64,000 nucleotides of DNA. It comes from Eledone cirrhosa. Taxonomy: Eukaryota. Of this stretch, positions 1 through 64,000 are shown piece after piece; position 1 is the stretch's first letter; each line of letters opens with the position of its first letter. The DNA lies in NCBI GenBank assembly GCA_964016885.1, contig OZ024740.1, positions 2,604,001 through 2,668,000 on the forward strand, given 5' to 3'. Both the position numbers and the translations under genes were made by a program. The notes below the pieces were generated by a model. It was given only the letters and a program-made list of their open reading frames with translations. It did no database searches and was not told the DNA's origin.

Positions 1-676
1 GTCTTGTTTTCGAGAATAGTATATCTATGGCTACATTATCAAATGTGAGCTTTCCTTTTCTAAAACAGTAAGTTGTGATTTTGACTGCCATTTCTAACAT
101 GTTACACATAAACTTTCTAAATGGGTCAGTGTAAACACATTGAGTTATTGACTTAAGACTTCATTATATAAAGTTATGGAATCTTGTAATACCTTACAAG
201 TCGTGTGTTTAATACTTGCGACACTTAAGAACTTTGTAGATGGTGGGTTCTTTTGTAAGGCAGGGGAGCTAGCACTTTGTAAAATACTTTAAATTGGTTT
301 TACAAAGTTTGTTAACTTCATATAAGCAGTTTTAAGAACTCGAATCAATAAAATTTGCGGCGTTGTGGAATCTTGTGGAATTCGAAATATTTGGGGAATT
401 GGGCCGCTGACAAGACAATTTTTTTTATTATCATTGGTGCCTCGTCTCACTGAATTATAAGGCTGCTTGGCTATTTCAGCAGCTTCAGTCCCGTTATCGC
501 CCGTGGTAACACTGTATGTGTTTTATGTTGCATAAACATCTTTTAGAGGGAAACACCAGCTTTCCCTGTTGTAACCGAGGAGGTGTGCATGTATTTTCCT
601 TTATTTTTCTCATTCATACTTCTTGATTTGTTTCTTTTGGATGGGTTCTTTTTATAGGTAAGTTAGAATGAAAATC

Positions 677-677
<1 letters not shown>

Positions 678-745
<68 letters not shown>

Positions 746-746
746 T
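678..746. repeat. (TA)n microsatellite
   Basis: Direct reading of the sequence. Confidence 0.95.
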
Positions 747-1010
747 AGGGTAAAGGGTAAAGGGTAAATAAAGTTCCCTACCGAGGCATAAGTCCGTGCA
801 AGGTTGTTTGTGGAAGACCAGCAGTATCCCTTTCCACGCCACCGATGTTGTCCAAGGGAAAGGTAAAGGCTGATACAGCTTGGCACTAGTGACTTCGCAA
901 TTCATTTCTACAGCTGAGTAAACTGGAGTAACGTGAAGTAAAGTGCCTTGCTCAAGGACACAACCTTACGATTGCAAGCCTGACGCTCTAACCACTAGGC
1001 CATACGCCAC
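747..1010 (-). mobile_element. tRNA-derived CORE-type SINE with (TTTACCC)n tail; B box deleted
   Basis: Minus strand reads GTGGCGTATGGCCTAGTGGTTAGAGCGTCAGGCTTGCAATC (tRNA-like head, A box TGGCCTAGTGG), then TTGTGTCCTTGAGCAAGGCACTTTA (CORE-domain-like), and ends in TTTACCC repeats. Family recognised from memory. Confidence 0.75.
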
Positions 1011-1109
1011 ACACGCATATATATATTCTATTTTTAACTGTTGGTCAATCAATGATAAACATTGATTACCACTTAAATTATTTATGGAAATATATAGAAA
1101 AATATAAGT

Positions 1110-1237
1110 ATGCACACGTACACACACACACACACACACATATATATACACATATATGTATATACATACACACATGTATCTACACATATATGTATATACA
1201 TACACACACATATATACATATATATATATGTATGTAT
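1110..1237. repeat. Mixed (CA)/(TA) low-complexity microsatellite
   Basis: Direct reading. Confidence 0.9.
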
Positions 1238-1269
1238 GGGTTATATCGAATATTAATGATTTTTATATA

Positions 1270-1450
1270 GGCACAAGGCCAGTAATTTGGGGGGAGGGGA
1301 AAGTCAATTAAATCGACTCCAGTACATTATTGGTACTTTATTTTAACGACCCGTAAGGATGAAAGGCAAAGTTAACCTCGGCGGGATTTGAACTCAGACC
1401 GTAAAGGGCCGTAACTCTTTGCTTCAAAGCATGGTGTCCGCCTCTCTAAT
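1270..1450 (-). mobile_element. tRNA-derived SINE with Nin-like central domain (degenerate)
   Basis: Minus strand has B box GAGTTCAAATCCC followed by GCCTTTCATCCTTACGGGTCGTTAAAATAAAGTACCA, which resembles the Nin-type domain of mollusc SINEs. Confidence 0.7.
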
Positions 1451-1462
1451 GATGTTCGATTC

Positions 1463-1575
1463 GTTTGTAAACAAACGGCCCGATTTGAAGCTGTGCTGTG
1501 TCGGTGACCGATCGTCACCTGTTTGTTCAACACTGGCTTTGAGGAACAATCAACATCTTTCTGGTATCAGCTGTG
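1463..1575 (-). mobile_element. Diverged fragment of the hammerhead-bearing ~430-bp element family
   Basis: Shares GTTTGTAAACAAAC, CCCG, GTTTGTTCAACACTG, AGGAAC and TTTC..TCAG in the same order as 5066-5180. Confidence 0.6.
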
Positions 1576-1616
1576 CTAGGGCGAAAAATACAATTCTAAT
1601 TTTATTTTTATATTTC

Positions 1617-1701
1617 ACTTTCCTAGATAAATTAAATATTAGTTTTACTTTCCTAGATAAATTAAATATTAGTTTTACTTTCCTAGATAAATTAAATATT
1701 A
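1617..1701. repeat. 30-bp tandem repeat, ~2.8 copies
   Basis: TCCTAGATAAATTAAATATTA recurs at 1621, 1651 and 1681. Confidence 0.95.
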
Positions 1702-1788
1702 CTTTCCAGTTCAAAGAGAAAAGAGAAAGCATATTAAAAATATGAAATATTTTATTTAACAAAATCTATATAACCTTTTAAAGCGTAA

Positions 1789-1914
1789 CCGTCATTTGGG
1801 TTGCCCAGAAGTGACGGCAAAAGACCTGACGGCCTTACCCTGTACCCCTGGTGGAGAGGCAGGTGCCTTGTCTGGGACGTCACTGTTAGTGACTCTTTTG
1901 CTCTTTCCCACATC
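1789..1914 (+). pseudogene. Fragment of restriction-like endonuclease domain from a CRE-type non-LTR retrotransposon
   Basis: Manual translation in a frame missing from the ORF track gives [38 protein letters not shown], fitting the RPDG..PW..G....WDVT pattern. A TAA sits where the E of the EP motif is expected. Confidence 0.75.
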
Positions 1915-2409
1915 CCGTGGTGGCTTGGTTGTTCACCCCTTCCTTTACATTTTCTTTAATATTGTAACATTAAAAGAATATATCTTTCTGAAAGAATCGC
2001 GTGCAATTTATAATGTCATCTAAGCATTTGTAATGTTATTTATGTATATATTTAAACATATTTGTTATGTAAAAAAAAAAAATAACCGTCAAATAGAGAG
2101 AGAGTAAAAGAAAAAAAAGGTAAAGGAAAAAAGAAAGAGAAAATGGTTTTCCATAAAACATTATACTGAGATTTGGCTGTGTTAAAGGAATTGTGGTCAT
2201 TCCATTCTGAACAACGAACGTGTAATCTCTATCACCAACTAACTTGCCCCCCCCCCCCCCTCTGGATCTCGGCTGACAGCATGGAGAATACATTGTCTCA
2301 GAGAATGGCGAGGGAGGCGCGCTGAAACTGCCGCTCCACTTCGAGGGGTCCCGCACGTGCGGGTGGTCAACTCCACCCTCATAGCATAATGATCTATATA
2401 GCAAACAGT

Positions 2410-2600
2410 CAACTAGTGACCGGCTACGTAGTCGCTCAATATAGTAGAAATAGCAGTCAAATCCCTCACAAACTACACTCTATCATCTTGTAGAAGGAAA
2501 GGACACATTTAATAACGGTATAGTCCTATGTTTACTAACCTGGAAAGCAAAACAGAATGGCCACGGCTGGAACGGCTTTGATAATAGGCCTGTACAACTT
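2410..2600 (+). mobile_element. Degenerate interspersed repeat fragment (SINE/LINE 3'-like)
   Basis: TAGAAATAGCAGTCAAATCCCTC...GGAAAGGACACATT...GAATGGCCACGGCTGGAACGGCTTTGAT resembles an abundant octopus repeat; recognition only. Confidence 0.35.
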
Positions 2601-2854
2601 GGGGAAAGCTAAATCTAAACAATAAACACAACAGTAGCTGCCGTTTTCGACATGGTTGTAAATATAAGAAATAGTCAAATTCAAGGGAAATAACTCTGAA
2701 TCTTTCTTCACAGAATTTCATCAAAACTAAATATATATTCTAGGAGTGGTTTAATTAATAATAATCTTATGAATAACATCCACGTGAGCGCGATGAATTG
2801 TGTATGTCTATGTTTCTGTATCTATATGTTTGTGTATGTATATGTTTGTGTATG

Positions 2855-2957
<103 letters not shown>

Positions 2958-3021
2958 GTAAATATACACGGGTGTGTATGATTGTGTATAGAAGAATATA
3001 TTAATAAGAGGAATTCCAATT

Positions 3022-3257
3022 CCTTAGGGGTATCTGACGGACATTTGGGTCTCTGATTTGCTGACGGTGTACCCGTGCACGTTCCGATAGTGCATTTCCA
3101 GTTTGACCGACATATAGTTCTTCACAATTCGGGCATTTAATGCAGTAAATTAGATTTCTGCTTTTGCAGTTCATATTTGCATTTGGGAATATTTTTCCAG
3201 TTTTTGTTTTCATATATTGACCAGCGTGTATTGTTTTCATATATTGACCGGCGTGTA
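3022..3257 (-). pseudogene. GIY-YIG endonuclease N-terminal half (inverted fragment)
   Basis: LIY-CIKCPNC-EELYVGQTG motif in ORF 3001..3285; includes a 27-bp tandem duplication at 3204-3257. Confidence 0.85.
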
Positions 3258-3293
3258 GTATATATATATACATACATGCACACATATATATAT

Positions 3294-3482
3294 GTACACC
3301 GTCAACAAATCAGAGACCCAAATGTCCGTCAGATACCCCTAAGTAACCATCTAGCAACATGTGGTCAGGGAATATTTATAATATTCCCATTCTACAAATT
3401 ACACAGCCCAAGTGAAATCAAGAGAAAAATCAAAGAAAAGAATTTTATTGATAAATTCAAACCCAAGCTAAATGAACAATAA
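3294..3482 (+). pseudogene. GIY-YIG endonuclease C-terminal half
   Basis: Tail of ORF 3177..3482 with conserved H, E and the terminal P-x-LN motif. Confidence 0.8.
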
Positions 3483-3529
3483 TAACGCCTAGGGGTATTA
3501 CTTCTACTACCACTATGACTACGACCACT

Positions 3530-3562
<33 letters not shown>

Positions 3563-3578
3563 AATAATAATAATAATA
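3530..3578. repeat. (AAC)n(AAT)n microsatellite
   Basis: Direct reading. Confidence 0.9.
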
Positions 3579-3879
3579 AAAGTGATGTTGATGGTGATGA
3601 TTAATAGAAAATGCTATTTTCATCATTTCTAAAAATAGCAAAACAATTGATGCTTTGGATATGATTAATTATTGGTCGTTAGACATGCTCAACCAGCCGT
3701 GACGCTTAAACCAATCAGCTTTAGTAATTCAGTGAAACTACACACTGATTGGTCGAAATACAGTTTGCAGGGCTTAGCATTCTGGAGCCACTTTTCCCTG
3801 TATAAAATGTATGAAAGGTAGGAAATTTACCCATCTTATTACAGTTGAAAATTGCAAACTTGACTGTCACCACATATTA

Positions 3880-3918
3880 TGAACCTGAAGATTGCGAAAG
3901 CATGAAAGTACTTGTTCA
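3880..3918 (+). ncRNA. Minimal type I hammerhead ribozyme motif (Penelope-associated)
   Basis: TGAAC-CTGAAGA-T-TGC-GAAA-GCA-T-GAA-AGTACT-T-GTTCA: stem I TGAAC/GTTCA, intact core boxes, GNRA-capped stem II, palindromic stem III. Confidence 0.75.
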
Positions 3919-4027
3919 ATTAACACTTAGAATTTAATATTCTATCATACTATATCATTATAATACCATTATAAATTTTAAAGGATTGTAAATAAAACGA
4001 GTAAATCAGACAAAGTTGGAATTCCTC

Positions 4028-4033
<6 letters not shown>

Positions 4034-4098
<65 letters not shown>

Positions 4099-4152
4099 AC
4101 GAAGGAAATGTGGTACGGAACCAGAAGGACCATAACGCACCAAATTACTCAA

Positions 4153-4200
<48 letters not shown>
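4034..4200. repeat. (TA)n/(CA)n tracts separated by a short unique spacer
   Basis: Direct reading. Confidence 0.85.
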
Positions 4201-4203
<3 letters not shown>

Positions 4204-4565
4204 TAAACGGAAACGAAAATGCTGACAAATTGTTCCCAGTGAAAGATAGTTTAATTAGGAAAAAGTAAAAATTAGTAATAGTATTGGTTAGTATTCAGTT
4301 TTGGTTTTAAGTTTTACCGGTTGCGCATTTCTAATGCTTTTCAAAAATAATTTTGAGATAGAGCGCCCGTGATGTTTGCTCTAATCTGATTAGTTTTGGA
4401 AATTCTACCTGTTTTATGTGAAAAAAGTGGCTCCAGATGTATTTAAATTAGTTTCGCGCCAATTCGTGTTGCAAAAATTCTTGTGGTCAAAACAATTTTG
4501 ATTGGTCGGTAGAGGTCATTTGAATGTTAAAAATTGATTTAGTGCCAAATGTAGGTTTGTGTCGG

Positions 4566-4568
<3 letters not shown>

Positions 4569-4629
<61 letters not shown>
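4569..4629. repeat. (AT)n microsatellite
   Basis: Direct reading. Confidence 0.95.
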
Positions 4630-4633
<4 letters not shown>

Positions 4634-4674
4634 CGAAACATAAGTCAATTGCATGAACTCATAACCCTTTATTT

Positions 4675-4731
4675 ACTGGTATATATATTTCGATGGTAAC
4701 CATTGCATGGCTATGACCTCATCAGGCAGTT
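4675..4731 (-). ncRNA. Degenerate minimal hammerhead motif
   Basis: Minus strand reads ACTGC-CTGATGA-GGTCATAGCCATGCAATGGTTACCATC-GAA-ATATATAT-A-CCAGT. Stem II is TAGCCAT/ATGGTTA, stem III is palindromic, and there is a C-C mismatch at the base of stem I. Confidence 0.5.
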
Positions 4732-4788
4732 AGTCAGTTCTTAGATATGTCAGATGTGTGTTTATAGTGTTGATGGTATCAGAGCCTT

Positions 4789-4929
<141 letters not shown>

Positions 4930-5143
4930 GTATATAAGTATGTATACGTACATACATATATGTATACAGACGTACAGTAGTATGTATATATATATACATA
5001 CATGCACACACATATATATATATGTACATATGGATTCACCGAACATTTATTATAATGCTCGGTGTGTTTGTAAACAAACATCCCGTATTAAGCCGTAGTG
5101 TCTAGCAACCATCGTTGCTCGTTTGTTCAACACTGACAAAGGA

Positions 5144-5186
5144 ACGCTGTACTAGTTTCAAGCTTATTAGCTATTGTCAGCAACGT
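5144..5186 (-). ncRNA. Hammerhead motif with core mutation (CTGACAA)
   Basis: Reverse complement equals 5537-5579 except G8 to A in the CUGANGA box. Confidence 0.65.
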
Positions 5187-5536
5187 ATACCTTCCTGCCA
5201 GATGGTTGAACGTCTGAAAGTATAAACTTTCCTTATGCACATTAACGGCTCAGCAGCCTAATTTGTATATCGAGTGAGTTAATCGGCCGGGGTACCGAAA
5301 ACGATAAACGGAAAAATGAAACGAAATTTCATTTCCCACTCTTAGTACGGCTGTTACTTAAATATAAGTATGTATACGTACATACATATATGTATACAGA
5401 CGTACAGTAGTATGTATATATATACATACATGCACATATATATATGTACGTATGGATTCACCGAACATTTATTATAATGCTCGGTATGTTTGTAAACAAA
5501 CATCCCGTATTAAGCCGTTGTGTGGCAGGAAGGTAT

Positions 5537-5579
5537 ACGTTGCTGACGATAGCTAATAAGCTTGAAACTAGTACAGCGT
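5537..5579 (+). ncRNA. Minimal type I hammerhead ribozyme, intact core
   Basis: ACGTTG-CTGACGA-T-AGCT-AATA-AGCT-T-GAA-ACTAGT-A-CAGCGT: 6-bp stem I (one G-U), 4-bp stem II, palindromic stem III, GUA triplet with predicted cleavage after 5573. Confidence 0.8.
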
Positions 5580-5809
5580 TCCTTTGTCAGTGTTGAACAA
5601 ACGAGCAACGATGGTTGCTAGACACTACTGCTTACTACGGGATGTTTGTTTACAAACACACCGAGCATTATAATAAATGTTCGGTGAATCCATACGTAAA
5701 TATATATATGTGTGCATGTATGTATATATATATACACACTACTGTACGTCTGTATACATATATGTATGTACGTATACATACTTATATTTAAGTAACAGCC
5801 GTACTAAGA

Positions 5810-6188
5810 AAATAGCAGAACCACACCCCACCCCCAGAAAAACAAATGCACAGCAATAAATACACACAACAAGAAACTAATGACTTACATAATTGAACAC
5901 ACAGACATTTCACAACACGACTACATAATACCAGTACCAATCAAAACGCCAACTAACATAAGACTGCTAAAAATAGCACAGAAACAATACACAAGCATTA
6001 AAACGAAATTCCCCAACGCAGTTGGTGATTTCAGAGACCTAGGAGGAACTATCAACAGAAGAGTATATTCGGACATACTCATAGAAGAGCCGACGACCAG
6101 CCGAAGGGACGATTCAACGGTCCCTTCACCAGACGATCAAGTGAAAAGGGATGGAAAAACCATCCCTCCTCTACGAAAAGTACGGTAA
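5810..6188 (+). pseudogene. Probable ORF1 C-terminal remnant of the Tx1/L1 element
   Basis: A-rich ORF (5880..6188) ending 35 bp before the ORF2 ATG; positional inference only. Confidence 0.55.
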
Positions 6189-6223
6189 GTGGTCTTTCCC
6201 ATCTTTTCCACTCTATTTTAAAC

Positions 6224-9200
6224 ATGACCTCACTCAGAATAGGCAGCATAAATGCGCGTGGCTTGGGGGTCGTCATGGAAGCAGGGTCACCTGCTCAACG
6301 ACCTCAGGTCACTAAACATAGATGTAGTGGCCATCAGCGATACCAGAATCTCCGAAGCACGGGCCTTCGCACCGATCTTCGGCGGCTACGATGTGTACGC
6401 ATCTCCCAGCCGTCCTGGATCGGGGGGGGGGGGGGGGGTTGCTGTGCTTTTTCGGAGAGGTTTGGATCTCGCCATACGGGCCATCTTCCTGGACCCAGAG
6501 GGTAAGTTGGTGGTGCTGGACGTGACCAGCGGAGACGGGAAAGCTTTCAGGCTAGTGGCCGTCTATGCCCCGACAGGAGCAGGGTCGCCTGATTTCTTCC
6601 GGCGTCTGGAGACCTTTCTTGGAACGTCCTGCTCTTTAGTGTTAGTGGGCGACTGGAACGGGATCTTAGATGCACGCTGGGACTGTGTGGGATTAGCGGA
6701 TAGGGGTGGAGGGTGCAAGAGCCTCACCAACCTGCTCAGGCGTTTTGAACTGTCTGACAGGTACCGATTGGATTTCCCGAATGTGCCAATGTAGACTTGG
6801 ACAAATCGCATAGGGTCATCCAGATCATATCTAGATAGAGTATTTTGTAGGGAAATAGATAGGTCTAGCATAGGCTGTCCACAATTCAAGATAGTCAGCT
6901 ACACGGACCACAAATTCGTGATCTGTGTGCTTGACTTAGAGAGGCTTCATAGACGAGGACCCGGCTACTGGAAGCTAAACGCGTCCTTACCAGCTCGCAA
7001 GGCCTACAGAGACCGGATTAGCGAACTAGTTAAGCGGGCGTTGACGGGGGCCATCGTCAACAACAAGTGGTGGTTTGCTCTGAAAAGAGCCATTAGAATA
7101 GAATCGATTAGGTTTAGTAAGGCTTTAGCAATAGAGAAAAATAGAGCAGAGGGAGAACTAGTTAGAAAATTAGACGAGGCGCTTAGCAAAGGCATTGCAA
7201 CTGACGTGCTTGCGGCGAAATTGGCCCTTGACCAATTCTTCAATGCAAAGCACGAAGGCTGCGTTGTCAGAGCAAGGGTGCGTGCTCTCAGACACGAGGG
7301 GACGAAAGCCGTTCAATGGGCCCGAGTGGTGGAGGCGCGTCGTGGCAACAAAGCCACGATCCGGTCTTTGGTGGACCACGACGGGCGCATGCTACTCGAT
7401 CCCGGGCAAATGTGTGAAGCTTTTCAGCGACACTTCGCTCAGCTGTTCGGGGGCAGCGGTGGGCCGGGTCGAGGGATGGACTTTAGTGTCTACCTCGACG
7501 GACTGCCGCGGCTCTCGGCCACTGAGGCGAAGTGTTGCGAAAAGCCGATAACAGCCGCTGAAGTAAGGGAGGCAATGACTGGCTGCACAAGGGGTAAATC
7601 GCCTGGTTTGGATGGTCTGCCCTATGAACTTTACGTACAGATGCCAGACTTGTTTGGAGGCCTCTAAGCGGACGTCTACTGCAACTGGCAACAGAACGGG
7701 AGAATTCCCAGTTTTGTGAGCCGAGGAGCGGTGGCACTGCTGAGAAAGGATCCGAACAAGGGGTAACATAGATAATTTCCGGCCCATAACTCTGCTAAAC
7801 ACAGAGTTCAAGATTTTGGCCAAGGTGCTAGCAAAGAGGTTGGCGCTTGTCGTTGATGGTCTGGTGGGAGAGGCGCAGACATGCGCCATTCCCGACAGAT
7901 CCATCCACGACAACCTCCACCTCATACGATACATCGTAGAGAGGGTAGCTAGGAAACCTGGCACGGGTGGGTCCTTGATCAATTTAGATCAGTCGAAAGC
8001 TTTCGATAGGGTCGACCATCGTTACCTAGCGGCAGTCCTGAGGGCGGCTGGCTTTGGGCCCGTCTTCAGAGGCTGGATCGCTGCCAGGCACAGCGACATC
8101 TGCTCTGTGGTGAGAGTGAACGGTCACTTGTCGGAACCGTTCAACATCATGCGCTCGGTCCGCCAAGGATGTCCCCTCTCGTCCCTCTTGTACGTATTGA
8201 CTCTCGAGCCATTACTGCACAAACTGGAGACGTTGAGGGGCGTCCCGCGCGAACTAGGATGTGGAAGATCCGTGTCAGCATATGCGGACGATGTCACCGT
8301 AGTGGTGTTGAACGCCAAACACATCGAGGCCATCGGCACTACACTAAGAGAATACGAAGCGGTGACAGGAGCAATGATCAACCAGGAAAAGTCAGTGGGC
8401 CTGCAGCTCGGCACCTGGAGAGGCAGGTCCATGCCGTCCAACAGCGTCGTCGGACGCTGGACGGACGGACCGGTTAAATTGCTAGGGGTCTGGTTCGGTC
8501 CGGACCTCCAGACGGACAAAAACTGGGACGAGGTGACGAGCAGGGTGGCTTCTCTCACCCAGAAATGGGCGGAGAGGGAGCTATCCCTGAAAGCTCGAGC
8601 GGAGGTGGCTCACGCGTACATCGGGTCTGTCATCTGCTACCGCCTGACCGTCGTACCTTATCCTAAGCCTCGCCTGACTGCGCTGGAGCGTTTGCTCTTT
8701 CGCTTTTTGTGGAAGGGACGCGCTCCGATGGTCAGGCGGTCCATCTGTTGTCAACATCCGCTACGTGGAGGGCTGGGCATGCCGTGGCTGATAATGCGCA
8801 GGCACTCGCTCAGGCTACGACATCTCCACCTCTTCCTCGACGGTGATCACGTGTGGTCGCCGTTTGCTAGACACGTATTTCCCCGGCTCGTTTCGTTGAC
8901 GGAGTTGCAGTCCTGGGTCAAGCGAAGACCGAGAGGGAGCGCCTGGAGACTGGAATGTCTTCAGGCGCTCACAGCCCTCAACCAATCGGGCAATGTGATC
9001 GGTGAAAACTCCACCTCGGCGTTCTATAGAGGATTAGTGGAGGGGAAGAGCGACGACGTACTTGGGGAAACTCTAGGCGTCGACGAAAATCAACTAGCCA
9101 ATCTCTTCGGAAGAACTTTCGGGCCAGGGCCTATGGACAACTTCCAGAAATCTCTGGCCTGGCAGTGCTACCGAGGAGCCTTGCCAGTTCGGGATAAACT

Positions 9201-9648
9201 CTACAGGCATGGAGGTGCCGTCAGCCGGGCATGTCCGAGATGCGCGCAGGGCAACGAAACCATCCTGCACGCACTCGTCCAGTGTCCGAAAATTGCTGAC
9301 TTGTGGGTTTATGACGAACACCTGCTGTCGCGTGTAGGACGGATCCGGCTATCATCTGAGTCCATCGTGAGGATTGCCCCGCCCTCCTCCTTTAGCCGGG
9401 AAGGGCAGGCAGTTTTTATCTGTCTGGTGGCCATGGCGAAAGAGATAGTATGGTGGACACGTTTGAAAGGGCTGAAGACGAGCACTTACCTCTTCGGTGA
9501 TGCTCTGATTGACTTTTTCAAATTTCATTTGAAAAGGAAAATCAGAGTAGAGAGGGAAGTGATCTCTTCCCAGCATTTTGCTGAAAGATGGGTGAGAGAA
9601 GCAAGAATGGCCCGAGTGAATGGGCCTACTCTGAGTATATATCTGTAA
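6224..9648 (+). pseudogene. Disrupted ORF2 (APE endonuclease, reverse transcriptase, zinc knuckle)
   Basis: Motifs SINARGL, VYAP, GDWN, SYLDRV, GPGYWKLN, KSPGLDGLP, LDQSKAFDRVDH, SVRQGCPLS, YADD, GGLG and CPRC..ETILHALVQC. Frameshift near 6270, stops at 6792 and 7665, frameshift near 7770. Confidence 0.93.
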
Positions 9649-9930
9649 ATTAAAGGTGGAAAACTGGGAGAGGGCACTTGCCTTGGTGGTCAGGGTCACT
9701 GTGGCCTTTTACTGGGCTTTCTCCACAAATGTCCCTCCGAAGTCTCCCCCTATTGGGGAATTTTTCATTGTTATTTTTTTGTTACATCCTCTGTTTTTGT
9801 TTTTTACACGCAGAAATGCCCATTTGTACCGGCCTGTATTGTCCTGCACTGTCCTTAATGTATACTTTATGTAAACCCTTGTGGTTAATAAAGAAATCAT
9901 TATTATTATTATTATTATTGTTATTGTTAT

Positions 9931-12900
9931 TCCTTGAATCTCAGTCATTGATGTTGGTTAACTGGAAAGTCCGTTGGATTGAATATCAAGCCACTACCTG
10001 CAGCCTCAGATATTCAGGACGTATCGGAGGGTTCTTGCTGTTCCAAGCAAGCATGCCTTTTGAAGCGTTCCAAAAAGCGTGAAGGGGCCGATTTTCTTTA
10101 ACCATCCCTGGAAACCTTTGGAGATAGTCCCCAGTGCGCCTATGACAATCGGGATCACTTTGACTTCATGGCAGTTCCAAATCCTTTTCACCTCCCACTT
10201 TAGGTCCTGGTATCGGTTAATATTCTCCCTCTCCTTCTCTTGCACTCTCGTGTCGAATGGGCAGGCCACATCCACAATCAGGCACGATCTTTTTTCTTTG
10301 TCCACAACCACCAGGTCAGGTCTATTGTGTTCCAGTTTCTTGTCCGTCTGTATCCTAAAATCCCACAGCACCTTCACCTGATCGTTTTCTATCACCGCCT
10401 CTGGCTTATGCTCATACCACTTCTCAGAATGTGGTAAATTGTTTACTTTGCATAGGTGCCAGTGGATCACCCTGCCCATCACATCATGTCTCCAGCCCTT
10501 ATAGTTAGTCTGGGCTAGGTGTTTACACTCGGATACAATGTGAGCTACAGTCTCCTCTCTCCACAGATCCTGCACAGTGGGCTAGCCTCCTCCTTGTAAA
10601 TATGGTGTTTCAACCACTTCGTTTTGAGAGCTTGCTCCTGCGCAGCCATTAACATTCCTTCTGTAGCCTTTTTAAGGTCTCCTCTTTTCAGCCAGTTCCA
10701 TGTCTGTGGATCTCTAAATTCAGTTTTCTCAAAGAAGGTACTATGAAGGGATTTTTCCTGAAGGCTGCTCTTCCTCCTTGATGTTATTTACTCCTTGGAC
10801 ATCCCCTGGCCTATTGTCCCCTCCTTCAGTTCAGTTCTGAGCATTGGCTCCTTACTATCAGTCACGTATTTGTGTAGGTTGTTTTTCTCCATCTGAACAC
10901 AGTCCTCTATGCTGATAAGGCCTCTTCCACCCTCATACCTCCTTAAATAGAATCTATCGACATCACTCCTCTTGTGGAACATGTAGATAGTCAATAGCTT
11001 CCTAGTCTTCCTATCCATTTCTTTCTGTTCAGCAACATTCCATCTCAGAATTCCCGCACTGTACCTAATAATAGACACAGCTCGGGAATTTACTGCACTT
11101 ATGGCATTCCTACTGTTCAGATGTGACTTTAATATGCTCCTTACTCTCCGAATGTATTCAGTTCTTATCAATTCCTTCATTTTTTTGTTCTTGATGTCAT
11201 CAGCCTCCAGAACGCCCAAATACTTGTATCTTTCTTCAGAGTCAATTTCCTTTATCATCTCACCCGTTGGTACCTGCATTCCGTTACTTCTGCTCAACTT
11301 ACCCCTCTTCATCACAATGACTCCGCACTTACTAATACCAAATTGCATACATATATCATTGCTGAAAATACGGACAGTGTCAACAAGCACATCCAACTCC
11401 TTCTCACTCTTCCCGAAGAGCTTAAGATCGTCCATGAAGAGGAGGTGATTGATGGTAAGCCCTCCCTTTCCCAACCTGTATCCTGCTCTCACTTTTCGCA
11501 GTACACTGGTCAGGGGAATCAGGGCAAGGACAAACAACAGAGGGGACAGACTCTCTCCCTGGAAGATACCTCTCTTGATCTTCACGCTTCCCAAGGATTC
11601 TCCAGTTGATGTTAACTCTGTTTCCCAGGACTTCATACTTTTGCCCAACAACTGTCTGATGTTATCTGCCACCTTGAAGATCTCCAGGCTTTTGGTGATC
11701 CAAGAATGAGGCACCATGTCAAATGCCTTTTTGTAGTCTATCCATCCCATGGCAAGACCAGTGTGTCTCCTCTTGCAATTCCTCATTGCCATCTGATCAA
11801 TAAGTAACTGGTCCTTTGTACCACGTGACTTCTTTCGGCATCCTTTCTGTTCGTCCGGTAACAAGTTGTTTGTGTGGAGGTGATGGTAGATTTTCTCAGA
11901 CACAATGCTTGTCAACAGTTTCCACATTACGGACAGGCATGTGGTAGGTTTATAGTTGGTAACATCATTACCCTTGATTTGGTCTTTCATTATCAGAACT
12001 GTGGTACCTTTTGTCAACCACTCTGGTACCTCACCTGACATCAAGCAGTCATTGAACATGGTTGTCAGTTTCGGGTGGAGGGATGTTATATTTTTAATCC
12101 AATACCCCTGCACACCATCTGGGCCTGGTGATTTCCAGTTGGTTAGTTTTTTGGCCTGCCCCTTAAGAGTTTCAACTGTGATACTCAAATCAGTTTGTTG
12201 GTGTGCCTGTTCACTAATCTCCTTCTGTACTGTCTCAATCCACACTGCCTGGTCATTATGTTTAACACCCTGCTCCCACATTCCTCTCCAGAATGTTTTA
12301 GTTTGTTCCGCCTCAGGGATCAAGTCGTTGCCTCTTTCTTTCCCTTCAAGCTGTCCAAACAGCATCTTCTGGTTGTTGTCGAACATGCGGTTCTGTCTAT
12401 ACTGGCTGACTCTGTTCTCGTATTGCCTGATTTTTGCACTCTTTGCTACAATGCGTTGCTTCAGTTCCTCTATGATAATATTTAGCTTTTTCCTCCTAGT
12501 TTTGTACTTTATTTCCAGTCTATTTTTAGTGTCTATGTTTTTTAGTGTCCCATTCAGTAGGGACTCAAGCTTTCAAATGTCATTTCTCATTTCCCTGATT
12601 TAACCACTCAGTCGTTTCTTCCACCAAGGCTCTGCTCTTTCTTGTCTGTTGTTTCCTCTCGCTTTTATACCAAGTAGTTTCCTCACCGTATTTGCTGTTG
12701 CTTTGAGGATATTGTTGCACTGGTGAAGGCTCCTCGCCTCAAGGTATGGGATGACTTTGTTTACCTTAGCTGTTGTTTCTTTTAACTTTTTCCTGTCTAC
12801 AAATCTTAGGTTCATAGGTCTCCCACTATCATTGTTCAATTCATCTACCACTAAGTTTAGGATATCAACCAAATCTCGTCCTAGCCCATCAGCATTCATC

Positions 12901-13500
12901 TCCTCAGTGGCCGTATCTCTGTTCCAGGTATTATTTATCTCAGCATTCAGATCATTGTCTGCTTCGGGTGGTTCCTCCGTTCTCTCGACCTCTTCACCTT
13001 CATTTCCCACTGGCTCGTTTGCCTGGCATACTCCACTCTCTATCTCCAACTTAATCTCTCTGCTCAGTTCCTCCAGTTCCAACTCCCTTATCCACCCATT
13101 ACTTCTTATTACCCGAGCCTGCCAGGCCAATTTTTGTTCGTCTAATTTAAATAGACCAATCTCGTTCCAGATGTTATGCATCCGTTTCCTATAGCCTTTC
13201 TCTTTGGGGTTACTCTTCAGGTAACATTGCATAACAGTTCTATTCAATTATTTCGTCCAGTTGGTTCTGGTCCCTTTCCTTCTTCTTCTTCATCCGACAC
13301 CAGCAGTATTTGGTTGACAGCCAGGTCCCTGCTGCTGAGCCAGGGAACAGCTGTTGGGTGAGAGTCTGTCACATGACATTCCAGTCTCCACTTCACCGTT
13401 ATTCGAACTGTTTAGGTTCGATATTTAAACACTCTTATCGAGGATTGGCGAATGTATGGTTACATAACCACCGGTGAATTCATCCTCTCCGGTGGTTCCG
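9931..13500 (-). mobile_element. Near full-length R4/Dong-clade non-LTR retrotransposon (disrupted)
   Basis: N-terminal MQCY..GYRKRMHNIW..EQKL motif; RT motifs WKSPGPDGV, IDYKKAFDMVPH, GIFQG..LSPLLF, FMDD, YKYLG and GGRGL; CCHC-RHD; RLE domain NRPDLVVVDK..IVDVACP..PIVIGALG. The 3' end runs into (TAA)n; the 5' boundary is approximate. Confidence 0.92.
10006..13270 (-). pseudogene. Single R4/Dong ORF broken into three pieces
   Basis: ORF track pieces 12600..13247, 10788..12386 and 10006..10575 are collinear parts of one RT-RLE protein, separated by stops and frameshifts. Confidence 0.9.
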
Positions 13501-13829
13501 TCACTCTACGTGATTTTTGTGTGGCATTATCACGCTGTAGACGAACATAAATAAACAAACAAACAAACAGCCCCCCCCCCCCAAAAAAAAATGAATAAGC
13601 ATAAGTTTCATTGTAATGTAGTGTTTGAATGTCTGACTTAGTTTTTCCCTTCCCTTATCTGTCTGTCTGTTTGTTTTTCTCTTCATTCTTATTTTCTTTA
13701 CGTTTTTCGTTGTTGCTGTGCTGCTTTGATTTTGATTTTTGTTTTTTTGATTTTGACCGGGTCATCAATTCAGTCTATTTATATATTTTGATGCCTTCCT
13801 CTTTTAGTGGGGGTTCTACGATGTAGCAG

Positions 13830-14650
13830 GGGGTAGCGGGAGAGAATAGCGGCGGTAGTGATAATGAGGCAGTGGTGGTGGTGGTGGTGGCGGTGCTGTG
13901 CTAGCAGCAACTAGCAGGAGGCAGTGGGAGAGAATAGCGGCAGTAGCGATAAATCATTATTAGGCAGTGGTGGTGGTGATGTGGTCGTATTACTGTAGTG
14001 ATGGTGTTGAAGTTGCAGTAGAAATAGCGGTTGAGTCGACTTAACCAGAGTTTTCATTGTGGTAGTGGTGGTGGTGTTGGTGGTGAAATTGTCTTTAGTT
14101 ATTTAGTCATTTTGTCATTTTCCTCCTTTTCGACTCTAACATTCCTGATCCAAAATTAAATATTAATCTTGTTTATTAATATTGTCTAGTGATACCGCCA
14201 TCTTCCCCTTTCGTAAGTTAACAGAAGGTAATGGGGGGATAGCGGTGGTAGCAATGAAGGAGTGGTGGCGGCGGTGATGGGATAGTGGTAGTAATGATGG
14301 ATGGGCGGCGGCGGCGGTGACTGTAGTGATGGCGTTGTCGTTACTGAGTTTTGTTGAATGAACTGTATTTTTGTTTGATCGGTGAATCTATGGGGTTAGT
14401 CGCGTATATGTGTTGAAATATATTTCCTTAATATTGGAATTAAACATTTTGTTAAAACTTGAGACAATAATAATAGTAATTACTATTATTATGCTGCGAT
14501 TGGCGGTGGTGGTGGTGAAATTGCCGTTATCTGGCTGATGTGTTTAGTATACACAGAGGGGTGATAGGGTAGGTGGTGTATCTAGTTTCTGGTGTTGGTG
14601 AAATTGCTGTTATTTGGCTGTTCTATATAGTGTAGACAGAGGGGGTTTTC
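13830..14650. repeat. (GGT/GGC)-rich low-complexity region with short local duplications
   Basis: GGGAGAGAATAGCGGC..GGCAGTGGTGGTGGT occurs at ~13838 and ~13926; GGTGAAATTGC..TGGCTG..CAGAGGGG occurs at ~14514 and ~14597. Confidence 0.75.
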
Positions 14651-14883
14651 TTCCATTTATAACCATTTTCTTTTTTGAATATAAAATGTGTAATACAAAA
14701 TTGAATATTTGAGCGATATAACAATATATTATGGATCCGAATTTTTTTTTGAACTCAAGCCGGATGTTTTATGTATCATTTGTACTAAGAATTGTTATTT
14801 CACAATTGATTTATATATGTTAAAAATCAAAACTTACGGGAGCGATTTCACGACCTTCTATCCACCATGTGCGTCTTCTTCCC

Positions 14884-14886
<3 letters not shown>

Positions 14887-14948
<62 letters not shown>
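14887..14948. repeat. (ATT)n microsatellite
   Basis: Direct reading. Confidence 0.95.
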
Positions 14949-15259
14949 GGCGACCTACGTAGGAAATCGTATTATCGTGAGCTCCGCAAAGGTTTGTTGT
15001 TTTCAGTTGTTTAAATTGCCATTTATGGAAAATTTTTGTTGTTAACTGTTTATAAGTGCACATACATTGCTTTCTGAAAAGGACACTAAAAAAGATTGGG
15101 GTCTTGAGCCCAAAATTTAAACTTTTATAATTATCAAACAAAAGATTTCTTTGAAAAAATCATGGACGACTCACAGCTACACCAAGCAGCTGATTACTAC
15201 GTTTGCCAACACTAAAAATATAAGCAGAAGCAATAATTTAAATTTGTCTCATGCAGACA

Positions 15260-17677
15260 TTCATTTCCCGCCATTACCAATGACTGCAGGTGTTGAAGGC
15301 CCCCCACCACCACCACCACAGCGACAACAGAAACAAAAGAAAAAAATTACCTCGTGACATAGAAATGGATTCACCCAGAATCGACTCTGCCACACCGAAC
15401 ACCACTGACTCCACCACCACCACAACTGAAACTAAAAATAACAATAACAAAAATAACAATAACAACAACAGCAACAACAACAATGAGAATAACAACACCG
15501 TGTCTTATGCCAAAGCAGCCAAAAAATGCGAAACAATCCAGGTAACTCAGGAGGAATTAGATGAAGCCAAGAGAATGGTAAAGAAAGATGGGTACAGGGT
15601 CAGCCCCCCTCCCCCACCTAATAAAATGGAGCATCGGCGCCTATGCACCGTGTCTTATCGGACGATTAACATAAAATCGCGCCGAGTGGAACAGGTATCC
15701 GAGTCCCCCCCAAAAAGCTTTGGGACAGGTGTGGGCAAAAAAACCCACATCAGACGTGGGCAGAAATATGGAACCGTGGACGTTTTCTTTGGAACACCAC
15801 AGGAGGCCAGAGAACACTCCATGTCCCCATTAAGAAGCGACGACTTCACACTCGTCCCAAGCTATTGTGGCCAGAGACTCGTAAAGATCAGAGTGACCCA
15901 CGTTCCACCGGCCATCGAAATTCCCTGGCTAATGGCTGCCATCATCGCCGGCATCGAGGCCAACACCAAAATAATCGAAATAGGAAAAGGAAAAAAGGAG
16001 AACAGGTCCGGATCTGGGATGGAGCTCCTGATCCAAGCGGACCAAAAAAGCATTGAGATCCCAGAGGTAATAGACCTCACTAACGGCAGCCACCTCACCG
16101 TAATCGTCGAGGGTAGAAGGCCTTGGTGTGTCGTTTGTGGTGAAGGAACCCACCTAAGGGCTTTCTGCCCTCAGGCTAAAAAGTTGAGGCTACCTCTCTT
16201 ACCCACACCAGTGACTCAACCATCAACACCACCAGCACCAGAAATGGCAGCAACAACTGTAGCAGCAACAACAGAAGCAACTGTAGCAGCAACAACCCCA
16301 ACAACAGTAGCAAAACCAACACCACTATCAACCAACGCGCCAGAACTAGCACCAGCGCCTACACCATCCATCATGCCACAACCAAAACCAACGCCTGTGG
16401 AGGATTTTCCACTCCCCGACCTATCGCAACTGGAGACAGATTGTGACGACGAGGCGTGGGAAACGGTATCAGGAAAAAAGAAGAAAAAGAAAAAGAAGCC
16501 AAAAAAGAATAAAATCCTCTTCCTTCCCCCTCCAAAAACAAAATACAGAAGGAAACAAATAAACTATCAGCTACATCTCCACCTCTTCCTCGACGGTGCT
16601 CAGGTGTGGTCGCCATTTGCTAGACCCGTCTTTCCCCAGCTCGTCTCCTTGACGGAGCTGCAGTCCTGGGCCAAGCGAAGACCGAGAGGGAGCGCTTGGA
16701 GACTGGAATGTCTTCAGGCACTCACAGCCCTCGACCAGTCGGGCAATATGATCGGTGGAAACTCCACCTTGGCGTTCTATAGAGGAATAGTGAAGGGAAA
16801 GAGCGACGACGTACTTGGGGAAACTCTAAGCGTCGACGAAAATCAACTAGCCAATCTCTTCGGAAGAACTTTCGGACCGGGTCCTATGGACAACTTCCAG
16901 AAATCCCTGGCCTGGCAGTGCTACCAAGGAGCTTTTCCAGTTCGAGATAAACTCTACAGGCATGGAAGTGCCGTCAGCCGGGCATGTCCGAGATGCGCGC
17001 AGGGCAACGAAACCATCCTGCAAGCACTCGTCCAGTGTCCGAGCATTGCTGACTTGTGGGTTTATGTTGAACACCTGCTGTCGCGTGTAGGACGGATCCG
17101 GCTATCATCTGAGTCCATCGTGAGGATTTCCCCACCCTCTCCCTTTAGCCGAGAAGGGCAGGCAGTTTTTATCTGTCTGGTAGCCATGGCAAAAGAGATA
17201 GTATTGTGGACGCGTTTGAAAGGGCTGAAGACGAGCACCTACCCCTTCGGTGATGCCCTGATTAACCTTTTCAAATTTCATTTGAAAAGGAAAATCAGGG
17301 TAGAGAACGAAGTACTCTCTTCCCAGCATTTTTTTTTAAAGATGGGTGAGAGAAGCAAGTATGCCCCTGTAAATTGAAAGTGGAAAACTGGGAGAGGGCA
17401 CTTGCGCTGGTGGTCAGGGTCACCGTGGCTTTTTTATGGGCTTTCTCCACAAATGTCCCTCGGAAGTCTCCCCCCTATTGGGAAATGTTTCATTGTTTTA
17501 TTTTTTGTTACATCCTCTGTTTTTGTTTTTTTAAATTTTTTTACACGCAGAAATGTCCATTTGTACCGTCCTGTATTGACCTGTACCGTCCTGTATTGTC
17601 TTGTATTGTCCTTAATGTTTTTCTTTGTGTAAATCCTTGTGGTTAATAAAGAAAGCATTATTATTATTATCATCATT
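15260..17677 (+). mobile_element. Tx1/L1 ORF1 joined to ORF2 3' end (endonuclease and RT missing)
   Basis: Gag-like ORF1 from ATG 15365 with zinc knuckle CVVCGEGTHLRAFC. From ~16571 the sequence is near-identical to 8815-9920. AATAAA at 17645, then an (ATT)n tail. Confidence 0.88.
15365..17377 (+). CDS. Open chimeric ORF1/ORF2-C-terminus reading frame (transposon-derived, function unproven)
   Basis: ORF track 15290..17377 is uninterrupted; first in-frame ATG at 15365; the last ~12 codons are frameshifted by a T run at ~17329. Confidence 0.4.
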   Translation: MDSPRIDSATPNTTDSTTTTTETKNNNNKNNNNNNSNNNNENNNTVSYAKAAKKCETIQVTQEELDEAKRMVKKDGYRVSPPPPPNKMEHRRLCTVSYRTINIKSRRVEQVSESPPKSFGTGVGKKTHIRRGQKYGTVDVFFGTPQEAREHSMSPLRSDDFTLVPSYCGQRLVKIRVTHVPPAIEIPWLMAAIIAGIEANTKIIEIGKGKKENRSGSGMELLIQADQKSIEIPEVIDLTNGSHLTVIVEGRRPWCVVCGEGTHLRAFCPQAKKLRLPLLPTPVTQPSTPPAPEMAATTVAATTEATVAATTPTTVAKPTPLSTNAPELAPAPTPSIMPQPKPTPVEDFPLPDLSQLETDCDDEAWETVSGKKKKKKKKPKKNKILFLPPPKTKYRRKQINYQLHLHLFLDGAQVWSPFARPVFPQLVSLTELQSWAKRRPRGSAWRLECLQALTALDQSGNMIGGNSTLAFYRGIVKGKSDDVLGETLSVDENQLANLFGRTFGPGPMDNFQKSLAWQCYQGAFPVRDKLYRHGSAVSRACPRCAQGNETILQALVQCPSIADLWVYVEHLLSRVGRIRLSSESIVRISPPSPFSREGQAVFICLVAMAKEIVLWTRLKGLKTSTYPFGDALINLFKFHLKRKIRVENEVLSSQHFFLKMGERSKYAPVN

Positions 17678-18082
17678 AACTTTTTAAGGTTTCACCTGAA
17701 AAGGAAAATCAAGGTGGAGAGGGAAGTGCTGCCTTCCAGCCAGTTTGTTGAAAGGTGGGTGAGAGAGGCAAGAATGGCCCGTGTGAATGAACCTATCCAG
17801 AGCGTGTGACTGTAGCATCATAGGAGGAAAACTGGAAGAGGGCACTTGCCCTAGCGGTCAGGGTAAACGTGGCTTTCTTTGTGGGCTTTCTCCACGAGCG
17901 ACCCACGGAGGTCTCCCCACTATTGGGGAATTTTTCATTGTTTCTTTTTTGTACATTTTTTGTTTTTGTTTTTTACATGCAGAATTGCCCATTTGTACCG
18001 TCCTGTATCGTGCAGGGCTGTCCTTAATGTTATACTTTGTGTCAACCTTTCGGTTAATAAAGAAAGAATTATTATTATTGTT
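17678..18082 (+). mobile_element. Third Tx1/L1 3'-end fragment (more divergent subfamily)
   Basis: Homologous to ~9512-9920 (FHLKRKI.VEREV..), with AATAAA at 18056 and an (ATT)n tail. Confidence 0.88.
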
Positions 18083-18277
18083 GTGGAATTATACACGTCG
18101 CAGGAAACTTTGCTCCCGTAAGCTTGTGATTTTTGAACAGTTTTTATGGCGAACTTATTGTAAAAATATATATTATTTGGGTGGTCGAAATTAATCGGTT
18201 TTTAGCCCTTCAGAGCTAAATTCCAAATTTAATTTCGCATTTGGCAAATACGCCCACAAAAAAATAAGAAAAGTGGC

Positions 18278-21200
18278 GTCACTCAAAATATGTTTCTCTA
18301 CGTTGTGTTCCCCAAAACCTCGTTATTCACCAAGCTATCTTTCTCTACCGTGTCTTCCCCCAAAACATCGTTTTTCACCAAGCTATGTTTCTCTACCCTG
18401 TCTTCCCCCAAAACCTCGTTATTCACCAAGCTATCTTTCTCTACATTGTCTTCGCTCAAAACCTCGTTATTCACCAAGCTATCTTTCTCGACCTTGTCTT
18501 CCCCCAATCCCCGTTATTCAGCAAGTTATCTTTCTCTACCTTGTCTTCCCACAAACCTTGTTATTCAATAAGATATATTTCTCTACTTTCTCTTTCCCCA
18601 AAACCTCGTTATTCACCAACCTATCTTTCTCTAAAGTGTCTTCCCACAAAACCTCGTTAGAAACCAAGCTATGTTTCTCGATCTTGACATCCCCCAAAAC
18701 CTCCTTATTCACCAAGCTATCTTTCTCTACATTGTCTTCCCCCAAAACCTCGGTATTCACCAAGCTATCTTTCTCTACCTTGACTTCGCCCAAAACCTCG
18801 GTATTCACCAAGCAATCTTTCTCTACCTTGTCTTCGCCCAAAACATCGGTATTCACCAAGCTATCTTTCTCTACCTCGACTTCCTCCAAAACCTCGTTAT
18901 TCACCAAGCTATCTTTCTCTACCCTTTTCTTCCCCCCAAAACCTCGTTATTCACCAAGCCATCTTGCTCTACCTTGTCTTCCCCCAAAATCTCGGTATTC
19001 ATAAAGCTATCTTTATCTACCTTGTCTTCTCCCAAAATGTCGTTATTCACAAATATATCTTCCTCTGCCTCGTCTTCCAGATAAACCTCGTTATTCACCA
19101 ACGATCTTTCTCTACCCTGTCTTCTCCCAAAACCTCATTATTCACCAAGCTATCTTTCTCTACCTGGTCTTCCCCCAAAACCTCGTTATTCACCAAGCGA
19201 TCTTTTTCTACCTTGTCTTCCCCCAAACCCAGTTATTCAGCAAGTTATCTTTCTCTACCTTGTCTTCCCCCAAAACATCGTTATTCACCAAGCTATCTTT
19301 CTCTACCTTGTCTTCCTCCAAAACCTTGTTATACACCAAGCTATCTTTCTCTACCTTGCTTTCCCCCAAAATCTCGGTATTCACCAAGCTATCGTTCTCT
19401 ACCTTGTATTCCACCAAAACATCGTTATTCAACAAGCTATCTTTCTCTACCTTTTCATCCACCAAAACCTCGTGATTCACCAAGCTATCTTTCTCTACCT
19501 TGTCTTCGCCCAAAACATCGTTATTCACCAAGCTATCTTTCTCTACATTGTTTTCCCCAAAACCTCGTTATTCACCAAGCTATCTTTCTCTACCTTGCTT
19601 TCCCCCAAAATCTCGGTATTCACCAAGCTATCGTTCTCTACCTTGTATTCCACCAAAACATCGTTATTCACCAAGCTATCTTTCTCTACATTTTCATCCA
19701 CCAAAACCTCGTGATTCCACAAGCTATCTTTCTCTACCTTGTCTTCCCCCAAAACCTCGTTATTCACCAAGATATCTTTCTCTGCCTTGTCTTCCATCAT
19801 AAACTCGTTATTCACCAAACTATATTTCTCTAACCTGTCTTCACCCAAAACCTCGTTATTCACCAAGCTATCTTTCTCAACCTTGTCTTCCCCAAAACCG
19901 TCGTTATTCACGAAGCTATCTTTCTCTACCTTGTCTTCTGCAAAAGATCGTTATTCACCAAGCTATCTTACTCTTCCTTGTCTTCCTCCAAATCCTCGAA
20001 ATTCACCAAGCTATCTTTCTCTAACATGTCTTCCCCCAATACCTCGTTATTCACCAAGCTATCTTTCTCTACCTTGTCTTCCGCAAAAGATTGTTATTCA
20101 CCAAGCCATCTTTCTCTACCGTGTCTTCCCCCAAAACCTCGTTATTCACCAAGCTATGTTTCTGTACCTTGTCATTCCCCAAAACCTCGTTATTCACCAA
20201 GCTATCTTACTCTACCTTGTCTTCCCTAAAAAACCTTCTTAGTCAACAAGTAATCTTTTTATAATTTGTCTTCACGAAAACCTTGTTATTGAACAAGATA
20301 TATTTCTCTACCTTGTGTTGTCCCGTCACCTCGCTATTCACCAAACTCTCTTTCTCAACCTTGTCTTCCCCCAAAACTTCGTTATTCACCAAGCCATATT
20401 TCTCTACCTTGTCTTCCCCGAAAACCTCGTTATTCACCAAGCTATCTTACTCTACCTTGTCCCCCCAAATCCTCGTTATTCACCAAGCCATCTTTCTTTA
20501 CCTTGTCTTTCCCCAAAACCTCGTTATTAACCAAGATATCTTTCTCTACCTTGTCTTCCCCCAAAACCACGTTATTCTCCAAGCTATCTTTCTCTACCTT
20601 GACTTCCGCAAAAGCTCGTTATTCACCAAGCTATCTTTCTCTACCTTGACTTCCCCCAAAACCTCGTTATTCACCAAGTTATCCTTTTATACCTTGTCTT
20701 CCACGAAAACCTCGAAATTCACCAAGCTATCTTTCTCTACCATGACTTCCCCAAAACCTCGTTATTCACCAAGCTATCTTTCTCTAGCTTGTCTTCCGCA
20801 AAATATTGTTATTCACCAAGCCATCTTTCTCTATCGTGTGTTCCCCCAAATTCTCGTTATTCACCAAGTTATCTTTCTCTACCTAGTCTTCCCCCAAAAT
20901 TTCGTTATTCACAAATATTTCTTCCTCTGCCTTGTCTTCCAACTAAACCTCGTTATTCACCAACCATCTTTCTCTACCTTGTCTTTCTGCAAAACCTCGT
21001 TATTCACCAAGCTAGCTTTCTCTACCCTGTCTTCTCTCAAAACCTCATTATTCACCAAGCTATCTTTCTCTATCTTGTCCTCCAACAAAACTTCGTTATT
21101 CACCATCCATATTTCTCTACCTTGTCTTCCCCAAAAACATCGTTATTAACTAAGCTATCTTACTCTACCTCGTCCCCCCCCCTAATCCTCGTTATTCACC

Positions 21201-24200
21201 AAGCTATCTTTATCTACCTTGTCTTCCCTAAAACCTTGTTATTTACTAAGTTATATTTCTCTATCTTGTCTTCCCCAAAACCTTGTTATTCAACAAAATA
21301 TATTTCTCTACCTTGTATTCAACCAAAACCTCGTTATTCACTAAGCTATCTTCCTCTACCTTGTCTCTCTTCAAAACCTCGTTATTCACCAAGCTATCCT
21401 TCTCGACCTTGTCTTCCCCAAAACCTCGTTATTCACTAAGCTATCTTTCTCTACCTTGTCTTCCCCCAAAACTGTGTTATTCACCAAGCTATCTTCCTCA
21501 ACCTTGTCTTCCCCCAAAACTTCGTTATGCACCAAGCTATCTTTCTCAACCTAGTCTTCCCCCAAAACCTCGTTATTCACCAAGCTATCTTTCTCTACCT
21601 TCTCCTTTTGCAAAACCTTGCTATTCCCCAAGCTATCTTTCTCTACCTTGTCTTCCCCCAAAACTTCGTTATTTACCAAGCTATCTTCTCAACCTTGTCT
21701 TCCCCAAAACCTCGTTATTCAACAAGCTACCTTTCTTTACCTTGACCCCAAAACCTCCTTATTCACCAAGCTATCTTCTGAAACTTGTCATCCCCCAAAA
21801 CCTCGTTATTCACCAAGCTATCTTTCTCTATCTTGTCTTCCCGAAAACCCTCGTTATTCACCAAGCTATCTTTATCTATCTTGTCTTCCCCAAAACTTTG
21901 TTATTCACCAAGCTATCCTTCTCTAACTTGTCTTCTCCCAAACTTCGTTATTCACCTAGCCATCTTTCTCTACCTTGTCTTCCCCAAGACCACGTTTTTC
22001 ACCAAGCTATCTTCCTCTACCTTGTATTCCGCAAAAGATCGATATTCACCAAGCTATCTTTCTCTACCTTGTATTATCCAAAAACCGTGTTATTCACCAA
22101 GCTATCTTTGTCTACCTTGTCTTCCGCAAAGATCGTTATTCACCAAGCTATCTTTCTCTACCTTGTCTTCCTCAAAATATCGATATTCACCAAGCTATCT
22201 TTCTCTACCTTTTCTCCCCCCAAACCACGTTATACACCAAGCTATCTTTCTCTACCTTGTCTTCCGCAAAATATCGTTATTCACCAAGCCATCTTTCTCT
22301 ACCGTGTCTTCTCCCAAAACCTCGTTATTCACCAAGCTATGTTTCTCTACCTTGTCATCCCCCAAAACCTCGTTATTCACCAAGCTAACTTTCTCTACCT
22401 TGTCTTCCCCCAATACCTCGTTATTCAACAAGCTATCTTTCTCTACCTTGTCATCCCCCAAAACCTCGTTATTCACCAAGCCATCTTTCTCTACCGTGTC
22501 TTCCCCCAAAACCTCGTTATTCACCAAGTTATCTTTCTCTATCTTGTCTTCCCCCAAAACTTCGTTATTTACCAAGCTATCTTCTCAACCTTGTCTTCCC
22601 CAAAACCTCGTTATTCAACAAGCTACCTTTCTTTACCTTGTCACCTCAAAACCTCCTTATTCACCAAGCTATCTTCTCAAACTTGTCATCCCCCAAAGCC
22701 TCGTTATTCACCAAGCTATCCTTTTCTACCTTGTCTTCCACGAAAACCTCGAAATTCACCAAGCTATGTTTCTCTATCTTGTTTTCACCCAAAACCTCTT
22801 TATTCACCAAGCTATCTTTATCTAACTTGTCTTCCCCCAAAATTTCGTTATTCACAAATATATCTCCCTCTGCCTTGTCTTCCAACTAAACCTCGTTATT
22901 CACCAACCATCTTTCTCTACCTTGTCTTTCCGCAAAACCTCGTTATTCACCAAGCTAGCTTTCTCTACCCTGTCTTCTCTCAAAACCTCATTATTCAACA
23001 AGCTATCTTTCTCTATCTTGTCTTCCAACAAAACTTCGTTATTCACCATCCATATTTCTCTACCTTGTCTTCCACTAAAACCTCGTTATTCACTAAGCTA
23101 TCTTACTCTACCTTGTCCCCCCCCCTAATCCTCGTTATTCACCAAGCCATGTTTCTCTACCTTGGCTTTTACCAAAACCTCGTTATTAACTAAGATATCT
23201 TTCTCTACCTTGTCTTCTCCCAAAACCACGTTATTCTCCAAGATATCTTTCTCTACCTTGTCCTCCCCAAAGCCTCGTTATTCACCAAGCTCTCTTTCTC
23301 TAACTTGACTTCCGCAAAAGCTCGTTATTCACCAAGCCATCTTTCTCTACCTTGATGTCTCCCAAAGCCTCGTTAATTACCAAGCTATCTTTCTGTACCC
23401 TTTACTTCCCCCAAAACCTCGTTATTCAGCAAGCTATCTTTCTCCACCTTGTCTTCCCCAAAACCTCGTTATTCACCAAGCTATCTTTCTCTACCTTGTC
23501 TTCCTCCAAAACCTCGTTATTCTCCAAGTTATCTTTCTCTACCTTGTCTTCCCCCAAAATGTTGTTATTCACAAAGATATCTTCTTCTGCTATGTCTTCC
23601 AACTAAACCTCGTTATTAACCAAGTTATGTTTCTCTACCATGTCTTTCCGCAAAACCTCGTTATTCACCAAGCCATCTTTCTCTACCCTGTCTCCTCCCA
23701 AATCCTCGGTATTAACCAAGCCATCTTTCTTTACCTTGTCTTTCCCCAAAACCACGTTATTCTCCAAGCTATCTTTCTCTACGTTGACTTCCGCAAAAGC
23801 TCGTTATTCACCAAGCTATCTTTATCTACCTTGACTTCACCCAAAACCTCGTTATTCACCAAGCTATCTTTATCTACCTTGTCTTCCCCAAAACCTTGTT
23901 ATTTACTAAGTTATATTTCTCTATCTTGTCTTCCCCAAAACCTTGTTATACAACAAAATATATTTCTCTACCTTGTATTCACCCAAAACATCGTTATTCA
24001 CTATGTTATCTTTCTCTACCTTGTCTCTCTTCAAAACCTCGTTATTCACCAAGCTATCCGTCTCAACCTTGTCTTCCCCAAAACCTCGTTATTCACTAAG
24101 CTATCTTTCTCTACCTTGTCTTCCCCCAAAACTGTGTTATTCACCAAGCTATCTTCCTCAACCTTGTCTTCCCCCAAAACTTCGTTATGCACCAAGCTAT

Positions 24201-27200
24201 CTTTCTCAACCTAGTCTTCCCCCAAAACCTCGTTTTTCACCAAGCTATCTTTCTCTACCTTCTCCTTTTGCAAAACCTTGCTATTCCCCAAGCTATCTTT
24301 CTCTACCTTGTCTTCCCCCAAAACTTCGTTATTTACCAAGCTATCTTCTCAACCTTGTCTTCCCCAAAACCTCGTTATTCAACAAGCTACATTTCTTTAC
24401 CTTGACCCCAAAACCTCCTTATTCACCAAGCTATCTTCTGAAACTTGTCATCCCCCAAAATCTCGTTATTCACCAAGCTATCTTTCTCTATCTTGTCTTC
24501 CCGAAAACCCTCGTTATTCACCAAGCTATCTTTATCTATCTTGTCTTCCCCAAAACTTTGTTATTCACCAAGCTATCCTTCTCTAACTTGTCTTCTCCCA
24601 AACTTCGTTATTCACCTAGCCATCTTTCTCTACCTTGTCTTCCCCAAGACCACGTTTTTCACCAAGCTATCTTCCTCTACCTTGTATTCCGCAAAAGATC
24701 GATATTCACCAAGCTATCTTTCTCTACTTTGTATTATCCAAAAACCGTGTTATTCACCAAGCTATCTTTGTCTACCTTCTCTTCCGCAAAGATCGTTATT
24801 CACCAAGCTATCTTTCTCTACCTTGTCTTCCTCAAAATATCGATATTCACCAAGCTATCTTTCTCTACCTTTTCTCCCCCCCAAACCACGTTATACACCA
24901 AGCTATCTTTCTCTACCTTGTCTTCCGCAAAATATCGTTATTCACCAAGCCATCTTTCTCTACCGTGTCTTCTCCCAAAACCTCGTTATTCACCAAGCTA
25001 TGTTTCTCTACCTTGTCATCCCCCAAAACCTCGTTATTCACCAAGCTAACTTTCTCTACCTTGTCTTCCCCCAATACCTCGTTATTCAACAAGCTATCTT
25101 TCTCTATCTTGTCATCCCCCAAAACCTCGTTATTCACCAAGCCATCTTTCTCTACCGTGTCTTCCCCCAAAACCTCGTTATTCACCAAGTTATCTTTCTC
25201 TATCTTGTCTTCCCCCAAAACTTCGTTATTTACCAAGCTATCTTCTCAACCTTGTCTTCCCCAAAACCTCGTTATTCAACAAGCTACCTTTCTTTACCTT
25301 GTCACCTCAAAACCTCCTTATTCACCAAGCTATCTTCTCAAACTTGTCATCCCCCAAAGCCTCGTTATTCACCAAGCTATCCTTTTCTACCTTGTCTTCC
25401 ACAAAAACCTCGAAATTCACCAAGCTATCTTTATCTAACTTGTCTTCCCCCAAAATTTCGTTATTCACAAATATATCTCCCTCTGCCTTGTCTTCCAACT
25501 AAACCTCGTTATTCACCAACCATCTTTCTCTACCTTGTCTTTCCGCAAAACCTCGTTATTCACCAAGCTAGCTTTCTCTACCCTGTCTTCCCTCAAAACC
25601 TCATTATTCAACAAGCTATCTTTCTCTATCTTGTCTTCCAACAAAACTTCGTTATTCACCATCCATATTTCTCTACCTTGTCTTCCACTAAAACCTCGTT
25701 ATTCACTAAGCTATCTTACTCTACCTTGTCCCCTCCTAATCCTCGTTATTCACCAAGCCATGTTTCTCTACCTTGGCTTTTACCAAAACCTCGTTATTAA
25801 CTAAGATATCTTTCTCTACCTTGTCTTCTCCCAAAACCACGTTATTCTCCGAGATATCTTTCTCTACCTTGTCCTCCCCAAAGCCTCGTTATTCACCAAG
25901 CTCTCTTTCTCTAACTTGACTTCCGCAAAAGCTCGTTATTCACCAAGCCATCTTTCTCTACCTTGATGTCTCCCAAAGCCTCGTTAATTACCAAGCTATC
26001 TTTCTGTACCCTTTACTTCCCCCAAAACCTCGTTATTCAGCAAGCTATCTTTCTCCACCTTGTCTTCCCCAAAACCTCGTTATTCACCAAGCTATCTTTC
26101 TCTACCTTGTCTTCCTCCAAAACCTCGTTATTCTCCAAGTTATCTTTCTCTACCTTGTCTTCCCCCAAAATGTTGTTATTCACAAAGATATCTTCTTCTG
26201 CTATGTCTTCCAACTAAACCTCGTTATTAACCAAGTTATGTTTCTCTACCATGTCTTTCCGCAAAACCTCGTTATTCACCAAGCCATCTTTCTCTACCCT
26301 GACTCCTCCCAAATCCTCGGTATTAACCAAGCCATCTTTCTTTACCTTGTCTTTCCCCAAAACCACGTTATTCTCCAAGCTATCTTTCTCTACGTTGACT
26401 TCCGCAAAAGCTCGTTATTCACCAAGCTATCTTTATCTACCTTGACTTCACCCAAAACCTCGTTATTCACCAAGCTATCTTTATCTACCTTGTCTTCCCC
26501 AAAACCTTGTTATTTACTAAGTTATATTTCTCTATCTTGTCTTCCCCAAAACCTTGTTATACAACAAAATATATTTCTCTACCTTGTATTCACCCAAAAC
26601 ATCGTTTTTCACTATGTTATCTTTCTCTACCTTGTCTCTCTTCAAAACCTCGTTATTCACCAAGCTATCTTTCTCAACCTTGTCTTCCCCAAAACCTCGT
26701 TATTCACTAAGCTATGTTTCTCTACCTTGTCTTCCCCCATAACTGTGTTATTCACCAAGCTATCTTTCAGAACCTTGTCTTCCCCCAAAACTTCGTTATG
26801 CACCAAGCTATCTTTCTCAACCTAGTCTTCCCCAAAACCTCGTTATTCACCAAGCTATCTTTCTCTACCTTCTCCTTCCGCAAAACCTCGTTATTCCCCA
26901 AGCTATCTTTCTCTAACTTGTCTTCCCCCAAAACTTCGTTATGCACCAAGCTATCTTTCTCAACCTAGACTTCCCCAAAACCTCGTCATTCACCAAGCTA
27001 TCTTTCTCTACCTTCTCCTTCCGCAAAACCTCGTTATTCCCCAAGCTATATTTCTCTACCTTGTCTTCCCCCAAAACTTCGTTATTTAACAAGCTATCTT
27101 CTCAACCTTGTCGTCCCCAAAACCTCGTTATTCACCAAGCTATCTTTCCCTATCTTGTCTGCCCGAAAAACCTCGTTATTCACCAAGCTATCCTTCTCTA

Positions 27201-30200
27201 CCTTGTCTTCTCCCAAACTTCGTTATTCATCAAGCCATCTTTCTCTACCTTGTTTTCCCCAAAACCACGTTTTTCACCAAGCTATCTTCCACTACCTTGT
27301 ATTCCGCAAAAGATCGATATTCACCAAGCTATCTTTCTCTACCTCGTCTTCTCCAAAAACCGTGTTATTCACCAAGCTATCTTTGTCTACCTTGTTTTCC
27401 GCAAAGATCGTTATTCACCAAGCTATCTTTCTCTACCTTGTCTTCCGCAAAATATCGTTATTCACCAAGCTATCTTTCTCTACATTTTCTTCCCCCCCAA
27501 ACCACGTTATACACCAAGCTATCTTTCTCTACCTTGTCTTCCTCAAAAGATCGTTATTCACCAAGCCATCTTTCTCTACCGTGTCTTCTCCCAAAACCTC
27601 GTTATTCACCAAGCTATGTTTCTCTACCTTGTCATCCTCCAAAACCTCGTTATTCACCAAGCTAAGTTTCTCTACCTTGTCTTCCCCCAATACCTTGTTA
27701 TTCACCAAGCTATCTTAAACTACCTTGTCTTCCACCAAAACCATGTTATTCAACAAGCTATCTTTCTCTACCTTGTCTTCCGCAAAATATTGTTATTCAC
27801 CAAGCCATCTTTCTCTACCGTGTCTTCCCCCAAAACCTCGTTATTCACCAAGTTATCTTTCTCTACCTTGTCTTCCCCCAAAATTTCGTTATTCACAAAG
27901 ATATCTTCCTCTGTCATGTCTTCCATCCTAACCTCGTTATTCACCAAGTTATGTTTCTCTACCATGTCTTCTCCCAAAACCTCATTATTCACCAAGCTAT
28001 TTTTTATCTACCTTGTCTTCCCCCAAAACCTCGGTATTCACCAAGCTATGTTTCTCTACCTTGTCATCCCCCAAAACCTCGTTATTCACCAAGCTATCTT
28101 TCCCTATCTTGTCTGCCCGAAAAACCTCGTTATTCACCAAGCTATCCTTCTCTACCTTGTCTTCTCCCAAACTTCGTTATTCATCAAGCCATCTTTCTCT
28201 ACCTTGTTTTCCCCAAAACCACGTTTTTCACCAAGCTATCTTCCTCTACCTTGTATTCCGCAAAAGATCGATATTCACCAAGCTATCTTTCTCTACCTTG
28301 TCTTCTCCAAAAACCGTGTTATTCACCAAGCTATCTGTGTCTACCTTGTTTTCCGCAAAGATCGTTATTCACCAGGCTATCTTTCTCTACCTTGTCTTCC
28401 GCAAAATATCGTTATTCACCAAGCTATCTTTCCCTACATTTTCTTCCCCCCAAACCACGTTATACACCAAGCTATCTTTCTCTACCTTGTCTTCCTCAAA
28501 AGATCGTTATTCACCAAGCCATCTTTCTCTACCGTGTCTTCTCCCAAAACCTCGTTATTCACCAAGCTATGTTTCTCTACCTTGTCATCCTCCAAAACCT
28601 CGTTATTCCCCAAGCTAACTTTCTCTACCTTGTCTTCCCCCAATACCTTGTTATTCACCAAGCTATCTTAAACTACCTTGTGTTCTACCAAAACCATGTT
28701 ATTCAACAAGCTATCTTTCTCTACCTTGTCTTCCGCAAAATATTGTTATTCACCAAGCCATCTTTCTCTACCGTGTCTTCCCCCAAAACCTCGTTATTCA
28801 CCAAGTTATCTTTCTCTACCTTGTCTTCCCCCAAAATTTCGTTATTCACAAAGATATCTTCCTCTGTCATGTCTTCCATCCTAACCTCGTTATTCACCAA
28901 GTTATGTTTCTCTACCATGTCTTCTCCCAAAACCTCATTATTCACCAAGCTATTTTTTATCTACCTTGTCTTCCCCCCAAACCTCGGTATTCACCAAGCT
29001 ATGTTTCTCTACCTTGTCATCCCCCAAAACCTCGTTATTTACCAAGCTATGTTTCTCTACCTTATCTTCCACCAAAACCACGTTATTCACCAAGCTATCT
29101 TTCTCAACGTTGTCTTTCCCCCAAACCTCGTTATCCACCAAGCTAATTTTCTCTACCTTGTTTTCCCCCAAAACCTCGTTATTCACCAAGCTATCTTTCT
29201 CTACCCTTTTCTTCCCCCAAAACCTCGTTATTCACCAAGCCATCTTGCTCTACCTTGTCTCCCCCCAAAGTCTCGGTATTCATAAAGCTATCTTTATCTA
29301 CCTCGTCTTCTCCCAAAATGTGGTTATTCACAAATATATCTTCCTCTGCCTCATCTTCTAATTAAACCTCGTTATTCACCAACGATCTTTCTCTACCTGG
29401 TCTTCCCCCAAAACATCGTTATTCACCAAGCCATATTTCTCTACCTTGTCTTCCCCGAAAACGTCGTTATTCACTACGCTATCTCATTCTAACTCCCCCC
29501 CCCCCAATCCTTGTTATGCACCAAGCCATCTTTCTCTACCTTGGCTTTCCCCAAAACCTCGTTATTAAGCAAGATATCTTTCTCTACCTTGTCTTCTCTC
29601 AAAACCACGTTTTTTCCAAGCTATCTTTCTCTACCTTGTCCTCCCCAAAACCTCGTTATTCACCAAGCTATCTTTCTCTACCTTGACTTCCGCAAAAGCT
29701 CGTTATTCAGCAAGCTATCTTTCTCTACCTTGTCTTCCCCCAAAATCTTGGTACTCACCAAGATATGATTCTCTACCTTGTCTTCCCCAAAACCTCGTTA
29801 TTCACCAAGTTATCTTTCTCTACCTTGTCTTCCCCCAAAATTTCGTTATTCACAAAGATATATTCCTCTGCCATGTCTTTCATCTAAACCTCATTATTCA
29901 CCAAGTTATGTGTCTCTACCATGTCTATCCGCAAAACCTCGTTATTCACCAAGCCATCTTTCTCTACCCTGTCTTCTCCCAAAAGCTCATTATTCACCAA
30001 GCTATCTTTTATCTACCTTGTCTCCACCCAAAACTTCGTTATTCACCAAGCCATATTTCTCTACCTTGTCTTCCCCGAAAGCCTCGTTATTCACCAAGCT
30101 ATCTTATTCTACCTTGTCTCCCCAAATCCTCGTTATTCACCAAGCTATCTTTCTCTACCTTGTCTAACCAAAACCTTGTTATTCAAGAAAATATATTTCT

Positions 30201-33200
30201 CTCCCTTGTCTTCACCCAAATCCTCTTTATTCACCAAGCTATCTTTCTCTACCTTGTCCTCCCCCAAAACTGCGTTATTCTCAAAGTTATCTTTCTCAAC
30301 CATTTCTTTCCCCAAAACCTTGTTATTCACCAAGCTATCCTTCTCAAACTTGTCTTCCCCAAAACATTGTTATTCACCAAGCTATCTTTTCTACCTTGTC
30401 TCTCCTCAAAACCTCGTTATTCCCCAAGCTATCCTTCTCAACCTTGTCTTCCCCAAAACTGTGTTATTCACCAAGCTATCTTTCTCAACCTTGTCTTTCC
30501 ACAAAACTTCGTTATTTACCAAGCTTTCTTCTCAACCTTGTCTTCCCCAAAACCTCGTTATTCAACAAGCTATCTTTATATACCTTGTCTTCTTCAAAAC
30601 CTTGCTATTCACCAAGCTATCCTTCTCTACCTTGTCTTCTCCCAAACTTCGTTATTCACCAAGCCATCTTTCTCTACCGTGTCTTACCCAAAACCACGTT
30701 TTTCACCAATCTATGTTTCTCTACCTTGTATTCCGCAAAAGATCGATATTCACCAAGCCATCTTTCTCTACCTTGTCTTCTCCAAAGACCACGTTATTCA
30801 CCAAGCTATCTTTCTCTACCTTGTCTTCCACAAAGTTCGTTATTCACCAAGCCATCTGTCTCTACCATGTCCCCTCTCAAAACCTCGTTATTCACCAAGC
30901 TATCTTAAACTACCTTGTCATCCCCCAATACCTCGTTATTCACCAAGCTATCTTTCTCTACCTTGTCTTCCCCCAATACCTCGTTATTCACCAATCTATC
31001 TTAAACTACCTTGTCTTCCCCCAAAACTTCGTTATTCGCCAAGCTATCCTTCTCAACCTTATCTTCCCCAAAACATTGTTATTCACCAAGCTATCTTTTC
31101 TACCTTGTACTCCTCCAAAACCTTGTTATTCACTAAGCTATCTTTCTCAACCTTGACTTCACCCAAAACCTCGTTATTTACCAAGTTATCTTTCTCTGCC
31201 CTGTCTTCCCCAAAACCTTGTTATTCAACAAAACATATTTGTCTACCTTGTCTTCCCCAATACCTCGTAATTCACCAAGCTATCTTAAACTACCTTGTCT
31301 TCCACCAAAACCACGTTATTCACCAAGCTATCTTTCTCTACCTTGTCTTCCGCAAAATATTGTTACTCACCAAGCCATCTTTCTCTACCGTGTCTTCCCC
31401 CAAATCCTCGTTATTCACCAGGCTATCTTTTTCAACATTGTCTTTCCCCAAAACCTCGTTATTTAACAAGCTATCCTTCTCAAACTTGTGTTCCTCAAAA
31501 CCTCGTTATTCACCAAGCTATCTTTCTCAACTTTGTCTTCCACCAAAACTGCGTTATTCACCAAGCTATCTTTCTCAACCTTGTCCTCCCCCAAAACCTC
31601 GTTATTCACCAAGCTATCTTTCTCAAACTTGTCTTCCCCAAAACCTCGTTATTCACCAAGCTATCTTTCTCAAACTTGTCTTCACCAAAACTTCGTTATT
31701 CACCAAGCTATCTTTCTCTACCTTGTCTTCCCCCAAAGCCTCGATATTCACCAAGCTATCTTTATCTACCTTGTCTTCCCCAAAACCTTGTTATTCACCA
31801 AGCTATCCTTCTCTACATTGTCTTCTCCCAAATTTCGTTATTCTCCAAGCTATCTTACTCTACCTTGTCCCCCCAAATCCTCAATATTCACCAAGCCATC
31901 TTTCTTTACCTTGTCTTTCCCCAAAACCTCGTTATTAACCAAGCTATCTTTTCTACATTGTTCTCGCCAAAACTGCGTTATTCACCAAGCTATCTTTCTC
32001 AACCTTGTCTCTCCTCAAAACCTCATTATTCACTAAGCTATCTTTCTCTACCTTGTCTTCCCCCAAAACTGTGTTATTCACCAAGCTATCTTTCTCAACC
32101 TTGTCTTCCCCCAAAACTTCGTTATTTACCAAGCTTGCTTCTCAAACTTGTCTTCCCCAAAACCTCGTTATTCAACAAGCTACCTTTCTTTACCTTGTCC
32201 CCCCAAAACCTCCTTACTAACCAAGCTATCTTTCTCTTCCTTGTCATCCCCCAAAACCTCGTTATTCACCAAGCTATCTTTCTCAAACTTGTCTCCCCGA
32301 AAACCCTTGTTATTCACCAAGCTATCTTTATATACCTTGTCTTCCTCAAAACCTTGTTATTCACCAAGCTATCCTTCTCTACCTTGTCTTCTCCCAAACT
32401 TCGTTATTCACCAAGCCATCTTTCTCTAGCTTGTCTTACCCAAAACCACGTTTTTCACCAATCTATCTTCCCCTACATTGTATTCCGCAAAAGATCGATA
32501 TTCACCAAGCTACCTTTCTCTACCTTGTTTTCTCCAAAGACAACGTTATTCACCAAGCTATCTTAAACTACCTTGTCTTCCCCCAATACCTCGTTATTCA
32601 CCAAGATATCTTTCTCTACCTTGTCTTCCCACAATACCTCGTTATTCACCAAGCTATCTTAAACTACCTTGTCTTCCACCAAAACCACGTTATTCACCAA
32701 GCTATCTTTCTCTAGCTTGTCTTCCGCAAATTATTGTTATTCACCAAGCCATCTTTCTCTATCGTGTGTTCCCCCAAATTCTCGTTATTCACCAAGTTAT
32801 CTTCCTCCACCTTGTCTTCCCCCAAAATTTCGTTATTCACAAAGATATCTTCCTCTGCCATGTCTTCCATCTAATCCTCGTTATTCACCAAGTTATGTTT
32901 CTCTAACATGTCTTTCCGCAAAACCTCGTTATTCACCAAGCTATCTTTCCCTACCCTGTCTTCTCCCAAAACCTCATTATACACCAAGCTATTTTTTATC
33001 TACCTTGTCTTCCACCAAAACTTCATTATTCACGAAGCTATCTTTCTCTACCTTGTCTTCCGCCAAAACCTCGTTATTCACAAAGCTATCCTTCTCAACC
33101 TTGTCTTCCCCAAAACATTGTTATTCACTAAGCTATCTTTTCTACCTTGTCCTCCCGCAAACCTTGTTATTCACCAAGCTATCTTTCTCAAACTTATCTT

Positions 33201-36200
33201 CCCCAAAAACTTTTTATTCACCAAGCTATCTTTCTCTACCTTGTCCTTCTGCAAAACCTCTTTATTCCCCAAGCTATCTTTCTCTACCTTGTCTTCCCCC
33301 AAAACCTTTTTATTCACCAAGCTATCTTCTCAACCTTGTCTTCCCCAAAATCTCGTTATTCAACAAGCTACCTTTCTCAACCTTGTCCCCCAAAACCTCC
33401 TTATTCACCAAGCGATCTTTTTCTACCTTGTCATCCCTCAAAACCTCGTTATTCACGAAGCTATGTTTCTCTACATTGTTTTCCCCAAAACCTTGTTATT
33501 CACCAAGCTATCCTTCTCTACCTTATCTTCTCACAAAACTACGTTATTCACCAAGCTATATTTCTCTACCTTGTCTTCCGCAAAAGAACGTTATTCACCA
33601 AGCTATCTTTCTCTACCTTGTCTTCCGCGAAAGATCGTTATTCTCCAAGCTATCTTTCTCTAACTTGTCTTCCACCAAAACCACGTTATTCACCAAGCTA
33701 TCTTTCTCAATCTTGTCTTCCGCAAAAGATTGTTATTCATCAAGCTATCTTTCTCAACCTTATCTTTCCCCAAAACCTCATTATTCACCAATTTATCTTT
33801 CTCTACCTTGTCTTCCCCAAAACCTTTTTATTCAGCAAGATATATTTCTCTACCCTTTTCTTCCCCTAAAACCTCGTTATTCAACAAGCTATGTTTTTCT
33901 ACCTTGTCATCCCCCAAAACCTCGTTATTCACCAAGCTATCTTACTCTACCTTGTCTTTCCCCAAAACAGCGTTATTAACCAAGATATCTTTCTCTACCT
34001 TGTCTTCCCCCAAAACTTCGTTATTCACCAAGCTATCCTTCTCAACCTTATCTTCCCCAAAACATTGTTATTCACCAAGCTATCTGTTCTACCTTGTACT
34101 CCTCCAAAACCTTGTTATTCACCAAGCTATCTTTCTCAACCTTGACTTCACCCAAAACCTCGTTATTTTCCAAGTTATCTTTCTCTACACTGTCTTCCCC
34201 CAAACCTTGTTATTCAACAAAATATATTTCTCTACCTTGTCTTCCCTCAATACCTCGTAATTCACCAAGCTATCTTAAACTACCTTGTCTTCCACCAAAA
34301 CCACGTTATTCACCAAGCTATCTTTCTCTACCTTGTCTTCCGCAAAATATTGTTACTCACCAAGCCATCTTTCTCTACCGTGTCTTCCCCCAAATCCTCG
34401 TTATTCAACAAGCTATCTTTCTCAACATTGTCTTTCCCCAAAACCTCGTTATTTAACAAGCTATCCTTCTCAAACTTGTGTTCCCCAAAACCTCGTTATT
34501 CACCAAGCTATCTTTCTCAACTTTGTCTTCCACCAAAACTGCGTTATTCACCAAGCTATCTTTCTCAAACTTGTCCTCCCCCCAAACCTCGTTATTCACC
34601 AAGCTATCTTTCTGAATCTTGTCTTCCCCAAAACCTCGTTATTCACCAAGCTATCTTTCTCATTCTTGTCTTCCCCCAAAGCCTCGATATTCACCAAGCT
34701 ATCTTTATCTACCTTGTCTTCCCCAAAACCTTGTTATTCACCAAGCTATCCTTCTCTACATTGTCTTCTCCCAAATTTCGTTATTCACCAAGCTATCTTA
34801 CTCTACCTTGTCCCCCCAAATCCTCGTTATTCACCAAGCCATATTTCTTTACCTTGTCTTTCCCCAAAACCTCGTTATTAACCAAGCTATCTTTTCTATA
34901 TTGTTCTCGCCAAAACTGCGTTATTCACCAAGATATCTTTCTCAACCTTGTCTCTCCTCAAAACCTCGTTATTCACTAAGCTATCTTTCTCTACCTTGTC
35001 TTCCCCCAAAACTGTGTTATTCACCAAGCTATCTTTCTCTATCTTGTCTTCCCCCAAAACTGTGTTATTCACCAAGCTATCTTTCTCAACCTTGTCTTCC
35101 CGCAAAACTTCGTTATTTACAAAGCTTGCTTCTCAAACTTGCCTTCCCCAAAACCTCGTTATTCAACAAGCTACTTTTCTTTACCTTGTCCCCCAAAACC
35201 TCCTTATTAACCAAGCTATCTTTCTCTTCCTTGTCATCCCCAAAACCTCATTATTCACCAAGCTATCTTTCTCAAACTTGTCACCCCGAAAAGCCTCGTT
35301 ATTCACCAAGCTATCTTTATATACCTTGTTTTCCTCAAAACCTTGTTATTCACCAAGCTATCCTTCTCTACCTTGTCTTCTCCCAAACTTCGTTATTCAC
35401 CAAGCCATCTTTCTCTAGCTTGCCTTACCCAAAACCACGTTTTTCACCAATCTATCTTCCCCTACCTTGTATTCCGCAAAAGATCGATATTCACCAAGCT
35501 ACCTTTCTCTACCTTGTTTTCTCCAAAGACAACGTTATTCACCAAGCTATCTTAAACTACCTTGTCTTCACCCAATACCTCGTTATTCACCAAGATATCT
35601 TTCTCTACCTTGTCTTCCCACAATACCTCGTTATTCACCAAGCTATCTTAAACTACCTTGTCTTCCACCAAAACCACGTTATTCACCAAGCTATCTTTCT
35701 CTAGCTTGTCTTCCGCAAAATATTGTTATTCACCAAGCCATCTTTCTCTATCGTGTGTTCCCCCAAATTCTCGTTATTCACCAAGTTATCTTTCTCTACC
35801 TTGTCTTCCCCCAAAATTTCGTTATTCACAAAGATATCTTCCTCTGTCCATCTAAACCTCGTTATTCACCAAGTTATGTTTCTCTACCCTGTCTTCTCCC
35901 AAAACCTCATTATTCACCAAGCTATTTGTTATCTACCTTGTCTTCCGCCAAAACCACGTTATTCACCAAGCTATCTTTCTTAACCTTCTCTTTCCCCAAA
36001 ACCTCGTTTTTCACCAAGCTATCCTTCTCAACCGTGTCTTCCCCAAAACATTGTTATTCACCGAGCTATCTTTTCTACCTTGTCTCTCCTCAAAACCTTG
36101 TTATTCACCAAGCTATCTTTCTCAAACTTATCTTCCCCAAAAACTCTTTATTCACCAAGCTATCTTTCTCTACCTTGTCCTTCCCCAAAACCTCTTTATT

Positions 36201-39200
36201 CCCCAAGCTATCTTTCTCTACCTTGTCTTCCCCCAAAACCTTTTTATTCACGAAGCTATCTTCTCAATCTTGTCTTCCCCCAAATCTCGTTATTCAGCAA
36301 GCTACCTTTCTCTACCTTGTCCCCCAAAACCTCCGTATTCACCAAGCGATCTTTTTCTACCATGTCATCCCTCAAAACATCGTTATTCACCAAGCTATCT
36401 TTCTCTACATTGTTTTCCCCAAAACCTTGTTATTCACCAAGCTATCCTTCTCTACCTTATCTTCTCCCAAAACTACGTTATTCACCAAGCTATCTTTCTC
36501 TACCTTGTCTTCCGCAAAAGATCGTTATTCACCAAGCTATCTTTCTCTACCTTGTCTTCCGCGAAAGATCGTTATTCACCAAGCTATCTTTCTCTAACTT
36601 GTCTTCCACCAAAACCACTTTATTCACCAAGCTATCTTTCTCAATCTTGTCTTCCGCAAAAGATTGTTATTCATCAAGCTATCTTTCTCAACCTTATCTT
36701 TCCCCAAAACCTCGTTATTCACCAATTTATCTTTCTCTACCTTGTCTTCCCCAAAACCTTTTTATTCAGCAAGATATATTTCTCTACCCTTTTCTTCCCC
36801 TAAAACCTCGTTATTCAACAAGCTATGTTTCTCTACCTTGTCATCCCCCAAAACCTCGTTATTCACCAAGCTATCTTACTCTACCTTGTCTTCCCCAACA
36901 CCTTGTTATTCCAAAAGTTATGTTTCTCTACCTTGTCTTTCCCCAAAACAGCGTTATTAACCAAGATATCTTTCTCTACCTTGTCTTCCCCCAAAATTTC
37001 GTTATTCACCAAGCTATCTTTCTGAAACCTGACTTCACCCAAAACCTCGTTATTCACCAAGTTATCTTTCTCTACACTGTCTTCCCCAAAATCTTGTTAT
37101 TCAACGAAATACATTTCTCTACCTTGTCTGCCCCCAATACCTCGTTATTATTCACCAAGCTATCTAAACTACCTTGTCTTCCACCAAAACCACGTTATTC
37201 ACCAAGCTATCTTTCTCTACCTTGTCTTCCGCAAAATATTGTTACTCACCAAGCCATCTTTCTCTACCGTGTCTTCCCACAAAACCTCGTTATTCACCAA
37301 GCTATCTTTTTCAATATTGTCTTTCCCCAAAACCTCGTTATTTAACAAGCTATCCTTCTCAAACTTGTGTTCCCCAAAACCTCGTTATTCACCAAGCAAT
37401 CATTCTCAAACTTGTCTTCCCCAAAACCTCGTTATTCACCAAGCTATCTTTCTCTACCTTGTCTTCCCCCAAAGCCTCTATATTCACCAAGCTATCGTAA
37501 TCTACCTTGTCTTCCCCAAAACCTTGTTATTCACCAAGCTATCCTTCTCTACCTTGTCTTCTCCCAAACCTCGTTATTCACCAAGCTATCTTACTCTACC
37601 TTGTCCCCACAAATCCTCGTTATTCACCAAGCCATCTTTCTTTACCCTGTCTTTCTCCAAAACCTCGTTATTAACCAAGATATCTTTCTCTACCTTGTCT
37701 TCCCTAAAACCACGTTATTCTCCAAGCTATCTTTCTCTACCTTGACTTCCGCAAAAGCTCGTTATTCACCAAGCTATCTTTCTCTACCTTGACTTCCCCC
37801 AAAACCTCGTTATTAACCAAGCTATCTTTATCTACCTTGTCTTCCCCAAAACCTCGTTGTTTACTAAGATATATTTCTCTATCTTGTCTTCCCCCAAACG
37901 TTGTTATTCAAGAAAATATATTTCTCTACCTTGTCTACCCCCAAATCCTCGTTATTCACCAAGCTATCTTTCTCTACCTTGTCATCCCCCAAAACTGCGT
38001 TATTCACCAAGCTATCTTTCTCAATCTTGTCTCTCCTCAAAACATCGTTATTCACCAAGCTATCCTTCTAAACCTTGCCTTCCCCAAAATCTCGTTATTC
38101 ACTAAGCTATCTTTCTCTACCTTGTCTTCTCCCAAAACCTCATTATTCACCAAGCTATTTTTTATATACCTTGTCTTCCCTCAAATCTTCGTTATTCACC
38201 AAGCCATATTTCTCTACCTTGTCCCCCCAAATCATCGTTATTCACCAAGCCATCTTTCTTTACCTTGTCTTTCCCCAAATCCTCGTTATTCACCAAGCTA
38301 GGTTTCTCTACCTTGTCTTCCCCTATACATCGTTATTCACGAAGCTATCTTTCTCTACCTTGTCTTCCACCAAAACCACGTTATTCACCAAGCTATCTTT
38401 CTCAACCTTCTCTTTCCCCAAAACCTCGTTATTCACCAAGCTATCCTTCTCAACCTTATCTTCCCCAAAACATTGTTATTCACCAAGCTATCTTTTCGAC
38501 CTTGTACTCCTCCAAAACCTTGTTATTCACCAAGCTATCTTTCTCAACTTTGTCTTCCCCAAAACCTCTTTATTCACCAAGCTATCTTTATCTAAATTAT
38601 CCTTCCGAAAAACCTCTTTATTCCCCAAGCAATCTTTCTCTACCTTGTCTTCCCCCAAAACTTCGTTATTCACCAATCTATCTTTCTCAACATTGTCTTT
38701 CCCCAAAACCTCGTTATTTAACAAGCTATCCTTCTCAAACTTGTGTTGCCCAAAACCTCGTTATTCACCAAGCTATCATTCTCAACCTTGTCTTCCCCAA
38801 AACCTCGTTATTCACCAAGCTATCTTTCTCTACCCTGTCTTCCCCCAAAGCCTCTATATTCACCAAGCTATCTTTATCTACCTTGTCTTCCCCAAAACCT
38901 TGTTATTCACCAAGCTATCCTTCTCTACCTTGTCTTCTCCCAAACCTCGTTATTCACCAAGCTATCTTACTCTACCTTCTCCCCCCAAATCCTCGTTATT
39001 CACCAAGCCATCTTTCTTTCCTTGTCTTTCTCCAAAACCTCGTTATTAACCAAGATATCTTTCTCTAACTTGTCTTCCCTAAAACCACGTTATTTTCCAA
39101 GCTATCTTTCTCTACCTTGATTTCCGCAAAAGCTCGTTATTCACCAAGCTATCTTTCTCTACGTTGACTTCCCCCAAAACCTCGTTATTAACCAAGCTAT

Positions 39201-42200
39201 CTTTATCTACCTTTTCTTCCCCAAAACCTCGTTATTTACTAAGTTATATTTCTCTATCTTGTCTTCCCCCAAACCTTGTTATTCAAGAAAATATATTTCT
39301 CTACCTTGTCTACCCCAAATCCTCGTTATTCACCAAGCAATCTTTCTCTACCTTGTCCTCCCCCAAAACTGCGTTATTCACCAAGCTATCTTTCTCAACC
39401 TTGTCTCTCCTCAAAACCTCGTTATTCACCAAGCTAGGTTTCTCTACCTTGTCTTCCCCTATACATCGTTATTCACGAAGCTATCTTTCTCTACCTTGTC
39501 TTCCACCAAAACCACGTTATTCACCAAGCTATCTTTCTCAACCTTCTCTTTCCCCAAAACCTCGTTATTCACCAAGCTATCCTTCTCAACCTTATCTTCC
39601 CCAAAACATTGTTATTCACCAAGCTATCTTTTCGACCTTGTACTCCTCCAAAACCTTGTTATTCACCAAGCTATCTTTCTCAACTTTGTCTTCCCCAAAA
39701 CCTCTTTATTCACCAAGCTATCTTTATCTAAATTATCCTTCCGAAAAACCTCTTTATTCCCCAAGCAATCTTTCTCTACCTTGTCTTCCCCCAAAACTTC
39801 GTTATTCACCAATCTATCTTTCTCAACATTGTCTTTCCCCAAAACCTCGTTATTTAACAAGCTATCCTTCTCAAACTTGTGTTGCCCAAAACCTCGTTAT
39901 TCACCAAGCTATCATTCTCAACCTTGTCTTCCCCAAAACCTCGTTATTCACCAAGCTATCTTTCTCTACCCTGTCTTCCCCCAAAGCCTCTATATTCACC
40001 AAGCTATCTTTATCTACCTTGTCTTCCCCAAAACCTTGTTATTCACCAAGCTATCCTTCTCTACCTTGTCTTCTCCCAAACCTCGTTATTCACCAAGCTA
40101 TCTTACTCTACCTTCTCCCCCCAAATCCTCGTTATTCACCAAGCCATCTTTCTTTCCTTGTCTTTCTCCAAAACCTCGTTATTAACCAAGATATCTTTCT
40201 CTAACTTGTCTTCCCTAAAACCACGTTATTTTCCAAGCTATCTTTCTCTACCTTGACTTCCGCAAAAGCTCGTTATTCACCAAGCTATCTTTCTCTACGT
40301 TGACTTCCCCCAAAACCTCGTTATTAACCAAGCTATCTTTATCTACCTTTTCTTCCCCAAAACCTCGTTATTTACTAAGTTATATTTCTCTATCTTGTCT
40401 TCCCCCAAACCTTGTTATTCAAGAAAATATATTTCTCTACCTTGTCTACCCCAAATCCTCGTTATTCACCAAGCAATCTTTCTCTACCTTGTCCTCCCCA
40501 AATCATCGTTATTCACCAAACCATCTTTCTTTACCTTCTCTTTCCCCAAATCCTCGTTATTCACCAAGCTAGGTTTCTCTACCTTGTCTTCCCCTATACA
40601 TCGTTATTCACGAAGCTATCTTTCTCTACCTTGTCTTCCACCAAAACCACGTTATTCACCAAGCTATCTTTCTCAACCTTCTCTTTCCCCAAAACCTCGT
40701 TATTCACCAAGCTATCCTTCTCAACCTTATCTTCCCCAAAACATTGTTATTCACCAAGCTATCTTTTCGACCTTGTACTCCTCCAAAACCTTGTTATTCA
40801 CCAAGCTATCTTTCTCAACTTTGTCTTCCCCAAAACCTCTTTATTCACCAAGCTATCTTTATCTAAATTATCCTTCCGAAAAACCTCTTTATTCCCCAAG
40901 CAATCTTTCTCTACCTTGTCTTCCCCCAAAACTTCGTTATTCACCAAACTATCTTTCTCAACATTGTCTTTCCCCAAAACCTCGTTATTTAACAAGCTAT
41001 CCTTCTCAAACTTGTGTTCCCCAAAACCTCGTTATTCACCAAGCTATCATTCTCAACCTTGTCTTCCCCAAAACCTCGTTATTCACCAAGCTATCTTTCT
41101 CTACCCTGTCTTCCCCCAAAGCCTCTATATTCACCAAGCTATCTTTATCTACCTTGTCTTCCCCAAAACCTTGTTATTCACCAAGCTATCCTTCTCTACC
41201 TTGTCTTCTCCCAAACCTCGTTATTCACCAAGCTATCTTACTCTACCTTCTCCCCCCAAATCCTCGTTATTCACCAAGCCATCTTTCTTTCCTTGTCTTT
41301 CTCCAAAACCTCGTTATTAACCAAGATATGTTTCTCTACCTTGTCTTCCCTAAAACCACGTTATTTTCCAAGCTATCTTTCTCCACCTTGACTTCCACAA
41401 AAGCTCGTTATTCACCAAGCTATCTTTCTCTACGTTGACTTCCCCCAAAACCTCGTTATTAACCAAGCTATCTTTATCTACCTTTTCTTCCCCAAAACCT
41501 CGTTATTTACTAAGTTATATTTCTCTATCTTGTCTTCCCCCAAACCTTGTTATTCAAGAAAATATATTTCTCTACCTTGTCTACCCCAAATCCTCGTTAT
41601 TCACCAAGCAATCTTTCTCTACCTTGTCCTCCCCCAAAACTGCGTTATTCACCAAGCTATCTTTCTCAACCTTGTCTCTCCTCAAAACCTCGTTATTCAC
41701 CAAGCTATCCTTCTAAACGTTGTCTTCCCCAAAATCTCTTTATTCACTAAGCTATCTTTCTCTACCTTGTCTTCTCCCAAAACATCATTATTCACCAAGC
41801 TATTTTTTATCTACCTTGTCTTCCCCCAAATCTTCGTTATTCACCAAGCCGTATTTCTCTACCTTGTCTTCCCCGAAAACCTCGTTATTCACCAAGCTAT
41901 CTTACTCTAACTTGTCCCCCCATATCCTCGTTATTCACCAAGCCATCTTTCTTTACCTTATCTTTCACCAAAACCTCGTTATTCACCAAGCTAGGTTTCT
42001 CTACCTTGTCTTCCTCCTATACATCGTTATTCACGAAGCTATCTTTCTCTACTTTGTCTTCCACCAAAACCACGTTATTTACCAAGCTATCTTTCTCAAC
42101 CTTCTCTTTCCCCAAAACCTCGTTTTTCACCAAGCTATCCTTCTCAACCTTGTCTTTCCCAAAACATGGTGATTCACCAAGCTATCTTTTCTACCTTGTC

Positions 42201-45200
42201 CTCCCCCAAACCTTGTTATTCACCAAGCTATCTTTCTCAAACTTATCTTCCCCAAAAACTCTTTATTCACCAAGCTATCTTTCTCTACCTTGTCCTTCCG
42301 CAAAACCTCTTTATTCCCCAAGCTATCTTTCTCTACCTTGTCTTCCCCCAAAACCTTTTTATTCACTAAGCTATCTTCTCAACCTTGTCTTCCCCAAAAT
42401 CTCGTTATTCAACAAGCTACCTTTCTCTACCTTGTCCCCCAAAACCTCCTTATTCACCAAGCGATCTTTTTCTACCATGTCATCCCTCAAAACTTCGTTA
42501 TTCACCAAGCTATCTTTCTCTACATTGTTTTCCCCAAAACCTTGTTATTCACCAAGCTATCCTTCTCTACCTTATCTTCTCCCAAAACTACGTTATTCAC
42601 CAAGCTATCTTTCTCTACCTTGTCTTCCACAAAAGATCGTTATTCACCAAGCTATCTTTCTCTACCTTGTCTTCCGCGAAAGATCGTTATTCACCAAGCT
42701 ATCTTTCTCTAACTTGTCTTCCACCAAAACCACTTTATTCACCAAGATATCTTTCTCAATCTTGTCTTCCGCAAAAGATTGTTATTCATCAAGCTATCTT
42801 TCTCAAACTTATCTTTCCCCAAAACCTCGTTATTCACCTATTTATCTTTCTCTACCTTGTCTTCCCCAAAACCTTTTTATTCAGCAAGATATATTTCTCT
42901 ACCCTTTTCTTCCCCTAAAACCTCGTTATTCAACAAGCTATGTTTCTCTACCTTGTCATCCCCCAAAACCTCGTTATTCACCAAGCTATCTTACTCTACC
43001 TTGTCTTCCCCAACACCTTGTTATACCAAAAGTTATGTTTCTCTACCTTGTCTTTCCCCAAAACAGCGTTATTAACCAAGATATCTTTCTCTACCTTGTC
43101 TTCCCCCAAAATTTCGTTATTCACCAAGCTATCTTTCTCAAACCTGACTTCACCCAAAACCTCGTTATTCACCAAGTTATCTTTCTCTACCTTGTCTTCC
43201 CCAAAACCTTGTTATTCAACGAAATACATTTCTCTACCTTGTCTTCCCCCAATACCTCGTTATTATTCACCAAGCTATCTAAACTACCTTGTCTTCCACC
43301 AAAACCACGTTATTCATCAAGCTATCTTTCTCTACCTTGTCTTCCGCAAAATATTGTTACTCACCAAGCCATCTTTCTCTACCGTGTCTTCCCCCAAAAC
43401 CTCGTTATTCACCAAGCTATCTTTCTCAATATTGTCTTTCCCCAAAACCTCGTTATTTAACAAGCTATCATTCTCAAACTTGTCTTCCCCAAAACCTCAT
43501 TATTCACCAAGCTATCTTTCTCTACCTTGTCTTCCCCCAAAGCCTCTATATTCACCAAGCTATCTTTATCTACCTTGTCTTCCCCAAAACCTTGTTATTC
43601 ACCAAGCTATCCTTCTCTACCTTGTCTTCTCCCAAACCTCATTATTCACCAAGCTATCTTACTCTACCTTGTCCCCCCAAATCCTCGTTATTCACCAAGC
43701 CATCTTTCTTTACCTTGTCTTTCTCCAAAACCTCGTTATTAACCAAGATATCTTTCTCTACCTTGTCTTCCATAAAACCACGTTATTCTCCAAGCTATCT
43801 TTCTCTACCTTGACTTCCGCAAAAGCTCGTTATTCACCAAGCTATCTTTCTCTACCTTGACTTCCCCCAAAACCTCGTTATTTACTAAGTTATATTTCTC
43901 TATCTTGTCTTCCCCCAAACCTTGTTATTCAAGAAAATATATTTCTCTACCTTGTCTACCCCCAAATCCTCGTTATTCACCAAGCTATCTTTCTCTACCT
44001 TGTCATCCCCCAAAACTGCGTTATTCACCAAGCTATCTTTCTCAATCTTGTCTCTCCTCAAAACATCGTTATTCACCAAGCTATCCTTCTAAACCTTGTC
44101 TTCCCCAAAATCACGTTATTCACTAAGCTATCTTTCTCTACCTTGTCTTCTCCCAAAACCTCATTATCCACCAAGCTATTTTTTATCTACCTTGTCTTCC
44201 CCCAAATCTTCGTTATTCACCAAGCCGTATTTCTCTACCTTGTCTTCCCCGAAAACCTCGTTATTCACCAAGCTATCTTACTCTAACTTGTCCCCCCAAA
44301 TCCTCGTTATTCACCAAGCCATCTTTCTTTATCTTGTCTTTCTCGAAAACCTCGTTATTCACCAAGCTAGGTTTCTCTACCTTGTCTTCCCCTATACATC
44401 GTTATTCACGAAGCTATCTTTCTCTACCTTGTCTTCCACCAAAACCACGTGATTCACCAAGCTATCTTTCTCAACCTTCTCTTTCCCCAAAACCTCGTTA
44501 TTCACCAAGCTATCCTCCTCAACCTTATCTTCCCCAAAACATTGTTATTCACCAAGCTATCTTTTCGACCTTGTACTCCTCCAAAACCTTGTTATTCACC
44601 AAGCTATCTTTCTCAACTTTGTCTTCCCCAAAACCTCTTTATTCACCAAGCTATCTTTCTCTAAATTATCCTTCCGAAAAACCTCTTTATTCCCCAAGCA
44701 ATCTTTCTCTACCTTGTCTTCCCCCAAAACTTCGTTATTCACCAAGCTATCTTTCTCAACATTGTCTTACCCTAAAACCTCGTTATTTAACAAGCTATCC
44801 TTCTCAAACTTGTGTTCCCCAAAACCTCGTTATTCACCAAGCTATCATTCTCAATCTTGTCTTCCCCAAAACCTCGTTATTCACCAAGCTATCTTTCTCT
44901 ACCTTGTCTTCCCCCAAAGCCTCTATATTCACCAAGCTATCTTTATCTACCTTGTCTTCCCCAAAACCTTGTTATTCACCAAGCTATCCTTCTCTACCTT
45001 GTCTTCTCCCAAACCTCTTTATTCACCAAGCTATCTTACTCTACCTTCTCCCCCCAAATCCTCGTTATTCACCAAGCCATCTTTCTTTCCTTGTCTTTCT
45101 CCAAAATCTCGTTATTAACCAAGATATCTTTCTCTACCTTGTCTTCCCTAAAATGACGTTATTCTCCAAGCTATCTTTCTCTACCTTGACTTCCGCAAAA

Positions 45201-48200
45201 GCTCGTTATTCACCAAGCTATCTTTCTCTACCTTGACTTCCCCCAAAACCTCGTTATTAACCAAGCTATCTTTATCTACCTTTTCTTCCCCAAAACCTCG
45301 TTATTTACTAAGTTATATTTCTCTATCTTGACTTCCCCCAAACCTTGTTATTCAAGAAAATATATTTCTCTACCTTGTCTACCGCCAAATCCTCGTTATT
45401 CACCAAGCTATCTTTCTCTAGCTTGTCATCAACAAAACTGCGTTATTCACCAAGCTATCTTTCTCAATCTTGTCTCTCCTCAAAACATCGTTATTCACCA
45501 AGCTATCCTTCTAAACCTTGTCTTCCCCAAAATCTCGTTATTCACTAAGCTATCTTTCTCTACCTTGTCTTCTCCCAAAACCTCATTATTCACCAAGCTA
45601 TTTTTTATCTACCTTGTCTTCCCCCAAATCTTCGTTATTCACCAAGCCGTATTTCTCTACCTTGTCTTCCCCGAAAACCACGTTATTCACCAAGCTATCT
45701 TACTCTAACTTGTCCCCCCAAATCCTCGTTATTCACCAAGCCATCTTTCTTTACCTTGTCTTTCTCGAAAACCTCGTTATTCACCAAGCTAGGTTTCTCT
45801 ACCTTGTCTTCCCCTATACATCGTTATTCACGAAGCTATCTTTCTCTACCTTGTCTTCCACCAAAACCACGTTATTCACCAAGCTATCTTTCTCAACCTT
45901 CTATTTCCCCAAAACCTCGTTATTCACCAAGCTATCCTTCTCAACCTTATCTTCCCCAAAACATTGTTATTCACCAAGCTATCTTTTCGACCTTGTACTC
46001 CTCCAAAACCTTGCTATTCACCAAGCTATCTTTCTCAACTTTGTCTTCCGCAAAACCTCTTTATTCACCAAGCTATCTTTCTCTAAATTATCCTTCCGCA
46101 AAACCTCTTTATTCCCCAAGCAATCTTTCTCTACCTTGTCTTCCCCCAAAACTTCGTTATTCACCAAGCTATCTTTCTCAACATTGTCTTTCCCCAAAAC
46201 CTCGTTATTTAACAAGCTATCCTTCTCAAACTTGTGTTCCCCAAAACCTCGTTATTCACCAAGCTATCATTCTCAACCTTGTCTTCCCCAAAACCTCGTT
46301 ATTCACCAAGCTATCTTTCTCTACCTTGTCTTCCCCCAAAGCCTCTATATTCACCAAGCTATCTTTATCTACCTTGTCTTCCCCAAAACCTTGTATTTCA
46401 CCAAGCTATCCTTCTCTACCTTGTCTTCTCCCAAACCTCGTTATTCACCAAGCTATCTTACTCTACCTTCTCCCCCCAAATCCTCATTATTCACCAAGCC
46501 ATCTTTCTTTCCTTGTCTTTCTCCAAAACCTCGTTATTAACCAAGATATCTTTCTCTACCTTGTCTTCCCTAAAACCACGTTATTCTCCAAGCTATCTTT
46601 CTCTACCTTGACTTCCGCAAAAGCTTGTTATTCACCAAGCTATCTTTCTCTACGTTGACTTCCCCCAAAACCTCGTTATTAACCAAGCTATCTTTATCTA
46701 CCTTTTCTTCCCCAAAACCTCGTTATTTACTAAGTTATATTTCTCTATCTTGTCTTCCCCCAAACCTTGTTATTCAATAAAATATATTTCTCTACCTTGT
46801 CTACCCCAAAATCCTCGTTATTCTCCAAGCTATCTTTCTCTACCTTGTCCTCCCCCAAAACTGCGTTATTCACCAAGCTATCTTTCTCAACTTTGTCTCT
46901 CCTCAAAACGTCGTTATTCACCAAGCTATCCTTCTAAACCTTGTCTTCCCCAAAATCTCTTTATTCACTAAGCTATCTTTCTCTACCTTGTCTTCTCCCA
47001 AAACCTCATTATTCACCAAGCTATTTTTCATCTACCCTGTCTTCCCCCAAATCTTCGTTATTCACCAAGCCGTATTTCTCTACCTTGTCTTCCCCGAAAA
47101 CCTCGTTATTCACCAAGCTATCTTACTCTAACTTGTCCCTCCAAATCCTCGTTATTCACCAAGCCATCTTTCTTTACCTTGTCTTTCTCCAAAACCTCGT
47201 TATTCACCAAGCTAGGTTTCTCTACCTTGTCTTCCTCCTATACATCGTTATTCACGAAGCTATCTTTCTCTACCTTGTCTTCCACCAAAACCACGTTATT
47301 CACCAAGCTATCTTTCTCAACCTTCTCTTTCCCCAAAACCTCGTTTTTCACCAAGCTATCCTTCTCAACCTTGTCTTCCCCAAAACATTGTTATTCACCA
47401 AGCTATCTTTTCTACCTTGTCCTCCCCCAAACCTTGTTATTCACCAAGCTATCTTTCTCAAACTTATCTCCCCCAAAAACTCTTTATTCACCAAGCTATC
47501 TTTCTCTACCTTGTCCTTCCGCAAAACCTCTTTATTCCCCAAGCTATCTTTCTCTACCTTGTCTTCCCCCAAAACATTTTTATTCACCATGCTATCTTCT
47601 CAACCTTGTCTTCCCCAAAATCTCGTTATTCAACAAGCCATCTTTCTCTACCTTGTCCCCCCAAAACCTCCTTATTCACCAGGCGATCTTTTTCTACCTT
47701 GTCATCCCTCAAAACCTCGTTATTCACCAAGCTATCTTTCCCTACATTGTTTTCCCCAAAACCTTGTTATTCACCAAGCTATCCTTCTCTACCTTATCTT
47801 CTCCCAAAACTACGTTATTCACCAAGCTATCTTTCTCTACCTTGTCTTCCACAAAAGATCGTTATTCACCAAGCTATCTTTCTCTACCTTGTCTTCCGCA
47901 AAATATCGTTATTCACCAAGCTATCTTTCTCTAAATTGTCTTCCCCAAAACCTCGTTATTCACCAAGCTATCTTAAACTACCTTGTCTTCCACCAAAACC
48001 ACGTTATTCACCAAGCTATCTTACTCTACCTTGTCTTCCGCAAAATATTGTTACTCACCAAGCCATCTTCTCTACCGTGTCTTCCCCCAAAACCTCGTTA
48101 TTTACCAAGCTATCTTTCTCAACATTGTCTTTCCCCAAAACCTTGTTATTTAACAAGCTATCCTTCTCAAATATGTGTTCCCCAAAACCTCGTTATTCAC

Positions 48201-51200
48201 CAAGCTATCATTCTCAACCTTGTCTTCCCCAAAACCTCGTTATTCACCAAGCTATCTTTTTCTACCTTGTCTTCCCCCAAAGCCTCTATATTCACCAAGC
48301 TATCTTTATCTACCTTGTCTTCCCCAAAACCTTGTTATTCACCAAGCTATCCTTCTCTACCTTGTCTTCTCCCAAACCTCGTTATTCACCAAGCTATCTT
48401 ACTCTACCTTGTCCCCCCAAATCCTCGTTATTCACCAAGCCATCTTTCTTTACCTTGTCTTTTCCCAAAACCTCGTTATTCACCAGGCTAGGTTTCTCTA
48501 CCTTGTCTTCCCCCTATACATCGTTATTCACGAAGCTATCTTTCTCTACCTTGTCTTCCACCAAAACCACGTTATTCACCAAGCTATCTTTCTCAACCTT
48601 CTCTTTCCCCTAAACCTCGTTATTCACCAAGCTATCCTTCTCAACCTTATCTTCCCCAAAACATTGTTATTCACCAAGCTATCTTTTCGACCTTGTACTC
48701 CTCCAAAACCTTGTTATTCACCAAGCTATCTTTCTCAACTTTGTCTTCCCCAAAACCTCTTTATTCACCAATCTATCTTTCTCTAAATTATCCTTCCGCA
48801 AAACCTTTTTATTCCCCAAACTATTTTCTCTACCTTGTCTTCCCCCAAAACTTCGGTATTCACCAAGCTATCTTTCTCAACATTGTCTTTCCCCAAAACC
48901 TCGTTATTTAACAAGCTATCCTTCTCAAATTTGTGTTCCCCAAAACCTCGTTATTCACCAAGCTATCTTTCTCTACCTTGTCTTCCCCCAAAGCCTCTAT
49001 ATTCACCAAGCTATCTTTATCTACCTTGTCTTCCCCAAAACCTTGTTATTCACCAAGCTATTCTTCTCTACCTTGTCTTCTCCCAAACCTCGTTATTCAC
49101 CAAGCTATCTTACTCTACCTTGTCCTCCCAAATCCTCGTTATTCACCAAGCCATCTTTCTTTACCTTGTCTTTCTCCAAAACCTCGTTATTAACCAAGAT
49201 ATCTTTCTCTACCTTGTCTTCCCTAAAACCACGTTATTCTCCAAGCTATCTTTCTCTCCTTGACTTCCGCAAAAGCTCGTTATTCACCAAGCTATCTTTC
49301 TCCACCTTGTCTTCCCCAAAACCACGTTATTTACTAAGTTATATTTCTCTATCTTGTCTTCCCCCAAACCTTGTTATTCAATAAAATATATTTCTCTACC
49401 TTGTCTACCCCCAAAACCTCGTTATTCACCAAGCTATCTTTCTCAACCTTGTCATCCCCCAAAACTGCGTTATTCACCAAGCTATCTTTCTCAACCTTGT
49501 CTCTCCTCAAAACATCGTTATTCACCAAGCTATCCTTCTAAACCTTGTCTTCCCCAAAATCTCGTTATTCATTAAGCTATCTTTCTCTACCTTGTCTTCT
49601 CCCAAAACCTCATTATTCACCAAGCTATTTTTTATCTACCTCGTATTCCCCAAAATCTTCGTTATTCACCAAGCCGTATTTCTCTACCTTGTCTTCCCCG
49701 AAAACCTCGTTATTCACCAAGCTATCTTACTCTAACTTGTCCCCCCAAATCCTCGTTATTCACCAAGCCATCTTTCTTTACCTTGTCTTTCCCCAACACC
49801 TCGTTATTCACCAAGCTAGGTTTCTCTACCTTGACTTCACCCTATACATCGTTATTCACGAAGCTATCTTTCTCTACCTTGTCTTCCACCAAAACCACGT
49901 TATTCACCAAGCTATCTTTCTCAACCTTCTCTTTCCCCAAAACCTCGTTATTCACCAAGCTATCCTTCTCAACCTTATCTTCCCTAAAACATTGTTATTC
50001 ACCAAGCTATCTTTTCGACCATGTACTCCTCCAACACCTTGTTATTCACCAAGCTATCTTTCTCAACTTTGTCTTCCCCAAAACCTCTTTATTCACCAAG
50101 CTATCTTTCTCTAAATTATCCTTCCGCAAAACCTCTTTATTACCCAAGCTATCTTTCCCTACCTTGTCTTCCCCCAAAACTTCATTTTTCACCAAGCTAT
50201 CTTCTCAACCTTGTCTTCCCCAAATCCTCGTTATTCAACAATCTACCTTTCTCAACCTTGTCCCCCAAAACCTCTTTATTCACGAAGCTATCTTTCTCTA
50301 CCTTGTCATCCGCCAAAACCTCGTTATTCACCAAGCATTCTTTCTCTACCCTGTCTTCCGCAAATGATAGTTATTCACCAAGCTATCTTTCTCTACCTTG
50401 TCTTCCACCAAAACCACGTTATTCACCAAGCTATCTTTCTCAATCTTGTCTGCCGCAAAAGATTACTCATCAAGCTATCTTTCTCAACCTTGTCTTTCCC
50501 CAAAACCTCGTTATTCAGCAATTTATCCTTCTCTACCTTGTCTTCCCCAAAACCTTTTTATTCAACAAGATATATTTCACTACCTTTTCTTCCCCTAAAA
50601 CCTCGTCATTCACCAAGCTATGTTTATCTACCTTGTCATCCCCCAAAACCTCGTTATTCACCAAGCTATCTTACTCTACCTTGTCTTCCCCAACACATTT
50701 TTATTCAACAAGTTATGTTTCTCTACCTTGTCTTCCCCCAAAACCTCGTTATTCACCAAGCTATCTTACTCTACGTTGTCCCCCCAAATCCTCGTTATTC
50801 ACCAAGCTATATTCCTCTACCTTATCTTTCCCCAAAACTTCGTTATTAACCAAGCTATCTTTCTCAACTTTGACTTCACCCAAAGCTTCGTTATTCACCA
50901 AGTTATCTTTCTCTACCTTGTCTTCCCCAAAACCTTGTTATTCAACAAAATATATTTCTCTACTTTGTCTTCCCCCAATACTTCGTTAATCACCAAGCTA
51001 TCTTAAACTACCTTGACTTCTACCAAAACCACGTTATTCACCAAACTATCTTTCTCTACCTTGTCTTCCCCAAAATATTGTTATTCACCAAGCCATCTTT
51101 CTCTACTGTGTCTTCCCCCAAAACCTCGTTACTCACCAAACTATCTTTCTCAACATTGTCTTTCCCCAAAACCTCGTTATTCAAGAAGCTATCCTTCTCA

Positions 51201-54200
51201 ACCTTGTCTTCCCCAAAACCTCGTTATTCACCAAGCTATCTTTCTCTACCTTCTATTCCCCCAAAACTGCGTCTTCCACAAAGCTATCTTTCTCAACCTT
51301 GTCCTCCCCCAAAACCTCGTTATTCACCAAGCTATCATATTCAATCTTGTCTTCCCCAAAACCTCGTTATTTACCAAGCTATCTTTCTCAACCTTGTCTT
51401 CCCCAAAACCTCGTTATTCACCAAGCTATCTTTCTCTACCTTGTCTTCCCCCAAATCTTCGTTATTCACCAAGCCGTATTTCACTACCTTGTCTCCCCCG
51501 AAAACCTCATTATTCACTAAGCTATCTTACTCTAGCTTTTCCCCCCAAATCCTCGTTATTCACCAAGCCATCTTTCTTTACCTTGTCTTTCACCAAAACC
51601 TCGTTATTCACCAAGCTATGTTTCTCTACCTTGTCTTCCCCCTATACATCGTAATTCACGAAGCTATCCTTCACTACCTTCTCTTTCCCCAAAATCTCGT
51701 TATTCACCAAGCTATCCTTCTCAACCTTATCTTCCCCAAAACATTGTTATTCACCAAGCCATCTATTCTACCTTGTACTCCTCCAAAACCTTGTTATTCA
51801 CCAAGCTATCTTTCTCAACCTTGACTTCCCCAAAACCTCTTTATTCACCAAGATATCTTTCTCTACCTTGTCTTTCCCCAAAACAGCGTTATTAACCAAG
51901 ATATCTTTCTCAACCTTGACTTCACCCAAAACCTCGTTATTCACCAAGTTATCTTTCTCTACCTTTTCTTCCACAAAACCTTGTTATTCAACAAAATATA
52001 TTTCTCTACCTTGTCTTCCCCCAATACCTCGTTATACACCAAGCTATCTTAAACTACCTTGTCTTCCACCAAAACCACGTTATTCACCAAGCTATCTTTC
52101 TCTACCTTGTCTTCCGCAAAATATTGTTACTCACCAAGCCATCTTTCTCTACCGTGTCTTCCCCCAAATCCTCGTTATTCACCAAGCTATCTTTCTCAAC
52201 ATTGTTTTTCCCCAAAACCTCGTTATTTAACAAGCTAACCTTCTCAAACTTGTGTTCCCCGAAACCTCGTTATTCACCAAGCTATCTTTCTTAACTTTGT
52301 CTTCCCCCAAAACTGCGTTATTCACCAAGCTATCTTTTTCAACCTTGTCCTCCCCCAAAACCTCGTTATTCACCAAGCTAACTTTCTCAATCTTGTCTTC
52401 CACAAAACCTCGTTATTCACCAAGCTATCTTTCTCAACCTTGTCTTCCCCAAAACCTCGTTATTCAACAAGCTATCTTTCTCTACCTTGTCTTCCCCCAA
52501 AGCCTCAATATTCACCAAGCTATCTTTATGTACCTTTTCTTCCCCAAATCCTTGTTATTCACCAAGCTATCCTTATCTACCTTGTCTTCTCACAAACTTC
52601 GTTATTCACCAAGCTATCTTACTCTACCTTGTCCCCCCAAATCCTTGTTATTCACCAAGCCATCTTTCTTTACCTTGTCTTTCTCCAAAACCTCGTTATT
52701 AACCAAGATATCTTTCTCTACCTTGTCTTCCCTAAAACCACGTTATTCTCCAAGCTATCTTTCTCTACCTTGACTTCCGCAAAAGCTCGTTATTCACCAA
52801 GCTATCTTTCTCTACCTTGACTTCCCCCAAAACCTCGTTATTAACCAAGCTATCTTTCTCTACCTTGTCCTCCCCCAAAACTGCATTATTCTCAACGCTA
52901 TCTTTCTCAACTTTGTCTTTCCCCAAAACCTTGTTATTCACCAAGCCATCCTTCTCAACCTTGCCTTCCCCAAAACATTGTTATTCACCAAGCTATCTTT
53001 TCTACCTTGTCCTCCACAAAACTTCGTTATTCGCCAAGCTATATTTCTCAACCTAGTCTTCCCCAAAACCTCATTATTCACCAAGCTATCTTTCTCTACC
53101 TTGTCCTTCTGCAAAACCTCGTTATTCACCAAGCTATCTTTCTCAAATTTGTCTTTCCCCAAAACATCGTTATTTACCAAGCTATCTTCTCAACCATGTC
53201 TTCCCAAAAACCTCGTTATTCAACAAGCTACCTTTCTTTACCTTGTCCCCCCAAAACCTCCTTATTCACCAAGTCATCTTTCTTTAACTAGTTATTTCCC
53301 CACAACCTCGTTATTCACCAAGCTATGTTTCTCTACCCTGTCTTCTCCCAAAACCTCATAATTCACCAAGCTATTTTTTATCTACGTTGCCTTCCCACAA
53401 ATCTTCGTTATTCACCAAGCCGTATTTCTCTACCTTGTCGCCCCCAAATCCTCTTTATTTACCAAGCCATCTTTCTTTACCTTGTCTTTCCCCAAAACCT
53501 CGTTATTCACCAAGCTATGTTTCTCTACCTTGTCTTCCCCCTATACATGGTTATTCACGAAGCTATCCTTCTCTACCTTGTCTTCCACCAAAACCACGTT
53601 CTTCACCATGCTATCTTTCTCAACCTTCTCTTTCCCCAAAACCTCGTTATTCACCAAGCTATCCTTCTCAACCTTATCTTCCCCAAAACATTGTTATTCA
53701 CCAAGCTATCTATTCTACCTTGTCCTCCTCCAAAACCTTGTTATTCACAAAGCTATCTTTCTCAACCTTGTCTTCCCCAAAACCTCTTTATTTACCAAGC
53801 TATCTTTCTCTAAATTGTCCTTCCGCAAAACCTCTTTATTCCCCAAGCTATCTTCTCAATCTTGTCTTCCCCAAAACCTCGTTATTCAACAATCTACCTT
53901 TCTCTACCTTGTCCCCCCAAAACTTCCTTATTCACCAAGCTATCTTTCTCTACCTTGTAATCCCCCAAAACCTCGTTATTCACCAAGCTATCTTTCTCTA
54001 CCTTGTCTTCCGCAAAAGATCGTTATTCACCAAGCTATCTTTCTCTACCTTGTCTTCTCCCAAAACCACGTTATTCACCAAGCTATCTTTCTCTATCTTG
54101 TCTTCCGCAAAAGATCGTTATTCACCAAGCTATCTTTCTCTACTTTGTCCTTCCGCAAAAGATCGTTATTCACCAAGCTGTCTTTCTCTACCTTGTCTTC

Positions 54201-57200
54201 TCCCAAAACCACGTTATTCACCAAGCTATCTTTCTCTTCCTTGTCTTCCGCAAAAGATCGTTATTCACCAAGCTATCTTTCTCTACGTTGTCCTTCCGCA
54301 AAAGATCGTTATTCACCAAGCTATCTTTCTCAATCTTGTCTGCCGCAAAAGATTATTCATCAAGCTATCTTTCTCAACCTTGTCTTTCCCCAAAATCTCG
54401 TTATTCACCAATTTATCTTTCTCTACATTGTCTTCCCCAACAGCTTGTTTTTCAACAAGTTGTGTTTCTCTACCTTGTCTTCCCCGAAAACCTCGTTATT
54501 CACCAAGTCATCTTACTCTACGTTGTCCTCCCAAATCCTCGTTATTCACCAAGCTATCTTTCTCTACCTTTCCTTTCCCAAAACTTCGTTATTCACCAAG
54601 CTATCGTTGTCAACTTTGACTTCACCCAAAGCCTCGTTATTCACCAAGTTATCGTTCTCTACCTTGTCTTCCCCAAAACCTTGTTATTCAACAAAATATA
54701 TTTCTCTACCTTGTCTTCCCCCAATAACTTGTTATTCACCAAGCTATCTTAAACTACCTTGACTTCCACCAAAACCACGTTATTCACCAAACTATCTTTC
54801 TCTACCTTGTCTTCCCCAAAACATTGTTATTCACCAAGCTATCTATTCTACCTTGTCCTCCTCCAAAACCTTGTTATTCACAAAGCTATCTTTCTCAACC
54901 TTGTCTTCCCCAAAACCTCTTTATTCACCAAGCTATCTTTCTCTAAATTGTCCTTCCTCAAACCACTTTATTCCCCAAGCTATCTTCTCAACCTTGTCTT
55001 CCCCAAAACCTCGTTATTCAACAATCTACCTTTCTCTACCTTGTCCCCCCAAAACCTCCTTATTCACCAAGCTATCTTTCTCTACCTTGTAATCCCCCAA
55101 AACCTCGTTATTCACCAAGCTATCTTTCTCTACCTTGTCTTCCGCAAAAGATCGTTATTCACCAAGCTATCTTACTCTACCTTGTCTTCCGCAAAAGATC
55201 GTTATTCACCAAGCTATCTTTCTCTACCTTGTCTTCTCCCAAAACCACGTTATTCACCAAGCTTTCTTTCTCTACTTTGTCCTTCCGCAAAAGATCGTTA
55301 TTCACCAAGCTATCTTTCTCTACCTTGTCTTCTCCCAAAACCACATTATTCACCAAGCTATCTTTCTCTACCTTGTCTTCCGCAAAAGATCGTTATTCAC
55401 CAAGCTATCTTTCTCTACTTTGTCCTTCCGCAAAAGATCGTTATTCACCAAGCTATCTTTCTCAATCTTGTCTGCCGCAAAAGATTATTCATCAAGCTAT
55501 CTTTCTCAACCTTGTCTTTCCCCAAAACCTCATTATTCACCAATTTATCTTTCTCTACCTTGTCTTCCCCAACAGCTTGTTTTTCAACAAGTTGTGTTTC
55601 TCTACCTTGTCTTCCCCGAAAACCTCGTTATTCACCAAGTCATCTTACTCTACGTTGTCCTCCCAAATCCTCGTTATTCACCAAGCTATCTTTCTCTAAC
55701 TTATCTTTCCCAAAACTTCGTTATTCACCAAGCTATCTTTGTCAACTTTGACTTCACCCAAAGCCTCGTTATTCACCAAGTTATCTTTCTCTACCTTGTC
55801 TTCCCCAAAACCTTGTTATTCAACAAAATATATTTCTCTACCTTGTCTTCCCCCAATATCTTGTTATTCACCAAGCTATCTTAAACTACCTTGTCTTCCA
55901 CCAAAACCACGTTATTCACCAAATTATCTTTCTCTACCTTGTCTTCCGCAAAATATTGTTATTCACCAAGCCATCTTTCTCTACCGTGTCTTCACCAAAA
56001 CCTCGTTATTCACCAAGCTATCTTTCTCAACATTGTCTTTCCCCAAAACCTCTTTATTCAACAAGCTATCTTTCTCTACCTTATCTTCCACCAAAACCAC
56101 GTTATTCACCATGCTATCTTTCTCAACCTTGTCATTCCCCAAAACCTCGTTATTCAACAAGCTATCTTTCTCAACCTTGTCCTCCCCCAAATCCTCGTTA
56201 TTCACCAAGGTATCTTTCTCAATCTTGTCTTCCCCAAAACCTCGTTATTCACCAAGCTATCTTTCTCAATCTTGTCTTCCCCAAAACCTGGTTATTCACC
56301 AAGCTATCTTTATCTACCTTGTCTTCCCCAAAATCACGTTATTCACCAAGCTATCTTACTTTACATACTCTTCCCCCAAATCCTCGTTATTCACCAAGCT
56401 ATCTTTCTCAACTTGGTCTTTCCCCAAAACATCGTTATTCACCAAGCTATCCTTTTCTACCTTTCCTTCCACCAAAATATCGAAATTCACCAAGCTATGG
56501 TTCTCTACCTTGTTATCCCACAAAACCTTGTTATTCATCAAGCTATCTTTCTCAACCTTGTCTTCCCCCAAATCTTCGTTATTCAGCAAGCTATCTTTCT
56601 CAACATTGTCTTCCCCAAAACCTCTATATTCACCAAGCTATCTGTCGCTACCTTGCCCTTCCGCAAAACCTCTTTATTCCCCAAGCTATCTTTCTCTACC
56701 TTGTCGTCCCCCAAAACTTCGTTATTCACCAAGCTATCTTCTCAACCTTGTCTTCCCAAAAATCTCGTTTTTCAACAAGCTACCTTACTCTACCTTGTCA
56801 CCCCAAAACCTCCTTATTCACCAAGCTATCTTTCTCTACGTTGTCATACCCCAAAACCTCGTTATTCACCAAGCTAACTTTCTCTACATTGTTTTCCCCA
56901 AAACCTTGTTATTCACCAAGCTATCCTTCTCTACCTTATCTTCTCCCAAACTTCGTTATTCACCAAGCCATCTTTCTCTACCTTGTCTTTCCACAAAAAC
57001 CACGTTATTCACCAAGCTATCTTTCTCTACCTTGTCTTCCGCAAAAGATCGATATTCACCAAGCTATCTTTCTCTAACTTGTCTTCTCCCAAAACCCCGT
57101 TATTCACCAAGCTATCTTTCTCTACCTTGTCTTCCGCAAAAGATCGTTATTCACCAAGCTATCTTTCTCTACCTTGTCTTCCGCAAAAGATCGTTATTCA

Positions 57201-60200
57201 CCAAGCGATCTTTCTCAACCGTGTCATTCCCCAAAACCTCGTTATTCAACAAGCTATCCTTCTCAAACTTGTGTTCCCCAAAACCTCGTTATTCACCAAT
57301 TTATATTTCTCTACCCTTTTCTTCCGCTATTACCTCGTTATTCACCATGCTATGTATCTCTACCTTGTCATCCCCCAAAACCTCGTTATTCACCAACCTA
57401 TCTTTCTCTACCTTGTCTCACCCCAATACCTCGTTATTCACCAAGCTATCCTTCTCAACCTTGTCTTCCCCAAAACATTGTTATTCACCAAGCTATCTTT
57501 TCTACCTTGTCCTCCCCCAAACATTGTTATTCACCAAGCTATCTTTCTCAAACTTATCTCCCCCAAAACTCTTTATTCACCAAGCTATCTTTCTCTACCT
57601 TGTCCTTCCGCAAAACCTCTTTATTCCCCAAGCTATCTTTCTCTACCTTGTCTTCCCCAAAACATTTTTATTCACCATGCTATCTTCTCAACCTTGTCTT
57701 CCCCAAAATCTCGTTATTCAACAAGCTATCTTTCTCTACCTTGTCCCCCCAAAACCTCCTTATTCACCAGGCGATCTTTTTCTACCTTGTCATCCCTCAA
57801 AACCTCGTTATTCACCAAGCTATCTTTCTCTACATTGTTTTCCCCAAAACCTTGTTATTCACCAAGCTATCCTTCTCTACCTTATCTTCTCCCAAAACTA
57901 CGTTATTCACCAAGCTATCTTTCTCTACCTTGTCTTCCGCAAAATATCGTTATTCACCAAGCTATCTTTCTCTAACTTGTCTTCCCCAAAACCTCGTTAT
58001 TCACCAAGCTATCTTAAACTACCTTGTCTTCCACCAAAACCACGTTATTCACCAAGCTATCTTACTCTACCTTGTCTTCCGCAAAATATTGTTACTCACC
58101 AAGCCATCTTCTCTACCATGTCTTCCCCCAAAACCTCGTTATTTACCAAGCTATCTTTCTCAACATTGTCTTTCCCCAAAACCTTGTTATTTAACAAGCT
58201 ATCCTTCTCAAATATGTGTTCCCCAAAACCTCGTTATTCACCAAGCTATCATTCTCAACCTTGTCTTCCCCAAAACCTCGTTATTCACCAAGCTATCTTT
58301 TTCTACATTGTCTTCCCCCAAAGCCTCTATATTCACCAAGCTATCTTTATCTACCTTGTCTTCCCCAAAACCTTGTTATTCACCAAGCTATCCTTCTCTA
58401 CCTTGTCTTCTCCCAAACCTCGTTATTCACCAAGCTATCTTACTCTACCTTGTCCCCCCAAATCCTCGTTATTCACCAAGCCATCTTTCTTTACCTTGTC
58501 TTTTCCCAAAACCTCGTTATTCACCAGGCTAGGTTTCTCTACCTTGTCTTCCCCCTATACATCGTTATTCACGAAGCTATCTTTCTCTACCTTGTCTTCC
58601 ACCAAAACCACGTTATTCACCAAGCTATCCTTCTCAACCTTATCTTCCCCAAAACATTGTTATTCACCAAGCTATCTTTCTCTAACTTATCTTTCCCAAA
58701 ACTTCGTTATTCACCAAGCTATCTTTCTCTAACTTATCTTTCCCAAAACTTCGTTATTCACCAAGCTATCTTTGTCAACTTTGACTTCACCCAAAGCCTC
58801 GTTATTCACCAAGCTATCTTTCTCAACTTTGTCTTCCCCAAAACCTCTTTATTCACCAAGCTATCTTTCTCTAAATTATCCTTCCGCAAAACCTTTTTAT
58901 TCCCCAAGCTATTTTTCTCTACCTTGTCTTCCCCCAAAACTTCGGTATTCACCAAGCTATCTTTCTCAACATTGTCTTTCCCCAAAACCTCGTTATTTAA
59001 CAAGCTATCCTTCTCAAATTTGTGTTCCCCAAAACCTCGTTATTCACCAAGCTATCTTTCTCTACCTTGTCTTCCCCCAAAGCCTCTATATTCACCAAGC
59101 TATCGTAATCTACCTTGTCTTCCCCAAAACCTTGTTATTCACCAAGCTATCCTTCTCTAACTTGTCTTCTCCCAAACCTCGTTATTCACGAAGCTATCTT
59201 ACTCTACCTTGTCCTCCCAAATCCTCGTTATTCACCAAGCCATCTTTCTTTACCTTGTCTTTCTCCAAAACCTCGTTATTAACCAAGATATCTTTCTCTA
59301 CCTTGTCTTCCCTAAAACCACGTTATTCTCCAAGCTATCTTTCTCTACCTTGACTTCCGCAAAAGCTCGTTATTCACCAAGCTATCTTTCTCCACCTTGA
59401 CTTCCCCCAAAACCTCGTTATTAACCAAGCTATCTTTATCTACCTTGTCTTCCCCAAAACCACGTTATTTACTAAGTTATATTTCTCTATCTTGTCTTCC
59501 CCCAAACCTTGTTATTCAATAAAATATATTTCTCTACCTTGTCTACCCCCAAATCCTCGTTATTCACCAAGCTATCTTTCTCTACCTTGTCATCCCCCAA
59601 AACTGCGTTATTCACCAAGCTATCTTTCTCAACCTTGTCTCTCCTCAAAACATCGTTATTCACCAAGCTATCCTTCTAAACCTTGTCTTCCCCAAAATCT
59701 TGTTATTCATTAAGCTATCTTTCTCTACCTTGTCTTCTCCCAAAACCTCATTATTCACCAAGCTATTTTTTATCTACCTCGTATTCCCCAAAATCTTCGT
59801 TATTCACCAAGCCGTATTTCTCTACCTTGTCTTCCCCGAAAACCTCGTTATTCACCAAGCTATCTTTCTTTACCTTGTCTTTCCCCAACACCTCGTTATT
59901 CACCAAGCTAGGTTTCTCTACCTTGACTTCACCCTATACATCGTTATTCACGAAGCTATCTTTCTCTACCTTGTCTTCCACCAAAACCACGTTATTCACC
60001 AAGCTATCTTTCTCAACCTTCTCTTTCCCCAAAACCTCGTTATTCACCAAGCTATCCTTCTCAACCTTATCTTCCCTAAAACATTGTTATTCACCAAGCT
60101 ATCTTTTCGACCATGTACTCCTCCAACACCTTGTTATTCACCAAGCTATCTTTCTCAACTTTGTCTTCCCCCAAACCTCTTTATTCACCAAGCTATCTTT

Positions 60201-63200
60201 CTCTAAATTATCCTTCCGCAAAACCTCTTTATTCCCCAAGCTATCTTTCTCTACCTTGTCTTCCCCCAAAACTTCGTTTTTCACCAAGCTATCTTCTCAA
60301 TCTTGTCTTCCCCAAATCCTCGTTATTCAACAATCTACCTTTCTCTACCTTGTCCCCCAAAACCTCTTTATTCACGAAGCTATCTTTCTCTACCTTGTCA
60401 TCCGCCAAAACCTCGTTATTCACCAAGCATTCTTTCTCTACCTTGTCTTCCGCAAATGATCGTTATTCACCAAGCTATCTTTCTCTACCTTTTCTTCCAC
60501 CAAAACCACGTTATTCACCAAGCTATCTTTCTCAATCTTGTCTGCCGCAAAAGATTACTCATTAAGCTATCTTTCTCAACCTTATCTTTCCCCAAAACCT
60601 CGTTATTCAGCAATTTATCCTTCTCTACCTTGTCTTCCCCAAAACCTTTTTATTCAACAAGATATATTTCCCTACCTTTTCTTCCCCTAAAACCTCGTCA
60701 TTCACCAAGCTATGTTTATCTACCTTGTCATCCCCCAAAACCTCGTTATTCACCAAGCTATCTTACTCTACCTTGTCTTCCCCAACACATTTTTATTCAA
60801 CAAGTTATGTTTCTCTACCTTGTCTTCCCCCAAAACCTCGTTATTCACCAAGCTATCTTACTCTACGTTGTCCCCCCAAATCCTCGTTATTCACCAAGCT
60901 ATATTCCTCTACCTTATCTTTCCCCAAAACTTCGTTATTAACCAAGCTATCTTTCTCAACTTTGACTTCACCCAAAGCCTCGTTATTCACCAAGTTATCT
61001 TTCTCTACCTTGTCTTCCCCAAAACCTTGTTATTCAACAAAATATATTTCTCTACTTTGTCTTCCCCCAATACTTCGTTAATCACCAAGCTATCTTAAAC
61101 TACCTTGACTTCTACCAAAACCACGTTATTCACCAAACTATCTTTCTCTACCTTGTCTTCCCCAAAATATTGTTATTCACCAAGCCATCTTTCTCTACTG
61201 TGTCTTCCCCCAAAACCTCGTTATTCACCAAACTATCTTTCTCAACATTGTCTTTCCCCAAAACCTCGTTATTCAAGAAGCTATCCTTCTCAACCTTGTC
61301 TTCCCCAAAACCTCGTTATTCACCAAGCTATCTTTCTCTACCTTCTATTCCCCCAAAACTGCGTCTTCCACAAAGCTATCTATCTCAACCTTGTCCTCCC
61401 CCAAAACCTCGTTATTCACCAAGCTATCATATTCAATCTTGTCTTCCCCAAAACCTTGTTATTTACCAAGCTATCTTTCTCAACCTTGTCTTCCCCAAAA
61501 CCTCGTTATTCACCAAGCTATCCTTCTCTACCTTGTCTTCTCCCAAACCTCGTTATTCACCAAGCTATCTTACTCTACCTTGTCCCCCCAAATCCTCGTT
61601 ATTCACCAAGCCATCTTTCTTTACCTTGTCTTTTCCCAAAACCTCGTTATTCACCAGGCTAGGTTTCTCTACCTTGTCTTCCCCCTATACATCGTTATTC
61701 ACGAAGCTATCTTTCTCTACCTTGTCTTCCACCAAAACCACGTTATTCACCAAGCTATCTTTCTCAACCTTCTCTTTCCCCTAAACCTCGTTATTCACCA
61801 AGCTATCCTTCTCAACCTTATCTTCCCCAAAACATTGTTATTCACCAAGCTATCTTTCTCTAACTTATCTTTCCCAAAACTTCGTTATTCACCAAGCTAT
61901 CTTTCTCTAACTTATCTTTCCCAAAACTTCGTTATTCACCAAGCTATCTTTGTCAACTTTGACTTCACCCAAAGCCTCGTTATTCACCAAGCTATCTTTC
62001 TCAACTTTGTCTTCCCCAAAACCTCTTTATTCACCAAGCTATCTTTCTCTAAATTATCCTTCCGCAAAACCTTTTTATTCCCCAAGCTATTTTTCTCTAC
62101 CTTGTCTTCCCCCAAAACTTCGGTATTCACCAAGCTATCTTTCTCAACATTGTCTTTCCCCAAAACCTCGTTATTTAACAAGCTATCCTTCTCAAATTTG
62201 TGTTCCCCAAAACCTCGTTATTCACCAAGCTATCTTTCTCTACCTTGTCTTCCCCCAAAGCCTCTATATTCACCAAGCTATCTTTATCTACCTTGTCTTC
62301 CCCAAAACCTTGTTATTCACCAAGCTATCCTTCTCTAACTTGTCTTCTCCCAAACCTCGTTATTCACGAAGCTATCTTACTCTACCTTGTCCTCCCAAAT
62401 CCTCGTTATTCACCAAGCCATCTTTCTTTACCTTGTCTTTCTCCAAAACCTCGTTATTAACCAAGATATCTTTCTCTACCTTGTCTTCCCTAAAACCACG
62501 TTATTCTCCAAGCTATCTTTCTCTACCTTGACTTCCGCAAAAGCTCGTTATTCACCAAGCTATCTTTCTCCACCTTGACTTCCCCCAAAACCTCGTTATT
62601 AACCAAGCTATCTTTATCTACCTTGTCTTCCCCAAAACCACGTTATTTACTAAGTTATATTTCTCTATCTTGTCTTCCCCCAAACCTTGTTATTCAATAA
62701 AATATATTTCTCTACCTTGTCTACCCCCAAATCCTCGTTATTCACCAAGCTATCTTTCTCTACCTTGTCATCCCCCAAAACTGCGTTATTCACCAAGCTA
62801 TCTTTCTCAACCTTGTCTCTCCTCAAAACATCGTTATTCACCAAGCTATCCTTCTAAACCTTGTCTTCCCCAAAATCTTGTTATTCATTAAGCTATCTTT
62901 CTCTACCTTGTCTTCTCCCAAAACCTCATTATTCACCAAGCTATTTTTTATCTACCTCGTATTCCCCAAAATCTTCGTTATTCACCAAGCCGTATTTCTC
63001 TACCTTGTCTTCCCCGAAAACCTCGTTATTCACCAAGCTATCTTTCTTTACCTTGTCTTTCCCCAACACCTCGTTATTCACCAAGCTAGGTTTCTCTACC
63101 TTGACTTCACCCTATACATCGTTATTCACGAAGCTATCTTTCTCTACCTTGTCTTCCACCAAAACCACGTTATTCACCAAGCTATCTTTCTCAATCTTGT

Positions 63201-64000
63201 CTGCCGCAAAAGATTACTCATTAAGCTATCTTTCTCAACCTTATCTTTCCCCAAAACCTCGTTATTCAGCAATTTATCCTTCTCTACCTTGTCTTCCCCA
63301 AAACCTTTTTATTCAACAAGATATATTTCCCTACCTTTTCTTCCCCTAAAACCTCGTCATTCACCAAGCTATGTTTATCTAACTTGTCATCCCCCAAAAC
63401 CTCGTTATTCACCAAGCTATCTTACTCTACCTTGTCTTCCCCAACACATTTTTATTCAACAAGTTATGTTTCTCTACCTTGTCTTCCCCCAAAACCTCGT
63501 TATTCACCAAGCTATCTTACTCTACGTTGTCCCCCCAAATCCTCGTTATTCACCAAGCTATATTCCTCTACCTTATCTTTCCCCAAAACTTCGTTATTAA
63601 CCAAGCTATCTTTCTCAACTTTGACTTCACCCAAAGCCTCGTTATTCACCAAGTTATCTTTCTCTACCTTGTCTTCCCCAAAACCTTGTTATTCAACAAA
63701 ATATATTTCTCTACTTTGTCTTCCCCCAATACTTCGTTAATCACCAAGCTATCTTAAACTACCTTGACTTCTACCAAAACCACGTTATTCACCAAACTAT
63801 CTTTCTCTACCTTGTCTTCCCCAAAATATTGTTATTCACCAAGCCATCTTTCTCTACTGTGTCTTCCCCCAAAACCTCGTTATTCACCAAACTATCTTTC
63901 TCAACATTGTCTTTCCCCAAAACCTCGTTATTCAAGAAGCTATCCTTCTCAACCTTGTCTTCCCCAAAACCTCGTTATTCACCAAGCTATCTTTCTCTAC
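18278..64000. repeat. 47-48-bp satellite array, >45 kb, continuing beyond the window
   Basis: Consensus AAAACCTCGTTATTCACCAAGCTATCTTTCTCTACCTTGTCTTCCCCC, head-to-tail in one orientation; no inserted element seen; roughly 950 monomers by length. Confidence 0.98.

Follow-up and report, generated by a model that had tools for sequence, protein, structure and literature searches.

An ORF-less hammerhead repeat with Penelope-type insertion ends in Eledone cirrhosa, a probable animal non-LTR retrozyme

The sequence at positions 4932-5809 of a 64,000-nucleotide stretch of Eledone cirrhosa DNA at C1:2604001-2668000 (hereafter the window) is a damaged, two-armed copy of a 430-nt repeat that carries a hammerhead ribozyme, contains no open reading frame (ORF) and has insertion ends of the type made by Penelope-like elements (PLEs). 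We estimate at about two in three the probability that the family is an animal non-LTR retrozyme for whose copying and insertion a Neptune-like Penelope enzyme acts in trans. The broader reading, in which the repeat is non-autonomous and Penelope-driven whether its RNA template is a circle or an uncleaved multimer, can be held with considerable confidence, the circular-RNA step being its less certain part. The family is likely to be a parasite that borrows Penelope-like enzymes to spread. The class is already known; what is added here is that a hammerhead unit without an ORF bears the Penelope 'tail' footprint.

The unit is numbered q1-q430 in the sense of the hammerhead, which is the reverse complement of window positions 4932-5361. 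Self-BLAST and mapping to this unit divide the locus into one full unit on the minus strand (q430 to q1, 4932-5361), a partial upstream unit in direct tandem with it that lacks the hammerhead (q261-q430, 5362-5523, minus strand), and an inverted arm on the plus strand (q162-q430, then q1-q22, 5523-5809), with the plus and minus arms joined head-to-head at 5523. The direct repeat (4932-5101 against 5362-5523) shows 93.5% identity, its two copies being offset by 430 at their TA-rich end and by 422 further inside, and the inverted repeat (4932-5200 against 5523-5787) shows 96% identity. The tandem and inverted copies of the original prediction are therefore present as repeats, but there is a single full unit and not a tandem of full units. 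The outer end at 4932 is the short fixed 3' end of the family ('S', ...CATACTTATAT), after which a TA/CA microsatellite begins. The 58-nt 'tail' segment that lies between the family's two fixed 3' ends (q1-q58) is internal here, at 5304-5361 on the minus strand, while the tail of the inverted arm (5788-5809, plus strand) ends early at q22, most copies reaching q58; self-BLAST finds the remainder of this shortened tail nowhere else in the 64-kb window. A TA-rich, self-complementary end segment (q326-q430) occupies 4932-5036 on the minus strand. Three hairpins that had been named in the original prediction were located by motif reading and in the fold of the natural unit at 5037-5064, 5065-5080 and 5104-5119, and they recur in other arms. 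The only frames that touch the 430-nt unit at this locus are simple-repeat frames.

The upstream region of an L1/Tx1-type LINE (6200-9650, plus strand; APE endonuclease, RT and zf-RVT, interrupted by stops) adjoins the shortened tail at 5809. A second LINE with an RT lies at 10006-13247 on the minus strand and presumably, from its motifs, has a C-terminal restriction-like domain; a 697-aa frame at 15284-17377 (plus strand) has an end resembling that of the 7744-9648 ORF; and a 48-bp satellite of 963 copies with a strong strand skew fills 18289-64000.

A type I hammerhead with an intact core is found on the plus strand at 5537-5579 by motif reading, Rfam alignment and covariation; its positions are numbered here by the standard hammerhead convention. 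Helix I is ACGTTG/CAGCGT (6 bp), the core CTGACGA leads into a helix II of AGCT/AGCT (4 bp) that is closed by a U.U mismatch and followed by GAAA, and helix III is the palindromic ACTAGT, that is, 2 bp with a palindromic loop. The cut that had been predicted after 5573 agrees with the cleavage triplet GTA at 5571-5573. The structure reaches 5530-5584 once an outer helix and the 3x1 internal loop of helix I are counted, this loop aligning with that of Rfam HH9. In a narrow scan the entire HH9 model (RF02275) could be aligned to 5525-5596 (E=0.0069), although its 19.7 bits fall far below the gathering score of 52. Scanning the whole window with Rfam gave no hammerhead at E<=1, only low-complexity miRNA-model matches that come from the TA-rich end at 4932-5036, and a locus of a sister family gave no hammerhead at E<=5.

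The second hammerhead copy of the locus, at 5144-5186 on the minus strand, has the core CTGACAA in place of CTGACGA and is predicted to be inactive. This change, G8 to A at 5175, is a CG to CA substitution of the kind expected from CpG decay; in four sequencing runs (contigs, uninformative about expression) nearly all of the depth at 5175 carries the family base. With one hammerhead on each strand, and that of the minus strand mutated, the locus could release no monomer and would be a dead end.

The motif at 5537-5579 had been described as a complete minimal type I hammerhead, and it is indeed an intact type I, but it is not minimal. Minimal hammerheads, as defined in PMC4209133, have a long helix II, a short helix I and a conserved G10.1-C11.1 pair, and the unit departs from all of these with its 6-bp helix I, 4-bp helix II and U.U at 10.1/11.1; its predicted build comes nearer to what the same source calls the 'canonical' animal type I, the kind that requires a dimer. 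The U10.1.U11.1 mismatch is common to the hammerheads of the unit, of the autonomous family PLE-A and of family B1 in this genome, and is reported in PMC3088659 as a natural variant and the best-tolerated mispair.

On the evidence of covariation, the hammerhead is a structure under selection. The isolated motif folds no better than shuffles (z -0.5 to -1.3), and the natural unit folded as a circle gives z=-6.1 in the hammerhead sense and -3.9 in the antisense; since q1-325 alone gives z=-2.7, the TA-rich end supplies part of this score. We aligned 24 sequences (23 distinct), 16 of them from the family, picked by eye for diversity and an intact core, and 8 from the 15 sister loci, namely those with a complete 5' half. 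In this alignment of both families pairing holds in 93.5% of cells, and in 6 of 16 pairs both partners have changed, compared with 31-46% of cells and at most 3 pairs in slid controls, and the covariation score for the 23 distinct sequences is 0.33 as against 0.04-0.09. Two of five shuffle measures were not exceeded (293/500 and 338/500), and the covariation rests mostly on two related families, implying few independent events. The sister family alters helix I, helix II and the outer helix with pairing kept throughout. It came to light through a weak match at window positions 1449-1535, and a fragment of it lies at 1430-1545 (minus strand); it is about 70% identical to the unit over its whole length, is ORF-less (in 45 loci) and has a covarying hammerhead with A.A at 10.1/11.1, the palindrome ACATGT replacing ACTAGT, and a GUU site. 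Its search yielded 1,602 candidates and 160 exact cores.

The original prediction implied a unit repeated across the genome with its core nucleotides conserved between copies, and both expectations are borne out. Exact matches to a 33-nt core pattern number 23,390 in the 3.0-Gb genome, against none for the reversed control; at about 23,000 x 430 nt the family is estimated to make up some 0.3% of the genome. A DNA search returned 2,214 candidates, the 39 scored giving at least 75 matches on nine contigs, mostly 93-98% identical, and in 130 segments of young copies 3.2% of bases depart from the column majority. The best-match loci and one long array supply 82 full hammerhead copies, 65 of which keep an intact core. 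The unit, 430 nt long with 37% GC, is within the 150-450 bp, low-GC range of retrozymes, and subfamily periods near 422-430 and 466-540 nt are seen in the first 100 matches listed, those up to about 500-540 nt belonging to older subfamilies. The detailed analysis used 80 loci, 55 from the first pattern matches (intact cores in the first 22.5 Mb of contig C1) and 25 best matches; both sets are biased toward hammerhead-bearing copies, which inflates arm lengths and cut-site crossing. Tandem hammerheads, by which retrozymes are recognised, are absent from the present locus but present in the family: two exact cores stand in direct tandem at 14 of the 55 loci, and a 21-kb tandem array at C1:51772396-51793781 (L058, L059, L129), probably enlarged by unequal crossing over, holds 50 units, 41 with an intact core.

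The same genome retains many long open Neptune-like ORFs. The young family PLE-A, labelled Neptune-like because of a C-x4-C-x2-C motif between RT and GIY-YIG domains, has full copies with two overlapping ORFs, of 476 aa (no Pfam hit) and 775 aa (RT + GIY-YIG); canonical PLEs are described as having a single ORF. The period of PLE-A is near 4.2 kb, its hammerhead has 5,173 exact matches, and many of its arms (L131-L160) begin within a few bases of one another, at a truncation hot spot (q3820-3832) that precedes the hammerhead core by about 45 nt. The window contains a two-armed, 5'-truncated PLE-A insertion at 2952-4036, with its own hammerhead at 3881-3917 (plus strand), a solo pLTR of the Neptune-like family B2 at 4100-4560 (minus strand), a 3' half-motif of a hammerhead beside a TA tract at 4630-4650 (plus strand), and a further hammerhead-like motif at 4680-4735 (minus strand) that has an ATATAT helix III and a build like motifs in L191 and L209. 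Hammerhead cores of families B1, B2 and C (L161-L210) have U3-A8 instead of C3-G8, a variant described in PMC4209133, and an ACCGGT palindrome.

It is the ends of the insertions that point to the Penelope machinery. From 88 insertions we dropped 3 that were cut by a locus edge and scored 85. Outer ends fall at two sites 58 nt apart, q430 (short) and q58 (tailed), and both enter (TA)n, which hides any target-site duplication. Head-to-head insertions, with variable inner ends, account for 41 of the 85; both ends are at a fixed site in 34 of these, and in the other 7, the present locus included, one end is off-site. Among the 34, the pairing is short with tailed in 33, short with short in none and tailed with tailed in 1 (p=4e-9 against 50:50), the single tailed-tailed case (L022) being in fact two adjacent insertions of the short-tailed kind; two rows from L092 look like a single duplicated insertion. 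The control family PLE-A obeys the same rule in 9 of 9 two-armed cases (among 25 insertions), again into (TA)n, with a tail of about 46-48 nt, and two ends are also visible in families B1 and C. According to PMC11167929, the tail is unique to PLEs and is the stretch between two RT start sites, both target strands being cut and extended; an optional one-sided tail and an inverted copy are likewise described as PLE traits in PMC3846280 and PMC8557442. Seen on a unit that has no ORF, such a footprint suggests that a PLE enzyme acts in trans. Both the fixed ends and the TA target are direct observations, and a Neptune-like Penelope enzyme is the likely agent that copies and inserts the unit; the Penelope-type enzyme that had been proposed thus gains direct footprints in the tail, the head-to-head arms and the (TA)n target.

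Could the unit instead be the pLTR of a rare, extinct or missed autonomous PLE, with the known copies as its 5'-truncated stumps? PLE-A itself consists mostly of ORF-less stumps (19 of 25 copies), and the loci that we examined are about 80 of several thousand. Nevertheless this explanation is improbable. Copies flanking an RT/GIY-YIG ORF had been named as the mark of an ordinary pLTR, and a PLE ORF is joined to the unit in none of the 80 family loci, compared with 6 of 25 PLE-A insertions that reach the ORF. Pieces of PLEs do occur somewhere in 28 of the 80 (tblastn with two PLE proteins, then with ten ORF stretches of this genome), but for each of the five same-sense matches within 1.5 kb upstream, what stands between it and the unit is its own pLTR or end, or unrelated repeats. 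An all-against-all comparison of 51 upstream segments shows no common entry point from non-unit DNA, apart from two loci that have in common an RTE-like end adjoining a TA tract, and where an arm exceeds one unit the sequence that comes next is the previous unit and not an ORF. PLE-A, by contrast, has no short same-strand tandems among the first 100 matches listed, only spacings near 4.2 kb, and an ORF is likewise lacking in the sister family. When 116 PLE-bearing loci (partly redundant; A, B1, B2, C, D and others) were searched with a profile of both families, the unit served as the pLTR of none, every match there being a separate unit insertion or fragment; nor does the unit's tail resemble any autonomous tail seen in this genome, and no helper sharing its 3' end or pLTR was identified in these loci, which sample the genome's PLE families. 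A DNA-level repeat (satellite, foldback or MITE-like) that carries the hammerhead as a passenger and spreads by recombination or DNA transposition is less probable still: the 21-kb array and the likeness of two-armed copies to foldback elements would suit it, but terminal inverted repeats would not give outer ends that differ, short against tailed, and inner ends that scatter, and the pattern equals that of the RT-encoding PLE-A.

Individual candidates for a parent or helper were examined and set aside. Apparent template switching at L053 and L054, where units stand beside PLE-A ORFs, proved to be nested insertions in TA tracts; the PLE ORF about 1.2 kb upstream at L091 and L124 belongs to a family that has a hammerhead and an end of its own, beyond which the DNA is unrelated; and the upstream DNA shared by L100 and L111 is a 3' end ahead of a TA tract, which we take to be RTE-like. 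L185 and L201 are separate unit insertions next to other PLEs, and the DNA between match and unit rules out L099, L102, L112 and L250 as joined PLEs. Short words that look alike in the unit tail and the B1/B2 ends are too AT-rich to count. At L231 a unit array stands about 2.7 kb downstream of a GIY-YIG match, the intervening stretch having been read in part.

What was the template? Of 125 arms with an end at a fixed site, 106 extend beyond the cut site, a proportion that the sampling inflates, and the cut site shows no excess of inner ends (5 of 100, with 4.0 expected). Among the 61 pattern-chosen insertions, 36 have at least 490 nt on one strand and 13 at least 800 nt. Copying therefore passes the cut site, often for more than one turn of the unit, which would make the template a circle or an uncleaved multimer and not a cut linear monomer; multi-unit arms could come from one cut linear monomer only with template jumps. 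L1-type twin priming on a linear monomer was rejected since the arms overlap in sequence and exceed one unit. Non-majority bases are shared at 1.75 per 100 sites between tandem units of one insertion (43 pairs, 26 loci), 1.10 between its inverted arms (35 pairs, 22 loci) and 0.49 between different insertions (7,969 pairs, which are not independent). This pattern fits one template per insertion, and a circle and a homogeneous multimer would fit it equally. A non-autonomous Penelope parasite might then be copied directly from the uncleaved multimeric transcript, with the hammerhead binding protein or cutting slowly and no circle needed. The crossing of the cut site, in a biased sample, and inner ends that avoid no part of the unit are as this would predict, long young arrays are available as sources, and an anole PLE uses unprocessed RNA in vitro, where hammerhead mutants still insert and the hammerhead is dispensable (PMC11167929). 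We still consider such a template unlikely, since the core, the helices and the dimer-forming palindrome are kept between families about 30% apart, and circles are the form in which the animal retrozymes of this build that have been described accumulate (PMC7229834). Against the retrozyme reading itself stand the poor cleavage of PLE hammerheads (PMC4209133) and the in vitro cleavage of only 1 of 9 predicted Xenopus retrozyme dimers (10.64898/2026.07.22.740005).

In the retrozyme cycle that we favour, tandem loci would be transcribed into multimers in which two hammerheads, pairing through their ACUAGU palindromes, would cut after GUA, and the 430-nt monomers would be ligated into circles, as in described retrozymes. 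A Neptune-like RT/GIY-YIG protein would nick (TA)n, the target seen at the insertions, and cDNA would begin at two sites 58 nt apart, one per target strand, corresponding to the fixed ends observed. Copying would cross the cut site, often for more than one turn, as the arms record, and the two cDNAs would be joined at variable points to give the observed head-to-head geometry. A more specific version is offered tentatively, and is doubtful as it stands: a dimeric Neptune-type enzyme might copy the circular 430-nt RNA directly, its two subunits priming the two nicked (TA)n strands at the two fixed sites on the same RNA, always one each. If this were true, the 58-nt tail alone would be a portable PLE insertion signal, with structure rather than sequence in common with the helper, and the ORF-less lineage would be old enough to have split into families 30% apart.

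Mobilisation of animal retrozymes by PLEs has been argued before from co-occurrence and pLTR similarity, according to PMC7229834 and 10.64898/2026.07.22.740005. The word 'tail' is absent from the main texts of both, whose supplements may bear on the matter, and our literature search, by title and start of abstract, found no report of a PLE tail footprint on a retrozyme. The PLE-specific tail and inverted arm, on a unit with no ORF, are a mechanistic trace of the retrozyme-PLE link. The family also provides a natural substrate that is small and whose start sites, q430 and q58, are predicted exactly, and makes it testable which helper enzyme acts, whether the template is circular and whether two primers are extended on one RNA. 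The class being known, the finding is useful rather than startling.

Comparison with known systems places the family most naturally beside the animal non-LTR retrozymes, whose hallmarks of a type I hammerhead, a short low-GC unit, tandem cores and the lack of a joined ORF it carries, whereas it has the properties neither of an autonomous pLTR nor, by its predicted structure, of a minimal PLE hammerhead. Its hammerhead resembles the minimal PLE hammerheads (PMC4209133) and HH9 in its type I core and short, dimer-needing palindromic helix III, but has canonical helix I and II lengths, U.U for G10.1-C11.1 and a score far under the HH9 gathering value. Non-autonomous Chlamys PLEs, such as MRC1 of Chlamydomonas, also form multicopy head-to-tail insertions, but according to PMC8557442 they resemble an autonomous family at the 3' end and belong to a clade without canonical hammerheads, whereas the unit has one. 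With EN+ PLE insertions, as PMC3846280, PMC8557442 and PMC11167929 present them, the family shares head-to-head arms, a tail on one end, a microsatellite target and a hammerhead upstream of the ends; it differs in having no RT/GIY-YIG ORF, in a repeat unit of 430 nt as against about 4.2 kb in PLE-A, and in a tail of 58 nt where theirs is an optional 30-40 bp. As in the animal retrozymes of PMC7229834 and 10.64898/2026.07.22.740005, the unit is short, non-coding and low in GC (37%), carries a type I hammerhead and is found as monomers, dimers and long arrays, in thousands of copies beside autonomous PLEs. A matching autonomous pLTR is given there for 21 of 57 Xenopus families, whereas none was found for this family in the 116 PLE-bearing loci, and cleavage and circles have been demonstrated for coral, mussel and axolotl retrozymes, the present family being known from its sequence. 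In contrast to the available accounts of those retrozymes, the ends have been mapped in this family, which has a (TA)n target, arms placed head-to-head and a tail of 58 nt between two fixed 3' ends.
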